Shown: positions 1-64,000, numbered from the stretch's first letter. The stretch: DNA of 64,000 nucleotides from Spirochaetota bacterium (GCA_963663865.1 OY760686.1:2432001-2496000), one strand, 5' to 3'. A program made the numbers and translations. Notes: generated from the letters alone by a model not told the origin.

Positions 1-768
1 GAAATTGACAAGATCAGGCAGACCGAGATATCGCTTGAGGCTGACGCTGCCGAAGCCGTCAGGGGCCTAATTCCGCTTCTGGCTAAAAGAGAACGTATTG
101 AATGGATGCGTCTCGTTTCAGAACTCAGAGAGTCTCATCCCCCCCTTGACTTTAAGGATAACAGCTTCATTCACCCGGCAAACCTGATAAAAATGATTGG
201 CCGCCTCGTTCCCGAAGACGCAATCGTTTCAACCGATGTTGGGCAGCACCAGATGTGGACGGCCCAGCACTTCCCTTTCAAACGACCGAGAACCCTTCTG
301 ACATCAAGCGGACTCGGGACCATGGGATTTGGACTGCCCGCGGCAATAGGTGCTGCCCTCGAAAATCCGGACAGGCTTTCTCTGTGTATAAGCGGTGACG
401 GATCGCTCCTTATGAATATACAGGAGCTTGCTACTCTGGCGGACCTCAAACTCAACGTGAAAATTGTACTTATAAACAACAATTGTCTCGGGCTGGTAAG
501 GCAGCAGCAGAAGCTTTTTTTCAAAGGCAACTATTCCGCCTCCAGCTTTGACTCATCACCCAATTTTGCCGCTATCGCAGCAGGCTTCGGAATCAATGCA
601 ATAAGGATAAATCTCGGACATAGCTTTGAGGACCAGCTGAACTCGTCGCTTTCCTCAGAAGGCCCAGTTCTCATTGAGATACCGACCGATCCGGACGCCC
701 TCGTTCTTCCGATGGTCCCGCCGGGGGAAGACAACACAACCATGATAGGAGGAGAATACTATGAGTAA
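1..768 (+). CDS. ilvB: Acetolactate synthase large subunit, C-terminal part (5'-truncated by window edge)
   Basis: Frame open from base 1. Contains TDVGQHQMW, TSSGLGTMGFGLPAAIGA and the TPP-binding GDGS...NN motif. Followed by an ACT small subunit. Confidence 0.93.
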   Translation, partial: EIDKIRQTEISLEADAAEAVRGLIPLLAKRERIEWMRLVSELRESHPPLDFKDNSFIHPANLIKMIGRLVPEDAIVSTDVGQHQMWTAQHFPFKRPRTLLTSSGLGTMGFGLPAAIGAALENPDRLSLCISGDGSLLMNIQELATLADLKLNVKIVLINNNCLGLVRQQQKLFFKGNYSASSFDSSPNFAAIAAGFGINAIRINLGHSFEDQLNSSLSSEGPVLIEIPTDPDALVLPMVPPGEDNTTMIGGEYYE

Positions 769-1060
769 CATAATACTTGACCTGAAGGTACGCAACCATC
801 CCGGAGTGATGTCACAGATAACAGGGCTGTTTTCAAGAAGGCGCTTCAATCTCGAAGCTATACTATGCTCTGCTCTCAATGGCGGCGAGATAAGCCGTAT
901 GTTTCTGCTGGTTAAAGACGATGACAGGCTTACTCAGATAATCAGCCAGGTAAGAAAGCTCTATGATGTCCTGGAGATTGAGCTGCATGGGGAAGATAAG
1001 CCCGAATACGGGAGGCTTGAAGCCCTGCTCGCCATGGCAGCGTCTGACTGCGTAGAGTAG
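761..1060 (+). CDS. ilvN: Acetolactate synthase small (ACT) subunit
   Basis: V.NHPGVMSQITGLFSRRRFN..I ACT signature and Q+.KL.DV motif; overlaps ilvB stop; GGAGGAG RBS. Confidence 0.9.
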   Translation: MSNIILDLKVRNHPGVMSQITGLFSRRRFNLEAILCSALNGGEISRMFLLVKDDDRLTQIISQVRKLYDVLEIELHGEDKPEYGRLEALLAMAASDCVE

Positions 1061-1075
1061 AAAACGGAACTCTGT

Positions 1076-1879
1076 TTATTCAAAGCTGTGCTCAGGGGCG
1101 GGAAACCGTCCCTCCTTCACTTCAGCTGAGTAAGTGTTCACGGCGGCTTCAATATCATCGCGAAGCGAAGCATACTTTTTGACAAACCTTGGCGTGAAGC
1201 CTGTATTCATTCCAAGCATATCATTAATAACGAGCACCTGTCCGTCGCAGCCGGCTCCCGCTCCAATGCCTATTGTCGGAACCGAAACGCTGGCCGTAAT
1301 CTCACTTGCCAATCCCTCGGGAACCATCTCAAGAACGATCGCAAAAACGCCCGAATCTTCAATAATCCTCGCGTCCTCAAGTATTTCCCGCCGGCGCACC
1401 TCTTCCCTGCCCTGGACATGGTATCCGCCAAAGCTCTGCACCGATTGAGGCGTAAGCCCCAGATGCCCCATTACCGGAATTGAGGATCTGACAAGAGCGC
1501 TGATCGCGGAGGCGAAATGACGTCCGCCCTCAAGCTTGACAGCGTTGACTCCAGACTCCTTCATGATCCTGCCGGCATTGCGAAGCGCCTCTTCCACGCT
1601 GACCTGATAGCTCATGAACGGCATATCGGTTACTATGAATTTTTCAGGAGCCCCTCTCTGTACGATTGTTGAATGGTACACCATCTGATCTACTGTAACA
1701 GGCAGCGTATTCTGGAAACCGGCAACTACGTTGCCCAGAGAGTCACCAACCAGAAGCACGTCTATCTCTGTCCTTGACAGGATGGAGGCAAAAGCATAAT
1801 CGTAGCAAGTCACAACGCTGATCTTCTCACCAGCGCTTTTCATTTTTTTAAAGTCGTTAATGTTTTTTATCGAGTTCAT
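1076..1879 (-). CDS. panB: 3-methyl-2-oxobutanoate hydroxymethyltransferase
   Basis: LVGDSLG, DMPF, VKLEGG, MGHLGLTPQS and TIGIGAG..CDGQVLV motifs. Confidence 0.97.
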   Translation of the reverse strand: MNSIKNINDFKKMKSAGEKISVVTCYDYAFASILSRTEIDVLLVGDSLGNVVAGFQNTLPVTVDQMVYHSTIVQRGAPEKFIVTDMPFMSYQVSVEEALRNAGRIMKESGVNAVKLEGGRHFASAISALVRSSIPVMGHLGLTPQSVQSFGGYHVQGREEVRRREILEDARIIEDSGVFAIVLEMVPEGLASEITASVSVPTIGIGAGAGCDGQVLVINDMLGMNTGFTPRFVKKYASLRDDIEAAVNTYSAEVKEGRFPAPEHSFE

Positions 1880-2324
1880 TTATAAGCTCCCTGACGGTTA
1901 GACCCGTAACAGGGTCTGTAATTGATTCGTCAATCACGGCAAGCTGGTCAAGAATGAAGGCCCTTTCCCGCATGGCCGGGTGCGGTATCTCAAGTATTTC
2001 CGATTTGTGAATTATATCATCATAGAGTATAATGTCAATGTCGATGTTGCGGGGCCCCTTTGGCAGGGTTCTAACCCGTCCCATATCAGACTCAATTTTT
2101 TTTATTACTTTTAAAAGATCTTCCGGAGGATATTCTGTCTCAACTACAACGATTCTGTTTATAAACATAGGCTGTTCGAGATAATCAACCGGCTCGGTTT
2201 CAGCATTATCAGTCGAATCGATAATCCGGATTCTTTCGTTTGAACCCAGCCTTAGTACTGCTTCGTCAATACTGGCCTCGCGGTTTCCGATATTGCTCCC
2301 GAGCCCCAGGAAGACCTTCGCCAT
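1857..2324 (-). CDS. folK: 2-amino-4-hydroxy-6-hydroxymethyldihydropteridine diphosphokinase
   Basis: LGLGSN.G, ETEP, F.N, IE..MGR, GPRNIDIDII and IPHP...ERAF motifs. Confidence 0.95.
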   Translation of the reverse strand: MAKVFLGLGSNIGNREASIDEAVLRLGSNERIRIIDSTDNAETEPVDYLEQPMFINRIVVVETEYPPEDLLKVIKKIESDMGRVRTLPKGPRNIDIDIILYDDIIHKSEILEIPHPAMRERAFILDQLAVIDESITDPVTGLTVRELINELDKKH

Positions 2325-3142
2325 CAGATCTCTTTCCTGTAGTCATCGCCGCTTATTTCCATGATACGGCACATTTCTGATATGCGCGAGAGCACCCTGC
2401 CGCCTGAAAGCTCATTAAGCGCTTTCGCCGGATTGTTGTTCGAAGTAAATATTGTGAACTTTCTCGCTTCATATCTCGCGTCAACGAGATTGTAGAGGGT
2501 CTCCTGCTCCCAGGGTGAATCACGCTGGACACCGAAATCGTCAATTACAAGTACATCAGCCTCGGCAAGGCGGCGCTCTATCTGCGACGACTGACCGAAG
2601 GAGTCAGAGCTCTCGTTAAACGTGTTCTTCAGCTTGTTAAGATAGTCACGGGATATTTTCACAAACAGCCCATCCACAGCATATCTTGTAATAAGCTCCG
2701 TAAGAATAATTATCGAAAGAAGCGTTTTCCCTGTTCCCGGGTTTCCCCAGAGATACAGCCCCTTGTTTACATTCGGAAAATTCATTACTATTTCGTAGGC
2801 CGCGTTTTTTGCTTCGCTGGCCATTCGGCTTCTGTTAGCGTCGTAATTGCCGAGAAACTTCCACTTGAAATAGCGGTCAATCCCCGAGCGGTTGTAGATA
2901 TTTTTAATACGCTCAATTCTCATTCTCACTGACCGGCAGGGACAGTCGCTAATCTTGCCGTCTTCGAATATGTAGTAAGGCGCGACTCCTCCGCACTTGC
3001 AGTCCGGGAGCACGCATCTTTCGCAGGGAATCAGAGGGGATTCTCCCTGCACATCGTAGTAGGGATTGTGTACAATTCCGTCAAACTCGCAATATGTGCA
3101 TTTTTGCTTCTGCGCCGTCTGTCTATCTGTCTTGTCTGCCAT
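2324..3142 (-). CDS. DnaC/IstB-family AAA+ ATPase with Cys-rich (Zn-binding) N-terminus
   Basis: CxxC, CxxC, CxC and CPC at N-terminus; Walker A GNPGTGKT; Walker B LVIDDFG; FTSN; R..SR..EM. Stop overlaps the folK start. Confidence 0.8.
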   Translation of the reverse strand: MADKTDRQTAQKQKCTYCEFDGIVHNPYYDVQGESPLIPCERCVLPDCKCGGVAPYYIFEDGKISDCPCRSVRMRIERIKNIYNRSGIDRYFKWKFLGNYDANRSRMASEAKNAAYEIVMNFPNVNKGLYLWGNPGTGKTLLSIIILTELITRYAVDGLFVKISRDYLNKLKNTFNESSDSFGQSSQIERRLAEADVLVIDDFGVQRDSPWEQETLYNLVDARYEARKFTIFTSNNNPAKALNELSGGRVLSRISEMCRIMEISGDDYRKEI

Positions 3143-3363
3143 CTGCAATCGTCCGGTTATCAGCTGTTTAGTGCGGTGTCTGCCAGGCTTCCGCGTCCCC
3201 TTTACTCAAGCCTTGTGTGGCCTGAAGCATTATCCGGGAATGTTCTCCTGATATGACCTTGAGCCGGCTGTGTCAACAAAATAAAGGCGTGATAAAATTG
3301 CATTTTTCTTGAATAATTAGACACAAATACAGTAATATTGTACCAAATAATATCCATAAATAA

Positions 3364-3391
3364 TGAATTTTGGCGGCTGTCGTGCCGATAA
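3364..3391 (+). promoter_or_regulatory. Putative sigma-28 (FliA) promoter of fcpA
   Basis: Exact GCCGATAA -10 at 3384-3391 with TGAA 16 nt upstream, 42 nt before a flagellar gene. Confidence 0.55.
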
Positions 3392-3433
3392 TTTACCTGT
3401 ATATTATCCCAAGTTGTAACCAAGAGGAATCCA

Positions 3434-4279
3434 ATGATCATGAAACCAGTTAGAAACCTGTTATTCGCCTTATTAGCACTTATAATCGGTGCCGGAACGC
3501 TTTCAGCGCAGCAAAATCCGCAGAACGCAGAACAGCCTGCTGCCCAAAAAGAAGACATGACCCCGGAACCCGGCTGGAGGGTCAGAGACTTTCAGCCCTA
3601 CATAAAAGCAATCGAAGAATTGGAGAAACTCAACAAGGAGTACTCCGAAACCCTTCTCAAACTCGCGATTGATGAATACTCAACCGGGCTTGACATACTC
3701 GAAGACATGGAAAATGACATCATAAAGATGGCTGAACAGAACAAGAAAAAGAAAAACCTGAACGAGAGATGGTACTGGCAGGAGATTGACAGACGCAATC
3801 AGGAGCAGAGACAGATGGCAATGCGAAAGCACGAAGCCAAGATGAAATCGGTTACCTATCTTACAAAGTCGATTAAGTTCCTTGATTCAATTGAAAACGT
3901 TGAAGTAATAAAAGATCCAAAATTTATCAACTTTCAGTCGAGACTGTTTCAGGTCTATGTCTCAACACAGTACGACCTTATGAACTTTAAACCCTGCATC
4001 CCGATTCTTGAAAGGTATGTCACCCTGAGTGAAAACAACAAGAAGGATGTGTGGGCTTACAAGTACATGGCAAGCTGCTATGGGTACATGGAAAAGATTC
4101 TCCAGAAATACCGCCATTCAACAGAAGATGAAATTATGCAGTTCAGAAATAAGAAGAACTCGAGCATTTTGCAGGCCGTTGAGCTGAAATACGGAATAGA
4201 ATCGCCGCATTACAAGCATATTCAGGAAACCGTTCAGCAGGATGAGAAGAAGAGCGAACGCATAAACGATTTCAGATAA
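3434..4279 (+). CDS. fcpA: Flagellar sheath/coiling protein FcpA homologue (signal peptide, helical)
   Basis: Motifs match recalled Leptospira FcpA: L.E+WYWQ.+DR, YDL.N...CIPILE.Y, A.KY+ASCY, KKN...L.A.ELKYG..SP.YKHI...V..DE. Confidence 0.85.
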   Translation: MIMKPVRNLLFALLALIIGAGTLSAQQNPQNAEQPAAQKEDMTPEPGWRVRDFQPYIKAIEELEKLNKEYSETLLKLAIDEYSTGLDILEDMENDIIKMAEQNKKKKNLNERWYWQEIDRRNQEQRQMAMRKHEAKMKSVTYLTKSIKFLDSIENVEVIKDPKFINFQSRLFQVYVSTQYDLMNFKPCIPILERYVTLSENNKKDVWAYKYMASCYGYMEKILQKYRHSTEDEIMQFRNKKNSSILQAVELKYGIESPHYKHIQETVQQDEKKSERINDFR

Positions 4280-4293
4280 TCCATGGCATTTAT

Positions 4294-4325
4294 CAGTCCG
4301 GGTTCGCTTTGTTCGGCCCGGACTG
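4294..4325. terminator. Stem-loop between convergent genes
   Basis: cagtccggg...cccggactg inverted repeat. Confidence 0.55.
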
Positions 4326-4344
4326 TATGATATGAATTCTCCGT

Positions 4345-5388
4345 TTACTCCATTACTGTAGAAATAGAAACCCTGTACTTTATCACTCCCCTCACAATAC
4401 CCAGCTTGATTATTCTGTTTAGCGGCAGATAAAACTTTACGGCATCAGGCTGCATGATATTGTTCTCTCTGCGGTACACGCCGCTTTCCGCGTCCAGCTT
4501 CCAGCGTTCAGCCCTCAGAATATGGTACTCGCCGGCCTTGCAGCTGTAGACTGATCTTCTCGGCAATATACTCAGGCCGGTATCGGTCCTGCCGGCTTCA
4601 GCGCCGTCCAGAAATATTTTGTAGAAGACAAGATTTTCAGAATTCTGCCTTGTATCTTCTGCGGCCTCATCCCACGCTTCAACCAGGAGATTGAATTCAT
4701 CGGGAAGCGCGGGCCTGAGCTCAGGCGAAAAAACATAGAGACTTGCCCCCCGCACGTAATCCACAATCTCTGAGACCGTGCCATTACTGACCCCCGCAAG
4801 CCCGTTGGCTCCCAGGATTTCAATTGATGCCGGCTTTTCAAGGCTGACTGGAAGCTTGACATCTCTAAACATAACGAAAAACCCATCAACGCCGGCGCAG
4901 AGGAGCAGAAGCTCTTCATCGGCAAGCGCAGCGTCTACGACACCGTCCCTTACCTGAACAGCGCCTCCGCCAGCGGGTATTCTGTAAAGAAACGAAGCGC
5001 TGCCGGTTTCAGTCATGTTCTCCGCCAGGACAAAGGCAGCCTGCCTGTTGAAAAAAAGCCGTCTGACAGAGCCCGGGCTGACCGGCGCTGGAAGCGGCAC
5101 CTCTGTGACTACACCGTCCTCAAAGTATCCGCAAACATACGAGCTGTTTCCGCCGGCTGAATCCTCGCGTATATAAGTGTTCTTCCCGAACGAGCGGCTG
5201 TAGTACACAACCATGCCCTGCAGCGGCGGTATACGGATTTCTGAAGCTTTCAGCTCTCCCTCTTCGATGTAAATATCGTTTCGAGTTGACGCATAGGACT
5301 GCGCTGTAATTGCATCATTTGCGCTGTTTACCTCCGACTGCAAGATTAGAACTGAAAGCGCTGAGGCCAGAGTCATACATGAAAGCAT
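4345..5388 (-). CDS. Hypothetical exported protein
   Basis: 347-aa ORF overlapping the panP stop; hydrophobic N-terminus; beta-rich; no recognised motif. Confidence 0.65.
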   Translation of the reverse strand: MLSCMTLASALSVLILQSEVNSANDAITAQSYASTRNDIYIEEGELKASEIRIPPLQGMVVYYSRSFGKNTYIREDSAGGNSSYVCGYFEDGVVTEVPLPAPVSPGSVRRLFFNRQAAFVLAENMTETGSASFLYRIPAGGGAVQVRDGVVDAALADEELLLLCAGVDGFFVMFRDVKLPVSLEKPASIEILGANGLAGVSNGTVSEIVDYVRGASLYVFSPELRPALPDEFNLLVEAWDEAAEDTRQNSENLVFYKIFLDGAEAGRTDTGLSILPRRSVYSCKAGEYHILRAERWKLDAESGVYRRENNIMQPDAVKFYLPLNRIIKLGIVRGVIKYRVSISTVME

Positions 5389-7079
5389 TCAAACCTCCGG
5401 GAAAATTCTGATTCGTATATCGCAAGGCCAAGCCTGTTCTGCTGATTCAATATCTCCGTGAGGATTGCCTTTGTTGTCAGAGGATTGACCGTTATCGCCC
5501 TCAGAATTACAATGTTCTGACGGAAATAATACGGTATCTCAAGCATTGTCCTTGAGACAAAGCTCGCATCCTCTTCCCTTAGCGCCTTATGCAGCTCAAT
5601 GTTCAGTTCGTTCAAAAGCTCGTTGATAGCGGCAATGTCTGTAAGCGACTTTTCTTTATCAAGGCCATCCTGCTTTGCACTTTTCATTTTTTCTCGGAGT
5701 AACGCCATTACGTTTTCAGGAACAAATCTGTAATTTGTGATAAATAGATCGGGCCTGTTAGTACGTTCAAAGTTTGAATGCGCGTCTATGATTCTGCTCA
5801 GCTCGCCGGTCAGTCCAAATGCGTAGTCAAACAGAAGTTTGAAGCCTGCCCTGCCGATAACCTTTAACGTGGCCCAGGGCTTTAGAGCTGAAAAAGGCCT
5901 TGATCCTTCCACGCTGAAGCGTCCGAGGTCAACTGAATCGGGGCGTATTATGTAATTCGAAAAATGCTTTATGTGTCCCAATGCCTCAAGGCTTTTGAAG
6001 ACCGTAACCCCCATTGAAACAGGCGAATAGAGCAGCTTGTGAGCGTCAAGGCAAACTGAATCGGCCCTTTCAATACCTTTGAACTTTTCACGCTGCTCAT
6101 CAACGATAAGCACAGCCCCTCCCCAGGCCGCGTCAACGTGAAAGAATATTCCATACTCACGGGCAATATCTGCCATCTCATCAAGAGGGTCAATTGAGCC
6201 AGTCTCAGTAGTCCCGGCTATTCCAACCAGAGCCACAATCGCCGTTCTTTCTGATCCATCAGCGTTGCTTTCCCTGATACCGTCAAGTACAGACCTCAGG
6301 GCCGCAATATCAATGCGGTCATTTTCATCTACAGGAATTTTTATTACATTTTCATCGCCTATTCCGATGATTCTGGCGACCTTATCAATTGAGTAATGAC
6401 CCCTCTGAGAAACAATAATCACTGCCCTGTCTATTCCGGCATGTTTATAAGCCGCAGCTACACCTGAGTGCCGTATCCCCTTGAATTCACCGTCTGACGG
6501 AAACAAACTGTTTCTCGCAACCAGAAGCGCCGTCAGATTCCCAAGAGTGCCGTCCAGCACGACAGTCCCGGCCCTGAAGTCTCTGTTAAGCAGGTTCTCT
6601 CTGTAAAAGCTGTCATCGCGCCCGTATACGAGACGGTGCATCCATGTGATAAACTCTCTTTCCACGAAAGTTGACGCCTTGGCGGTCTCAATCTTCACCT
6701 GGTTCTGGTTCAGGGAAGCTATTATCATCTCAAGAAGAATCATGAAGTAAGGTATGGCGCTCGTCATGTGTCCTATATAGTAGGGACTGCCGACCTTAAC
6801 TGAATGTGCAACGAGGCGGGTGCGTACCTCTTCAAGAACGTCCTTTAATAGAGAAGGATCATCGGGGATAGAGGTATCTGAGAAAAGCGAGTAGAGTTCG
6901 CCAAGCGAAATTTCACTGTGGATGCCGCCCTTTTCCTTAAAAAAACTGTGTATAAGAGATAGAAGCTCTCTTCCAAATTCAATGAATTTATCAGGGGAAT
7001 CCGGCATAATAAAGAGCTTCCTCAGATGCTCCATATCGCTAACTATTATTTTCTTTTCAGTGCCGGAAACAGGGGACAT
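5373..7079 (-). CDS. panP: PLP-dependent group II decarboxylase, PanP-type aspartate 1-decarboxylase
   Basis: YIGHMTSA.PYF...LNQN.VKIET.KA, GT.GNLTAL.VARN, GTTETG.IDPL, HVDAAWGG, DAHK (PLP Lys) and EGSRP motifs; panB nearby. Confidence 0.8.
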   Translation of the reverse strand: MSPVSGTEKKIIVSDMEHLRKLFIMPDSPDKFIEFGRELLSLIHSFFKEKGGIHSEISLGELYSLFSDTSIPDDPSLLKDVLEEVRTRLVAHSVKVGSPYYIGHMTSAIPYFMILLEMIIASLNQNQVKIETAKASTFVEREFITWMHRLVYGRDDSFYRENLLNRDFRAGTVVLDGTLGNLTALLVARNSLFPSDGEFKGIRHSGVAAAYKHAGIDRAVIIVSQRGHYSIDKVARIIGIGDENVIKIPVDENDRIDIAALRSVLDGIRESNADGSERTAIVALVGIAGTTETGSIDPLDEMADIAREYGIFFHVDAAWGGAVLIVDEQREKFKGIERADSVCLDAHKLLYSPVSMGVTVFKSLEALGHIKHFSNYIIRPDSVDLGRFSVEGSRPFSALKPWATLKVIGRAGFKLLFDYAFGLTGELSRIIDAHSNFERTNRPDLFITNYRFVPENVMALLREKMKSAKQDGLDKEKSLTDIAAINELLNELNIELHKALREEDASFVSRTMLEIPYYFRQNIVILRAITVNPLTTKAILTEILNQQNRLGLAIYESEFSRRFECFHV

Positions 7080-7430
7080 AGCTCTTCCCTTCGGGCAGGC
7101 TGAATAAAAGAATGTCAGTCCTGGCCGCCTATATAGATTAATAAGCCGGTATTTTTACTACAGTCGTTCCGATACTTCAGAACCGTATCCGCCGGCAAAG
7201 GGTCAGGATTAATCATTCTGATCAGTTTACCAGAGGATTTCAATGATAACCGGCAAGCAGTGTCATCAAATTGGCCGATAATCATTTTTCAAGTGATTTT
7301 TCATGTCAGAAGCGGCACGTCCCCCTGACTTCATACAAAGAAATTCTCTTCCTTCATCATAATTATACTCATCATTTATGACAGCATTCCCGATAATAAT
7401 ATGAAGGGATTACGATCCTGGAGGAGAATG

Positions 7431-7739
7431 ATGAACAGAAAATTCACCAAGTGGAGCTTTCCTGTAGTTGTTCGTTACGATGAGATTTCTGAGTATTCAC
7501 TGATGCTGAAGAAAGTCGAGGAAAGAGAGAACGTTCTATTTGACCTTTCAGAGACAAAGCGCATCAATTCCTCGTTCATCGGCTTTCTTATTCACGCCAA
7601 AGAATACATTGAGAACCGTAATAATGGACAACTGCATTTAAAATTTTCTGACAGTATTGAAAGAATTGTTGCCCTTCTCGGTCTTACTGCACATTTCTGC
7701 GTTAACACCGGAATTAATCCGGATATTAAAAGCGCATGA
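7431..7739 (+). CDS. STAS-domain protein (anti-sigma antagonist-like)
   Basis: FDLS....INSSFIG.L STAS motif; GGAGGAG RBS at 7420-7426. Confidence 0.75.
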   Translation: MNRKFTKWSFPVVVRYDEISEYSLMLKKVEERENVLFDLSETKRINSSFIGFLIHAKEYIENRNNGQLHLKFSDSIERIVALLGLTAHFCVNTGINPDIKSA

Positions 7740-7750
7740 AAGAAAACCTG

Positions 7751-7787
7751 TTGACATATTATTGCAGAATTTAATAAAATTCATTAA
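7751..7787 (+). promoter_or_regulatory. Sigma-70 promoter with overlapping AT-rich inverted repeat (probable ArsR autoregulatory site)
   Basis: TTGACA 7751-7756, TAAAAT 7775-7780; TTAAT-N7-ATTAA at 7771-7787. Confidence 0.4.
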
Positions 7788-7846
7788 TTGTTTAGATATC
7801 CCTGAAAAGGGAAAACCCCCAGTGCCTTCGTGTGAGGAAACTTTTA

Positions 7847-8149
7847 ATGAGTGAAAAGGTCACAGTCCTGTTTTCAGATGATCAAGTGGAAAATACCACT
7901 GAGCTGCTCAAATCCATTGCCCATCCGATCAGGTTGAAAATACTCTGCTATCTCATGGCTGGCGAGAAAAAGGTTAGCGATATCGAACAGCAGTTCGACT
8001 CAACAATATCGAACATATCACAGCATCTTACTGTCCTCAGAAAAGCGGGAATTATAACAAGACGGAAGCAGGCAAATTTCATGTTCTATTCAATAAGCAA
8101 CGAACGAATCATAACGCTTATGCAGGCGTTAAAAACAAGCTTCTGCTGA
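7847..8149 (+). CDS. ArsR/SmtB-family repressor, BigR/SqrR-like
   Basis: LK.IAHP.RL.ILC, SNISQHL..LR..G HTH, C-terminal FC. Confidence 0.88.
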   Translation: MSEKVTVLFSDDQVENTTELLKSIAHPIRLKILCYLMAGEKKVSDIEQQFDSTISNISQHLTVLRKAGIITRRKQANFMFYSISNERIITLMQALKTSFC

Positions 8150-8151
8150 AT

Positions 8152-8988
8152 CTACATAACTGACTCAATTCTTCCTGTATTAAAAAGCCTCTCTCCCCCT
8201 CTCAGGTGACAGTAAGCAACGATGTATTCCTTCTTTCCGTCACTGACAATCTTCCTGGGGATTATCTTCCGAACAGTCACATTGCCTGATGAATCACGGT
8301 ACTTTATGACAGCAGGCTGGCCGACTGTCAGGCCGGGCATAACTCTGCCGCTGCGCCGCATATCAGCCTTTAACCTTGGAGCAAGGAGCTTGCCGTGAAA
8401 AGCGGTCAGATCCGCAAGAGTCCACCTGCAGCCAGGATCCTTAAGGCGCAGCACGTCCCTGAAAATATCATGGCATCCCTCGGTGTCGCAGAACGCCCTG
8501 TGATGATCAGCAACCTCTCTGCCTATGTGTGAACATACAGTATCAAGCCTGTAATTCCCAAGGCCAGGATACGCGGCCCTCGCGAGCCGCACCGTGTCAA
8601 CGGCCCTGAAGCCTGAACAGTCATAGCCATTATCCTCCATCGCGCGGAACAGAAAAGACATATCGAAGCCGGGGTTCTGAATTACAAGCAGAGCGCCGTC
8701 AATCATGCTCGCGATTCTGTCCATGAACGCAGAAATCGGCGGGCTCTGTTCGACCATGCTGTCTGTAATACCATGAATAGCCGTTGTTTCCGGGGGGATA
8801 TTAACCCCCGGATTAACGAGCGCCTGAAATGTCTCGACTTCACCCTTCAGGCTGAAACGAATCATACCGATTTCAACAATTTCGTGCATCGCGGCGCTGA
8901 TGCCTGTCGTTTCAAGGTCTATGGCACAGAATGTCATCTCAGAGAGCTTTTTCCCCGGATTGTAATCGGTATTGAATGAAAATTTCAA
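8152..8988 (-). CDS. DEDDh 3'-5' exonuclease (DnaQ-like) fused to a C-terminal WYL domain
   Basis: DLETTG, IHGIT, N..FD, DT and HRA..D motifs; C-terminal IKY.D..G..T.R.I.P...AYCHLR..ER.F...RI WYL signature. Confidence 0.85.
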   Translation of the reverse strand: MKFSFNTDYNPGKKLSEMTFCAIDLETTGISAAMHEIVEIGMIRFSLKGEVETFQALVNPGVNIPPETTAIHGITDSMVEQSPPISAFMDRIASMIDGALLVIQNPGFDMSFLFRAMEDNGYDCSGFRAVDTVRLARAAYPGLGNYRLDTVCSHIGREVADHHRAFCDTEGCHDIFRDVLRLKDPGCRWTLADLTAFHGKLLAPRLKADMRRSGRVMPGLTVGQPAVIKYRDSSGNVTVRKIIPRKIVSDGKKEYIVAYCHLRGGERLFNTGRIESVM

Positions 8989-8993
8989 ATTGC

Positions 8994-9911
8994 TTAAAAC
9001 TCGCCAATAATTTTGATTTCAGGTTCGAGATCTATACCGTATTTCTCTTTTACCTTTTCCTGAACGGTTCTTATCATCCTGAGGATATCGCCTGACGTAG
9101 CCCCGTTACGGTTTATTATAAAGTTAGTGTGCTTCTCAGAAACCTGGGCCCCGCCTGTTAAAGCGCCCTTGAGCCCTGCCCCATCAACAAGCTGCCAGGA
9201 ACTGCGCCCTTCAGGATTTTTAAATACCGAACCCGCTGAAGGATATTCAAGTGGATGTTTATTTGCTCTGTCGTCGAGTATCTCCTGAATCTTTGCCATT
9301 GACTTTTTGCTGTCGACTGACTTTTCAAGCTCAAAATCGGCTCCGGTTATCACAGCCATATCCGGAAGGTCAAAAAAGCGGTACGACGTCATCTCGGGGG
9401 CTACCCTGACATATCTCTCTTCGCCCATGTTATCAATGTAATAAACGCCTCTCATAATATCAATAAATGAACCTATGTACGTTCCTGCGTTCATGATAAT
9501 ACCGCCGCCAATCATTCCGGGAATTCCGGCCATGAACTCAGCCCCGGCAAGACCGGCTTCGGCAGTTACGTCAACAAAGCGCTCCTTCGCTACGCTGGCA
9601 TCAGCATAAACGTTAAGGCCATTAATCCTTATTTCACCCTCTGCTTCATTTTTTTCTCTTACGGCGATTACCGCGCCCCTGAGCCCCCGGTCTCCAACGA
9701 GGAGATTTGAACCTCCGCCTACAACTGTATATGGAACGGATTCTTCTCTGAGCAGCCGGATAATGCCTCGAAGACTCTTGACATTTTCCGCCTCGCAGAC
9801 AATATCTGCAGGCCCCCCGGTCCTGAATGTGGTATAATTCGACATCTGCCTTTCGGCATAGACCCTGCCGAAAGCACCAAGGGCTTTTATAAGTTCTTCA
9901 CTGTAAGTCAT
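8994..9911 (-). CDS. murB: UDP-N-acetylenolpyruvoylglucosamine reductase
   Basis: TTFR.GGPA, GGGSNLL, GIPG..GG...MNAG, PSAGSVFKNP, SEKH.NFI.N and LEPE motifs. Start set at MTYSEE (AGGA RBS). Confidence 0.95.
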   Translation of the reverse strand: MTYSEELIKALGAFGRVYAERQMSNYTTFRTGGPADIVCEAENVKSLRGIIRLLREESVPYTVVGGGSNLLVGDRGLRGAVIAVREKNEAEGEIRINGLNVYADASVAKERFVDVTAEAGLAGAEFMAGIPGMIGGGIIMNAGTYIGSFIDIMRGVYYIDNMGEERYVRVAPEMTSYRFFDLPDMAVITGADFELEKSVDSKKSMAKIQEILDDRANKHPLEYPSAGSVFKNPEGRSSWQLVDGAGLKGALTGGAQVSEKHTNFIINRNGATSGDILRMIRTVQEKVKEKYGIDLEPEIKIIGEF

Positions 9912-10066
9912 AAAATAGTTATCCTGATTGTTTTGGTATATTTTCAGGCCGTTTGATATTCTGTCAATCATATTCGCCCGCTGTTTTATTCTTGATAAGT
10001 GGGTGCATTGTGCCGAAATTGGAATATAGGGCTTTTCAATGCCTGATGATACTGGATAATTCAGAA

Positions 10067-10570
10067 ATGGCTAAATCGACAAACAAAACCGTTCTTAAGG
10101 ATATGAAGGAATTCACTGACGAAGAGGGAAAGAAGTGGATTCAAACTTCACCCGACGACCTCTTTACGATGAAAGAGTTCAGTGAACTCTTCGCTGAAAG
10201 GGACAAACAGAAAAATGATATTGTACTTGCCCGTATTGATTTTCAGAATGTGAACCGCGAATACTACGAAACAGCTCTTGACCTGCAGAAAAAGCTCGAG
10301 AAGCAGGGAAAGCTCCTGAAAACTGTGACCGAGCAGTCGAAGGTCATCATTGACAGAAAAAACGCCAAGCTCAAGGAGCTGATCGAATACATACGTACCC
10401 TTCACGCCTTCATAGCCAATCTCAATGAAAATCCTGGAGCAGTGAACTCTGTAGCCCTGGCGGAGCCGGCTGAGCCTTCAGACGAGAAGAAAACGAGGAA
10501 ATCGGTTTACGCCGATGTTGAAGAGATTGTTATTGATGAGGAAGGGGATATTGACGCTCAGCTTGTATAA
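10067..10570 (+). CDS. Hypothetical coiled-coil protein with acidic C-terminus
   Basis: Heptad-rich central region (LDLQKKLEKQ...KNAKLKELIEYI); divergent from murB. Confidence 0.7.
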   Translation: MAKSTNKTVLKDMKEFTDEEGKKWIQTSPDDLFTMKEFSELFAERDKQKNDIVLARIDFQNVNREYYETALDLQKKLEKQGKLLKTVTEQSKVIIDRKNAKLKELIEYIRTLHAFIANLNENPGAVNSVALAEPAEPSDEKKTRKSVYADVEEIVIDEEGDIDAQLV

Positions 10571-10598
10571 GCCCCGCCTTAAGGCAGGGCTTTATATA
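10566..10598. terminator. Bidirectional terminator-like hairpin
   Basis: aagccc-cgcc-ttaa-ggc-agggctt between convergent genes. Confidence 0.6.
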
Positions 10599-10604
10599 CG
10601 CGGT

Positions 10605-12041
10605 TTATTTCTGTGATTTCCCCGTCAACAGCTCGTCGAAACTGTATGAAACAGCGAGGGACATGGCAAGAGGGGTATCATTGTCGGTATTCTGATTGGT
10701 GTTAACTGAATGACCTGACATGAAATCAGGCCCCCGCGTGAACAGGTCAACATTAACAAGCCAATCAAGCCTGATATTGTACATTATCGCTGAAAGTCCA
10801 AGGCTAAGCTCTGTCACTGACTGCGAATTTGAATTTACCGTGTACTTGTATGACGCTCCGCCAACTGCCCCGGAAATATCGCCGGAGGTATTTCCGTAAA
10901 TCACATGGCTCAGCCCAAACCTGGCTTCAAAGTTATCAGTAGGCCTTACCTCCATTCCGATATAAACAGGTAATTCAATTGATGTAAGGTCTGACTTATA
11001 AAAGTTTACGTTATTGTCAGGTGTGATAGCGTCATTCGGAGTATAGTCGTTCTTGAACATTGTTATCGTTGAATCAATTCCTGCAAAAATCGTTACTTTA
11101 TCTGATGGACTTAATTCGTCAGAGACTCCGAGCCTTATTCGCTGTCCTTTTCTTGCATATGTATCGGAGCTGTTCTCCTGAATGATTGTATTCAGGTTGC
11201 TTCCCGCGGCAGATCGGTTCAAATAGGAATAGCCAGCCCTTACGTGGAGCTTCTGAATACTGTCTATTTTCAAATTGTAGCCGGCAAGCACATTTATATC
11301 CATTGCTCCGTCTGATTTATAGGATGTTTTCTGATTTCCGGCGGCGCTGTTCAGCTCATAGCTGTTATCAAGAACATAAAACGAAGAGCCCACCGAAAGT
11401 GTTGCATCCATGACAGGGCTGATTCTGTAAAGCCCTCCGAGTCCTACGTCATACTGAGCATTCGAAAATAGATATGAGTCGTTTGAATCCGTCACAGTAT
11501 CGTTGCCGTTCCACGACGAAGAGTAAGCAAAATTCAGGCCTACCGCTGCTGCTCCGAAATCGTATGCCGTAATTAGCCTGAAATTCTGCTGATCAAGTCC
11601 CTCTCTTTCCATTGAATCGGCATTGTCAAAATCGACTGCGCTTCCGTCCAGAGCTGTTGTCTCATAAGTCGTGACAGGATCGTAGTTTCCCGTATAAAAA
11701 AGGCCCGTCCCGTCAGAGGCTGAATTCCATATTCCGCTTTCGACGCGAGTGCCGGAAAACAGAGCCACGGTCAGCCCGTTTACGGGGCTCCAGATAAAGC
11801 CACCTGAATTCAAATAGCCGTCATCCTCAGTCCTTTCAAAGAATACTGAATTTTTGAACTGAGGAAGATACGAAGGATTTTCATAGATGTAGGACTGCAA
11901 ACCGTCAATCATCCAGGCATGTCCGGAAAGCCCCATGCCTGAATCCCTCGTAGTTGACGCCGAAGCGCCGCTTGCTGCCGTAAAGATCAGCATTGCCGCC
12001 GCAGATAGAAACATTCCCATTCTCTTCATTGATAACCTCAT
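10605..12041 (-). CDS. Outer-membrane beta-barrel protein, possibly FadL/PorV-like
   Basis: Signal peptide; N-terminal R..GMG...Y.NP hatch-like motif; alternating amphipathic strands; near-terminal VSYSF. Confidence 0.7.
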   Translation of the reverse strand: MRLSMKRMGMFLSAAAMLIFTAASGASASTTRDSGMGLSGHAWMIDGLQSYIYENPSYLPQFKNSVFFERTEDDGYLNSGGFIWSPVNGLTVALFSGTRVESGIWNSASDGTGLFYTGNYDPVTTYETTALDGSAVDFDNADSMEREGLDQQNFRLITAYDFGAAAVGLNFAYSSSWNGNDTVTDSNDSYLFSNAQYDVGLGGLYRISPVMDATLSVGSSFYVLDNSYELNSAAGNQKTSYKSDGAMDINVLAGYNLKIDSIQKLHVRAGYSYLNRSAAGSNLNTIIQENSSDTYARKGQRIRLGVSDELSPSDKVTIFAGIDSTITMFKNDYTPNDAITPDNNVNFYKSDLTSIELPVYIGMEVRPTDNFEARFGLSHVIYGNTSGDISGAVGGASYKYTVNSNSQSVTELSLGLSAIMYNIRLDWLVNVDLFTRGPDFMSGHSVNTNQNTDNDTPLAMSLAVSYSFDELLTGKSQK

Positions 12042-12148
12042 TTATCACTCCATTTATTACCGGGCATTTGCCCTGACTTCAAATGCCTGAGCTTGAAAAA
12101 TGTCAGGCAGCTTTGTCTGTATAACGGATAAAACATATTCTCCGTTAA

Positions 12149-12730
12149 TTAAAACGAATACGCAGTAAAAATATTGAGCCCTGCCGTAGAAGAACTCTTC
12201 TTTTCAAAATAATAATTTATGTTAGCTTCAACTCCAACTGTGTAACGCCCTGAAAATGTCTTCATAAGCGCCGCGCCGCCTGAGAGTGTAAAGTCCGTGG
12301 ATGAGCCGTCCGCCTCATAACCGTCATTTCCCTTGAGCGATGTGCGAATATGAGTCAGGCCGCATCCTCCCTTAAACTGAATGCGGATCAGATCTTCGGC
12401 CGGCATAACGTTAAAAGTAAGAAACGCAAGCGCAGGTACATACAGGACATGCCCCTCGTATTCAGAATCCTTGAGATATAGCCCTCCTGCCTCAAATGAG
12501 AAGCCGTGACCTGTACCTGCTGGAAGAATCTGGTAAAATAGCCTGCCCCCCGTAAAGCCGGGCTCAAGGTACTCTGACATATCACCGAAGGCCGTGTAAT
12601 ATCCGCCCGCGATACCGGCCATGCGCGTTTGTGCTGCAGCAGAAGAACCAGCCCTACTCTCCTGAACAAAAGCTCCGGAAAGCATCAGTCCAGTTGTAAA
12701 AAAAGTCATTATTATAAAACGTTTCATCAT
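12149..12730 (-). CDS. Small (about 8-stranded) outer-membrane beta-barrel protein
   Basis: Signal peptide; Gly/aromatic alternating strands; C-terminal TAYSF Bam signal. Confidence 0.75.
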   Translation of the reverse strand: MMKRFIIMTFFTTGLMLSGAFVQESRAGSSAAAQTRMAGIAGGYYTAFGDMSEYLEPGFTGGRLFYQILPAGTGHGFSFEAGGLYLKDSEYEGHVLYVPALAFLTFNVMPAEDLIRIQFKGGCGLTHIRTSLKGNDGYEADGSSTDFTLSGGAALMKTFSGRYTVGVEANINYYFEKKSSSTAGLNIFTAYSF

Positions 12731-12736
12731 TATTTA

Positions 12737-15700
12737 TCACCAGTCCATAAACGAAAGGTTATGACAATTAGGTATACCTCCATCAGCAAAATCACTGTAA
12801 ACCGTAATACTCCTCTTTGACCTTGATGCACCCTGAATATTTATTTTAAACATCCTCCAGTAGCGGTCATTGTTTGTCTGTTCTGCTGATGGCGCATCAG
12901 ATGGAATGGATATCTCCCTGGCAAGCCCCTGCGAATCAAATATTCTCACAACGGCGTTCGAATCGCTCCACGAATTATAGTAAGAATACTTGTGAATTGT
13001 GTACGTGTAAATTCCATGGCAGTACTGAACATCACCGAGGCGGAAAATATTTATAGCCTCGGGCCCGTATCCGTCAACATCGTCAAGGACAAGACTTGAC
13101 GTTGAAAAGCTACCATCTGGATCGCCGTCGGAGCCGGCTGTATATACACCTGTACTTTCATTGTATGATTTCTTGTTTGACCAGTACACGTGAAATCTTC
13201 CCTCGGCAAGGCTCTCTGTAGGCCCTGCAAGATGAAGGTCCAGGTCAGAGGGCCTTGACTTCCACTGAACGACAACCCTCACCTGCGGTTCTGTCAGCCT
13301 TTCACATATAGCAAGTCTGTCAAGATTGCTGCTTCCATTTACTGTAACATTGTCTATAATCAGACTGAAGTAGCCTGTGTTTGATATTGTAACTGTATAG
13401 GTTCCGGGAGCAAGTCCTCCTCCTCCGGCGGAGTCAAGGGTAAAGCTGCCGTCCGCACCGCTTGTGGATGATGCTGCCTCTGATGCCGTCCAGTCGCTTA
13501 TCACAACCGAAGCGCCGCTTATTACGCTGCCGGTGTTCGCATCTATTACGGTGCCCGATACTGTCCCGGCGGAGCTTCCCTCTGGCACGAGATAAATCAC
13601 CCCGATATTTGTTACGGAACCCGGGTCAACAGTGACATTGTTTTTAAGAGCGCTGCCATATCCGGAAGCAGCGAATGTAATCTGATATCTGTTTGTTCCG
13701 ACAGGCACGCCGCTCACTGTAAAGTTACCGGTTGCTTCCGTAGTACCGGAGGCTATCTGGTCGCCGGTATCGGTTTCCTTTACGATCACTTCAGCTCCCG
13801 TTACCGGATTGCCCGATGTGTCCTTGAGCTGCCCTGAAACGTGGCCGGCTATATCCACCCCATTGCTTGATGTGCCAAATGGAGACCAGTTTCCCGCGCT
13901 GTCTCTGACGCTGATTCTCGCGTAATATTTCGATCCGTCAGCAAGGTCGGCCGTGTAGTCGAAAAACTCCGCGTTGCCTACGCTTATCCCGTCTGTGCCG
14001 CCGTAGACAACGTGAACAAATGAGCTGTCTGTAGCGATCTGTATTCGGGCCTCAACTGTATCTGCCGGGTTAACCCAGCTGAAGGAAAGCTGCACATCAG
14101 AGTCAAAATCGCCCGTGTCATAAACTGCGGGAGCCTCGGGAGCAGTAAGGTCTATCTCCCATGAATGTTCTGTCGCTGAACTGTCAGACTGCCAATTGCC
14201 CGCGCTGTCCTTCGCTATTACCTTAATAACATGATTTCCCTCGGGAAGGCCCGCAACCGATATCGCCTGCGAAACCAGTCTTTCCGCGCTCCAGCTGTCG
14301 GTATCAATTCTATACTTGTAAGTAACAGCATCGCCCGGATCTACTGTAATTCCAATACTGCCCTGGGTCGTCAGCGGGAGCGGCAGTTCGTACAATATCG
14401 CTGCAGGAGGAGTCAGGTCAACTCTCCATGTGTAGTCAGTTGAGCTTGAGACATCCTGCCATATTCCGGAGGGTTTTCTGCCTATTACCCTGAGTACATG
14501 CATAACTTCAGATATGCCCGCCTCGCTTATGGGTTCAGCTATCGAATACTCCTGGCTCCATTCGCCGCCGTCGAGAGAATACATGTACGCCGAGATATCA
14601 TCCCCCCCCACTGAAACGCTTATAAAATCCTTCTGCGAAGGGTGGGAAGGAAGGTTGGAAAGCTCGGCTTCAGGCGCCTCGAAGTTTACAGTCCACGTAC
14701 AGACAGACGCGTCAGCAGCCTGGTTCCAGTTACCCGCATCATCGCGCGCTATAACATATAGTGTATGTATTCCTTCAAAAATCCCTGAAAGTGAAAGAGG
14801 CAACTCAGCGTTGTATTCAGTGAGCGCGTCCCAGTCGTTGTCATCCGGAACTTCCGCGGGGTCGAGGATGAACTTATATGCAGCAGTATCCGCCCCGTTT
14901 ACTGTTATTAAAGCGCTTGAGCTGTTCGTGGGACTGTTTGGTGTATTCAGCAGTTCGATAACCGGAGCAACCGTATCAACCTCCCAGGACTTCTGCGTAG
15001 GACTGTCGAGAGGCTGCCAGTTGCCGGCGGCATCTCGCCCGATGACTCCCAGAGTCTGACTGCCCTGGCCTGTGACGGTTTCTATTCTCAGCGACGAGCT
15101 CCTCTCCGAACTCCAGGTTCCGCTGTTTAATCTGTACTTATATGCGACTATATCGCCGCCCGCCCTGACGCTTATTGAGCTTGTGTTTACCACACTTACA
15201 GGATAGTCATACAGGACAGCTGTAGGGGCGGTAAGGTCGACCCTCCAGCTGTAAGATGACGGCTCGCCCTTAAACTGCTGCTCATTTCCGGCAGCGTCAA
15301 TGGCCGATATATACAGAGTGTGATACCCCTCCGATATTCCCTCGACGCTTACAGGAGAATCAGGATCAAGAACACCGCTCCAGTTCCCGTTGTCGAGCTT
15401 CCAGCGGTATGAGGCTATGTCTTCATCGCTGTCAATCCTCACATTGATAAACTGATTGGATGTCGAAAGGGCCGGCAGAGTGGACTCGGTCATAACCGCC
15501 TGAGGCGTCGTAAAATCTACAGTCCATTTGTAAACCGCGCTGATTTCATCTTCAGGATAATCACCGAATACAGTCCGCCCCTGAATTTGGACAGTGTATT
15601 CTCCTTCGGTAAGCCCCTCAAGCCTGATTGACTCAGCAGCATCAATATCGCTGCTCCATGAACCTCCGTTTACTCTATAGCGCCAGAGTGAATATTCTTC

Positions 15701-16750
15701 ATCAGCAGCGATGCCAATGACTGCATTGCTGCTGTTTGTAAACTCCGCCGGGGCCTGTGAAATCACCGGGAGAAGGCTTGCTGAGTCGACCGTCCATGTG
15801 CAGATTGAAGCAGACATCTCGTCCTGCCAGTTGCCTGAGGCGTCGCATCCAATGACCCTCAAGGTGTATTCTCCGTCAGTGAGGCCTTCAAGCTCGATGG
15901 GAACATCAGCGGCAATTTCATTGCTCCATGCCGCGCCATTTAAGCTGTACATATAGAGATTAACATCGCCCCCGGTGACAACAATGGATGTTGTCTCATC
16001 CGATGTGCTGGTTGAAGGACAGTTTGCAAGACCCGCAATCGGTGCCGTAAGGTCGACATACCAGGTATAAACTGTAGGCTGGTTCATCTCCTGCCACTTC
16101 CCGTCCGATGAATCCTTACCTACGACCTTAACAGTGTGATAACCTTCGCTTAATCCCTGAAAATTCATAACTTCAGAAACCGGCATCTCGCCTGACCACT
16201 CGCCGTCGTCAAGGCTGTACTGATACGATTCAATTCCGGACGCATCAACGGTTATCACGGCATTTACATCTGATGTCACCTTTGCTGGAAGCCCGCTTAG
16301 CTTTGCTACAACATTCCCGAGTCCGTTAAATGTCGTATATGCCGCACTTAGAACATTCCCTTCAACGTCGGCGATATTTCTGGCAAGAAGTGTGTACTTT
16401 TTGCCGTTCAGCATCCTGTAGTCTTCGTCACCTTCAACGCTTAAAAGAACTGTTTTACCGTCGTCGGAAAGCCATGCATCGCTTATTTCTATCCTGTTTA
16501 CTCCCTGAATCTTAAAGTTATCAGGATTCGACGATTCTTCGGGATTAACCGGCTCTGAGAAGAGAACCTGAACCTCGCTCCGATTCAGCGCCTCGGCCTT
16601 CTCTATCGCCGGAGGTATATCATCGATAATATCCTCAGGCACGATTCCGGCGTACTCTCTCTGTTTTTTATATTCGTCAAACGCATCTCCCATGCATCCA
16701 TTAAGCAGCATGAACAGAAAAATTATTATCGTTGATATATTTCTTAGCAT
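12737..16750 (-). CDS. Large Ig-repeat lipoprotein with carboxypeptidase-regulatory-like domains and a C-terminal YfaP/DUF2135-like domain
   Basis: Lipobox LNGC; eight about 90-aa repeats (Y.Y.LD.G.WS...GL.EG.HT..V...D.AGNWQ...W.VD.T.P); two G.V.D..G.P+.GA.V domains; DLDLH...DD..GYGPE motif. Confidence 0.85.
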   Translation of the reverse strand: MLRNISTIIIFLFMLLNGCMGDAFDEYKKQREYAGIVPEDIIDDIPPAIEKAEALNRSEVQVLFSEPVNPEESSNPDNFKIQGVNRIEISDAWLSDDGKTVLLSVEGDEDYRMLNGKKYTLLARNIADVEGNVLSAAYTTFNGLGNVVAKLSGLPAKVTSDVNAVITVDASGIESYQYSLDDGEWSGEMPVSEVMNFQGLSEGYHTVKVVGKDSSDGKWQEMNQPTVYTWYVDLTAPIAGLANCPSTSTSDETTSIVVTGGDVNLYMYSLNGAAWSNEIAADVPIELEGLTDGEYTLRVIGCDASGNWQDEMSASICTWTVDSASLLPVISQAPAEFTNSSNAVIGIAADEEYSLWRYRVNGGSWSSDIDAAESIRLEGLTEGEYTVQIQGRTVFGDYPEDEISAVYKWTVDFTTPQAVMTESTLPALSTSNQFINVRIDSDEDIASYRWKLDNGNWSGVLDPDSPVSVEGISEGYHTLYISAIDAAGNEQQFKGEPSSYSWRVDLTAPTAVLYDYPVSVVNTSSISVRAGGDIVAYKYRLNSGTWSSERSSSLRIETVTGQGSQTLGVIGRDAAGNWQPLDSPTQKSWEVDTVAPVIELLNTPNSPTNSSSALITVNGADTAAYKFILDPAEVPDDNDWDALTEYNAELPLSLSGIFEGIHTLYVIARDDAGNWNQAADASVCTWTVNFEAPEAELSNLPSHPSQKDFISVSVGGDDISAYMYSLDGGEWSQEYSIAEPISEAGISEVMHVLRVIGRKPSGIWQDVSSSTDYTWRVDLTPPAAILYELPLPLTTQGSIGITVDPGDAVTYKYRIDTDSWSAERLVSQAISVAGLPEGNHVIKVIAKDSAGNWQSDSSATEHSWEIDLTAPEAPAVYDTGDFDSDVQLSFSWVNPADTVEARIQIATDSSFVHVVYGGTDGISVGNAEFFDYTADLADGSKYYARISVRDSAGNWSPFGTSSNGVDIAGHVSGQLKDTSGNPVTGAEVIVKETDTGDQIASGTTEATGNFTVSGVPVGTNRYQITFAASGYGSALKNNVTVDPGSVTNIGVIYLVPEGSSAGTVSGTVIDANTGSVISGASVVISDWTASEAASSTSGADGSFTLDSAGGGGLAPGTYTVTISNTGYFSLIIDNVTVNGSSNLDRLAICERLTEPQVRVVVQWKSRPSDLDLHLAGPTESLAEGRFHVYWSNKKSYNESTGVYTAGSDGDPDGSFSTSSLVLDDVDGYGPEAINIFRLGDVQYCHGIYTYTIHKYSYYNSWSDSNAVVRIFDSQGLAREISIPSDAPSAEQTNNDRYWRMFKINIQGASRSKRSITVYSDFADGGIPNCHNLSFMDW
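14140..16310 (-). repeat. Eight tandem degenerate Ig-like protein repeats
   Basis: Repeated DAAGNWQ/WxVDLTAP units in translation; diverged at DNA level. Boundaries approximate. Confidence 0.75.
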
Positions 16751-16759
16751 AGTGTCACC

Positions 16760-19700
16760 CTAAAACCGATAAACTTTTATATCGTCAATAAGCACATCAT
16801 TCCCATTCTCTCCCCCTGACACGGCTCTTAAACGAAGTCTGACTTCCGTGTTCGAAGGACCGCAATATCCCGTCAGAACTGCTGCATGAGTCACTACACG
16901 AGGACTTCCCGTGATCAGCGGATTGTAGCGGAATATTTCACTGTACTGTACGGCCTCGTAGCTGCCGCCGTTGACGGACACTTCAATAATTACCCGGTCG
17001 GATGAGCTTAGAATATTTTCATGACACATTTTGAAGTACAGAACGTACTGTCCCTCGACCGAGAAATCCAGACTTTCACCTGCGACTGACTCAAGAAGAA
17101 TGTATTCATCCTGATCGAGACCTATGGTCTCGGCCCTGATCATGTAATTGCCTTCAATAGCAGAAGCAAGAGGAGGGTTATTGCTGTCAACGCATGGATA
17201 CCAGTCATAGCTGTCGCCGGAAACATTGTCAAAGGCACAGCCTGAATCAAACACGTAGTTGCTGCCCTGCCAGCTTGAGCCCTCAAAGTTTTCGGCAAGC
17301 AGCTCAACGGGACTTCCCAGCACAGTAAAAGCTAAAGAATTCCCGTCTGAAAGAGCTGAAAGGTCAAGCTCGGCTCCCGCGTGAGAGATGAATCCGTTCA
17401 GCTCCAGAGAGTACACTCCATCAGTAATCCCGCTGAGAGGCACAGTGAGCACCCTTCCCGACTCAGACCAGATAACTGTTCCAGTGCTGCCGCTGCCGGT
17501 TAATGAGACAGTACCGATTGAGGGATTCATCCTGTCGCTGAACCTGAAGACAGCCCTGTCCACAGCAGCCAAAGTGCTTCCATCCTCCGGAAAAACAGAG
17601 AGTATTTGAGGATGAGTGGAATCACCGCCAGTCGTAAACGAGTATTCATATTCAAGAAGGTTAACATTGCCATCAAGAAGATTACCCGCTTCATCAGCGA
17701 AAGTCGATCCAAACTGTTTCAATGATACTGTATAATCCGTGTTAGCTGACATTCTCTCAAGGACCGGCAGAGTCAGGGTTTTGCCGGCATTCGACCAGAT
17801 GCCCTTACCCATGACTCCCGGACCGCCGGAGAGCACAGCCGCCGACCTTCCAGTGTCCATTGCCTCGCTGAATGTTATAATAATCTCTGTGAGGTTCCTG
17901 TCTACATCCGTGTTTCCGTCAAGGGGATAAGTTCCGTCCGCGTTTACTGTTGGATTAACATCGTCACTGGTAACAGTAAAACTCCAACTGACCGGACTCA
18001 GTTCATTGGGAACTGCCGCCCTGTCAGTAATGTCGGATGTAAGGTGGACTGTATAAGTATAACCGAGCTGCAGAAGAGAGTCCGGATTAAGTGTAGCTGT
18101 TCTGGAATTCTCGTCATATTCAACTACTGAATAGACTTTATCTGAGCCGCTCATCAGGTAAAATGAATTGCTGTCAACATTGCTCACCGCTTCAGTAAAA
18201 CTTACAACTACATTCAAATCACGTTTTACATCGGTTTCACCGTCCACTGGCGTCCTTGTATTCAGTGCCGGCCTGGTCTCATCGGCCTTCGTAGTAAAGG
18301 TCCATATCGGGCTCGCTGCTGAAAGATAGTTGCCGGCATAGTCCCTGAGTCCTGCGCCCGAGGCAAGCAGCTCCACCCTGTAAACTGTATTCTCATTCAG
18401 TTCATCCACAATCGGATTAAGAGTAGCCTCAGACGTGGATTCCATGTATTCTACTGTAGCGCTGACCGTATAATTATCCGAATTTCCGATAAGCTTAATT
18501 GACTCGGTATTGACCGATGACGGATTTAGCGGTTCCGTAAACTTAATGACTATATTAGCGTCCAACTCAACTCCAGCCGCCTCAGCCCCTGGAACGGCTG
18601 AAAATATTTCTGGCGGTGTAGTATCTGGATTTGTTCCGGTAGTAAATATCCACTGCTCTCCGGCAAAGCTGTTGCCCGAGAAATCAGTCACAGATGATGC
18701 CACCGAAACACGGTATCTTGTCTCCTGAACAAGATCACTCTTTGGATTCAGATAGAACTCTCTGTCATTTTCGATCACAAAGAGGGGGACAGGAGAAACC
18801 GGGGCCCACACCCCTTCTGAGACCTCAGCTTCAAGAATGAATGTTTCCGAACTAATTCCGTTTACCGGCTCATTAAAGCCCACTGAGACATTCGTGTTAG
18901 TAGGAACTGAAACAGCACCGGACGCCGGCGAACGCTGTGAAATAACCGGAGGATTCGGATCGCCTGTTCTGAAGGTCCAGACAACAGGGCTGTAGTTGAG
19001 CTGATTACCGGTTGCGTCCGCTATCAGCGATGTCAGCCTGACCGAATAGTAGGTCATCTCTTCAAACCCGCTCGCTGGTGAAAATGTGCACTTGAAGGGC
19101 GTCTGTCCACCAGCCGCAAGCGATCCATCAAGACGTTCAGAAGACCTCACGAATGAGCTTGATCCAAGATTGACATTTTTCCCTGAACCGATTGAAAAGC
19201 CCTTGCTGCCAGCCTCGTTGCTTATCGAGCCGGTGATGACAAATTCAGTTCCGGCTGCGTCGTTATAGATATCACCTGCATCGACTTCAGAAAGATCAAC
19301 TGAATCCGCAAAGGACACCAATCCTGAAATACTGTCGTATGAAGGCGGAGTCAAAAGCGATGTCTTCATTTTATAAACTGCGAATGATGCTGTATTCAAA
19401 CCGAGAACGCTCTCACTGAATTCAGCGTATATGCTGTCGTCAACCGCAACATTCATTGTACCATCCGGAGGATATTTAGCCGTTACATAAGGCCTGACAG
19501 TATCAAGTTCGCTGGCAGTCTCGAAGCTCCAGACAGTACCAGAGCCGTCGCCTCCCTCGGGGTCAAGTTGATTGCTGTTCTCTGAAGCGTCCGTTATTCC
19601 CGATAGAATTGATACCGTATAAATGGTATCCGGATTGAGATACCTGGTTGAGTGGTTTTCATCGGGGATATCGGGTGTGATAACCGCTGAATAAGTTGCG

Positions 19701-20641
19701 CTGTCATAGACCACGGTTACCGGAACAGACTTTCCCGACTCAGCAATGAGAAGAAGTACCGTATTGCGGTTAACGTTTCTGACATCTTCGCTGAATGTAA
19801 ACAGTATTCTCGTGTTTATGCCAGCCCCGGTCATGTTGGGTTCAGGCGTTCTTGATATTATTACAGGACCGGTAACATCTTCTGTACTGAAAGTATACTC
19901 CTCACCGACAACGGGATTCCCGGCCAAATCAGCCACATCTACGGTCACAACCAGAGAGTAGTTTGTGTTTTCCTCTAAGCTGTCAGCCGGAGTCAGGCTT
20001 ACAGTGTATGTCTCTTCGTTATATTCTACTGAGGAATCGACAATCTGTGCCGAGTCGGTTTTTCTCAGAAAAACTGACCCGCTGTTAACGCCTGTTACCG
20101 GCTCACTGAAAACTATCTGAGGAACAGCATCTACAGAGACATTGACTGAATTAGGTACCGGCGTCCTTGACAGAATATATGGCGCCTCTGTGTCAGCCAG
20201 CTCTCCAGTGGTAAAGCTGTACACTGTATTCTCAATGTTCTTTCCGTAGATATTCACTATTTCTGAAGTTAGCGTCACCGCATAGAGAGAATCCGGTTCA
20301 AGGTCCGTTTCAGGTTCGTCAGGATATGGAGTAAGCACGGCGGTGTTAGTAACGCTGTCGAAGCTAACCCTGGCTGGTACGTCATTTACGGCACCGAGCT
20401 TCTTCAGTGTGAAGCTCGTCGAAGTACCTTCAATGTTTCCGACCTTTTCGCTGAAGACCACCGTAATTTCAACATTTAAAGCTACATCGGTTGAACCATC
20501 CTGCGGCGATATTGATATTATTTCAGGGTATGTAACGTCAATTTCACCCGGCTTTTTAACTGAGCAGCTAACAGCCATAATGAGTGAAAGGGAGAGATGT
20601 ACTGTCAGATATGCGAACTTTTTGTGAATTTTTGGAATCAT
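16760..20641 (-). CDS. Large lipoprotein with nine SbsA/Big_5-type Ig-like repeats and a C-terminal jelly-roll (adhesin/MAM-like) domain
   Basis: Lipobox AVSC; repeats P.I....P......V......I...FSE.V.....L.P...L.....Y.V......D..GN.....F.T; C-terminal ENFEG...IDDIKV. Confidence 0.85.
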   Translation of the reverse strand: MIPKIHKKFAYLTVHLSLSLIMAVSCSVKKPGEIDVTYPEIISISPQDGSTDVALNVEITVVFSEKVGNIEGTSTSFTLKKLGAVNDVPARVSFDSVTNTAVLTPYPDEPETDLEPDSLYAVTLTSEIVNIYGKNIENTVYSFTTGELADTEAPYILSRTPVPNSVNVSVDAVPQIVFSEPVTGVNSGSVFLRKTDSAQIVDSSVEYNEETYTVSLTPADSLEENTNYSLVVTVDVADLAGNPVVGEEYTFSTEDVTGPVIISRTPEPNMTGAGINTRILFTFSEDVRNVNRNTVLLLIAESGKSVPVTVVYDSATYSAVITPDIPDENHSTRYLNPDTIYTVSILSGITDASENSNQLDPEGGDGSGTVWSFETASELDTVRPYVTAKYPPDGTMNVAVDDSIYAEFSESVLGLNTASFAVYKMKTSLLTPPSYDSISGLVSFADSVDLSEVDAGDIYNDAAGTEFVITGSISNEAGSKGFSIGSGKNVNLGSSSFVRSSERLDGSLAAGGQTPFKCTFSPASGFEEMTYYSVRLTSLIADATGNQLNYSPVVWTFRTGDPNPPVISQRSPASGAVSVPTNTNVSVGFNEPVNGISSETFILEAEVSEGVWAPVSPVPLFVIENDREFYLNPKSDLVQETRYRVSVASSVTDFSGNSFAGEQWIFTTGTNPDTTPPEIFSAVPGAEAAGVELDANIVIKFTEPLNPSSVNTESIKLIGNSDNYTVSATVEYMESTSEATLNPIVDELNENTVYRVELLASGAGLRDYAGNYLSAASPIWTFTTKADETRPALNTRTPVDGETDVKRDLNVVVSFTEAVSNVDSNSFYLMSGSDKVYSVVEYDENSRTATLNPDSLLQLGYTYTVHLTSDITDRAAVPNELSPVSWSFTVTSDDVNPTVNADGTYPLDGNTDVDRNLTEIIITFSEAMDTGRSAAVLSGGPGVMGKGIWSNAGKTLTLPVLERMSANTDYTVSLKQFGSTFADEAGNLLDGNVNLLEYEYSFTTGGDSTHPQILSVFPEDGSTLAAVDRAVFRFSDRMNPSIGTVSLTGSGSTGTVIWSESGRVLTVPLSGITDGVYSLELNGFISHAGAELDLSALSDGNSLAFTVLGSPVELLAENFEGSSWQGSNYVFDSGCAFDNVSGDSYDWYPCVDSNNPPLASAIEGNYMIRAETIGLDQDEYILLESVAGESLDFSVEGQYVLYFKMCHENILSSSDRVIIEVSVNGGSYEAVQYSEIFRYNPLITGSPRVVTHAAVLTGYCGPSNTEVRLRLRAVSGGENGNDVLIDDIKVYRF

Positions 20642-20964
20642 TATATCTCACACTCCGGCCGTTACATTGTTTGCAAAGCTTTTCAATATAAAAAAATTTT
20701 GTTAAACAGTCAAGATTTTTAACCCGCCCGTATGGGTTTTATTTATAATTTATATTGTCTACATATAATTATCTGTTCACTGACATCAAAACTTGAATCT
20801 TTTAGGCCCTGCGAATTATATAAATATTTATATTGTTATATTCTTATTATTATATGTTGGCCATTATTAACCAATCTCTGTGTAGATACCGTTAATTTTT
20901 AACAAAAAAATATATTTGACATATAACTGCCTGATGAGCCCCTTTTTGTATATCCGGAGGAAAC

Positions 20965-22395
20965 ATGCCACTGAAAATTCACAATTCCATGACCAAAACA
21001 AGAGATGAAATCATTCCCGGAGGAGTTAAAAAGGATGATATAAGCCAATATCCTCCCCTGACCCTTTATTCATGCGGCCCGACTGTTTACGACTACGCTC
21101 ACATTGGAAACTTCAGAACATTCGTGTTCAATGATTTGCTGAAACGCTATCTCCGCTTCAGAGGATTCAAAGTAAAACACGCAATGAATATCACTGACAT
21201 TGACGACAAGACCATTGCTGGAGCCGCGCGGGAGAATATTCCCCTTGGCGAGTACACCTCCAGATATACGGATATTTTTTTTGAAGACCTGAAAACGCTT
21301 AACATTGAACCGGCAGAGTTTACGCCGAAAGCTACTGAGTCTATAAGCGAAATGATCGACATAATTCAGAAGCTTGACAGCAAAGGGATGACTTACACCA
21401 GGGAGGGTTCGACTTATTTCAACATTTCGCTCTATGAGAACTACGGCAGACTCAGCCGCCTTGAGAAACGGGACATCATCTCCGGAGCAAGATACGACGC
21501 TGACGAGTACGACAAGGAAGACGCGCGCGATTTCGCCCTCTGGAAAGCCTCGAAGGACGACGAAGTATCATGGGAAACGCCTTACGGCCGCGGCAGGCCG
21601 GGCTGGCATATAGAGTGTTCAGCCATGATACGCAAGATATTCGGCACAACCATTGACATTCACACCGGCGGAGTCGACCTGATATTCCCGCATCATGAAA
21701 ACGAGATAGCCCAGAGCGAGGCCGCGTACGGGGAGCCCTTCGTTCGTTACTGGATTCACGCCGAGCACCTGCTGGTCAATGGAACAAAGATGTCCAAGTC
21801 AAAAGGCAATTTCTACACGCTGCGTTCACTTGTAGAAGACGGATACTCTCCCCGATCAATACGTTATCTGCTGATATCCGCGCCCTACCGCAAGCAGTTC
21901 AATTTCACCCTTGAGGGCATCAAACAGGCTGACAACGCCCTCGCGCGGATAGACAACTTCCTGCTCAGACTCTCGGACTCAAAAAAAGATGGACCGGCAT
22001 CCGAATCGACTGAAAAATCCGTCTCGGACATGCTCAAAGGCTTTACGGATAGTCTCGATGACGACCTGAACATATCAAAAGCTCTGGCAGCGCTTTTCGA
22101 CTTCATCAACCTGTTCAACACAAGGATAAGCAATGATGACGTCACGACAGGAGACAGGGACGCAGCCGAGGCAGCACTTAAAAAGATTGATTCAGTTTTA
22201 GGATTCATCTTTTTCAAAGGCAATGCGATTTCAAAAGACGAAAGCGAAAGAATAGATGCCCTCGTTCAGGAAAGAATAGCGGCAAAAAAAGAAAAGAACT
22301 TTCAGAGGGCGGATGAGATAAGAAATCAGCTCACAGCAGAGGGAATTACACTTGAAGATACCAGGGAAGGCACGCGGTGGAAAAGAACGATATGA
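20965..22395 (+). CDS. cysS: Cysteine--tRNA ligase
   Basis: CGPTVY...HIGN, DFALWK, GRPGWHIECSAM, HTGG.DL.FPHHENE and KMSKS motifs. Confidence 0.98.
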   Translation: MPLKIHNSMTKTRDEIIPGGVKKDDISQYPPLTLYSCGPTVYDYAHIGNFRTFVFNDLLKRYLRFRGFKVKHAMNITDIDDKTIAGAARENIPLGEYTSRYTDIFFEDLKTLNIEPAEFTPKATESISEMIDIIQKLDSKGMTYTREGSTYFNISLYENYGRLSRLEKRDIISGARYDADEYDKEDARDFALWKASKDDEVSWETPYGRGRPGWHIECSAMIRKIFGTTIDIHTGGVDLIFPHHENEIAQSEAAYGEPFVRYWIHAEHLLVNGTKMSKSKGNFYTLRSLVEDGYSPRSIRYLLISAPYRKQFNFTLEGIKQADNALARIDNFLLRLSDSKKDGPASESTEKSVSDMLKGFTDSLDDDLNISKALAALFDFINLFNTRISNDDVTTGDRDAAEAALKKIDSVLGFIFFKGNAISKDESERIDALVQERIAAKKEKNFQRADEIRNQLTAEGITLEDTREGTRWKRTI

Positions 22396-23111
22396 TTCTC
22401 GGACGCAATCCAGTCCTCGAATACCTGGCAAGCGCACGCGGCAGATCAGGGCTTGTTCTGTACATATCTGAGGGCTCTCACGGCAGAATAGTTGAAAAAA
22501 TCACTACCGAGGCCAAAAGGCAGGGAGTTCCTGTAAGGTCGCAAAACAAGTCCTTTTTCGCTTCGCTGGGCCCCTCGTCTCTGCACCAGGGCGTTGCGTT
22601 GAAATGCCCGTCAGCTTCATCAAGTCAGCAATCCGGCGATCCGATTTCGGATGCGGCAGCCTCGGGCGGGACAATAGTGGTCCTTGACCACCTGACCGAC
22701 CCTCACAATGTCGGTTCGATTATCAGGACTTCTGAAGCTCTCGGCTGCTCGGCCGTTGTCATGCCAAAGACCAACCAGGCCGGAATTACCCCGGTTGTAG
22801 TAAAGACTTCTGCAGGCGCTACCGCGCATATTCCTGTAATCACAGTACCGAACATTTCGGCTTTTCTGGATTCAGCCAAAAAGAAGGGATTCTGGATAAT
22901 TGGGACTTCAGACAGAGGCACATGCTCTCTTGAAGATGTATCGAAAATCAAACCTGCCCTTATTGTAATTGGCAGCGAAGGCGACGGTATGAAGAGGCTG
23001 ACATCAGAAAAGTGCGACTACATCGTCAGCATACCCTTAAAAGGCAAGGTCTCTTCATTGAATGCCTCAGTCGCGGCCGGCATCGTTATTCATGCCCTCA
23101 CGCACGTCTGA
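22392..23111 (+). CDS. rlmB: 23S rRNA Gm2251 methyltransferase (SpoU family)
   Basis: GRNPV.E, HQGV, DPHNVGSIIR, GSEG.G and SLNASVAAG motifs; ATGA overlap with cysS. Confidence 0.93.
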   Translation: MILGRNPVLEYLASARGRSGLVLYISEGSHGRIVEKITTEAKRQGVPVRSQNKSFFASLGPSSLHQGVALKCPSASSSQQSGDPISDAAASGGTIVVLDHLTDPHNVGSIIRTSEALGCSAVVMPKTNQAGITPVVVKTSAGATAHIPVITVPNISAFLDSAKKKGFWIIGTSDRGTCSLEDVSKIKPALIVIGSEGDGMKRLTSEKCDYIVSIPLKGKVSSLNASVAAGIVIHALTHV

Positions 23112-23225
23112 CTGCAAAATTATTGTTGATAAAATACGGGGCTGTTTATTGCTGTAGCAGAGAACTCTCATCGGCATGGCAGTTCATTTCGTTAAAAATT
23201 CAACAATCACCACAGGAATGAAAAT

Positions 23226-25022
23226 ATGGATCTCCGCCTCATAAGAAACTTTTCCATTATCGCGCATATAGATCACGGAAAATCCACTCTGGCAGACAGA
23301 ATTATTGAGCGGTGCCATCTGGTTGACCCCAGAAACCAAAAATCTCAGCTGCTCGACACAATGGATATTGAACGGGAACGCGGAATAACGATTAAGTCAA
23401 ACGCTATTACGCTTAATTATAATTCCAAAGACGGCAACATCTACACATTCAACCTCATTGACACACCGGGTCATGTCGACTTCACATACGAAGTAAGCCG
23501 GGCCCTCACATCCTGCGAAGGAGTACTTCTCGTAGTCGATGCTTCGCAGGGAGTTGAGGCTCAGACAATAGCGAATCTCTATCTCGCGATGGAGAACAAT
23601 CTCGAGATTCTGCCCGTAATCAATAAAATCGATATGCCCAGCGCTGATATCGAGCGCACAAAGGACAGCATTGATCGAACATTAGGGCTTGACCCTGAAA
23701 CCGCAGTTCCAGTTTCTGCAAAAGAAGGAATAGGGATTGACGACCTTCTTGAAAAGCTCATTCAGGTCATTCCTCCGCCGACAGGTACCCCGGAAGAGCC
23801 GCTGACCGCCCTGATTTTTGATTCGTTTTTCGACAAGTATCTCGGCGTAATCATGAAAGTCCGTGTTTTCAGCGGAAATGTAAGAAAAGACGACATTATA
23901 ACCATGTACGCGACCGGAAAAGAGTACCAGGTCAGCGATGTCGGTGTCTTCAGACTCAGCCTCGAAAAGAGGGAGATGCTCGGCCCCGGCGAGGTTGGTT
24001 ATATTGTTGCCGGAATAAAAAGCGTTACCGACACTAAAATTGGAGACACTGTAACCCTTTCATCAAATCCCTGCCCAAAACCGCTCAAAGGCTTCCGCGA
24101 CGTTAAGCCGATGGTATTCGCAGGATTGTACCCGATGTACAGCGATGACTACGAAAACCTCAAGGATTCGCTGCATAAGCTGAAGCTCAATGACGCTTCG
24201 TTTATCTTCGAACCCGACAACTCGTACGCCCTTGGTTTTGGATTCAGGTGCGGATATCTCGGGCTGCTGCACATGGAAATCATCCAGGAACGCCTGGAGC
24301 GTGAATTCGACCTGGCGCTGGTCACCACGGCCCCGAGCGTTGAATACCACATCAACCTGAACAACGGTGAAAAGCTTGTAATTGACAACCCTGTGAAGCT
24401 TCCGGAACCCGGAACTATTGCATCAATAGAGGAACCCTACGTGGATGCGGTCATCGTGACGCCGAAGGAGTTCGTTGGCAACATTATGGCTCTCGTGACA
24501 CAGAGCCGCGGTATTCACAAAAACATGCAGTATATTGACACTAACCGGGTTCAGTTGGCTTACGACCTTCCCCTTTCGGAGATCGTTTTCAACTTCTACG
24601 ATAAGCTGAAATCATGTTCCCGGGGATATGCCTCTTTTGACTACGAAATCCGGGATTTCCGTCCGGCAAAAATGGTGAAAGTTGACATACTCGTAAATGC
24701 CGAACCGGTTGACGCATTGTCCTTTATTGTTCATGAGGACAAAGCCCGTGACCGCGGAAAGGACATAATTGAAAAGCTGAAGGACATTATTCCCAAACAC
24801 CAGTTCAAGATTCCACTTCAGGCCGCTATCGGCGCGGCAATTATAGCCCGTGAAAACATTTCAGCGATGAGAAAGGACGTAACCGCCAAGTGCTACGGCG
24901 GTGACATCTCCCGAAAACGCAAGCTCCTTGAGAAACAGAAGGAAGGCAAGAAGCGCATGAAGCAGATAGGCTCAGTCGAGGTGCCACAGGAAGCATTCAT
25001 GTCGATTCTGAAAATAGATTGA
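23226..25022 (+). CDS. lepA: Elongation factor 4 (LepA)
   Basis: [30 protein letters not shown] and KCYGGD.SRK.KLL motifs. Confidence 0.98.
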
Positions 25023-25735
25023 TGCTTATTGACATTGAAATGATAAATAACAGCAGCAGCGAAAAAGACCTGTCATCTTTCAGGGTTGTAGAGCCTCATA
25101 TAGTCGACAGGGCCTCAGAATTCGCACGTGAAAGGATGGGAGGCATCCAGTCGAGCCACGGCTGGGACCATGTCCAGCGTGTCGTCAACACGGCGAAGGC
25201 AATAGCCGCGACAGAGAAAAAAGCTGATCTTTTCATTGTCAGGATATCGGCTTTTCTGCACGACATCGCAAGAAGTGTTGAGATTGAATCCGAGGGAGCG
25301 GTTTGTCACGCTGAAGAAGGCTCCAAAACAGCATACGAGTTTCTTACCTCCCAGGGGCTCGACCCTCTGCGGTCGCATCATATAGCTGACTGCATTTTAA
25401 CGCACAGATACAGAAACAGACGGCCTCCAGCGTCGATTGAAGCAAAAATACTCTATGATGCCGACAAGCTCGACAGCATCGGAGCAACAGGAATAGGCAG
25501 AGCCTTCCTGTTTGCCGGCGAAGTCGGAGCAAGACTGCATAACTCCGACATAGATATTGCGAACACCTTTTCATACAGCCGGGAAGACACAGCTTACCGT
25601 GAATTCATGTTTAAACTCAGAAAGGTGAAGGACAGCATGCTGACCTCTGAAGGCGGCAGACTGGCACAGGCAAGACATGATTTCATGGAGCATTTTTTCA
25701 GACAGCTCGACACAGAAATACACGGGAACCTATAG
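25019..25735 (+). CDS. HD-domain phosphohydrolase
   Basis: H...H..RV, LHD, H...G and DADKLD.IGA.GI.R motifs; exact start uncertain. Confidence 0.88.
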
Positions 25736-26581
25736 GTGGTAACCTCCAGCTCTTAATACCATCTTAGAGGCAATACTCTCTACCGCCATAGTCAGCGAGT
25801 TTGAGAGGTCGCTCTTTGAACTGTAATCGGCTGAAACGAGATTGGAGACCCTTCCATCCTCAATAAAGCTCCAGGCCCTTCCCCACTTGTTCTTCTCGTC
25901 CCTGTCATATACCGCTATAGCAACGCCCCCGTTCTTCTTTACCAGAGAAAAACACGGAACATCAGTAAATCCATCTCCCACAAAGATAAGCTGATCCATA
26001 GGGATACGGTATTCTCCGGGATTGACCTTTTTGTTAACCTCGAAGGGCCTGCCCATATACTTCTCATCAATAAAACCCTTCGATATCTGAAAGATGTATC
26101 TCGTCTTGTCGGTAAAGCTGATGACCCGTTTGGGGAAATCTGCTGCGCCGGTTCTGGTAAAATTGAACTCAGAACACCAGATTCCGGTAAACTTCTGCGC
26201 AATCTTCGTGTTCCTGACTATATCCCCTATCCCGCTGCTGATTACATAGAATTCAAGCTTAATATCAGGTGAAATTCTCGCTGCCTGTCTTATCAGCCTT
26301 GAGAAGATTGTAGTCACACCTTTTTTCAGCGGGCATCTCTTTCCCCAATCAATCAGAGACTCACGGCTGACCTTAATTTTCATATCTTCAGTAAGCCTTA
26401 TCATTCGGTACAGATACGCGGGCACCGGGTCCCATCCGTCTTCAATATCTCCCTGAACCGTTTCCCAGAAAGATGCAACATCAACTCCCATCGCGGAGAG
26501 ATAACCTGTCGTGCTGTCCGGAGCAAGCGTATCGTCAAAATCAAAAATTACAGCTATTATATTTTTTCCTGTGTTTTTCAT
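25730..26581 (-). CDS. HAD-superfamily hydrolase
   Basis: Motif I FDFDDTL, ISSG, K, and GDG.TDVP motif IV. Start set at MKNTG. Confidence 0.85.
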   Translation of the reverse strand: MKNTGKNIIAVIFDFDDTLAPDSTTGYLSAMGVDVASFWETVQGDIEDGWDPVPAYLYRMIRLTEDMKIKVSRESLIDWGKRCPLKKGVTTIFSRLIRQAARISPDIKLEFYVISSGIGDIVRNTKIAQKFTGIWCSEFNFTRTGAADFPKRVISFTDKTRYIFQISKGFIDEKYMGRPFEVNKKVNPGEYRIPMDQLIFVGDGFTDVPCFSLVKKNGGVAIAVYDRDEKNKWGRAWSFIEDGRVSNLVSADYSSKSDLSNSLTMAVESIASKMVLRAGGYHL

Positions 26582-26753
26582 CTGATCAAAGTGTCCCTGC
26601 ATTACGCATAATAACAAGCACTTTTCATGCCTTGAAGACATTCCCCCGTCTGAAATCACATTTTCGATTCATGATGAAAAATACATATTGACTTCAACGA
26701 TATAAGAAAAAACAATCTTGATGAAAGAGAACATCAAAAATAAGAGCTTACTT

Positions 26754-27602
26754 ATGGAACAAAAAAATAATACTCATATACTTCTCATCGACTGTCAGGA
26801 CTCTCCCGCGCTAATACACAGAATTACCGGCGTCATTTCAGATTTTAATTGTAATATTATTTCTAACGGTGAATATGTTGATCCGTCAACAGGCCATTTC
26901 TACATGCGCAGTGAGTTTACAGGCAAAATTGACTCCGGCATAGCTTTAAGGACTCTAAATACAGTTCTTCCAGAAGGCTCCAACGTAAAACTGTTAAAAA
27001 AAAGGCGAAAGCGTATAGTCGTTTTGGCTACACGTGAACATCACTGTCTCGGTGATATCCTTCTGAGAAATCACTTCGACGAATTGGACGCAGAGATACT
27101 TACAGTCATCAGCAATCATGATGTCCTGCGCCCGCTCACCAGCAAATTTGATGTACCCTACGTTTACATACCCTCAGAAAGTCTTTCAAGAGAGGAACAC
27201 GAAACCAGAGTTCTTGAAGTAATAGCCCCTTACAAGCCAGATTACATTATCCTCGCAAAGTATATGAGAATATTAACACCCCGTTTCGTATCCGCATATC
27301 CGGGTTCAATAATAAACATCCACCACTCCTTTCTTCCTGCCTTTATCGGAGCAAGCCCCTATAAGCAGGCATTCGAACGCGGCGTAAAAATTATAGGGGC
27401 AACCGGCCATTTCGTTTCAAATGATCTCGACGAGGGTCCTATTATCGCTCAAAGTGTTATTGAAATTGATCACAGCCATTCACTGAACACAATGATCCGC
27501 AAAGGGCGGGAAATTGAGAGAACAGTTTTGGCACGATCAATGAAATTAGCTTTTGAAGACAGAATTATTGTAAGGGACAACAAAACAGTCATTTTTGAAT
27601 AG
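26754..27602 (+). CDS. purU: Formyltetrahydrofolate deformylase
   Basis: N-terminal ACT domain; HCL.D.L, LAKYMRIL, INIHHSFLP.F.GA.PY.QA..RGVK.IGAT and LDEGPII motifs. Confidence 0.95.
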   Translation: MEQKNNTHILLIDCQDSPALIHRITGVISDFNCNIISNGEYVDPSTGHFYMRSEFTGKIDSGIALRTLNTVLPEGSNVKLLKKRRKRIVVLATREHHCLGDILLRNHFDELDAEILTVISNHDVLRPLTSKFDVPYVYIPSESLSREEHETRVLEVIAPYKPDYIILAKYMRILTPRFVSAYPGSIINIHHSFLPAFIGASPYKQAFERGVKIIGATGHFVSNDLDEGPIIAQSVIEIDHSHSLNTMIRKGREIERTVLARSMKLAFEDRIIVRDNKTVIFE

Positions 27603-27729
27603 CTGTTGCGCCATTTTTTTAACCGCGACTACTGTAAAAAAGTGTAGTAATAATAACACCCTTCGTCAACTGTGGTAAAAAATACCCGACTGGAATCTCC
27701 ATTCCAGAATTTAAACAGGAAACCGCTTA

Positions 27730-29541
27730 ATGAAGAACATCAAAAACATTGCGATTATTGCTCACGTCGACCACGGCAAAACAACTCTCGTAGACGCTCT
27801 GCTTCGTCAGACAGGGGTCTTCAGGGAGAACCAGCAGATCGACGAAAGGATTATGGACTCTAACGATATAGAAAAGGAACGGGGCATCACCATTTTTTCA
27901 AAAAATGCTTCCTTTTCCTATGGCGATTATAAAATCAATATAGTTGATACTCCCGGTCATGCCGACTTCGGTGGAGAAGTCCAGCGAATAATGAAAATGG
28001 TTGATTCGGTGCTCCTCGTTGTCGATGCTTTTGAAGGGCCGATGCCTCAGACAAAATATGTTTTAAAAAAATCGCTTGAGCTCGGCCTTAAACCGATAGT
28101 TGTAATAAATAAAGTCGATCGTCCTAACTGCAGGCCCGGACAGGTTCTGGATATGGTATTTGACCTCTTCGCTCAGCTCAACGCGACTGATGAACAGCTC
28201 GATTTTCCAGTTGTCTATGCTTCTGCAAAAAACGGTTTTGCCCGGCACAATCTAAATGATACAAACGAGGATATATTTCCACTCATAGAAACAATTATAA
28301 AACACGTCGACGACACCTCGGGTGACCCCAAGTCTCCGCTGCAATTTCTCGTTTCAGCTATAGAGTACGACAATTATATCGGCCGTCTCGGAACCGGCAA
28401 AATTTATAACGGCGTAATTTCCTGCGGGGAGGATGTACTTCTGATAAAACGCGACGGAAGCAGACTACCATACAGGATAACAAAACTCTTCGCTTTCGAA
28501 GGCCTTAAGAAGACAGAGATACAATCCGCTACCGCAGGAGACATTATAGCTATCGCAGGGCTTGACAAGATTGATGTTGGCGAGACAGTAGCTGACAAAC
28601 TAAACCCGGAAGCCCTTCCCCTGATATCGATAGATGAACCTACTCTTGCGATGACCTTTTCAGCGAACAACTCTCCTTTTCTCGGCAAGGATGGTAAATA
28701 TGTTACGTCTACCTGCCTCTGGGACAGACTGACTAAAGAGAAGGACAACAATGTCAGCATTGTAATTGAAAAGTCCCTTAACTCAGACGCATTTATTGTA
28801 AAAGGACGAGGGGAACTTCAGCTCGCGATTCTTATTGAAAATATGAGACGTGAGGGCTTCGAGTTCCAGGTTTCAAGACCTGAAGTAATCTACAGGGTAG
28901 AATCCGGAAAGAAACTTGAACCGGTTGAAATTGCAGTAATAGACGTAGGCGATGAGTATGTCGGACCGGTAATTGAGAAGATGAGCATCAGAAAGGGCGA
29001 GATGCTTGATATGATACAGGGAAATGACGGCTATACACGTCTTGAATTCAAGATTCCTTCGCGTGGACTCATAGGCTTCAGGAGCCAGCTTCTTACCGAC
29101 ACAAGAGGCACAGCGGTCCTCAATCACAGCTTCTACGACTATGAACCTTTCCGGGGCGAAATTCCCTCACGCACAAGAGGAGCACTTGTTCAAATTGAAC
29201 AGGGAACCTCCTTTGCCTATGCCCTTGACGGACTTCAGGAACGCGGAGAACTGTTCATTAAACCCGGCACTGAAGTCTATGCCGGGATGATTGTGGGCGC
29301 GAACAGCCGAGATGAGGATATGGACGTTAATGTATGCAAGATGAAAAAGCTCACAAATATACGAGCTTCCGGTTCGGATGACGCTGTCAAACTATCGCCT
29401 CCAAGAGAATTCAGCCTCGAACAGGCGCTGGAATACATCGACGACGATGAGCTCCTTGAGATTACACCAAAAAACATTAGGATGAGAAAGAAAATACTCG
29501 ATAAAATCGAACGCAAGAAAAGCCTGAAAAAAGCCAATTAA
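27730..29541 (+). CDS. typA: Translational GTPase TypA/BipA
   Basis: IAHVDHGKTTLVD, DTPGHADFGGEV, GRGEL.L.IL.ENMRREG.E and PSRGL.G motifs. Confidence 0.97.
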   Translation: MKNIKNIAIIAHVDHGKTTLVDALLRQTGVFRENQQIDERIMDSNDIEKERGITIFSKNASFSYGDYKINIVDTPGHADFGGEVQRIMKMVDSVLLVVDAFEGPMPQTKYVLKKSLELGLKPIVVINKVDRPNCRPGQVLDMVFDLFAQLNATDEQLDFPVVYASAKNGFARHNLNDTNEDIFPLIETIIKHVDDTSGDPKSPLQFLVSAIEYDNYIGRLGTGKIYNGVISCGEDVLLIKRDGSRLPYRITKLFAFEGLKKTEIQSATAGDIIAIAGLDKIDVGETVADKLNPEALPLISIDEPTLAMTFSANNSPFLGKDGKYVTSTCLWDRLTKEKDNNVSIVIEKSLNSDAFIVKGRGELQLAILIENMRREGFEFQVSRPEVIYRVESGKKLEPVEIAVIDVGDEYVGPVIEKMSIRKGEMLDMIQGNDGYTRLEFKIPSRGLIGFRSQLLTDTRGTAVLNHSFYDYEPFRGEIPSRTRGALVQIEQGTSFAYALDGLQERGELFIKPGTEVYAGMIVGANSRDEDMDVNVCKMKKLTNIRASGSDDAVKLSPPREFSLEQALEYIDDDELLEITPKNIRMRKKILDKIERKKSLKKAN

Positions 29542-29555
29542 GCTATATTGACGAC

Positions 29556-29587
29556 AAAAAAGCCCTCTCGAAAGAGGGCTTTTTTTT
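29556..29587. terminator. Bidirectional rho-independent terminator
   Basis: A6-gccctct-cgaa-agagggc-T8 between convergent typA and MCP. Confidence 0.9.
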
Positions 29588-29608
29588 AACTTAATATCAC
29601 CGTTATCA

Positions 29609-31261
29609 TTATTTTACAACAAAGAAGTCTACTTTTGATTTAAGTCCTTCAGCTATGGTGTTAATCTCACCCGCGCTGTTAGAAAGCTGATCTGCGTTGC
29701 TGGCGTTCTCCTGGGTCATTGTACTGATGCTGTTTACCGAAGTAACAATCTCGTCAATTGAAAGCTTCTGTTCATCGGTTGCTGTTTTAATCTCGACTGA
29801 TTTTGTCTTAACGATCTCCGCCTGCTTGCTAACAAAATTACCGGTTTCAATCTGTTTCTGCATAGCTCCAAAAGTGAGGTCAATCTTGTCGCTGATTTTA
29901 TTGACTCCAGAAATGATGATGCCGGTATTTGCGACCGTGCTCTGCACGCTCTTCATACCCTTTTGTATCTCATTATCGTTCTCTTTAATGATCTTGACGA
30001 TATCCTTGATACTCGCGGCTGTTTCATCAGCAAGTTTTGTGATCTCATCTGAAACAACTGCAAATCCGCGTCCAGCGTCTCCAGCTCTTGCGGCCTCAAT
30101 AGCGGCGTTAAGGGACAGCAGGTTTATCTGCTCAGAGATATCGCTTATAATATTTACAATGCCCGTCATGACCTTGGAGCTTTCACCAATTCGAGTCATA
30201 CTCTGACTCATCAAATCAAGTGAACTCTCGGCTTCTTTAACATTGTCTGAGATGTTTCTTGTCTCCTGCTGGACATCGCCTATCATCTCGTTCATTTCTG
30301 AATTGTATCTGGATAGATCCTGAATGCGTTCAATAAGCATATTTAGGTTTACAAGCTGATCTTCAGCGCCTTCCACAACATTCTTGACCCTGACAGCCAT
30401 ATTCTCAATACCGGAGTTTATTTCCTCAGAGGACGCAGCCTGATTCTGAGCATTGTCCGAGAATGAGACCGAAGCAACATGCATCTCTTCAATTGAATGA
30501 ATCAGTTTTGCGGATACGAACTTAACATCACGAATAACATCGATAATTCTGACAGTAAACTCGTTGAAACTGTAAACAAGCCGGACTATTTCATCCTTTA
30601 TGCTTGCGTAATTTATAGTGTCCGAGATTGCTGATGAAATTGACATATCCATACTGTTGTCGCCGTCAATAGTCAGATCACCCTGTGTTATCTTGTTGAC
30701 CTTGGAAACAAGGAATGGAATAGGTTCAAATACTATCTTGGAAATCCATGTTATCGTCAGAGCTATCAGCACAAAAACGACGCAGGCCATTATAAACATT
30801 TTGTTTCTGACACTCGTAAGGGCCGCCTCACGGTGATAATCGGTAAAGGTCACCTCAAGCGTTCCGATTTTGATATCATCCATAACGAATTCACGTTTAA
30901 CAGATATGTCGTTGGATCCCTTAATTTTCTTTGTCAGGTTAACAAGCTCAATACCGCTTCCTTCCTTAATGTTGATTCTCGTTATATCAGGGTCGGAGAA
31001 AAAGGACTTACAAATGCTTTCCATCGCTCCCACTTCATACTGCCAGAGGTTATTCATATTTGAAGCGATAATAAGATTTGTGAACCTTTCAGTTTTGTCC
31101 TTTAAATCCTTTGTATCCTTGCCCCTCATGCTGCCTGTAATAAAGAGCGTAAAAATCAGGAAAGATGCAAACACTACCATAATGGTAGGTATCATGATTT
31201 TGTTTTTAAGTGTCATCTTGTAAAGGTACTGATGAAACTTAATCCATAGCTTGTTGTTCAT
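29609..31261 (-). CDS. Methyl-accepting chemotaxis protein (2 TM, about 95-aa periplasmic sensor, HAMP)
   Basis: [36 protein letters not shown] signalling core; two TM helices. Confidence 0.95.
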
Positions 31262-31290
31262 CGCGAAGTCCCCGTTTTTTTTGTTTACTG

Positions 31291-32397
31291 TTACTGTATC
31301 TGATTAAGTATCATATTAATACTGAAATTATATCTGCCAAGACCCCTGTTAAAGGCCTTTGAAAAGCGCTTAAAGTCAATCTGACCCCAGTTCTCCTTCG
31401 ACAATTTCCTGGTGTAAAGATTTGCAGTGTATCTGTTTATCTCTGCCATTTTTGAATTCTGAACTACTCCTTCGGATGCGAAGTCCGCTCCGTTAAAATA
31501 GTCATAAATCATTATTGCTGCCCAGGCCCCTTCCATAAAGTGTCCGCCGAGGCTGACATTCATATCACCTTCGCCCACACTTTTGAAACCGTCCTGGCTC
31601 CAGTCGATACCTCCCGTTACAACATCTGCGCCGGGCTTAAATCCGAGTTTTTTACAGCCCTGCACAACTCCGACTGAAATCGAATCACTTGCCGCCCACA
31701 CTGCTGTGGTTTCAGGATAACGGCTTCTCTTAAACAAATCAAACTTCTGCTCAGCCACTGCTGAGGACCAGTCAGTGTTAAATATCTGTTTCAAATCTAC
31801 ACGAGGGTTATTCTTTACTGCTCTCTTCAATCCTTTAACCCTTTCAATCGAGGCTCCGTCAGCAATATTGCCTGCAAGAGCAACCATCTCGATTTTGCCT
31901 TCCCTGTTTCTTCCGGCATTTTGCATAAGAATATTGGCAAGCCGATATCCCGCCTCTTCGTCGTCAGGTGTAATCTGCCCAATCCAGTACTTGTACTTCT
32001 CTCTGGGTTTACCCATCTCCTCTTTTTCCTGAAAACCTGCATTCACTACAAAAGAAGGAATTTTTGCTTCTTCTCCCAGCTGAATTATAGTTGATCCCTG
32101 CATCTTGAAGTTCTGAAATACCAGAACACTCGGCTTATCCTTTTCGATGCACTCCTTCACCTGTTCGACCATTCTAACATGGTTGCCATTCGCATAATAG
32201 GCCTTTAGCTCCATTCCGAGATCCTCACAGGCAAAGCGCATAAATTCTACAAATTGCCCCCAGAAAAGGTCATCCTCTGTTCTTGGTGCAAAAAATGCCA
32301 CCTTTAGCTTGCCGTCGGCAGCGCTCAATGTATCTCGAAGTGGAATGATTGATAATAACAATAATGCCGCAATCACTGCCTTAAACCTGATTTTCAC
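31291..32397 (-). CDS. Periplasmic sugar-binding protein (type I PBP fold) without cognate ABC permease
   Basis: Signal peptide; D.FW, PD...AGY, ER..GL, W and GGIDWS PBP1 features; GTG start with GAGGTG RBS. Confidence 0.85.
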
Positions 32398-32720
32398 CTA
32401 TCCACCTCTTAAAACTCGCAAATTTTGCTTAATGATTTTATATGTGACTTTTGCTGTCTATTAAAATTATTACAAGTAATTAATGAAATATTTCCAATAA
32501 ATTGTCAGGCTCGTGTTCAGATGCAAAATTCAAAACAGTCCGCCTATCAATCAATTCCACCATACAGGGCTATTGCGGAAATGTCAAATACGGCTAATAA
32601 ACACATGCGTTGTAAATATATTTTTATTGTTAAAATAATTATCGACATATTACAAGTGTAAAATGAACCGGAGGATAAATTTTTTTGATTTGTGGCGGGA
32701 ATTGTAACTATTAATAAACA

Positions 32721-32755
32721 TTTCAGGAGAAAGGCAAAAAGCCTCTCCCCTGAAA
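32721..32755 (-). terminator. Terminator-like hairpin after glk
   Basis: tttcagg.gaga.ggc...gcc.tctc.cctgaaa imperfect stem just downstream of glk. Confidence 0.55.
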
Positions 32756-32764
32756 CGAAATACA

Positions 32765-33832
32765 CTAAATGAGATTGACTGCCGCGTTAGCCGCTCCGTA
32801 AAGAGAAACTGAATAATCCCTGATTATGTAAACAGGAATATCTTTCAGTATAGCAGAAATGTTCTCTTTGTAATTGTTCTCAAACTGGGCCATGAAAAGA
32901 TTGTCTCTGAGTATCATCTCTTCATTTTTTGCAGAAATCCCGCCTGCGATAAAAACGCCTCCGGCGGGAAGCATGATTGTACTGAGACTTCCAGCGAAAT
33001 TTCCGAGCATCTTAACGAAAGTTTCCATCATCTTTTTACAGTCTTCATTTACAAAGCTATATTTTGAGATGAGGGCAGGCTTCTCGTCATCGCTCGCCGC
33101 CTCAATTTCATTAATAACATCATCAAAAACAATATTCTTTTTGTCGCGGAAAAATCTGTAAATATTGAGTATTCCCTGCCCCGAAACAAAAGGCTCAACA
33201 CCCGGCTTGACGTCTATCTTTGAATAGATATAATCTTTGAGTTCCCACGTTACAGAATCAAAAGCGGCGAAATCGGAGTGTCCTCCTTCAGACGAAAAAG
33301 GAATGTATTTGCCTTCTTTTGTCGGAACAAGATAACCAACTCCAAGCCCCGTTCCCGGGCCAATTACAAGTTTTACCCCGTTCTTCGCCTGTGGAATTGT
33401 TCCGTCGCAGTGTGGAATTTTAAGCAATTTCGCCGGATTCTCTGTGTCAAGAATCGGAATAGCGTAGCTGATCGCAAGAAAATCGTTTATGACCTCTGTA
33501 GGTACACCGATCTCCTCGCTGATATGCTTTCCGTTTATTTCCCATGCCAGATTAGTCAGCTTGCAGCTGTTATTTGAAACAGGGCCAGCCGCGCTGATGC
33601 AGCACATATCCGGTTTTAGCCTTTTATCTTTCTGCTCAGCTAATGAAATGAGCTTGTTAATCGGCTGTATAACTCCGTCTACATCTTTGGACTTCCAGTG
33701 AGCCTCAACGATCATTGTGAATTTTCCGTTCTTTTCACCTACGATTGCAAGGTTAGTATTAGTTCCTCCGATGTCTCCGGCAAGAATAATCCTGCTCTGG
33801 TCAAAGTCTTCACTCTGCCATTCCACTTTCAT
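32765..33832 (-). CDS. glk: Glucokinase (E. coli Glk type)
   Basis: AGDIGGTN, AAGPV, LTN, INDF.A, GPGTGLG, SEGGH and GGV.IAGGI motifs. Confidence 0.93.
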   Translation of the reverse strand: MKVEWQSEDFDQSRIILAGDIGGTNTNLAIVGEKNGKFTMIVEAHWKSKDVDGVIQPINKLISLAEQKDKRLKPDMCCISAAGPVSNNSCKLTNLAWEINGKHISEEIGVPTEVINDFLAISYAIPILDTENPAKLLKIPHCDGTIPQAKNGVKLVIGPGTGLGVGYLVPTKEGKYIPFSSEGGHSDFAAFDSVTWELKDYIYSKIDVKPGVEPFVSGQGILNIYRFFRDKKNIVFDDVINEIEAASDDEKPALISKYSFVNEDCKKMMETFVKMLGNFAGSLSTIMLPAGGVFIAGGISAKNEEMILRDNLFMAQFENNYKENISAILKDIPVYIIRDYSVSLYGAANAAVNLI

Positions 33833-33855
33833 GCTCTTTGCCTCCATCATAATAA

Positions 33856-35139
33856 TTACTTCTCGTCAGCTGACGCGCCTTTAAACGCGAAGAATGTTAT
33901 ATATACGTAGCATACAAGAGGAACAATTAAAGAAAACTGTATGCTTTTCATGTCGGCAATTCCAGCCTGAATGAGAGGTATAAGAGCTCCGCCAACGATA
34001 GCCATGTTTAGAAGGGCTGATCCCTGGCTTGTTTTGCTGCCAAGTCCCGCAATTGAAAGGCTGAAAATGGTCGGGAACATTACCGAGTTAAACAGTCCTA
34101 CAAGAAGGATAGCAACCATAGCAACGTGTCCAGTTGCAGTCATTGACACAACAACCATAGCTACTGCAGCCAGACCGCAAACCGCGAGTACTTTCTTTGC
34201 ATCAATCTTCTGCATGATAACTGAACCGATGAATCGGCCAGCCATAGCGCCGCCCCAGTAATATGCAACAAACTTACCGGCCTGCTCCATGCTGTATGTG
34301 AGTCCAAGCTCTTTTCCTGCGATAAAGTTTACAAGAAGCGTACCGATTGCCACTTCAGCTCCAACATAGAAGAATATACCGAAAACTCCAAGCATGAGAT
34401 GCTTATACTGCCATATCTTCTTTCCACTATCTTTTGTCTTTGTTTCTGCAGCGTCTGTACCAACTATTTCAGGGAGCTTAATAAGCGCGAAGAAAAGGGC
34501 AATCACGAACAGCAGAACAGCAAGAACAATATAGGGCCCCTGTACGGCGTTAGCGGCCTGCATGTTATACGCTTCCTTCTCAAGGGCGCTCATCATCTTT
34601 ACCTGTTCAGGGCTCTGAATAGCTGAAGAAAGGATAAACACTGATCCAAGATAAGGAGCCACAGTCGTTCCAAGTGAATTAAGAGCCTGTGTAAGGTTAA
34701 GTCTGCTTGATGCAGTTTCGGGCTTTCCCAACACCGTAACATATGGATTAGCGGCTACCTGAAGAACGGTGATTCCGGAAGCCATTACGAAGAGCGCTCC
34801 AAGAAAAATCCAGTACTGTTGAATAGTCGCTGCCGGGTAGAAGAGCAGACATCCTACTCCAGCAATTGCAAGACCAACAACGATACCCTTTCTGTAACCA
34901 AGCTTCTTTACTATTACTCCCGAAGGAAGCGACATGATAAAAAATGCCATAAAGAAGCAGACCTGTATGAGCATGGCCTGTGTTTTGTTTAGCTCAAATA
35001 CTCCCTGAAGATGCGGATAGAGTATTCCGTTAAGTGATGTGAGAAGCCCCCACATGAAGAAAAGCGATGTAAGGATTATAAGTTCCTTAGCATAACCTTT
35101 CCCGCCGGCATTGCCGGAACCGCTTACTGCGTTAGACAT
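33856..35139 (-). CDS. gluP: Glucose/galactose MFS transporter (GluP/FucP family)
   Basis: LFFMWG, LQVAANPYV.LG...AS.RLNL.QA.NS.GT, F.YVG.EV, YW.GAM.GRF.G and NS.MFPTIF motifs. Confidence 0.9.
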   Translation of the reverse strand: MSNAVSGSGNAGGKGYAKELIILTSLFFMWGLLTSLNGILYPHLQGVFELNKTQAMLIQVCFFMAFFIMSLPSGVIVKKLGYRKGIVVGLAIAGVGCLLFYPAATIQQYWIFLGALFVMASGITVLQVAANPYVTVLGKPETASSRLNLTQALNSLGTTVAPYLGSVFILSSAIQSPEQVKMMSALEKEAYNMQAANAVQGPYIVLAVLLFVIALFFALIKLPEIVGTDAAETKTKDSGKKIWQYKHLMLGVFGIFFYVGAEVAIGTLLVNFIAGKELGLTYSMEQAGKFVAYYWGGAMAGRFIGSVIMQKIDAKKVLAVCGLAAVAMVVVSMTATGHVAMVAILLVGLFNSVMFPTIFSLSIAGLGSKTSQGSALLNMAIVGGALIPLIQAGIADMKSIQFSLIVPLVCYVYITFFAFKGASADEK

Positions 35140-35576
35140 TTCGTCCTCCTGGTTTTGTGTCTTTTGTATTTCTATGTACAGCCGGCAATAGTTCCTTAGT
35201 TATAAATAGCTCTTATGCATCATTAACAGCGACAAGATGACATAATGCCCTTTGTATAAAAAAAACTACTTATAATAAAATGAAAAAATTACCGGGACTA
35301 TCTTATTATAGTTAATCTAAAATCGCGCTTAAAAAATCAATAATAATTCATTATTAATTAGAAAAGTTTTAAAGATTTGTCTTGTTGATTATCTCATTTT
35401 TTATGTGAGTATTCTGAAAATATCAATAAATATTTGCCTTGAGCAGTACATGGGCTGAAAGAAAGCGTCTCTGCGATTTGATAACACAAAAAGCCATCAG
35501 GCCTGTTGAGGCATAACCTGACACTTTGACCTGCTGATTTCAATGAAAGAAGTATAAGCGGACGCATATTGACTAC

Positions 35577-35613
35577 AAAAAAAGCCCGGGAGATATAATA
35601 CCGCCCGGGCCTT
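35577..35613 (-). terminator. Rho-independent terminator after porin gene
   Basis: Minus strand gcccggg...cccgggc followed by a T-run. Confidence 0.75.
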
Positions 35614-35650
35614 AAAATTTCGTTTTATAAACTTTTTAAACTACACAGAA

Positions 35651-36817
35651 TTAGAACTTGTACTCAACACGTACACGGTAACTTGAAGTTTCGTTTTCCT
35701 GTTGTGACAATGTAGCAGTCTTAACATCTCCAGTCATTAAACCATAAACGAATTTAACGGAAAGACCGTCAACCGGTGTAAAATACTTGATGAAGCCATA
35801 AGGCTGAGTGTGACCAAGCTCGTTATTACCGTTGACAGACTCTTTGTATGTGTAGTGGTAACCACCGCCAAGGCTGACAATCTTGAATAATTCAAGATTA
35901 AGAAATCCGCCATAGCTGTATATGTCGTAAGAAGAATCCTTGTTTTGTCCTCCGCCGCTGGTAATACCAAGATTTTCTTCATAAGTTGAAGCGGCATAGC
36001 TAACTCCAGCTGAAACGGCAATTCCATCTACTCCAGGAATCTGGAAGCTGTTAATCTTTGCGCTACCGCCATATCCCATCAATTTTTTCTTGAGATCCTC
36101 TGTGTCTTCGCGTAAAGGATCAATCATGTAATACTCCATTCCGCCTGTGAGCTGAACAAACTCCCATTTGAAATCAAGAACAGGACGCACTCCATACATG
36201 TTATCCGAGTTCGCTCCAGAAATACCGAAAACAGAAGCAACTTCAAGAGTAAGCATATCAGCATTTCCCATTGAGCCAAGAGGTTTTACATGGATCGCTG
36301 CCTGGCCGTTTCTATCGAAGTGACCTCTTGTAGCGTCGAGCTCATATATAACCGGAGTACCATTGTATCCAAAAAAAGCACCCTTTCTCTCGTCTGTGTA
36401 CTGTTCAAGACCTTCGCCCTTGGAGTAAACCTCAAGTCCCTGAAATCTTCCTACTCTGACATCCCAGAGATTTTTCATTCCGAACTCAACATATGAGTCA
36501 AGAGGAATAACACCGAGGTTCTCTGTGTCTGTACTGGCAGAGTCAACGTTTGAGTTAACAGCCATCTCTGCTCTTGCCTTGCCGTAAAAACCATTCATTT
36601 CCTTTTCATATTCCATAGCGAAAACAAAACGTCCAGCCTGATATGTTTTTTCTCGATTAGGAGCGACAGTTGTATTTTCGTTATCAGTTGTCATGAAACC
36701 CATATCTGACCAAAAATAACCTGAATATTTGAACGGATCGTCGTTCTTTGTCTCCTGAGCAAAAACCATCGCAGGAAGAAGCAGCATTGCTGCAAGTAAA
36801 GCATACATCTTTTTCAT
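35651..36817 (-). CDS. Outer-membrane porin-like beta-barrel (putative carbohydrate porin)
   Basis: Signal peptide MKKMY...VFA; amphipathic strands; C-terminal VEYKF; directly downstream of the GH3 gene. Confidence 0.75.
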   Translation of the reverse strand: MKKMYALLAAMLLLPAMVFAQETKNDDPFKYSGYFWSDMGFMTTDNENTTVAPNREKTYQAGRFVFAMEYEKEMNGFYGKARAEMAVNSNVDSASTDTENLGVIPLDSYVEFGMKNLWDVRVGRFQGLEVYSKGEGLEQYTDERKGAFFGYNGTPVIYELDATRGHFDRNGQAAIHVKPLGSMGNADMLTLEVASVFGISGANSDNMYGVRPVLDFKWEFVQLTGGMEYYMIDPLREDTEDLKKKLMGYGGSAKINSFQIPGVDGIAVSAGVSYAASTYEENLGITSGGGQNKDSSYDIYSYGGFLNLELFKIVSLGGGYHYTYKESVNGNNELGHTQPYGFIKYFTPVDGLSVKFVYGLMTGDVKTATLSQQENETSSYRVRVEYKF

Positions 36818-36886
36818 GTTCTTCTCCATTTTGTTAAAGTATGCCGGCGGCAATTGCCGCCGGTTTTTATTGAAATACCAATATAA

Positions 36887-39487
36887 TTACTCGACTACAG
36901 AAGCAGCTGCATCAGTTTCGTCAGATGTTTCTGTATAATCGAAATTAATTGTATCTGTAAGTCTGTTTTGAGCAGAAGGATCAGCGCTGTCTGCAACGAT
37001 CAGAGAATAATCTATATCTTCAAAGACCATCTTCTCAGAGGCTTCATCGTAGTACTTCAATTCATCCGGATTGATATAAATTGTTGCAGTTTCAGTTGCT
37101 CCAGCTGCTATTTGAACCCTGTCGAATCCGAACAGCTGTTTCTCCGGCCTTCCATAAGTGTCATCTACCTGAGTCTGCTCAAAACCTATAAATGCCATAA
37201 CAGATTCAGCGGCGTCATAAGACCCATTGTTGGTCACCTGGACCGTGACTTTCGCCATCTGACTTCCACCTGTTTCTGTGGCATCAAGCTCGACCACGCG
37301 TCCATCCACATATCTGGCATTTACCATCTCAACGTTAAGCCCGCTATATGTATAAGTATTGTAACTGAGTCCGTATCCAAACCAGTACCTCGGTTCTTTG
37401 TCAGTTGTGGTCGGCAAATCCTTGTCAAACCATCTGTAGCCATGATAGTACCCGTATTCGTACTCAGTTGTATCGCGGCTTGTAGGATAATTGGGAAGCT
37501 GCTCCTGAGTCTTCGGCCATGTAATCGGCGTTTTACCGGAGAAGCTGACCGCTTTGGGATAATCGTCCTGAGGTACCTCGGACCATAGATTGAGTTCAAG
37601 TATTTCGCCGAATACCAGCTCTGCAATCGCCTGTCCGCCGCACATTCCGCCATACCAGGCCTGAATGATTACATCGACATCTTCCATAAAATCATCAACA
37701 AGAACAGGCGAACCCGACTCGATAACTACCATGATCTTAAGATCAGTGTTTGTTTCTTTAGCGTCAATGGCAGCCTGGATATTCCCAAGGTCCCTGTCTT
37801 TCAAAGCAAGACTGCTCCTGTCCATAGCCTCGCCCTCTTCGCCTGAATTGGGAAGGGGAACTCCTCCACCAGTCTCAATTGCAGAAAGGTTGGCCGGGAT
37901 GTATGAACAAACTACAACCGCCCACGAGGCTGTCTGAAGCGCAGTCAACGCAAGGTTGTCTGGCAAACTGGGATCATTGACTGCCACATAGGCGTTGTAA
38001 TGATCAGGATCAATTTCACCTGTAAAGTAACTCACCTTCTGATCTCCAAGAAAAGCTCTGAAACCCTGATATGGAGTAATATCCAAAGAGGCTCCCGGCG
38101 CTGATGAAATGCAGTTACTGCTTCCGATGTCTCCCTGCCTCGCAACATTAGCATACTGCCCCAGAAGCACAACCTTGTTTGTTGTAGATATTGTATTGTC
38201 TTCCTTGTCAAGAGGCAGGTATGTACCCTCTGCCGTCCCCAGGCTGTTCACGGTTCTGTCGCCGTCTTTAAGAAGAACCATACCCTCTCTTGCAGCCTCA
38301 AGGGCGAGCTGTATGGCCTCTTCAGTCTGAAGGGCTTTTGAGCTCTGATAGGCATGATACGAGTCCTCCTGGCCAATAGTGTATGTAATGCTGAAATCTC
38401 TTCCATAGTCAAGCATTCCATATTGACTTTTTCTGTAAAGAATTCTGACAACAATCGGCTTCAGGTCATCTTCAGCAACATCTCCAGCCTGTACAGCGCT
38501 TAGAAGCTGCGGACCGTAAAAAGGCTCAGCATTAGCTACCCCGGAACTGAATGGCATCTCAACTCCCATCCAGGCTTCCACAGACTCAGCAGTATTTCGC
38601 GATATCGCGTACCAGTCTGTAATGGTGTATCCTTTAAATGCCCACTCTTCAAACAGAATCTCCCTCAGGAGATTGTAATTCTGAGAACAGTACTTGCCGT
38701 TTACAAGGTTATAGGCCGTCATAAAGGCTGATACGTCCGCCTTGTCTATGGACTTCTTGAAGTGAGGCAGATAGACCTCCCTCATGGTACGCTGGTCGAT
38801 AACAGCATTGATCTGCCTTCTGCTGTTCTCTATGCTGTTTACAGCATAGTGCTTAATCAGGGCCTGCACCTGATAAGAACGGTTACCATCGATATCGTAA
38901 TATTTATTATCGCCCTTGGTGTCGACTTCCTCAGTCTTACCGGACTCCTGAACACCTGCAACGAAGGCAGCCCCCATCTCGCCGAGCAAATGAGTATCCT
39001 CACCGTATGTCTCCTGACAGCGTCCCCATCTCGGGTCAACTACCTGATTGATACATGGAGCCAAAAGAACGTAATTCCCAAGCCCTCTTGTCTCATCGCC
39101 GGCAATTTCTCCGATTTTACGCTCAAGCTCGACATCAAAAGTCGAGGCGCGGTTAATCGAAACAGGAAAAACCGTAGTGTACTTAAATTTTTCCTCATTT
39201 GTCATCGCCTTTGCGCCCCTCGGCCCGTCGCAGTACACCATGCTCGGTATATTCAACCTGTCATTGTATATCTGCGTCATCATCGAGATTACAGTAGCCT
39301 GCATCGGCCCACCGCTCATCTGGTTGACCTTCTCCTCGAGGGTCATCTCGCTGTAGAGTCTTTCCGCTCGATCCCAGTGATAATCATCCTCATTTGGAAC
39401 ATACTTGCTATCCATGCAAGCAACAAACGCGAATGAGGCAAGAAACACCACTAACGCGCCCTTAAGAATCTTATGTATTTTAAACAT
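36887..39487 (-). CDS. GH3 beta-glucosidase-family lipoprotein
   Basis: Lipobox FVAC; DGPRG, RWGR.QETYGED, KHY, M.AYN..NG, nucleophile TDW, EGE..DR, AWY.G..GG.A.A, FGYGLSY and C-terminal FN3-like domain. Confidence 0.93.
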   Translation of the reverse strand: MFKIHKILKGALVVFLASFAFVACMDSKYVPNEDDYHWDRAERLYSEMTLEEKVNQMSGGPMQATVISMMTQIYNDRLNIPSMVYCDGPRGAKAMTNEEKFKYTTVFPVSINRASTFDVELERKIGEIAGDETRGLGNYVLLAPCINQVVDPRWGRCQETYGEDTHLLGEMGAAFVAGVQESGKTEEVDTKGDNKYYDIDGNRSYQVQALIKHYAVNSIENSRRQINAVIDQRTMREVYLPHFKKSIDKADVSAFMTAYNLVNGKYCSQNYNLLREILFEEWAFKGYTITDWYAISRNTAESVEAWMGVEMPFSSGVANAEPFYGPQLLSAVQAGDVAEDDLKPIVVRILYRKSQYGMLDYGRDFSITYTIGQEDSYHAYQSSKALQTEEAIQLALEAAREGMVLLKDGDRTVNSLGTAEGTYLPLDKEDNTISTTNKVVLLGQYANVARQGDIGSSNCISSAPGASLDITPYQGFRAFLGDQKVSYFTGEIDPDHYNAYVAVNDPSLPDNLALTALQTASWAVVVCSYIPANLSAIETGGGVPLPNSGEEGEAMDRSSLALKDRDLGNIQAAIDAKETNTDLKIMVVIESGSPVLVDDFMEDVDVIIQAWYGGMCGGQAIAELVFGEILELNLWSEVPQDDYPKAVSFSGKTPITWPKTQEQLPNYPTSRDTTEYEYGYYHGYRWFDKDLPTTTDKEPRYWFGYGLSYNTYTYSGLNVEMVNARYVDGRVVELDATETGGSQMAKVTVQVTNNGSYDAAESVMAFIGFEQTQVDDTYGRPEKQLFGFDRVQIAAGATETATIYINPDELKYYDEASEKMVFEDIDYSLIVADSADPSAQNRLTDTINFDYTETSDETDAAASVVE

Positions 39488-39781
39488 AAAACCCTCCTCC
39501 TAATTATTTATTCTTTTTACGAATTGATTGCGCCGCTGTAAAACGGACGTAATTTACGCAAATACATTCCGGCATAGTCTAATCGACAAGCGCTAAGCGT
39601 CAATCATTTTTGCCGGCCTGTTTCCCAAATTAATATATGCTTCTTATATATGTATAACACCAAATCATTAAAATTGCATAACCAACAAGTCACTGCATGG
39701 GGGGCAACGTCCTCACATAACCCGGTAACGTACAAAGCTTAAAAACATAAAAAACGAGCTTTGCACTATATTGCCGGAACC

Positions 39782-41011
39782 CTATTGCGCGACCGCCTCC
39801 TTCTCCAATTCATCTCCCGCCGGAAAAGCAGAGTACTCAACTTCTGCCGAGCTCTTTCTGAAATCCTTGGGCGTCATATTTCTCATCTTCGCGAAAGCTC
39901 TGTTAAAGGTGCTCAGGTTCTCAAACCCTACCGAATAGGCTATCTCGAGAACGCTTCTGTCCGTTGCGGAAAGCCTCTCGGCGGCCTCGTCCACTCGCAG
40001 GCGGTTGACGCAGTCGTTTATCTTCTCTCCGAAGTAGAGCTTGAAGTACCGTCCAAAGTTGTCGGGGTTCATGCCAATCATGCGCGCCAGCCCCTCTCTT
40101 GATATCGTACGGTTGAAGTTGGCCTCTATGTAGCTCTTCGCCTTTTTCAGCTTTATCTCAACTGAAGGCGAGATCTGGGACTGGAGCCCGACGGCTGCCG
40201 CCTGCGCCGCCCTGAGGGCAAACCGCTTTCTCAAACGCGCAACAGCCCAGAAGGCAGCGGCGGCAGAAAGCACATAAAGAACACTTGCAAACACGCGGGC
40301 CGCGGCCTGTCTGCCGGCATTGCTTCTGTCATTAAACACGACTGAAACCGTACCGCCGACATGGCCGCTGAAGCTGAAAGGCTCCTGAAAGCTCATCCTG
40401 ACACGCCCCCCAGGGCGCCCTTTGAAGCTAAAAAAAACGTCGCTGCCTCTATATACGGCAAGCTCTTCGATATCTTCATTTTCAATAAAGCGTCTCATGC
40501 GCTCTTCGGCGTCAGATGCGTCCGGGCTTCCGCCTTCCAGCGCCGAGGCCATGAGCCGCGTGACGCGTTCGGCCCTTCTCCACTGAGCGAAGTCGGAAAA
40601 TACTATAGACACAGTTCCTACGATGTGCCCGCCGGACTCAAGCTCTGCCCTCCGGAAAGCCTCCCTCATTCCCGAAATTCTCCTGGAATGACTAAAGACA
40701 ACATTCCCTTCGGCGTCTCTGACAACGGCCTCCTGCACATCAGTATCCTGAAGAACAGTCGCCATGTTCTTTTCCACAACACCCACTGCGCCAGCGGCAA
40801 GATGAGAGGCGTTATTCTCTGCCGCAAACTCTGTGAGACGATCCATCTTGCCCTGAGACGGAAGGCCGGAGCCGTCAGCGGACGTATCTACTATCAGCGC
40901 AAAGGCAAAAAATATAGCAGAAATTGCAAAAAGCGCTATAACCGCCGGACCAAAAACAGGCCTGATAATTCTTTTAAAATTTTGAATTGCCACATTTATC
41001 ACATTAATCAT
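39782..41011 (-). CDS. Transmembrane AraC-family regulator with duplicated periplasmic sensor module
   Basis: Two TM segments around two about 88-aa repeats ending GTVS.VF.D; C-terminal AraC HTH (LA...GM....F.R.FK...G; IAY.VGF.N.S.FNR.F.K...TP..FR). Confidence 0.88.
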   Translation of the reverse strand: MINVINVAIQNFKRIIRPVFGPAVIALFAISAIFFAFALIVDTSADGSGLPSQGKMDRLTEFAAENNASHLAAGAVGVVEKNMATVLQDTDVQEAVVRDAEGNVVFSHSRRISGMREAFRRAELESGGHIVGTVSIVFSDFAQWRRAERVTRLMASALEGGSPDASDAEERMRRFIENEDIEELAVYRGSDVFFSFKGRPGGRVRMSFQEPFSFSGHVGGTVSVVFNDRSNAGRQAAARVFASVLYVLSAAAAFWAVARLRKRFALRAAQAAAVGLQSQISPSVEIKLKKAKSYIEANFNRTISREGLARMIGMNPDNFGRYFKLYFGEKINDCVNRLRVDEAAERLSATDRSVLEIAYSVGFENLSTFNRAFAKMRNMTPKDFRKSSAEVEYSAFPAGDELEKEAVAQ

Positions 41012-41404
41012 AATAATACCGCTTCCGCCTCCTTGCAAGCATTTAATTGGCAAACAATGGAGTTTAGTTATATTTGATATTTATATATGCATATAAACTT
41101 TTGATAATGTAATATCCTCCTTTGGTCCCTCAACCTTTTAAGGCAGCATTCATGCCAATCTGTATGAGCATTTTTCTTGAAAAAAATGACAATAAAAAAC
41201 AAAGTGGGTCAAAAAAATTTCCATTGCTCTGTATTAAGCAGCCTCAAACACAATTGCTCTTTTATGAAACCTTGCGGACTTATGTCTTTATAAAGGCATT
41301 TTCTCATAGACAGCAGCTGTGTTCATTTGGAGATTATCATTATCAGTTTTAACTTTTCATCTCGAAGATCAGTTAATCTTAACTCTATAAAGACAAGCGG
41401 TCAC

Positions 41405-43246
41405 ATGATAAAGGCAATCAATCTATCAAAATCCTTCGGCGAACAGGAATTATTTAACTCTGTAAACTTCGCAATCGGCACCGGAGAGCGCGCTGGCCTT
41501 ATCGGCAGAAACGGCCACGGCAAAACAACCCTCCTGCGCATAATCACCGGAGAAGACCATCCGGACTCAGGAGAAATATCCAGGCCGCGCGGCTACACCC
41601 TCGGCTTCGTTAGACAGCATATCGGCTTCTCCGGTTCCACAATTATTGAAGAGGCCTGCAGCGGCCTGCCCGTCCACATGAAGGACGAAAAATGGAGGGC
41701 AGAGAAAATTCTTGCCGGACTCGGCTTTTCGCAGAGTGATTTTCTCAGACATCCGTCAGAATTCTCGGGAGGATTTCAGGTAAGGCTCAACCTCGCGTCA
41801 GTCCTTGTTTCAGAACCGGACATGCTTCTTCTTGACGAACCCACCAACTACCTGGATGTAGTGTCAATCAGATGGCTTTCCTCTTTTTTAAAACAGTGGA
41901 AAGGCGAACTTCTCCTTATAACTCACGACAGGCATTTCATGGACAGCGTAATCACGCATGTCCTAGGAATCCACAGACAGAAGATACGAAAGATGGCGGG
42001 CTCTACCGAAAAATACTACGAACAAATTGTAAAAGAAGAGGAGATTTACGAAAAAACCCGTCTCAACGACGAAAAAAAACGCAAGGAGACTGAGCTCTTC
42101 ATAACCCGATTCAGGGCGAAAGCGCGTCTTGCAGGCATGGTTCAGTCCCGAATCAAGGCGCTTGACCGCATGGAGAAAATGGACAGGCTCGACAAAATAA
42201 AGTCGCTGGACTTCTCCTTTAGCTACCTGCCCTCACAGAGCAAAACCGCGCTGCACGTAAAAGACCTGACCTTCGGTTACGCCGATATCCCACTCATAAA
42301 AGATCTTACTTTCTCCGTAAGCAGGACCGACCGGATATGCGTCATCGGAAAAAACGGCAAGGGAAAATCCACGCTGCTGAAGCTTTTAGCAGGCGTGCTG
42401 AGCCCACGGAGCGGAGAGTTGCTCTTTCATCCCGACACCTCCATTGGTTACTACGCTCAGACCAATGTTTCCACGCTCAACGAAAAGCTCACAATTGAAG
42501 AGGAGATATGCACAGCCGGATGTGAAAAGCAGCAGGCCAGAAACATCGCGGGAGCCATGATGTTCGAAGGAGACGCGGCGCTGAAGCCGGTCAGCGTGCT
42601 TTCCGGAGGCGAGAAGAGCCGGGTCATGCTGGGAAAAATACTTGTTTCACCTTCAAACCTTCTGCTTCTCGACGAGCCGACCAACCACCTTGACATGGAT
42701 TCATGCGACGCGTTTCTCGCCGCTGTCGACGATTTTGACGGGGCCTGCATAGTTGTTACACACAACGAGATGTTCCTGCACTCCCTCGCGAACCGCTTCA
42801 TCGTTTTCGGTGAAACCGGCATAACCGTGTTTGAGGGAACATATTCGCAGTTTCTTGAAAAAATCGGGTGGGAGGATGAGGCCGTCCGTGACGGCGGCAG
42901 ACAGAAAAACAGCGGGCAGCCCGGACGAAAGGAGACCCGAAAACTGAAAGCGGACCTGTTAAAAAGGAAAACCTCTGAACTAAAACCGCTTGAAGAGAGC
43001 ATCGCCAGAATCGAATCCGATATCATCTTCAACGAGGAGCGTACCGAAAAGATTACGGAAGAAATACTTGTACTCTCACAGCAGGGCAACGGAAACGGCG
43101 AGGCAATCGCGTCCCTTTCCAGGGAGCTGCACAGCCTGAAACATGAAAATGCATCCCTCTACGAAGAGCTTGACGCAGTCACCAGAGAGCAAGGGAGACT
43201 TTCAGCGCTCTTTGACAGTGAACTGGAAGCCCTCGATCAGCCCTGA
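41405..43246 (+). CDS. ABC-F family ATP-binding protein
   Basis: Two ABC domains (GRNGHGKT, SGG, LLDEPTN twice), no TM segments, C-terminal coiled coil. Confidence 0.93.
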   Translation: MIKAINLSKSFGEQELFNSVNFAIGTGERAGLIGRNGHGKTTLLRIITGEDHPDSGEISRPRGYTLGFVRQHIGFSGSTIIEEACSGLPVHMKDEKWRAEKILAGLGFSQSDFLRHPSEFSGGFQVRLNLASVLVSEPDMLLLDEPTNYLDVVSIRWLSSFLKQWKGELLLITHDRHFMDSVITHVLGIHRQKIRKMAGSTEKYYEQIVKEEEIYEKTRLNDEKKRKETELFITRFRAKARLAGMVQSRIKALDRMEKMDRLDKIKSLDFSFSYLPSQSKTALHVKDLTFGYADIPLIKDLTFSVSRTDRICVIGKNGKGKSTLLKLLAGVLSPRSGELLFHPDTSIGYYAQTNVSTLNEKLTIEEEICTAGCEKQQARNIAGAMMFEGDAALKPVSVLSGGEKSRVMLGKILVSPSNLLLLDEPTNHLDMDSCDAFLAAVDDFDGACIVVTHNEMFLHSLANRFIVFGETGITVFEGTYSQFLEKIGWEDEAVRDGGRQKNSGQPGRKETRKLKADLLKRKTSELKPLEESIARIESDIIFNEERTEKITEEILVLSQQGNGNGEAIASLSRELHSLKHENASLYEELDAVTREQGRLSALFDSELEALDQP

Positions 43247-43491
43247 GGCCTGCCGCCTTTCACGGCGGCAGTAATAATTCTCTCCATCTTACCGGGGGCT
43301 TCAGCAAACACACCCGCAAGCTCCTCGCAAGTAAAGCACTCGGAAAGATAGGCGTCAATATCCAGCCTTTCGAACCAGCAGTCCCTTATGCGGCGGCACA
43401 TGCTCCCGGTAGCGCCGGTCCGGCAGTACCGGAACGGCACATCGTTACCGAGCATGCGGCAGTATACTTCCATCTTGTCGTATCTCAGCAT
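43237..43491 (-). CDS. Small Cys-rich hypothetical protein
   Basis: YCRMLG..V.F.YC......C..I.DCW pattern; starts 29 nt after the trpB2 stop. Confidence 0.65.
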   Translation of the reverse strand: MLRYDKMEVYCRMLGNDVPFRYCRTGATGSMCRRIRDCWFERLDIDAYLSECFTCEELAGVFAEAPGKMERIITAAVKGGRPQG

Positions 43492-43519
43492 ATTGCCACC
43501 TGAGAGCCAGCTCCGCTAA

Positions 43520-44905
43520 CTACCACTTTCCTGTCTTTCTCAACGGAGCCTCCGGATGAGCGGCAAGCTTTTCAGCCAGCTGATGTATCTTTTCCTCGGA
43601 AGGCTCATGATCGATCAGGCTTCCGCTCAGGTACTTCTCATAGCCGGCAAGGTCCATTAGTCCATGACCCGAAAGATTGAATACAATTACCCTTTCTTTT
43701 CCTTCTTCTTTCGCTTCATTTGCCTTTCTTATAGTTGCCGCAATTGCGTGGCTTGTTTCGGGAGCGACAATAATACCCTCGGTTCGCGCGAAAGTGAGCG
43801 CAGCCTTATAGCACTCGTTTTGATGTATAGCCATAGGAGTCATGAGCCCCTCGACAACGGCCTGTGATACGAGCGGAGACATCCCGTGATATCTTAGCCC
43901 GCCGGCATGTATCGCTTCCGGAACATAGTCATGGCCAAGCGAATGCATCGCCATAAGTGGAGTCATTTTTGCTATATCTCCGTGATCGTATACGAATGGC
44001 GCCCTCGTCATGGTCGGGCACGATGCCGGCTCAACGGGTATTATCTCAATATCCTGACCGTTTATTTTATCGTACGCGAACGGGAACGCGATTCCGGCGA
44101 AATTACTTCCCCCGCCCGCGCAGCCGATTATCGTATCGACCTTTTTCTCTCCGATCTTGGCGAGCTGCTTTTTAACCTCAAGCCCAATTATCGTCTGATG
44201 AAGCATTACGTGATTCAAAACGCTTCCGAGGGCATATCTTGTCCCGCCGGTTGTGTCAGAGACAGCCGCTTCTACGGCCTCGCTTATCGCTATTCCAAGG
44301 CTTCCCGGAGTATCAGGGTGGCTTTCCAGAACGGCCCTGCCTGCAGCGGTATCCATGCTGGGGCTTGCGACGCACTTTCCTCCCCAGGTCTCCATCATCA
44401 TCTTCCGGAAAGGTTTCTGGTCAAAGCTGATCCGCACCATGAACACCTTGCACTCCATTCCGAGAAGGGAACATGCGAACGAAAGAGCGCTTCCCCACTG
44501 CCCGGCCCCGGTTTCAGTGGTTAGCTTTTTGATTCCGAACTCCCTGTTGTACCATGCCTGCGCTACGGCCGTGTTCGGCTTGTGGCTTCCCGCGGGAGAA
44601 ACACTCTCATTCTTGAAGTATATTTTCGCCGGTGTGCCGAGGTACTTTTCAAGATGAACAGCCCTCTGCAGAGGCGTAGGCCTCCATCGGTAGAGAAGCT
44701 CAAGTATCCCTTCCGGAATATCAATCCATCTCTCCTGGCTCACTTCCTGTTCAATAAGGTTCATCGGGAAAACCGGTGCAAGCTGATCCGGCGTGACAGG
44801 ATTGCCGTCCGGCCCGAGATAGGGCAGTATCTTCGTGGGAAGATCAGCAGCGATATTATACCACTGCCTCGGCATTTCATCTTCTTCAAGAAAAATCTTA
44901 TTCAT
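43520..44905 (-). CDS. trpB2: Tryptophan synthase beta chain 2 (TrpB2)
   Basis: WYNI.AD, GSHKPNTA (PLP Lys), TETGAGQWG, LGSVLN, GGGSNF, AGGLRYHG and FNLSGHG motifs. Confidence 0.95.
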   Translation of the reverse strand: MNKIFLEEDEMPRQWYNIAADLPTKILPYLGPDGNPVTPDQLAPVFPMNLIEQEVSQERWIDIPEGILELLYRWRPTPLQRAVHLEKYLGTPAKIYFKNESVSPAGSHKPNTAVAQAWYNREFGIKKLTTETGAGQWGSALSFACSLLGMECKVFMVRISFDQKPFRKMMMETWGGKCVASPSMDTAAGRAVLESHPDTPGSLGIAISEAVEAAVSDTTGGTRYALGSVLNHVMLHQTIIGLEVKKQLAKIGEKKVDTIIGCAGGGSNFAGIAFPFAYDKINGQDIEIIPVEPASCPTMTRAPFVYDHGDIAKMTPLMAMHSLGHDYVPEAIHAGGLRYHGMSPLVSQAVVEGLMTPMAIHQNECYKAALTFARTEGIIVAPETSHAIAATIRKANEAKEEGKERVIVFNLSGHGLMDLAGYEKYLSGSLIDHEPSEEKIHQLAEKLAAHPEAPLRKTGKW

Positions 44906-44989
44906 GTCTCTCTCCTTATTTTCACGCGCTGCAGCCGCGCGGATTTAGCAGATTTTGCTGCTGAAATCAGGCTGATTTTCTGATTCAGC

Positions 44990-45280
44990 TCACGGTTTGC
45001 GCTTATTGCGGTACCTTTTCAGCATATACCACAGGGCAGATTTCTCATCCTTCAGCTCGCGCGATCCCCTTGTGATTTTGCACAGGCTAACGCCGAGCAG
45101 CGAGGCAATCTTTCTCTGCGGAGTCCCATCCTCCAGAAGCTTCAAAATCTCCCATCTTGAGGATATGCCTCTGATCTCCGCAGGCGTAAGGACCTTCAAC
45201 AGAAAATCCTCTATTTTTTGCGGGTCTCTCACAGACGCCAGCACTTCAGCCATCTCATTGAGCCTGTACAGATCGCGCAT
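44990..45280 (-). CDS. trpR: TrpR/YerC-family repressor
   Basis: LTP.E...I..RW, QR.IA..LGVS...ITRGS..LK motifs; directly upstream of trpB2. Confidence 0.85.
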   Translation of the reverse strand: MRDLYRLNEMAEVLASVRDPQKIEDFLLKVLTPAEIRGISSRWEILKLLEDGTPQRKIASLLGVSLCKITRGSRELKDEKSALWYMLKRYRNKRKP

Positions 45281-45303
45281 CACACCTCGCTCCACTCGTT
45301 AAC

Positions 45304-45321
45304 GTTTCTATATATAGAAAC
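45304..45321. promoter_or_regulatory. Perfect 18-bp palindrome in the trpR promoter region (candidate operator)
   Basis: GTTTCTATATATAGAAAC, lying between a minus-strand TTGACA (45344-45339) and the trpR RBS. Confidence 0.45.
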
Positions 45322-45485
45322 ACAACAGGCGGAAAAAATGTCAAGAACTTTTGCAATCTCCCGTCAGCTGCGCCCCTCATTCTTAATACTTGACATATTC
45401 CCGCAGTGCAGGATAAACTGTCTACCAAACAGGGCACCAAACGCTTGCGTTTACGAAATACTTGAGATATAACAGGGAGATTCCT

Positions 45486-46985
45486 ATGAAGAGAATTCTT
45501 TTTGCACTTACGCCGCTGCTGCTGATTATGGCGTCAATGGCTCCGCTCATTGCCTCAGCAGAAACAGCGCCTGCCGGGACACCGCACGCGCTTGAAGCTT
45601 CAGCCGATTCACATCATGAATCCGGAACAGACGCCCACCACGGAGCTCCGCACATTGACGGCACGAAAATGAATGTTCTCTGGGCCATTCCTTTCATTGG
45701 AATCCTTCTGTCAATAGCCCTTTTCCCGCTTCTGAAACCAGGCTTCTGGCATCATCACTATGGCAAGGTTTCGCTGTTCTGGGGAGTTCTCTTTTTTATT
45801 CTGTTTACGGTCTTTTACGGGCCGGGAGTCAGCTTCTTTTATCTTTTAGAAACCTATCTGCTTGAGTTTCTGCCCTTTATCATGCTTCTCCTGGCGCTCT
45901 TTACTGTAGCCGGAGGAATACGCCTCAAGGGCGAGATGACTGGTACACCCGCTCTGAACACGCTCCTCATTCTTATAGGAACTGTGCTCGCCAGCTGGAT
46001 GGGAACCACCGGCGCCGCGATGCTGATGATCAGACCGATACTGAGGGCAAATTCCTGGAGAAAGCACCGTGTGCACGTTGTAGTTTTCTTTATTTTCCTT
46101 GTAGCAAATATTGGAGGATCGCTCACCCCGCTGGGAGACCCGCCTCTCTTTCTGGGCTTTCTTAAAGGCGTAAGCTTCTTCTGGACGACAACGCATATGC
46201 TGCCCCCGATGCTGGCCGCTTCTGCCATTCTGCTGGCGGTGTTTTTTATAATGGATACATTCTATTACAGGAAAGAGACAAACAAGCCGGCACCCTCGCC
46301 TGAGTCAGGAAAGCTTTCAATTAAGGGCAAGGCCAACATTCTGCTCATCCCAATGATTACGGGATCTGTGCTCGCTTCGAGCCTCGACCTCGGCACCGCA
46401 TTCACCCTGCACCACGTAGCCATGCCGGCGGCATCGCTGCTGCAGATAGTACTTCTGCTCAGCATAACGCTGCTGTCCCTGCTGATCACAAGTAAAGAGG
46501 TAAGAAAGGGCAACGAATTCAACTGGGAACCGATTCTCGAGGTTGCCAAACTCTTCGCAACCATCTTCATCACAATGGTTCCGCCGATCACAATGCTCAG
46601 AGCCGGCGCAAACGGGCCTCTCGGCGCAGTAATAAGGGGAGTTGTCGACAACAGCGGCGAGTTTATCAATTCACATTTCTTCTGGGCAACCGGGCTTCTT
46701 TCGAGCTTCCTTGACAATGCCCCGACTTATGTCGTCTTTTTCAACACAGCCGGCGGCGACGCGGCAAGCCTTATGAGCACTCACGCGGGAACGCTTCTCG
46801 CGATCAGCGCCGGCGCCGTTTTCATGGGCGCTAACACATACATAGGCAATGCCCCGAATTTCATGGTGAAATCAATAGCTGAACAGTCGGGAATAGCTAT
46901 GCCGAGCTTTTTTGGATACCTTATCAAGTATTCATTGACCATACTTATTCCGACCTTTCTTGTCATCACACTGCTGTTCTTTTGA
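45486..46985 (+). CDS. Ion transporter (IT) superfamily putative Na+/H+ antiporter with His-rich N-terminus
   Basis: GTTGAAML.IRP, NIGG.LTPLGDPPLFLGFL.GV, SSFLDNAPTY and TYIGNAPNFMVK motifs. Confidence 0.85.
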   Translation: MKRILFALTPLLLIMASMAPLIASAETAPAGTPHALEASADSHHESGTDAHHGAPHIDGTKMNVLWAIPFIGILLSIALFPLLKPGFWHHHYGKVSLFWGVLFFILFTVFYGPGVSFFYLLETYLLEFLPFIMLLLALFTVAGGIRLKGEMTGTPALNTLLILIGTVLASWMGTTGAAMLMIRPILRANSWRKHRVHVVVFFIFLVANIGGSLTPLGDPPLFLGFLKGVSFFWTTTHMLPPMLAASAILLAVFFIMDTFYYRKETNKPAPSPESGKLSIKGKANILLIPMITGSVLASSLDLGTAFTLHHVAMPAASLLQIVLLLSITLLSLLITSKEVRKGNEFNWEPILEVAKLFATIFITMVPPITMLRAGANGPLGAVIRGVVDNSGEFINSHFFWATGLLSSFLDNAPTYVVFFNTAGGDAASLMSTHAGTLLAISAGAVFMGANTYIGNAPNFMVKSIAEQSGIAMPSFFGYLIKYSLTILIPTFLVITLLFF

Positions 46986-46994
46986 CATGATTCC

Positions 46995-47021
46995 GTATGG
47001 GCCTCTTCAAGAGGCCCATAC
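46995..47021 (+). terminator. Stem-loop after antiporter gene
   Basis: gtatgggcctctt-c-aagaggcccatac perfect inverted repeat. Confidence 0.65.
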
Positions 47022-47112
47022 TTAAACAGCTGATATTTCGCTTATTTTATGATAAGATACTGCCTGTTTCTTACCGAGAAAGTAAGGGATAACCTTTTTC
47101 CTGGATATAAAT

Positions 47113-50100
47113 ATGACTGCAAAAACAAAATCGCTGATTACGGGGCTTATTTTGTTTTCCGCCCTGCTGGGAGCGTACCTTTACTTCAGGCCCGAACTCG
47201 CGGAGAGACTCCGGGCCTTCGCAGTGCTGCCCGCTGCCGATGACAGATTACGCATGGGGCTGGAAATACTGCTCTTATTCCTTATAGCTGTGATTTTTGC
47301 ATCGGTCTCGTTTCTCTTTTACAGAAAGGGCACTGAACCGGCTGGAAGCGAAGACATCGCGGACGGCAGCATCAAAAAAATGACATCAATTAAAGCCGCA
47401 GAACCTGACACCCTTCCCCGCGGTAACGACGACAGCGATATTGAAAGTTTTATTATACAGGAGCTCAACGCTCTTTATTCAAAGTTCAAGCCTTCGGCCT
47501 CTGTTCTCTACCTCTCCGCCGGTGACAGCATTTACGTCAAAGCCGTAAGCGTTTCAAAATCAGATATTGACTCTCCAGTCAAGGAGGCTCTGACTTTCGA
47601 CAGCGAGATAATCAATGAGATGCTGGAGGCAAAGTATCTGCTAAGCGGCGCCGGACATACAATCCATGTTCCATTCTTTTCGCAAGGCGCAGCCCTTGGA
47701 ATAGTTACCCTTATCAATCCGGAGGGCATCGCCTCCGGCGGCCTCAAGAGCATTTCCGGGTTGTGTTCAGCGGCCGGCTTAAAAATAGCCGATTTTCTGG
47801 AATCCAATGGTCATGTTGTCGTGGGGGGGGATATAGACTCTCCATTCGCACTGAGACTCAAGCTGAAAAAGTCTGAATTTCTCAAAAAGACTACCGGCCG
47901 GCCTTTCTCAGTGATGCTGATCGAAACAGAATCTGCCGGGGCAGACACGATATCCGCTGAAAGTATTTACAGAGCTCTTCCTGAAATTCTTTATTCAATG
48001 GGCATCAGGGCCTCAGTCTCCCTCAATGAAAGGAGTGCTGTTATTCTTCTTCCATACTCAGCTTCTGAAGCAGAAAAGACGGCGCATCCCGTAATTGAAA
48101 AGCTATACAAAACCCATGAATTCCCGGAAGATGAAAGCATCAGTTTTATCTTCGGCATCTCATCGCCATACTCGCTCTCATCCTCTGAAGCCTACAGCAG
48201 CGCGTTGGAAGACCTTGCCAGCGGCAAAAACTGCTGCTCCCCTGCCCCAAAGGTTGAGGAAGCGAAGATGACCTCAAAGGAAAATATCAGCAATGACAAT
48301 ACTGTTGCAGAACCGGTGCTCAATCCAAAAACAAAAGTAAATGAAACGCCCGGGGATGAACCTGCCGAACAGACAGAGCCCGCAAAGGACATCGAGGGCC
48401 CTACTGTAAAACCAAAAAAGGAAAAGTCAAAGCCTGCTGGAGACAGCCATTTAAACAATCCGGAAGTCCTTTCCTCCAACGGCCGTCGGATAAGGGCAAC
48501 CATTGGAGCAAAGATGATTACCATCATCTCGCTGGTAATAATATCATCCCTTTCGCTAATGACTTTTCTCGCGACTCATTTTTTCATGCAGGACAACGAA
48601 ATAAGAATCAAGGAAAGCAACCACCAGATATCCGAGATTATCGCTGAAAAGGTTAAAACCGACTTCGACTCAATAATTGAAAAATCCCGATACATAGCGC
48701 GCGGAATTTTGGACGAAAAGCCCGTTTCTCTGGAAGATTCCGAACTCTCTGAAAGGCTTTTTCCCTCAGAAAAGAACATCATACTTGTCGCGACGGCTGT
48801 GAAAACCGGGAAAGGCATAAAAATACAAAACGGACTCCTTAACACGAACCTTGCCTCTTCCATGGGAATATCGGCAAAAGCTGTATCTGAATACTTCGAA
48901 TCCTCATCTGAAGTTTTTCTTCCGGTATTTAAAACACAAGACACAGTCACAAACATTTCACCCGCGTTCAAACAGGAAGTCATTGCAGTTTCCGTGCCGT
49001 ATCTCAGAAAGTCGGCTGCCGAAGCGGAATCAATACTGATTGTATTCGTAAACAACGCAAGATTTACTGAAGCGGTAAGCAAGCCCGGTATAACTCGTTC
49101 ATTTATCGCTTCAGTCTCCGGAGATATAATAGCTCATTACAACAGCAGCCTGACCCTTGCCGGAGTCAACTACTCCAACTTCCCGATGGTCAAAATCATG
49201 GCAGAAAGTCCAGTTGATAACAGCCAGACATCCTACTCCGACGAAAAAGGCGTGACCTACCTGGGCTCATTTAAAAAGATCGGTTTCGCGGGAATAGGCG
49301 TAATAACCACCGTTGTGAGAGACGACGTTTTCAGCGCCGCTTACAGAATCAGGAAGCAAAACATATTTCTAACCGTTATTGTTCTGAACCTTGCCATCCT
49401 TATCATTTACTTTTTCTCAAAGACCATAACTGGGCCGATTAAACGGCTTGTTTCAGCAACGCGAGAAATTGAAAAAGGCAACTATTCTGTCAGCATCTAC
49501 AGCAAGTCAAGGGATGAAGTCGGCATGTTGACCGATTCTTTTACACGGATGAGCAAGGGGCTCTCAGAACGAGAAAAGATAAAGGATGCCTTCGGCAAGT
49601 TTGTCAACCCCGAGATAGCTGAAAAGGTCCTCAGGGATGAGATCAAGCTTGGCGGAGAAAGAAAGGATGTAGCCGTGTTCTTTTCCGACATAAGGTCGTT
49701 TACCGCTATGTCAGAAAAACTTGAACCGGAAGAGGTTGTTGAGTTTCTTAATCAGTACATGACAAGAATGGTGGAGTGCATTAACACTACAAGCGGTGTT
49801 GTAGACAAGTTTATAGGCGACGCGATAATGGCAACCTGGGGAGCGCCTGTTTCTCACGGAAACGACACTGAAAATGCAGTTAACGCCTCCCTGATGATGA
49901 GAAAAACCCTGCTTGACTTCAACAGAGACCGCGGCGATGAAAAAAAACCTCTAATCAGAATAGGCTGCGGAATTAACACCGGACCGGTTCTTGCCGGACA
50001 GATCGGCTCTCATGACAAAATGGAGTACACCGTTATAGGCGACGCTGTCAACCTCGCCTCCAGAATCGAGTCATTGAACAAACCTTTCGGCACGGATATT

Positions 50101-50355
50101 CTTATAAGCGAAGCTTCATACGGCCTTGTCAGAGACATATTCAGGGTCGAAGCGATGCAGGAAATCAAGGTTAAAGGCAAAGAAGCCACACAGAAGATAT
50201 TCGCTGTTTTGGGGCGAATGGATGATCCCGAATGTCCTGAGGACATTGGCGCGCTGCGTGAGTTGATAGGTCTTGGCGATTTCATTAAGCAGGACATTGA
50301 CGTCAACGCGGAAGAGATTAAATACGAGATAGTATCCGGAGACGCCCAGTCATGA
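47113..50355 (+). CDS. Class III adenylate cyclase (TM-GAF-like-degenerate GGDEF-linker-TM-Cache-TM-HAMP-cyclase)
   Basis: FSDIRSFT, DKFIGDAIMA and EYTVIGDAVNLASRIE catalytic motifs (K/T suggest ATP specificity); HAMP PIK.L...T.EI..G...DEVG.L..SF..M. N-terminal domain calls are tentative. Confidence 0.9.
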   Translation: MTAKTKSLITGLILFSALLGAYLYFRPELAERLRAFAVLPAADDRLRMGLEILLLFLIAVIFASVSFLFYRKGTEPAGSEDIADGSIKKMTSIKAAEPDTLPRGNDDSDIESFIIQELNALYSKFKPSASVLYLSAGDSIYVKAVSVSKSDIDSPVKEALTFDSEIINEMLEAKYLLSGAGHTIHVPFFSQGAALGIVTLINPEGIASGGLKSISGLCSAAGLKIADFLESNGHVVVGGDIDSPFALRLKLKKSEFLKKTTGRPFSVMLIETESAGADTISAESIYRALPEILYSMGIRASVSLNERSAVILLPYSASEAEKTAHPVIEKLYKTHEFPEDESISFIFGISSPYSLSSSEAYSSALEDLASGKNCCSPAPKVEEAKMTSKENISNDNTVAEPVLNPKTKVNETPGDEPAEQTEPAKDIEGPTVKPKKEKSKPAGDSHLNNPEVLSSNGRRIRATIGAKMITIISLVIISSLSLMTFLATHFFMQDNEIRIKESNHQISEIIAEKVKTDFDSIIEKSRYIARGILDEKPVSLEDSELSERLFPSEKNIILVATAVKTGKGIKIQNGLLNTNLASSMGISAKAVSEYFESSSEVFLPVFKTQDTVTNISPAFKQEVIAVSVPYLRKSAAEAESILIVFVNNARFTEAVSKPGITRSFIASVSGDIIAHYNSSLTLAGVNYSNFPMVKIMAESPVDNSQTSYSDEKGVTYLGSFKKIGFAGIGVITTVVRDDVFSAAYRIRKQNIFLTVIVLNLAILIIYFFSKTITGPIKRLVSATREIEKGNYSVSIYSKSRDEVGMLTDSFTRMSKGLSEREKIKDAFGKFVNPEIAEKVLRDEIKLGGERKDVAVFFSDIRSFTAMSEKLEPEEVVEFLNQYMTRMVECINTTSGVVDKFIGDAIMATWGAPVSHGNDTENAVNASLMMRKTLLDFNRDRGDEKKPLIRIGCGINTGPVLAGQIGSHDKMEYTVIGDAVNLASRIESLNKPFGTDILISEASYGLVRDIFRVEAMQEIKVKGKEATQKIFAVLGRMDDPECPEDIGALRELIGLGDFIKQDIDVNAEEIKYEIVSGDAQS

Positions 50356-52439
50356 AGCCGGATATCAAGGATATTCTTGTCGTCTCTCTCACAGCTGCTA
50401 TTACAGCCATTGCATCCATCATGCTCTATGTGGAGTTTACCGCCGGAGCGGAAACAACAAGCACTGAGCCAATCGGAAAAATAATCTACAAGAAAAAAAA
50501 GACACAGCGCAAGTACACCAACCAGGTTATATGGGAAGATGTCAGCCAGTATGCGACAGTCTACAACTACGACACCATCAGAACTGACGCCGATTCCGCG
50601 TCGATACTGCAGCTGAAGGACGGTTCTGAGATTGAGCTTAATGAAAACACACTTATCCTGGTCAGCCTCAGCGGAGACAGGGCCGCCATTGACTTCAGTC
50701 AGGGAGCTATAAGCGCGAACAGCTCAGGCAGTCTGAGCATCTCCGCCGGTGGGGCTGTAATTGACACCAAAAAAAGCAGCATCAACCTGAGAGCTGGAGG
50801 GCCCGGTTCAGGAATCAGCGTAAACGTTCAGTCAGGTTCGGCGAAGATTGGCGGAACAGAGCTTGATTCCGGCAAAAAGGCACTTATCACCGAGAGCTCC
50901 GCGGACATTCAGGAAAAGGCATTTATCCCCATATCGCCGTCTGAAAACATGCACATAGTTACCTCTCAAAAGTCTTATAGAGTCGATTTTTCGTGGAAAA
51001 AAGCCGCTGAGAAAGTATCCGCCCGATTTGAGCTTTCAGACAAACCCGATTTTTCAAGGTTAATAGCGCGCGTTAATCAGAAGGTGAACACTTACAGCGT
51101 TGTACTGCAGGCAGGCAGCTATTACTGGCGAGTTCTGCCGGACGGCCGAACAGCTGATTCGGTAAACAGCGCCGCCTTCACTGTCATCTCAGACAGAGCA
51201 CAATCCGCCGTCTCGCCTTCAAATGGAAGCTCCGTATCATCAGCCGGAGGCGTAGCTCTTTCCTGGATAGGCAGCGAGTACGCTTCTTCCTATGAAGTCA
51301 CGATCTCCAGCCGCCGTGACTTTTCCGAAAACGTAAGGAAAATCAGCTCCACCCTGCCCCGTATAACCGTACCCGATTTCGCAGAGGGAACGTACTACTG
51401 GAAAATCAGAAATATTTACCCATATTTAAATCAGGGCGGCTCCGTTGAAAGCGCACCAGCGAGCTTTAATGCTTTAGGCGCTGAAAAGCTCTTACCTCCA
51501 AAACCTGTAAACCCTGAAAACAGAGTCACTCTGAGCGCTGTACAGTTATCACATGACGGGCTCATGTTCAGCTGGAAAAGCGAATATGCTTTTCAAAAAT
51601 ATTTGATTGAGGTCTCCGATTCAGAAGACTTCTCCAATCCGGTCATCAGGGCGGAACTACCCGGAACCTATTATCTCTCCAGGGCCCGGCTTGCTTCAGG
51701 CAGTTATTTATGGAGGATAACGGCCTTCAGCGCGGGCAAGGACGTAGTTTCAGAAAACAATGTTTTTACAGTGGTTCCATCGCTTCCCATTCGCGCGATA
51801 TCTCCTTCAGACGGAGGAAGCGTAAACCCTGCCGAAGGAGCAGGCAATGTAAAGTTCAGCTGGCTTGATCCCAATCGTGCGCGCGGATACACTCTTGATA
51901 TTTCTGCCGACAGGGATTTCAAAGAAATACTGCATTCTGAAACAGTGTCACAGAGCTCGCTGACCTATAAACCTGAAAGCTATGGATTGCATTATTGGAG
52001 AGTACGCACTTCCGCAGCCAGCCCTGAACTCTCGGTCAGCAGCCCTGCATTCTCGTTCATCATTACCGGTAAAACGCCGCCGCCAAAGCTGCTATACCCG
52101 TCCGAAAGCCTCATTGTAGACATGTCGAGCCTCAACTCACTGAACTTCAGGTGGGAAGCTTCCGCCGGTGCTTCAGTTTACAGGTTAAGCCTCAAACAGT
52201 ACACGGGCCTTACCCCGCGGACAGTTTTCAAGACTGAAGTCAAAGGTACGCGCTTCAGCTTCAGAGAGCTGGAAAAGCTTGATGAAGGAAACTTCGTAGC
52301 TGAACTTGAAGCTGTCAGAATGAACGGAAGCTCTGTAAGCGACATCAGTCCGGCGGCCACTGTACACTTTACTATTACGCTAAAAAGCGCCCTTTCAAAT
52401 CCAAACTTTATATCACCAAGGGTAATCTATGTCAGGTAG
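50352..52439 (+). CDS. Membrane-anchored FecR-domain protein with about five FN3-like repeats
   Basis: N-terminal TM; W......VY..DTIRT.......L.DGS.I.L.ENT FecR signature; repeats SP.....FSW......S...DF.....YYWR; ATGA overlap with the cyclase. Confidence 0.8.
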   Translation: MKPDIKDILVVSLTAAITAIASIMLYVEFTAGAETTSTEPIGKIIYKKKKTQRKYTNQVIWEDVSQYATVYNYDTIRTDADSASILQLKDGSEIELNENTLILVSLSGDRAAIDFSQGAISANSSGSLSISAGGAVIDTKKSSINLRAGGPGSGISVNVQSGSAKIGGTELDSGKKALITESSADIQEKAFIPISPSENMHIVTSQKSYRVDFSWKKAAEKVSARFELSDKPDFSRLIARVNQKVNTYSVVLQAGSYYWRVLPDGRTADSVNSAAFTVISDRAQSAVSPSNGSSVSSAGGVALSWIGSEYASSYEVTISSRRDFSENVRKISSTLPRITVPDFAEGTYYWKIRNIYPYLNQGGSVESAPASFNALGAEKLLPPKPVNPENRVTLSAVQLSHDGLMFSWKSEYAFQKYLIEVSDSEDFSNPVIRAELPGTYYLSRARLASGSYLWRITAFSAGKDVVSENNVFTVVPSLPIRAISPSDGGSVNPAEGAGNVKFSWLDPNRARGYTLDISADRDFKEILHSETVSQSSLTYKPESYGLHYWRVRTSAASPELSVSSPAFSFIITGKTPPPKLLYPSESLIVDMSSLNSLNFRWEASAGASVYRLSLKQYTGLTPRTVFKTEVKGTRFSFRELEKLDEGNFVAELEAVRMNGSSVSDISPAATVHFTITLKSALSNPNFISPRVIYVR

Positions 52440-53793
52440 AAGATTACATTCATTGCTGACAGCAGTATTCTCGGCGGCCCTCATTCTCGCAGCTGCGGTA
52501 TCAACAGCAGCTCCGGCAGCGCGCCCGGTAATACAATGGGAGGCTGTACCTGACGCTACAGGTTACCTTGTTGAGGTCAAAGACGCTTCGGGAAAAATTG
52601 TTTACAGCGACAGGACCCGTGTGCCAAGGGCTGCCGTTAATCTTAAATACGGAAACTACAGGGCAAGGGTTGCCCCCCTGAACAAGTTCGGGCGCCCTTC
52701 CTCATGGAGCAGCTGGTTCAACTTCAACGTTGTCAAGTCGCTTGAGCCTTCATTTACATCGGTTAGCCCTTCAATTGTAATACCCGAGTCAGGCGATATT
52801 GAAATCACAATCAGGGGCGGAAACTTCATGAACGGCTGCAGGGTATTCCTCTCAGCCGACGGAGCAAGGATACAGCCCGACCGTACAGAGCTTATCTCCG
52901 ATACCACGCTCAGGGTCACTCTGCCTTCGGGAATAAAAGCGGGCGGGAAAACTGACATTGTAATCGAAAACCCCGGCGGGAGTTCTGTTACCGCTGCCGG
53001 GGCATTGACTGTAACAAGAGAGCCCGTAATAGACTCAATCTCACCTTCCCGTATAAGAAAAACCGGAGAAAAGGTATTGATAACCGTTGAAGGCGACATG
53101 TTCATGTCTGAGGTTAATGCGCACATCATTTATGACGGCAGAAAGATTGTTCCTGAAAAGGTAAGCCGAATATCCCAAAAACTGATGACTTTCATGCTCG
53201 ACACCTCCGGTCTTTCAGCAGGAACATGTGATGTCGCGGTGGTCAATCCCGGCGGCTCTGCCTCGGTTGAGAATAATGCGCTTACCATCACCGAGTTTTC
53301 AGGATTCTACATAGGAACTTCAATCGCCTATGACAACCTGCTGCCGGAATGGAGCAATGTAATAAAAAATACATTCAGGGCTCCCGATTTATATTTCGGA
53401 TATCATCCAGATTTTGACCTGCCTGTAATAAGGCATCTCGGTTTTGAGGCCTCTATTTCCTATTTAAAATATGACGGTATAAACTCTTTCGATATGACCT
53501 CGATTCAGCCGTGTGCAGGAATATTTCTCGATTTCGCCATGCCCTTTGCTCATTTCGTATCGTTAGTAGCCCGTGGCGGCGGCGGATTGCAGTACTCATC
53601 CATACGAGACTACATGTATGCCGAAACAGAAATCACATCATACGATCCTTTCATCTATGCCGGCGGCTCAATTAGATTTCGAATTTTTTCTCGCCTCTTC
53701 ATCGAAAGCGGAGCATCGTATTTCAACACTTTTTACATAGACAGAGAGCTCTCTTCTGTTCGATATTTTATCCGCGCAGGAGTTATTTTCTGA
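52429..53793 (+). CDS. Exported FN3 + 2x IPT/TIG protein with C-terminal small outer-membrane beta-barrel
   Basis: Signal peptide; W.AV..A.GY.VE...YR.RV...N..G..S.WS.W; two P.I.S.SP...I.G..F...NPGG repeats; C-terminal AGVIF. Confidence 0.78.
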   Translation: MSGRRLHSLLTAVFSAALILAAAVSTAAPAARPVIQWEAVPDATGYLVEVKDASGKIVYSDRTRVPRAAVNLKYGNYRARVAPLNKFGRPSSWSSWFNFNVVKSLEPSFTSVSPSIVIPESGDIEITIRGGNFMNGCRVFLSADGARIQPDRTELISDTTLRVTLPSGIKAGGKTDIVIENPGGSSVTAAGALTVTREPVIDSISPSRIRKTGEKVLITVEGDMFMSEVNAHIIYDGRKIVPEKVSRISQKLMTFMLDTSGLSAGTCDVAVVNPGGSASVENNALTITEFSGFYIGTSIAYDNLLPEWSNVIKNTFRAPDLYFGYHPDFDLPVIRHLGFEASISYLKYDGINSFDMTSIQPCAGIFLDFAMPFAHFVSLVARGGGGLQYSSIRDYMYAETEITSYDPFIYAGGSIRFRIFSRLFIESGASYFNTFYIDRELSSVRYFIRAGVIF

Positions 53794-53820
53794 TTTTTGG
53801 AAAAAAACTTGACTGAAAAG

Positions 53821-53854
53821 ACAATATCACTATATCAAGATATATTGATATTGT
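53821..53854. promoter_or_regulatory. SahR-like operator overlapping the metH promoter
   Basis: ATATCAAGATATATTGATAT (53832-53851) within a 16-bp-arm inverted repeat; TTGACT -35 at 53809-53814. Confidence 0.6.
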
Positions 53855-53867
53855 TTATGGAGACTCT

Positions 53868-56297
53868 ATGAATTTCAAAGAAAGACTGAATCAGAGAACA
53901 CCAATTCTTCTCGACGGAGGGATGGGGACTGTACTCTTCGAAAAACTGCCCGGATATGAAGGGGCCTTCGAACTTCTGAACTCTGAAAATCCGGACGTAA
54001 TTGAGGATATACACAGCCTCTATCTGGAAGCCGGTTCAGAAATGATAGAAACAAACACCTTCGGCGGAAGCCGTCTCAAGCTTGCCGAATTCGGGCTTAG
54101 GGAGAGATGCGAAGAAATAAATGAAAAAGGCGCCTCACTTGCCAGAAGGGCGGCAGACCGATACAACGCTTTCGTCGGCGGTTCCGTGGGCCCGACAGGC
54201 CTTCTCGCTGAGCCGATGGGAGAAACGCCTGCTGAAACGATATACGAGTCATTCGCCGCACAGATGCGCGGGCTCTCCCGCGGCGGGGCGGACGCGATAA
54301 TCATTGAGACAATGACGGACGTACAGGAAGCCAAACTCGCGCTGCTGGCAGCCAGAGACAACACCGATCTTCCTGTAATTTGCAGTATGACTTTTGACTT
54401 ATCCGGCAAAACTCCAACCGGCAGCGACATGCTCACTGCATTCACCACGCTTGCATCAGCCGGAGCTTCAATGGTCGGAGCCAACTGCGGCATGGGGCCC
54501 GCTCAAATAGTTAAGCTCTACAGCTTATCAATAAGCGCCCTGAAAGAAGCCGGAATTCCGCTTTCCGCGTGGTCGAATGCCGGACTTCCGGAAATGATCG
54601 ACGGCAAAACACATTACGGGCTGAGAGAGGATTCCTTCGCTGCCTCTTCAATCGAGCTCGTCGAAATGGGTATACAGCTTATCGGGGGTTGCTGCGGCAC
54701 GAGGCCTTCTCACATCAAGGCACTTGCAGATCTCCTGTCGCAGCATAATATAACATCGCCTGCTTACAGCTTCAGGCACAGGGCAGTCACATCCCGCACG
54801 TCACGCTTCAGCTTCGAAGATAGCGGCCTTGTCGTTGTCGGCGAGAGGCTTAATCCGTCGGCGCGCAAAGCTTTTGCGAAGGACCTGAGCGAGGGAAGGC
54901 AGACATTCCTGAGGCAGGAGGCCGTCAAACAGAAAGAGGAAGGCGCGCATATCCTTGATATCAATGTCGGGCTTCCGGGTATTGACGAAAAGTCAGCAAT
55001 GAAAAAATCGGTGACGGTGCTTTCAAACTCGGTTGATATCCCCCTGATGATCGATTCAGACAATCCGGAGGTAATTGAAGCCGCGCTTATGACGTGTCCC
55101 GGAATTCCGATTGTTAACTCAATTAACGCTACCGATAAAAGCATCGAGACCATTCTTCCGCTCATTAAAAGATTCGGCTGCTTCGTTGTCGGGCTTTGTC
55201 TCGACGAGGGCGGAATTTTTCCGGATTCCGCCAGGCGTATCGCTGCCGGCGAAAAGCTCCTTTCACGTCTCGCTGAGGCTGGCGTAACCAGCGACAGGGT
55301 TTTCATTGATCCGCTTGTTCTTACCGAGAGCGCGGAACCGGGCTCCGCGATTGAAACCCTGAAGGTCATTTCGCATTTCAGCTCGAAGGGCATTAAAACA
55401 TCTGTAGGCCTGAGCAATATATCCTTCGGTCTGCCGCAGCGCAAGTTTATTAACTCCGCGTTTTTGAAGGCGTCGATTCAAAACGGCCTCACAGCGGCTA
55501 TAGTAAATCCCGTCACCGCGCAGTTCTCTGACGCACTGGAACTCTCTGATGAAGAAAAGCTCGCGTCAGATTTCCTCAACGGCTCCGACCCGGGGGCTTC
55601 CGCATACATTGAGCATTTTAAAAATTCAGGGGGGGATAATGCCGCAGCCGCTTCAGCGCCTTCGGCTCCGCCTGAAAACATAATGGAATTACTTTTCAAC
55701 TACGTCGTGGAAGGCAATTCTGACGATATCGAGACAGCGCTGGACGAAGCTCTGAAAGATCACAGCCCTTCGGATATAATGAACCAGGCCCTTCTTCAAG
55801 GCCTCGAAAAAGTCGGCGAGCTCTACAGCTCCGGCGAATACTTTCTGCCGCAGATGATTTCATCGGCGAACGCGATGAAGAAAGGTTTTCTTAAGCTCAA
55901 ACCTATGCTGACAGATAAGTCGACTCCAAGACTCGGCCGGGCCGTAATATGCACAGTTAAAGGAGACATTCACGATATCGGCAAAAACATAGTCGCGATG
56001 ATGATGGAAAACCACGGATTCGAGGTCACAGACCTCGGAAAAGATGTTCCGTGCGAAACAATTATTCAGACAGCGCTTGACTCTCAGGCTGACCTGATAT
56101 GCCTCAGCTCGCTGCTCACCACAACGATGGGCGAGATGAAGAACGTTCGCGAAACGCTCAATCAAAGAGGAATCGATATTCCTGTTATGATAGGCGGCGC
56201 CGTTGTTACGGATGATTACGCAAGGTCGATCGGAGCTCACTACTCCTCTGATGCTGTGGAATGCGTAAAGGTAGCTAAATCCATACTCGGAGTATAA
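53868..56297 (+). CDS. metH: Cobalamin-dependent methionine synthase core (Hcy, pterin, cap and B12 domains; no AdoMet reactivation domain)
   Basis: LDGGMGT, ETNTFG, GANC, GGCCGT, VGERLNP and GDIHDIGKN (B12 His) motifs; ends after the B12 domain. Confidence 0.92.
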   Translation: MNFKERLNQRTPILLDGGMGTVLFEKLPGYEGAFELLNSENPDVIEDIHSLYLEAGSEMIETNTFGGSRLKLAEFGLRERCEEINEKGASLARRAADRYNAFVGGSVGPTGLLAEPMGETPAETIYESFAAQMRGLSRGGADAIIIETMTDVQEAKLALLAARDNTDLPVICSMTFDLSGKTPTGSDMLTAFTTLASAGASMVGANCGMGPAQIVKLYSLSISALKEAGIPLSAWSNAGLPEMIDGKTHYGLREDSFAASSIELVEMGIQLIGGCCGTRPSHIKALADLLSQHNITSPAYSFRHRAVTSRTSRFSFEDSGLVVVGERLNPSARKAFAKDLSEGRQTFLRQEAVKQKEEGAHILDINVGLPGIDEKSAMKKSVTVLSNSVDIPLMIDSDNPEVIEAALMTCPGIPIVNSINATDKSIETILPLIKRFGCFVVGLCLDEGGIFPDSARRIAAGEKLLSRLAEAGVTSDRVFIDPLVLTESAEPGSAIETLKVISHFSSKGIKTSVGLSNISFGLPQRKFINSAFLKASIQNGLTAAIVNPVTAQFSDALELSDEEKLASDFLNGSDPGASAYIEHFKNSGGDNAAAASAPSAPPENIMELLFNYVVEGNSDDIETALDEALKDHSPSDIMNQALLQGLEKVGELYSSGEYFLPQMISSANAMKKGFLKLKPMLTDKSTPRLGRAVICTVKGDIHDIGKNIVAMMMENHGFEVTDLGKDVPCETIIQTALDSQADLICLSSLLTTTMGEMKNVRETLNQRGIDIPVMIGGAVVTDDYARSIGAHYSSDAVECVKVAKSILGV

Positions 56298-56367
56298 ATT
56301 GAGGCCGGATTATTCCGGCCCAATTCATACTATTTCCTGCAGCTACATCCACCCGCCAAAAAATGAG

Positions 56368-57249
56368 CTACATCGATTCGTGAAGTTTGTAAGCCTTAAG
56401 CGTGTTCTTCATCAGCATGGAAATTGTCATCGGCCCTACTCCGCCCGGCACGGGCGTAATGGCCGAAGCTACGGGGAAGACCCCTTCATAATCAACATCA
56501 CCGCAAAGCTTTGTCTTGCCCTCTTCGTCCGGATGAGGAACCCTGTTCATGCCTACATCTATGACTACTACACCCGGTTTAACCATGCCGGCTGTAACGG
56601 TGTTAGGCCTTCCGGCCGCCACTATCAGTATGTCAGCCTGCTTTGTGTAGAGCGAAATATCCGGGGCGCCGGTATGACAGACAGTAACAACGCAGTTTGC
56701 TCTCTCGTTTTTCTGAAGCATCATGCTTGCTACGGGTTTGCCAACAATATTGCTTCTGCCTACTACTACAACATGCTTGCCCCTGAGGTCCTTTACCGTG
56801 CGGTAAATCAGCTCCTGGCAGCCGTATGGCGTGCACGGGAAAAAGCAGTCGTCTGAACCTATTGATATCTTGCCGACATTTTCAGGGTGAAAGCCGTCAA
56901 CATCCTTGAGGGGGCTTATCCTCTTTATTACGGCCTCCTCGCTGATATGTGCTGGAAGCGGAAGCTGCACGAGTATTCCGTCAACCTTATTGTCACCGTT
57001 CAGGCTGTCAATAAGCTCAAGCAGCTCCTTCTCGGATGTCTTTTCATTCAGCTCATGCTTATATGAGATAATACCGGTTTCCTCGCATGCCTTTACCTTG
57101 TTTCTAACGTAAATCGAAGAAGCCGGGTCGCTGCCGACAAGCACCACTGCAAGCCCCGGCTTTCTGACTCCCGTCATTTTAGCTGTTTCCGCCCTGACCT
57201 CATCGCGTATTTCCTGAGAAATCCTCTTCCCGTCTATGATTTCAGCCAT
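56368..57249 (-). CDS. folD: Bifunctional methylenetetrahydrofolate dehydrogenase/cyclohydrolase
   Basis: YV..K, GILVQLPLP, KDVDGF, PCTP, GRSNIVGKP and TPVPGGVGPMT motifs. Confidence 0.97.
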   Translation of the reverse strand: MAEIIDGKRISQEIRDEVRAETAKMTGVRKPGLAVVLVGSDPASSIYVRNKVKACEETGIISYKHELNEKTSEKELLELIDSLNGDNKVDGILVQLPLPAHISEEAVIKRISPLKDVDGFHPENVGKISIGSDDCFFPCTPYGCQELIYRTVKDLRGKHVVVVGRSNIVGKPVASMMLQKNERANCVVTVCHTGAPDISLYTKQADILIVAAGRPNTVTAGMVKPGVVVIDVGMNRVPHPDEEGKTKLCGDVDYEGVFPVASAITPVPGGVGPMTISMLMKNTLKAYKLHESM

Positions 57250-57600
57250 AACATCCCCCCATTTATTTGTTTTACGCTTTATACATCACATTGCTATTGG
57301 CAATAATATTCATACAGAATTTCACTGAGCTTGAACAGAAACCTGCCTCAGACGTCATATTCTGACAAAATCCTCCTTTCAAGTTTACAAACAGTATAAT
57401 ATTTGTAAAGCACAGTATTGAAATTGCTCTTATTTGCACTTGACATATCCCGTTCTTAAAAGTACTTGAAGACAACAAACAAATAAACATTCACATTATT
57501 TGCCGTATTTTGAGATTTTCCGCGAAATGCCGCGCATATCTCAGCATCTGAAATAATAAAACCGCAAACCAGATACGGTTATAATAATCAGGAGGATACA

Positions 57601-59451
57601 ATGTCAATCCCACTTAGAAGCAATACAAGCACTCAGGGCAGAAAAATGGCGGGAGCCAGAAGCCTCTGGCGGGCAAACGGCATGAAAGAAGAACAAATTG
57701 GCAAACCGGTCATAGCCATTGCCAACTCGTTCACACAGTTCGTTCCCGGCCATGTTCATCTGCACGAGGTAGGACAATACGTAAAATCTGTAATTGAGGA
57801 ATTGGGCTGCTTTGCCGCTGAATTCAACACAATCGCCATAGACGACGGCATTGCCATGGGTCATGGCGGTATGCTGTACTCCCTACCCTCCCGTGATCTA
57901 ATAGCCGACAGCGTGGAGTACATGTGCAACGCCCATACAGCAGACGCGCTCATCTGCATTTCAAACTGCGATAAAATTACCCCGGGAATGCTTATGGCTG
58001 CAATGAGGCTCAACATTCCTGCAATAATTGTGACCGGCGGGCCTATGGAAGCCGGCATATTCAAGGGTGAGAAAAAAGACCTTATTGATGCCATTGTAAT
58101 GAGCGCCGACCCCACTCAGTCAGACGAAGACGTAGCTGAGCTGGAAACCGTAGCATGTCCAACCTGCGGTTCATGCTCGGGAATGTTTACAGCTAACTCA
58201 ATGAACTGTCTTTCAGAGGCCCTGGGTCTCGCGCTGCCGGGCAACGGCACAATTGTCGCTACCCATGCCAACAGAAAGAAGCTGTTTACAACTGCAGCGA
58301 AGAGAATCGTTGAGATGGCAAAAGCATATTATGAAAATGAAGACAGCTCTGTACTCCCGCGCTCAATAGCGACCCGCGAGGCCTTTCTGAACGCCATGTC
58401 CCTCGACATTGCAATGGGAGGCTCTACAAACACGGTACTCCATCTTCTTGCTGTTGCCAACGCAGGCGAAGTGCATTTCACAATGAAGGATATCGACAAT
58501 CTTTCCCGCAAAATACCCAACATATGCAAGGTTGCTCCAAGCTCCCACTATCACATTGAGGACGTCAACCGCGCCGGCGGAATACTCGGCATACTGGCCG
58601 AGCTCAACCGCATGGGCCTGCTCAACCATTCAGCTATCCGGGTAGACGGCTTGACTCTCGGAGAGGCCATATCCGCCTACGACATAATGAGTCCGGAAGT
58701 CAAAGATGAGGCACTGGAATTATACTCAAGCGCCCCCGCTCATTCGGGCCGCAACCTCAAGTTCGCTTCACAGGCATCAAAGTACAAAGAGCTCGACAGA
58801 GACAGAAAAACCGGCTGCATAAGAACCGGAGATAATGCCTACAACAAAGAAGGCGGACTTGCCGTCCTCTTCGGCAACATCGCACAGGACGGCTGCATCG
58901 TCAAAACGGCAGGTGTCGACCCTTCAATCTACAAATTTTCCGGCACCGCGAAGGTATTCTTTTCACAGGACGCGGCGGTTGAGGCCATTATCGATGGTAA
59001 AATCAAATCCGGCGACGTCGTTGTTATCCGTTACGAGGGCCCTAAGGGCGGCCCCGGAATGCAGGAGATGCTTTATCCCACATCATACATTAACTCAATG
59101 AAGCTGGGAAAGGAATGCGCGCTCGTCACTGACGGAAGATTTTCCGGAGGAACCGCCGGTCTCTCAATCGGCCACGTGTCACCTGAAGCAGCCTCCGGAG
59201 GAAACATAGGCCTGGTTGAAGACGGCGATATTATCGATATTGACATACCTGCAAGAACAATCAGCGTTAGAATTACCGACAAGGAGCTCAATTCCAGAAG
59301 GGAGAAAGAGCTTGTAAAGGGTGACAGGGCGTTTAAACCGGTAGGGAGAGACAGGAAGGTGTCACAGGCTCTGATGACCTACTCGCTGCTCGCCTCATCC
59401 GCTGACAGAGGAGCGGTCAGGCTTCTGCCGGAATCATGCAAAATCGACTGA
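57601..59451 (+). CDS. ilvD: Dihydroxy-acid dehydratase
   Basis: [50 protein letters not shown] and TDGRFSG motifs. Confidence 0.98.
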
Positions 59452-59507
59452 TGAGCAAACAAATGCCGAGATGAGAAGCCGTCCCCGGCCTTAAGCCCGC
59501 TTATAAC

Positions 59508-59542
59508 GAAAGCAGCCTTCATCGGCTGCTTTCTTCTTTTTT
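59508..59542 (+). terminator. Rho-independent terminator after ilvD
   Basis: gaaagcagcc-ttcatc-ggctgctttc followed by T-rich tail. Confidence 0.75.
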
Positions 59543-59544
59543 CT

Positions 59545-60357
59545 CTATTTTGGCCACGGATTCCAGTCTCCCCAATTGTCGTAGTACTCCTGTAAGGAAG
59601 GAATCTTTTCTATGTTTGCCTCAATGTAGGCCTTTGCTTCTCTGACTATTTCCTGCTCTTTCTCGATTTTCAGATCACCCTGCAACACTCTTGTTCTTAG
59701 AAAGACAAAGTACGTGTCGAGAACATCGTGAACGCAGTAATCATTTATCTCCCGAATTTTACCCTGCAGGAACATATCATAAACATCGCTTCCCTTGGTT
59801 CCCATCTTTCCCGGCTTGCCCAGGACTTTTGCGAGAAGATTAAGGCCTCCGTTCATCCGAATAGCGCTGTAATTTGACAGATAATCCTGAAGATCAATGT
59901 GTTTGGTACCAAACCTGAATCTGCCGGCAAACTTGTCGACGAAATGCCTCTTGGCGGTGAAGCCGTATCTGTAGGCCATAAGCTCAAGAAGTGGAATATC
60001 AAAGCCTCGCCCGTTAAAGGTTACCATAGAGGCATGACCGTAAATTTCCTCTATTCCCAGCCAGAAAAGACGCGTCATTTCTGCCGGACGGAATTTAGGA
60101 TCATCGAGACAGACAATTTCAGCAAGCCTGAAGTCAGAGGTCACCTTTGCGACTGTCACAGAGACTGGATACTGGAATGTTGCAGGTATAAAATCAGAGC
60201 TTCCATTGCTCTGTTCGAGCAGCTCTCCCTGATACTTCCTTACAGCCTCATCATCCGTAAGCTCCTCTTCAGGATAGCGGCACATTTTAATAAGCTTTGC
60301 GTCTGGTACTGATTCCACATCAAATACAAGATATTTAACTTCCTTTGAATCAATCAT
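59545..60357 (-). CDS. PolB-like 3'-5' exonuclease domain protein (DEDDy, stand-alone)
   Basis: FDVESVPD, FNGRGFD.P, H.DL.D, PGK....G..V and YC..DV..TY motifs. Confidence 0.85.
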   Translation of the reverse strand: MIDSKEVKYLVFDVESVPDAKLIKMCRYPEEELTDDEAVRKYQGELLEQSNGSSDFIPATFQYPVSVTVAKVTSDFRLAEIVCLDDPKFRPAEMTRLFWLGIEEIYGHASMVTFNGRGFDIPLLELMAYRYGFTAKRHFVDKFAGRFRFGTKHIDLQDYLSNYSAIRMNGGLNLLAKVLGKPGKMGTKGSDVYDMFLQGKIREINDYCVHDVLDTYFVFLRTRVLQGDLKIEKEQEIVREAKAYIEANIEKIPSLQEYYDNWGDWNPWPK

Positions 60358-60549
60358 TTCTCTTCCGTATTAATTAAATTTTATGCTGTTGGAATATTAA
60401 CTGGCGCACAATCGATGTCCAGCGTTTTTTAAAGTGATGGCTATGAGCGATACTTCGCTAAGGGCAGATTATTATGTTTGAACAATAAACGAAAGCATGC
60501 CGCTTATGCAGCATGCTCAGATCAATTCACATTTCAGGAATATAAGTTA

Positions 60550-61002
60550 CTATTTGCCTGACGCCTTGACAGCCATTCTTTCCAGGAAATCCTTCATGAA
60601 TGGATCAGTCTCTTTTTCCTTTGATTTCTGCCAGACATCAATAGATTTCTTGGAGCCTATCCTGACCGAAGACATCAACGCCGCGTAGCGCACATCAGCG
60701 CTTGAATCGTTGAGCAGGGCATCATGAAGAGCATCAAGCTTCTCATCATCTCCAATATATCCAAGTGCTGTCACGCAATTAAGCCTGACTGCCTTTCTGC
60801 TGTCTTTAAGGAGAGCGTTCAGCTTATCAACGGCCTTCTTTTCCTCTTTTTCACCAAGCCAATTTGCAGCATCAACAATAACCTTCTCATCTTTAGCCGG
60901 ATCAAGGTCGGCAAGAGATGATTCAACTGTCCTGGTTTCTGCTGAACTAAGCGCGACGGCCGCGGATAATATCATAACTAAAACTGCTGATAGCTTCTTC
61001 AT
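60550..61002 (-). CDS. Secreted HEAT-repeat protein
   Basis: Signal peptide; L.D....VR..(A/C)..ALG..G repeats. Confidence 0.8.
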   Translation of the reverse strand: MKKLSAVLVMILSAAVALSSAETRTVESSLADLDPAKDEKVIVDAANWLGEKEEKKAVDKLNALLKDSRKAVRLNCVTALGYIGDDEKLDALHDALLNDSSADVRYAALMSSVRIGSKKSIDVWQKSKEKETDPFMKDFLERMAVKASGK

Positions 61003-61126
61003 AATGTTCTCCGTATAAGTTCATTAAATTTTACTCAGGCTGAAAACTGTCAGATTTACAACCACAGACGGCCCATCAGATTAACTGTTAAGCCCGAAGA
61101 AACTGTTTTTCAGCCTCAACTAAGTA

Positions 61127-61154
61127 ATTATATTAATATCGGGGATTATGTCAA
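61127..61154 (-). promoter_or_regulatory. Near-consensus sigma-70 promoter for the HEAT-repeat gene
   Basis: Minus strand TTGACA (61154-61149)-N16-TATAAT (61132-61127). Confidence 0.6.
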
Positions 61155-61301
61155 TAATTTTTATTAAACTATTCTAATCTTCAACATGTGATAAAATTGA
61201 ATTAATCGAAAAATAAAAACATTCCCGGTCTCTAAAAAAGATTTTACATATCCTTCAAATCAGGGAATTTGACAGCTAATAATTACTCCTTGAGGTGCAG
61301 T

Positions 61302-62750
61302 ATGAGCAATATTTTTGAAGATTTAAATCCCGATGAAGATGAGGATTTCAGCCGTTTACTTGAATCCAGCCTCAATAAAAGAGACAATTACGAAACCGGC
61401 GAGAAGGTAAGCGGTACCATTCTCGACATCAGGGGAGATACAGCTTTTGTTGACATTTCAGCAAAAAGTGAGGCAGTAATCGACGCCGCAGAGCTGCAGA
61501 ACAACGCAGGCGAGTTTGAATTCAGCCGCGGGAGCACTATTGAGGCCTATGTTATTTCCGTCAGGGGCGGAGAAATAGTTCTCAGCAGAAAAATTGGCCG
61601 TTCAGGAGCTTCAGCCGATATCCTTGAAACGGCCTTTTCAAGCGGGATTCCTGTAGAAGGCAGAGTAATCAGCTCACGAAAAGGCGGATACTCGGTTGAA
61701 ACTGGAGGGATATCATGCTTTTGCCCGTTCTCTCAAATAGACATAAGAGCCGGTGAAGAAGCAGACTACCTTAACAAGAATTTTCATTTTTTAATAACAG
61801 AATTTTCCAACAATGGAAGAAATGTTGTCCTTTCCAGAAGAGTACTGCTCGAAAAAGAAGCCCTTGAAAGGGAAGCTCAGCTCAGGGAAACCCTGGAAAT
61901 TGGAAGCATTGTCGAAGGCACAGTCTCCAGCATCAGGCCTTTCGGAATCTTCGTTGACCTTGCCGGTATTGAGGGCCTTGTCCCAAAATCGGAGCTTTCC
62001 CGCAGCCGACTCGTAACAACTGATGATTTCAAACCCGGCCAGAGAGTTAAAGCCTCGCTTATGTCTGTAGACTGGAATACAAAAAGAATCAGCCTCAGTA
62101 TAAAAAACACCGAACCGGATCCGTGGGAAATCTCAGAGAATCTCAAATCCGGAACAGTACATAACGGCATCGTCACAAATCTTATATCAAGCGGCGCCTT
62201 CGTCCAGATTATTCCCGGCCTTGAAGGGTTTGTGCACATCTCAAGGATGAGCTTCACTAAGCGGATAAACCGCCCTGAAGATGTTCTGAAGCCGGGCGAC
62301 TCTGTAAGCGTCAGAGTCATGGACGTTGACAGAAAAGCTCAAAAGATATCACTGGAGCTTATGACAGATGAAGCCGACCCCTGGCTGATACCGGAAAGCG
62401 AACTAACCGGCAGGGTTCTATCTGCAACGGTCGAAGGCTCCAGATCAAGCGGGTTAAATATTCGTCTGGACAGCGGCCTTTCAGGATTTGTTCCATCCAG
62501 CGAACTTACTGACAGAAAGAGTTTTGATATTCAGAAGGATTATCCGACAGGAAGCTCTCTTGAGGTCATGCTGATTCGATACGAGCCTGACAGGAAAAAC
62601 GCGGTATTCAGCGCCATTGCCGTCAAGAACGGCAAAGAGCAGGAAGCCTATGAGACATTTAAGGAAAGCAACAACGGTTCCGCCGGAATCAACCTTGGCA
62701 ATCTGCTCGGCGATAAATTCAAAGATATAAAAAAAACAATCGGCGAATAG
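61302..62750 (+). CDS. rpsA: Ribosomal protein S1-like multi-S1-domain protein
   Basis: About five S1 repeats (G..V.G.V..I..FG.FV.L.G.EG..P.SELS; EGFVHIS.MS; RISLSIK...DPW). Short, so possibly a second S1 paralogue. Confidence 0.82.
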   Translation: MSNIFEDLNPDEDEDFSRLLESSLNKRDNYETGEKVSGTILDIRGDTAFVDISAKSEAVIDAAELQNNAGEFEFSRGSTIEAYVISVRGGEIVLSRKIGRSGASADILETAFSSGIPVEGRVISSRKGGYSVETGGISCFCPFSQIDIRAGEEADYLNKNFHFLITEFSNNGRNVVLSRRVLLEKEALEREAQLRETLEIGSIVEGTVSSIRPFGIFVDLAGIEGLVPKSELSRSRLVTTDDFKPGQRVKASLMSVDWNTKRISLSIKNTEPDPWEISENLKSGTVHNGIVTNLISSGAFVQIIPGLEGFVHISRMSFTKRINRPEDVLKPGDSVSVRVMDVDRKAQKISLELMTDEADPWLIPESELTGRVLSATVEGSRSSGLNIRLDSGLSGFVPSSELTDRKSFDIQKDYPTGSSLEVMLIRYEPDRKNAVFSAIAVKNGKEQEAYETFKESNNGSAGINLGNLLGDKFKDIKKTIGE

Positions 62751-62776
62751 TTTTTAGTCTCTGAAGAAAAATCTTA

Positions 62777-62805
62777 TTGATATATCCTTCTTCAGAGACT
62801 ATAAT
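62777..62805 (+). promoter_or_regulatory. Sigma-70 promoter
   Basis: TTGATA-N17-TATAAT upstream of the 62829 ORF. Confidence 0.6.
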
Positions 62806-62828
62806 ACAATAATACCGGCTTATTTATT

Positions 62829-63206
62829 TTGATCACCATGCTGCAACGCTGCATAACTGCTGATATGATAACACTGAAGAATGGACATATTATCCCCTAT
62901 AACAGAGATTTTGACAAATTTTTCAAATCTCTCATGGATTCAATAATTGAAGAGTCAAAAAATGAAGTTAACACCAGCAAAAGACCGGGGGACAGCCTTG
63001 ATACTCTCAACGAGTCTTTCCTCCGGGAAATAATGGACAACTGCATTGTTGTCACACATCAGCTGTTTGAGATACCTGAAGAGCAGAAAGACATGTCAAA
63101 GTTCATGGTTTCAGGCTTTATTTTCAACAGCATATTACTCATTATACAAAATGCTGAAAATCTTCTTCCTTCGGTCGAAACTAACGGAGAGAACTCCATT
63201 CATTGA
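62829..63206 (+). CDS. Hypothetical protein (helical)
   Basis: 125-aa ORF with its own promoter; true start may be 62865. Confidence 0.6.
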   Translation: MITMLQRCITADMITLKNGHIIPYNRDFDKFFKSLMDSIIEESKNEVNTSKRPGDSLDTLNESFLREIMDNCIVVTHQLFEIPEEQKDMSKFMVSGFIFNSILLIIQNAENLLPSVETNGENSIH

Positions 63207-63226
63207 GCCTTCATCAATCCGCTTGT

Positions 63227-64000
63227 TCACATAAGCCCGGTCAGTTGTTCAAGCTTAATTGGATCAACTTTATGCAATCTCTGAATTAAATCTTCGAGTT
63301 TATCCCCTTTTCGAACATTCAGAGACACTTTTACAACATCACCCTCCAGATGCTTTGGAAGAATTACAGAAAGCCCCTTTCCTGAAACAGAAGCTGCAAG
63401 AGTTTCTGCTCTTGAAATGATTGCTGTGTATTCCGGGTATCGAGTCTGGAAAACCCTGTCCCACAAATCCTGGTCTGAATGGCTCTCAGACATAAATACT
63501 TCAAGAAGCCTGCCTTCATTCCCGACACGGCATATATCACTGCACATAAGAACAGCTGACTTGAACAGATTAAGCCGCATCCCGAGTGTATAAGCCGCGT
63601 CACCAAGGGCTTTTAAAACATTGTGAGGCAGATTCAAAAAGTCAGTTACAGTTTTAAAAGGTACATCTCTCATATCAAAGTAGTCAAATACATGTGCCGA
63701 TAGTTCTGTAATTTTTGAGGCATAATTACTGCTGAAGATAGAGCGGGGAACTTTAAGTGTATTTTCTGCAAAATGTATGACTTGATCTTCATCTATGCAA
63801 AAGCGTTCCCGCAGAATAATAATGCATCTCAGCCTGCCGCCTGATCCGATCAGGCCTGAATATGACTTCCTGACTGCTTCAGACATTATTATCTCATGGT
63901 CATATTCCTCAGTTACAAAAACATCTACTTCTTCCCGCTTTGAAATGCGTGCTGCCTCCAGCCGGTTGAATCCGGTCAAGGCCTTAAAACAACCGTTGCA
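63227..64000 (-). CDS. ParB/Srx-like N-terminal domain protein (5'-truncated by window edge)
   Basis: Frame open to the window end; L.GFNRLEAA resembles the ParB GxxR motif, followed by a helical region. Confidence 0.55.
   Translation of the reverse strand, partial: CNGCFKALTGFNRLEAARISKREEVDVFVTEEYDHEIIMSEAVRKSYSGLIGSGGRLRCIIILRERFCIDEDQVIHFAENTLKVPRSIFSSNYASKITELSAHVFDYFDMRDVPFKTVTDFLNLPHNVLKALGDAAYTLGMRLNLFKSAVLMCSDICRVGNEGRLLEVFMSESHSDQDLWDRVFQTRYPEYTAIISRAETLAASVSGKGLSVILPKHLEGDVVKVSLNVRKGDKLEDLIQRLHKVDPIKLEQLTGLM

Follow-up and report, generated by a model that had tools for sequence, protein, structure and literature searches.

Solute-binding protein genes adjoin a family of periplasmic modules shared by transmembrane AraC regulators and a chemoreceptor in a Spirochaetota genome

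Relay of a ligand from a periplasmic binding protein (PBP) to a membrane receptor is known from several bacteria. In the LuxP-LuxQ pair of Vibrio, as in XylFII-LytS, ChvE-VirA and TorT-TorS, a dedicated Peripla_BP_4-type protein, encoded beside its receptor and with no tie to a transporter, docks on the periplasmic domain of a sensor kinase; a table in PMC8050422 places LuxP, XylFII and ChvE in PF13407, and GBP and RBP in Peripla_BP_4. The periplasmic part of LuxQ consists of two tandem PAS-like folds, and the output of this type of receptor is a kinase. In Escherichia coli, the sugar-binding proteins MBP (with Tar) and GBP and RBP (with Trg) relay ligands to chemoreceptors; the same proteins serve ABC transporters as well, and the receptor domains on which they dock are four-helix bundles (TarH).

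Binding proteins have also been tied to transcription and to second-messenger signalling. In Vibrio cholerae, the periplasmic solute-binding protein CBP controls ChiS, a DNA-binding transmembrane regulator of a glycan-utilisation programme; ChiS is of the histidine-kinase type, its phosphorylation state sets DNA binding, and its periplasmic construct covers residues 1-427 (available part of PMC12704726). TfoS of the same species responds to glycan oligomers through one large periplasmic domain thought to bind chitin oligomers directly, and the available part of PMC3903286 describes no partner binding protein. In PruR-DcpA and NspS-MbaA, the gene for a periplasmic ligand-binding protein lies just upstream of the receptor gene in the same operon, the receptor carries a periplasmic domain of ~140 aa between two membrane helices, and ligand promotes docking; PruR is a SUOX-like pterin binder, and signalling in these systems ends in c-di-GMP enzymes or kinases (PMC11194511).

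Here we analyzed positions 29609..41011 of a 64,000-nt stretch (the window) from a Leptospirales-related Spirochaetota bacterium (GCA_963663865.1 OY760686.1:2432001-2496000). An earlier note on this DNA had described a methyl-accepting chemotaxis protein (MCP) and a transmembrane AraC regulator that share a periplasmic sensor module and bracket a sugar locus with an orphan binding protein. All genes of the locus lie on the minus strand at the positions given there (Table 1). The binding protein belongs to one diverged subfamily of Peripla_BP_4, called sPBP below.

Table 1. Features of the locus, in window coordinates
Feature	Position	Strand	Evidence
Methyl-accepting chemotaxis protein (MCP), 550 aa	29609..31261	-	MCPsignal 96.5 bits, cut-off 34.6
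MCP periplasmic module, residues 47-149	30815..31123	-	HMM envelope
sPBP, MCP-type, periplasmic sugar-binding protein, 368 aa	31291..32397	-	Peripla_BP_4 82.3 bits, cut-off 35.1
Promoter-like site 5' of the PBP gene	32559..32587	-	TTGACA, 17 nt, TATGGT: 10/12 positions (consensus scan only)
Terminator-like hairpin directly after glk	32719..32757	-	17 pairs (8 G-C), then T-rich tail (consensus scan only)
Glucokinase (Glk)	32765..33850	-	Pfam Glucokinase 236.7 bits
Glucose/galactose-type MFS transporter (GluP)	33856..35139	-	TIGR01272 gluP 352.2 bits, cut-off 202.55
Conserved 400-aa protein, possible carbohydrate porin	35651..36853	-	Language-model search lead only
GH3 glycoside hydrolase, 866 aa	36887..39487	-	Glyco_hydro_3 103.2 bits, Glyco_hydro_3_C 86.4 bits, Fn3-like 51.6 bits
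Transmembrane AraC one-component regulator, 423 aa from TTG start	39782..41053	-	HTH_18 79.8 bits, cut-off 33.6, residues 322-400
AraC-type DNA-binding domain	39854..40090	-	HTH_18 residues 322-400
AraC module 2, membrane-proximal, diverged	40304..40597	-	HMM domain i-E 2.4e-19
AraC module 1	40571..40873	-	HMM domain i-E 2.1e-23; repeat first aligned to the MCP

The gene content described in the earlier note was borne out for the type I sugar-binding protein, whose gene stops 29 nt short of the MCP gene, and for the GH3, GluP and Glk genes between the two receptors. The sPBP has a signal peptide without a lipobox cysteine, and its best NCBIfam match, YtfQ, scores 58 bits where 510 would be required. 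Glk scores 239.9 bits with the NCBIfam glucokinase model, under the model cut-off of 333, and GH3 matched no NCBIfam equivalog at its cut-off. In the translated MCP, the single periplasmic module is flanked by two hydrophobic stretches (approximately residues 22-44 and 155-178), and the signalling domain follows the second of these (TM2). The AraC protein has the order TM1, two tandem modules, TM2 and helix-turn-helix domain, with basic residues on the DNA-binding side of the hydrophobic segments; judged from its translation, it is a putative membrane-tethered DNA-binding domain with a periplasmic sensor part, of the TfoS/ToxR kind. A TTG was taken as its start (an ATG is present at 41011), and 273 bp separate it from a divergent ABC-F gene. 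The GH3, porin-like, GluP and Glk genes form a conserved beta-glycoside/glucose locus with the upstream transmembrane AraC as its presumed regulator. A strong terminator-like hairpin stands between these catabolic genes and the PBP-MCP pair, which is probably a self-contained chemotaxis sensor unit, likely with its own promoter, appended to the locus.

We then compared the periplasmic parts of the two receptors. The ungapped 88-residue alignment between 30839-31102 (MCP residues 54-141) and 40592-40855 contains the 18 identities counted by hand in the earlier note, with 40 positives; its BLOSUM62 sum of 79 was reached by 0/20,000 shuffles (z 8.1). With the whole proteins, BLASTP aligned the MCP to both AraC repeats, the first at E 8e-07 and the second at E 0.012. 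In AlphaFold2 predictions for the MCP module (pLDDT 94.6) and for the periplasmic region of the AraC protein (pLDDT 88.5), a common unit of two helices and then four strands is present once in the MCP and twice in the AraC protein, in agreement with the second copy claimed earlier. When the MCP module was searched against its own genome, the neighbouring AraC ranked only 13th of 17 matches (E 0.0015), and five hits to other paralogs gave E values of 8e-13 to 4e-9. The likeness of the MCP and AraC modules is thus not specific to the pair in the window.

To which class the module belongs was examined by fold and profile comparison. In the PDB, the predicted MCP module came closest to 4u64, the periplasmic part of CdgS9, which is a LapD ortholog (Z 13.2; 102 of 103 residues superposed at rmsd 1.8; Foldseek E 1.2e-4), and a profile-to-sequence match was borderline (E 0.0013). 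None of the 25 module copies in the genome reached a Pfam gathering score; weak matches were found to CHASE5 (PF17149; 4/25 modules, best E 0.0093), CHASE8 (2/25) and LapD_MoxY_N (1/25, E 0.061), the MCP module matched none of these three, and no module matched a Cache Pfam family. The models suggest a minimal PAS/PDC-like periplasmic domain of ~100 residues, of the LapD/CHASE5 kind, located between two membrane helices. In LapD and CdgS9 (PDB 4u64, 3pjv), too, a small domain lies between two membrane helices. The LapD domain reportedly works by binding the periplasmic protein LapG. LapD differs in signalling from inside to outside and in having a protease as its partner, where the partner considered here is a binding protein.

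To survey the module family, we searched the genome with an iterated HMM. The 25 copies are distributed over 14 proteins, namely 13 transmembrane AraC regulators, of which two carry one copy and 11 a tandem pair, and a single MCP, that of the window; widening the HMM with 164 database domains revealed no extra carrier in the genome. HTH_18 was found above its cut-off in all 12 other AraC carriers. No Pfam domain was detected N-terminal of HTH_18 in the window AraC or its paralogs, nor was the cytoplasmic N-terminal ligand-binding/dimerisation domain of classical AraC proteins, and Pfam found no kinase or receiver domain in the module AraCs. Upstream of every one of the 12 other AraC genes lies a Peripla_BP_4 gene on the same strand; eleven of the gaps measure 3-140 nt and the twelfth 305 nt. 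Of these pairs, 10/12 adjoin GH3, rhamnosidase, esterase or sulfatase genes. Together with the MCP, 13/14 module proteins are encoded directly after an sPBP. phmmer identified exactly 14 sPBPs in the genome, 13 of which adjoin a module protein, leaving one sPBP and one module AraC unpaired; the unpaired AraC is that of the window. The sPBP profile matched PDB 3h75, a solved but uncharacterised protein, with E 4.5e-60, the next best match having E 1.3e-20.

The earlier note had also remarked that the binding protein lacks a transporter, and no ABC permease or ATPase gene adjoins an sPBP in the window or at the other sPBP loci. Moreover, BPD_transp_2 permeases gave 0 matches in the genome (9 candidates scored; single contig, 98% complete), under a control that matched 12/14 genomes, which argues that the sPBPs are not transport proteins. 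The PBP tree and the AraC tree resolve the same four supported clades, and PBP distances correlate with those of the cognate modules (Mantel test, r = 0.59; 0/5000 permutations as high). The partial correlation is 0.44 for the module and 0.33 for the DNA-binding domain, a small difference. PBP and receptor thus appear, from their sequences, to have diverged as units; neighbouring genes that were duplicated together would be expected to show such co-divergence, and it is no proof of contact.

Beyond this genome, the module occurs in database receptors with 551 representatives at E <= 0.001. Among 48 sPBP genes in the fetched loci, 15 (12 without repeats of one record) have a module receptor within 170 nt and two further ones overlap a CHASE5 receptor, leaving about 30 of the 48 rows, several with short flanks, with neither kind of receptor adjoining. 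Adjacency is therefore far from universal outside the Spirochaetota lineage of the window. In Hahella, a module-HAMP kinase adjoins an sPBP, and in other phyla sPBP relatives adjoin histidine kinases, a GGDEF protein and a SpoIIE phosphatase with the module or a CHASE5 module. Altogether, module or CHASE5 receptors are joined to AraC, MCP, histidine kinase, hybrid kinase, GGDEF and SpoIIE outputs.

The module receptors are probably PBP-dependent sensors, in which an sPBP relays a ligand to the periplasmic module whatever the output. This general idea is well supported because 13/14 module proteins adjoin an sPBP, permeases are absent, the trees are congruent, the fold is LapD-like, and comparable neighbours occur in other phyla. 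The soluble sPBP would bind a glycan-derived sugar or oligosaccharide, and the loaded protein would dock on the module and pass a change through TM2. In the AraC proteins, the signal would run straight to the DNA-binding domain with no kinase or phosphorelay, presumably activating the hydrolase and uptake genes nearby, and in the MCP it would reach the chemotaxis signalling domain. The earlier note would have counted its idea as refuted by a generic variant with the same degree of similarity to many unrelated receptors of the genome. Taken to the letter, the module is of that sort; because the other receptors all belong to a PBP-paired family, the docking idea is strengthened rather than refuted.

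A comparison with the described systems reveals likenesses and differences. The tandem AraC model matched the LuxQ periplasmic domain (Foldseek E 2.2e-4; single module, Z 7.8); however, the modules are smaller than those of LuxQ and the tandem superposes poorly (model rmsd 14.5 over 234 columns), and the likeness of LuxP/LuxQ to sPBP and module is one of family and fold. The output of the present receptors is not a kinase; it is an AraC DNA-binding domain anchored in the membrane, or an MCP. CBP-ChiS, likened by description only, shares the control of a DNA-binding transmembrane regulator by a solute-binding protein, whereas the module AraCs have no kinase or receiver domain and a far smaller periplasmic part. 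TfoS resembles the proposed AraC role in its response to glycan oligomers. PruR-DcpA, also likened by description only, and NspS-MbaA share the gene arrangement, although PruR is unlike an sPBP. The PBP-MCP pair resembles the E. coli relays but has no transporter and a PAS-like domain. A membrane AraC acting without a phosphorelay would be a new output for PBP-dependent sensors of this kind.

To investigate the one unpaired regulator, we compared the locus with those of relatives. The order AraC, GH3, a gene without family assignment, MFS and Glk, with sPBP-MCP terminal or divergent, recurs in four genomes (G015, G024, G037 and G318), although no MCP was seen at the G024 locus. In all four, a binding-protein gene adjoins a receptor gene; G318 also has one module-bearing MCP without an adjoining sPBP. 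The window sPBP is 51-54% identical to the relatives' MCP-preceding PBPs and belongs to the MCP-type clade at support 95; it is 33-36% identical to their AraC-type PBPs, which lie on the opposite side of a split with support 98. A separate AraC-type sPBP is kept in 3/5 syntenic loci (G015, G024 and G318), and in the PBP tree the genome studied has no ortholog of this clade. The window AraC appears to have lost a partner that its counterparts in these three loci retain.

One reading, which we hold tentatively as somewhat short of an even chance, is that the window AraC now works without a binding protein, whether by sensing directly, by being constitutively active or inactive, or by drifting after the loss of its partner. 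Its modules appear strongly diverged: in the AraC tree it is a compositional outlier on a long branch (2.08), both modules lack the (L/M)W.Y(N/D) motif that 5/5 aligned syntenic-locus AraCs keep (alignment A4; in module 2 the missing motif is of the WDYN type), and its local scores against any MCP module (38-82) are the lowest of the set. This reading is also consistent with a DNA-binding domain that stays highly conserved, being the most conserved part of that alignment. Against this reading, the periplasmic region remains an open frame with two confidently modelled modules, and two AraCs of G037 that have no PBP of their own keep well-conserved modules.

It is possible, if doubtful, that the single MCP-type sPBP docks on both the MCP and the orphan AraC, so that the binding of ligand by one protein would set off chemotaxis and also induce the GH3 locus. 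The absence of any sPBP of its own for this AraC alone, and of an AraC-type ortholog from the genome, is consistent with such sharing. G037, with the same gene order, has one sPBP genome-wide (all 14 candidates scored) for two AraCs and one MCP; its orphan AraCs keep the motif and are the nearest relatives of the window AraC in the tree. In the relatives, the MCP module and the AraC modules of the locus are close, with within-genome local scores of 104-157. The window AraC modules, however, are without that motif and score only 82 and 40 (module 2) against their own MCP module, which is of the membrane-proximal type with an LWQYE motif, and the retention of separate AraC-type sPBPs in three relatives also argues against sharing. 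Furthermore, the PBP-MCP pair looks like a separate transcription unit in the hairpin and promoter consensus scan, and no common operator-like motif was found in the intergenic regions. The relay claimed by the earlier note is strongly supported by context as a general idea, whereas its single PBP for MCP and AraC is a possibility only.

PAS/PDC domains often bind small ligands themselves. The module might accordingly be an ordinary small Cache/PAS sensor, with the adjoining PBPs doing other work such as scavenging or buffering periplasmic sugars, but we consider this improbable. Its fold is common to ligand-binding PDC/Cache sensors (CitA, WalK, dCache and chemoreceptor domains, Z 8-11 with the predicted model, below the LapD-type Z), and its many database representatives would suit a general sensor. 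The 13/14 adjacency, the congruent trees and the missing permease are nonetheless difficult to account for unless PBP and receptor are functionally linked. In addition, the MCP module model has only short loops between strands, suggesting a compact fold without pocket-forming inserts, and so lacks the helical insert between strands that we take to cover the pocket in CitA-type domains. Least likely is service in trans by another AraC-type sPBP such as the orphan at G000 760013-761146: it is the one unpaired sPBP and lies in an AraC-associated branch of the PBP tree, but it falls outside the syntenic AraC-type clade, groups with the PBP of another pair (support 85), and has its gene at a distance of 1.7 Mb, where flavodoxin and DUF2023 genes are the neighbours. 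Dependence of the module receptors on sPBPs remains our preferred account of the family.

Finally, the conserved 400-aa protein, called a porin in the earlier note, had no match in Pfam or NCBIfam, and that name stands only as a lead from a language-model atlas feature search, which placed it among porin clusters (score 0.97). Its position in four syntenic loci is occupied by a gene of 376-395 aa without family assignment.

The periplasmic modules of the chemoreceptor (MCP) and of the transmembrane AraC regulator in the window, domains of about 100 residues lying between two membrane helices, are homologous. The ungapped 88-residue alignment that the earlier note had counted by hand proved exact: 18 of its positions are identical and 40 score as positives (z = 8.1, 20,000 shuffles). 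BLASTP of the MCP against the AraC protein recovered the first repeat at E = 8e-07 and the second at E = 0.012. In the AlphaFold2 model of the MCP module (pLDDT 94.6) two helices accompany a sheet of four strands, and the second module copy claimed for the AraC protein was borne out by a model with two tandem units in the periplasmic region (pLDDT 88.5). The reported spacing also held, the gene for the sugar-binding protein (PBP) ending 29 nt before the MCP gene.

The module belongs to a family within the source genome (G000). The MCP module, used as query against the whole genome, had 17 matches; the neighbouring AraC ranked 13th (E = 0.0015), and five other paralog hits lay between E = 8e-13 and 4e-9. 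HMM searching, iterated to convergence, identified 25 copies of the module, distributed over 14 proteins, and no additional carrier in this genome emerged when the HMM was broadened with 164 database domains. All 12 carriers outside the window locus are AraC proteins with HTH_18 above the cut-off, ten with two tandem modules and two with one; the window AraC is the eleventh two-module protein, and the MCP is the only carrier that is not an AraC. The MCP module has the LW.Y(E/N/D) motif, which AraCs typically carry in their membrane-proximal copy. The module tree (45 modules, 101 columns), in which 25 of the 42 inner branches are without support, gives no origin for the MCP module.

Each of these 12 other AraC genes has a same-strand Peripla_BP_4 gene (369-412 aa) directly upstream, with gaps of 3-140 nt in 11 cases and, in the twelfth, of 305 nt holding a 122-aa ORF. 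A phmmer search with the window PBP returned exactly 14 relatives in the genome, of which 12 adjoin AraCs, one adjoins the MCP and one is an orphan; the window AraC is the only module protein without an adjoining sensor-type PBP (sPBP). The permease family that goes with binding proteins of this kind, BPD_transp_2, had no match in this assembly, a single contig that is 98% complete, and 12 of 14 genomes gave a match in the control; the sPBPs therefore cannot feed a transporter of that family. Genes for GH3, rhamnosidase, carboxylesterase, esterase or sulfatase adjoin 10 of the 12 other pairs.

Several arrangements in the same genome stand beside this pattern. The orphan sPBP gene (G000 760013-761146; L021:15013-16146) is followed by flavodoxin and DUF2023 genes and has no adjoining receptor. 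The 122-aa ORF, which has no family match and lies between a PBP and a 290-aa single-module AraC (L019:11550-13899; G000 695550-697899), overlaps both flanking genes, as if a two-module gene had been broken or re-started. Another pair of PBP and MCP genes lies outside the window (L024:10105-12824; G000 2258105-2260824). Its canonical Peripla_BP_4 gene (342 aa, 128-129 bits) runs into the start of the gene for a 564-aa MCP without the module, and the pair directly adjoins one of an sPBP and a single-module AraC. The gene of a MASE3 membrane sensor (341 aa), with one for a 371-aa AraC without the module directly behind it (L021:4723-6927; G000 749723-751927), may be another membrane sensor-AraC tie in this genome.

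To Pfam and NCBIfam the module gave no match at the curated cut-offs; weak Pfam matches among the 25 modules were to CHASE5 (4/25), CHASE8 (2/25) and LapD_MoxY_N (1/25). The best solved match to the module model was the periplasmic domain of the LapD ortholog CdgS9 (PDB 4u64; Z 13.2, rmsd 1.8 over 102 residues, Foldseek E = 1.2e-4), and the module profile matched the 4u64 sequence at E = 0.0013. The LapD periplasmic domain is known for binding a periplasmic protein. Ligand-binding PDC/Cache domains came next (Z 8-11), and the LuxQ periplasmic domain reached Z 7.8; for the tandem model, LuxQ was second among the Foldseek matches (E = 2.2e-4), with poor global superposition. LuxQ binds LuxP, a Peripla_BP_4 protein, through this domain (PMC8050422). 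Inter-strand loops in the module model are short, which would leave little space for an insert like the one that covers the pocket in CitA-type sensors. In a literature search on CHASE5, CHASE8 and LapD_MoxY_N, none of the papers listed tied these domains to binding proteins.

The PBP and AraC trees agree on all four supported groupings, three of them among source-genome pairs named by position (692k with 815k and 821k; 738k with 2799k; 2661k with 2817k) and one formed by the AraC-type pairs of the relatives G318, G015 and G024. PBP distances were correlated with those of the cognate modules (Mantel r = 0.59, 0/5000 permutations) and with those of the DNA-binding domains (r = 0.53, 1/5000 permutations). 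This agreement shows that PBP and receptor duplicated and diverged as pairs, which alone does not imply contact; the partial correlations, 0.44 for the module versus 0.33 for the DNA-binding domain, are too close to part contact from shared history.

Beyond this genome, profile searching across 1.84 billion representatives identified 551 proteins with the module at E <= 0.001; a word search with MCP residues 20-200 found just two, and the family is visible only by profile search. A Pfam scan, covering 83 of the best 150 of these 551 proteins, gave as outputs 28 MCPs, 17 AraCs, 17 histidine kinases, three SpoIIE, three HD-GYP, one GGDEF-EAL, one GAF, two with HAMP only and 11 without a match. 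AraC fusions occupy the top of the match list, where several appear by length to be the source genome's own, and from this list the module-AraC fusion looks rare. The module was found in 7 of 40 relatives' genomes with 1 to 5 matches each, compared with 25 in the source genome, and the sPBP subfamily in 5 of 301 genomes of the phylum, the source genome included, which is a tally of presence and not of copies since six candidates per genome were scored.

A search with an alignment of eight PBP sequences found relatives outside the lineage in SAR324, Sulfurimonas, Hahella, Comamonadaceae, Desulfamplus, Sericytochromatia and others. Among the 48 sPBP genes in the fetched loci, 15 have a module-bearing receptor at <=170 nt (12 after dropping three repeat-record rows), and two further ones overlap the gene of a CHASE5 receptor, a GGDEF protein in one case and a HisKA_2 kinase in the other. 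A module-HAMP kinase adjoins the sPBP in Hahella; in one scanned SAR324 locus a CHASE5 kinase lies about 1 kb off on the other strand, and four other loci look like this one by gene sizes alone. The remaining rows, about 30 of the 48, showed no module or CHASE5 receptor, several of them with less than 1.3 kb of flank. Against strict pairing stands a 503-aa MCP of G318 with module and HAMP (L086:5654-7165), for which the 12 kb that were fetched include no sensor-type PBP.

The genome carries a lineage-specific expansion of a putative two-gene sensor, a transporter-less PBP with a receptor carrying a LapD/CHASE5-like module. The output of most pairs is a kinase-free membrane AraC next to hydrolase genes, and that of one pair is an MCP.

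Genes of the window locus, seven on the minus strand from 29609 to 41053
Gene product	Position	Strand	Remark
Transmembrane AraC regulator	39782-41053	-	
GH3	36887-39487	-	
400-aa protein	35651-36853	-	without family match
MFS transporter, GluP-type	33856-35139	-	
Glucokinase (Glk)	32765-33850	-	
Peripla_BP_4 binding protein	31291-32397	-	
MCP	29609-31261	-	start 29 nt past the end of the PBP gene

The 400-aa protein is porin-like solely by a language-model search (score 0.97), and BLASTP found no similarity between it and a Porin_5 protein of the genome (E = 4). Consensus scans, which by themselves do not show function, placed a terminator-like hairpin of 17 pairs 3' of glk, a promoter-like site 5' of the PBP gene and a second hairpin-like stretch in the 511-bp gap between the 400-aa gene and the MFS gene; together these features suggest that the locus is probably divided into several transcription units, PBP-MCP being one. 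The AraC gene is separated by 273 bp from a divergent ABC-F gene upstream. A search for a common operator motif in the four intergenic regions of the locus yielded just AT-rich 12-mers with one mismatch, none of them usable. The part of the locus with the MCP, PBP, Glk and MFS genes (window 30001-36000) has a G+C content of 0.41-0.42, and the part with the 3' end of GH3 and the AraC gene (window 38001-42000) one of 0.47-0.48.

The gene order of the locus is conserved among the window and four relatives.

Gene order of the locus in the window and in relatives (X, gene without family match)
Genome	Gene order	Remark
G318	sPBP-AraC-742aa-738aa-X-MFS-Glk-sPBP-MCP	all on one strand
G015	sPBP-AraC-GH3-X-MFS-Glk, then divergent: cadherin-like gene, sPBP-MCP	
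G024	as G015	no MCP seen
G037	AraC-AraC-GH3-GH3-GH3-X-MFS-Glk-sPBP-MCP	AraCs without adjoining PBP
Window	AraC-GH3-X-MFS-Glk-sPBP-MCP	

The fetched locus L076 shows the 738-aa gene of G318 in cut form, as its GH3 gene. The window PBP shares 51-54% identity with MCP-side PBPs and 33-36% with AraC-side PBPs. MCP-side PBPs form a clade (support 95) joined to kinase-associated PBPs of other phyla (98), and all AraC-side PBPs fall in the opposite branch of the tree (98). The cadherin-like gene that precedes the MCP-type PBP gene in G015 (L060:10338-12938) and G024 (L059:4697-7018) encodes a large protein with cadherin-like beta-sandwich repeats (866 and 773 aa, respectively) and is absent from the window.

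As to how the window AraC is served, its sensor may be PBP-independent or decaying, a reading to which we give less than an even chance. The conserved motif is gone from both of its modules, the second of which has a two-residue deletion, and the protein is a long-branch compositional outlier in the AraC family tree. Its modules score 82 and 40 against the MCP module of its own locus, compared with 104-157 within G037, G015 and G318, and the window MCP module scores 111-197 against the AraC modules of those relatives. The same observations speak against the sharing of one sPBP by the window AraC and the MCP. The divergence fits drift after loss of a partner and re-tuning to a new one equally. 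Such sharing, which we consider possible and rather doubtful, is favoured by the lack of a partner of the AraC's own type anywhere in the genome and by the locus of G037, where one sPBP (all 14 candidates scored) stands for three receptors; the G037 AraCs retain the motif and are the nearest to the window AraC, at 31% identity. However, two distinct PBPs are kept in three of the five loci, and the regions upstream of GH3 and of the PBP gene have no operator-like motif in common. The AraC-side PBP clade of the syntenic locus (support 100) has no source-genome member in the PBP tree, and it is very improbable that another PBP serves the window AraC. The earlier observation, an MCP and an AraC with a common sensor module bracketing a sugar locus, is confirmed, and its interpretation was right in kind; that one PBP serves both is a hypothesis.

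On a broader and still tentative reading, to which we lean against giving credence as a whole, the module and the transporter-less sPBP subfamily would be a portable two-piece sensor that evolution has attached to every major output class, including a kinase-free membrane AraC through which the PBP would switch on a glycan locus by way of a one-component regulator. In the window and in G037 one PBP might then serve AraC and MCP, so that the same binding event would lead to swimming toward a glycan breakdown product and to induction of its catabolism. 

A majority of the PBP-AraC pairs of the source genome adjoin hydrolase genes. Bacteroides glycan loci are associated with hybrid two-component regulators, and the PBP-AraC family, if docking is real, would be a spirochete counterpart to these. 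In that case, 13 PBP-AraC pairs in a 3.2-Mb genome would also represent the simplest known route from a periplasmic PBP to a promoter.

Among known systems, a 2021 review names chemoreceptors, kinases, c-di-GMP enzymes and Ser/Thr kinases as targets of binding proteins, and the terms "transcriptional regulator" and "one-component" are absent from its main text (PMC8050422). LuxP-LuxQ and XylFII-LytS are dedicated Peripla_BP_4 sensors of kinases (PMC8050422), and in PruR-DcpA and NspS-MbaA operon-encoded periplasmic binders dock on a small periplasmic domain between two transmembrane segments (PMC11194511). Searches of literature that leaves out most subscription journals, one of them on Leptospira, found no membrane AraC paired with a binding protein and no sPBP-module pairing. 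The nearest cases found there are only CBP-ChiS, in which a binding protein controls a DNA-binding transmembrane regulator of chitin use that is of kinase type (PMC12704726), and TfoS, a membrane AraC for which direct sensing of chitin oligomers is proposed (PMC3903286).

The 14 paralogous pairs in one cell suit tests of how docking specificity evolves, and two natural cases with more receptors than binding proteins add to this set. A likely function is also offered for a widespread unnamed periplasmic domain (551 representatives) and for PDB 3h75. The latter was solved as a "periplasmic sugar-binding domain protein" and is apparently uncharacterised, a literature search for "3H75" having found no mention in the papers listed; the sPBP profile matched it at E = 4.5e-60 over the full length, including the C-terminal extension, and the next best chain at E = 1.3e-20.
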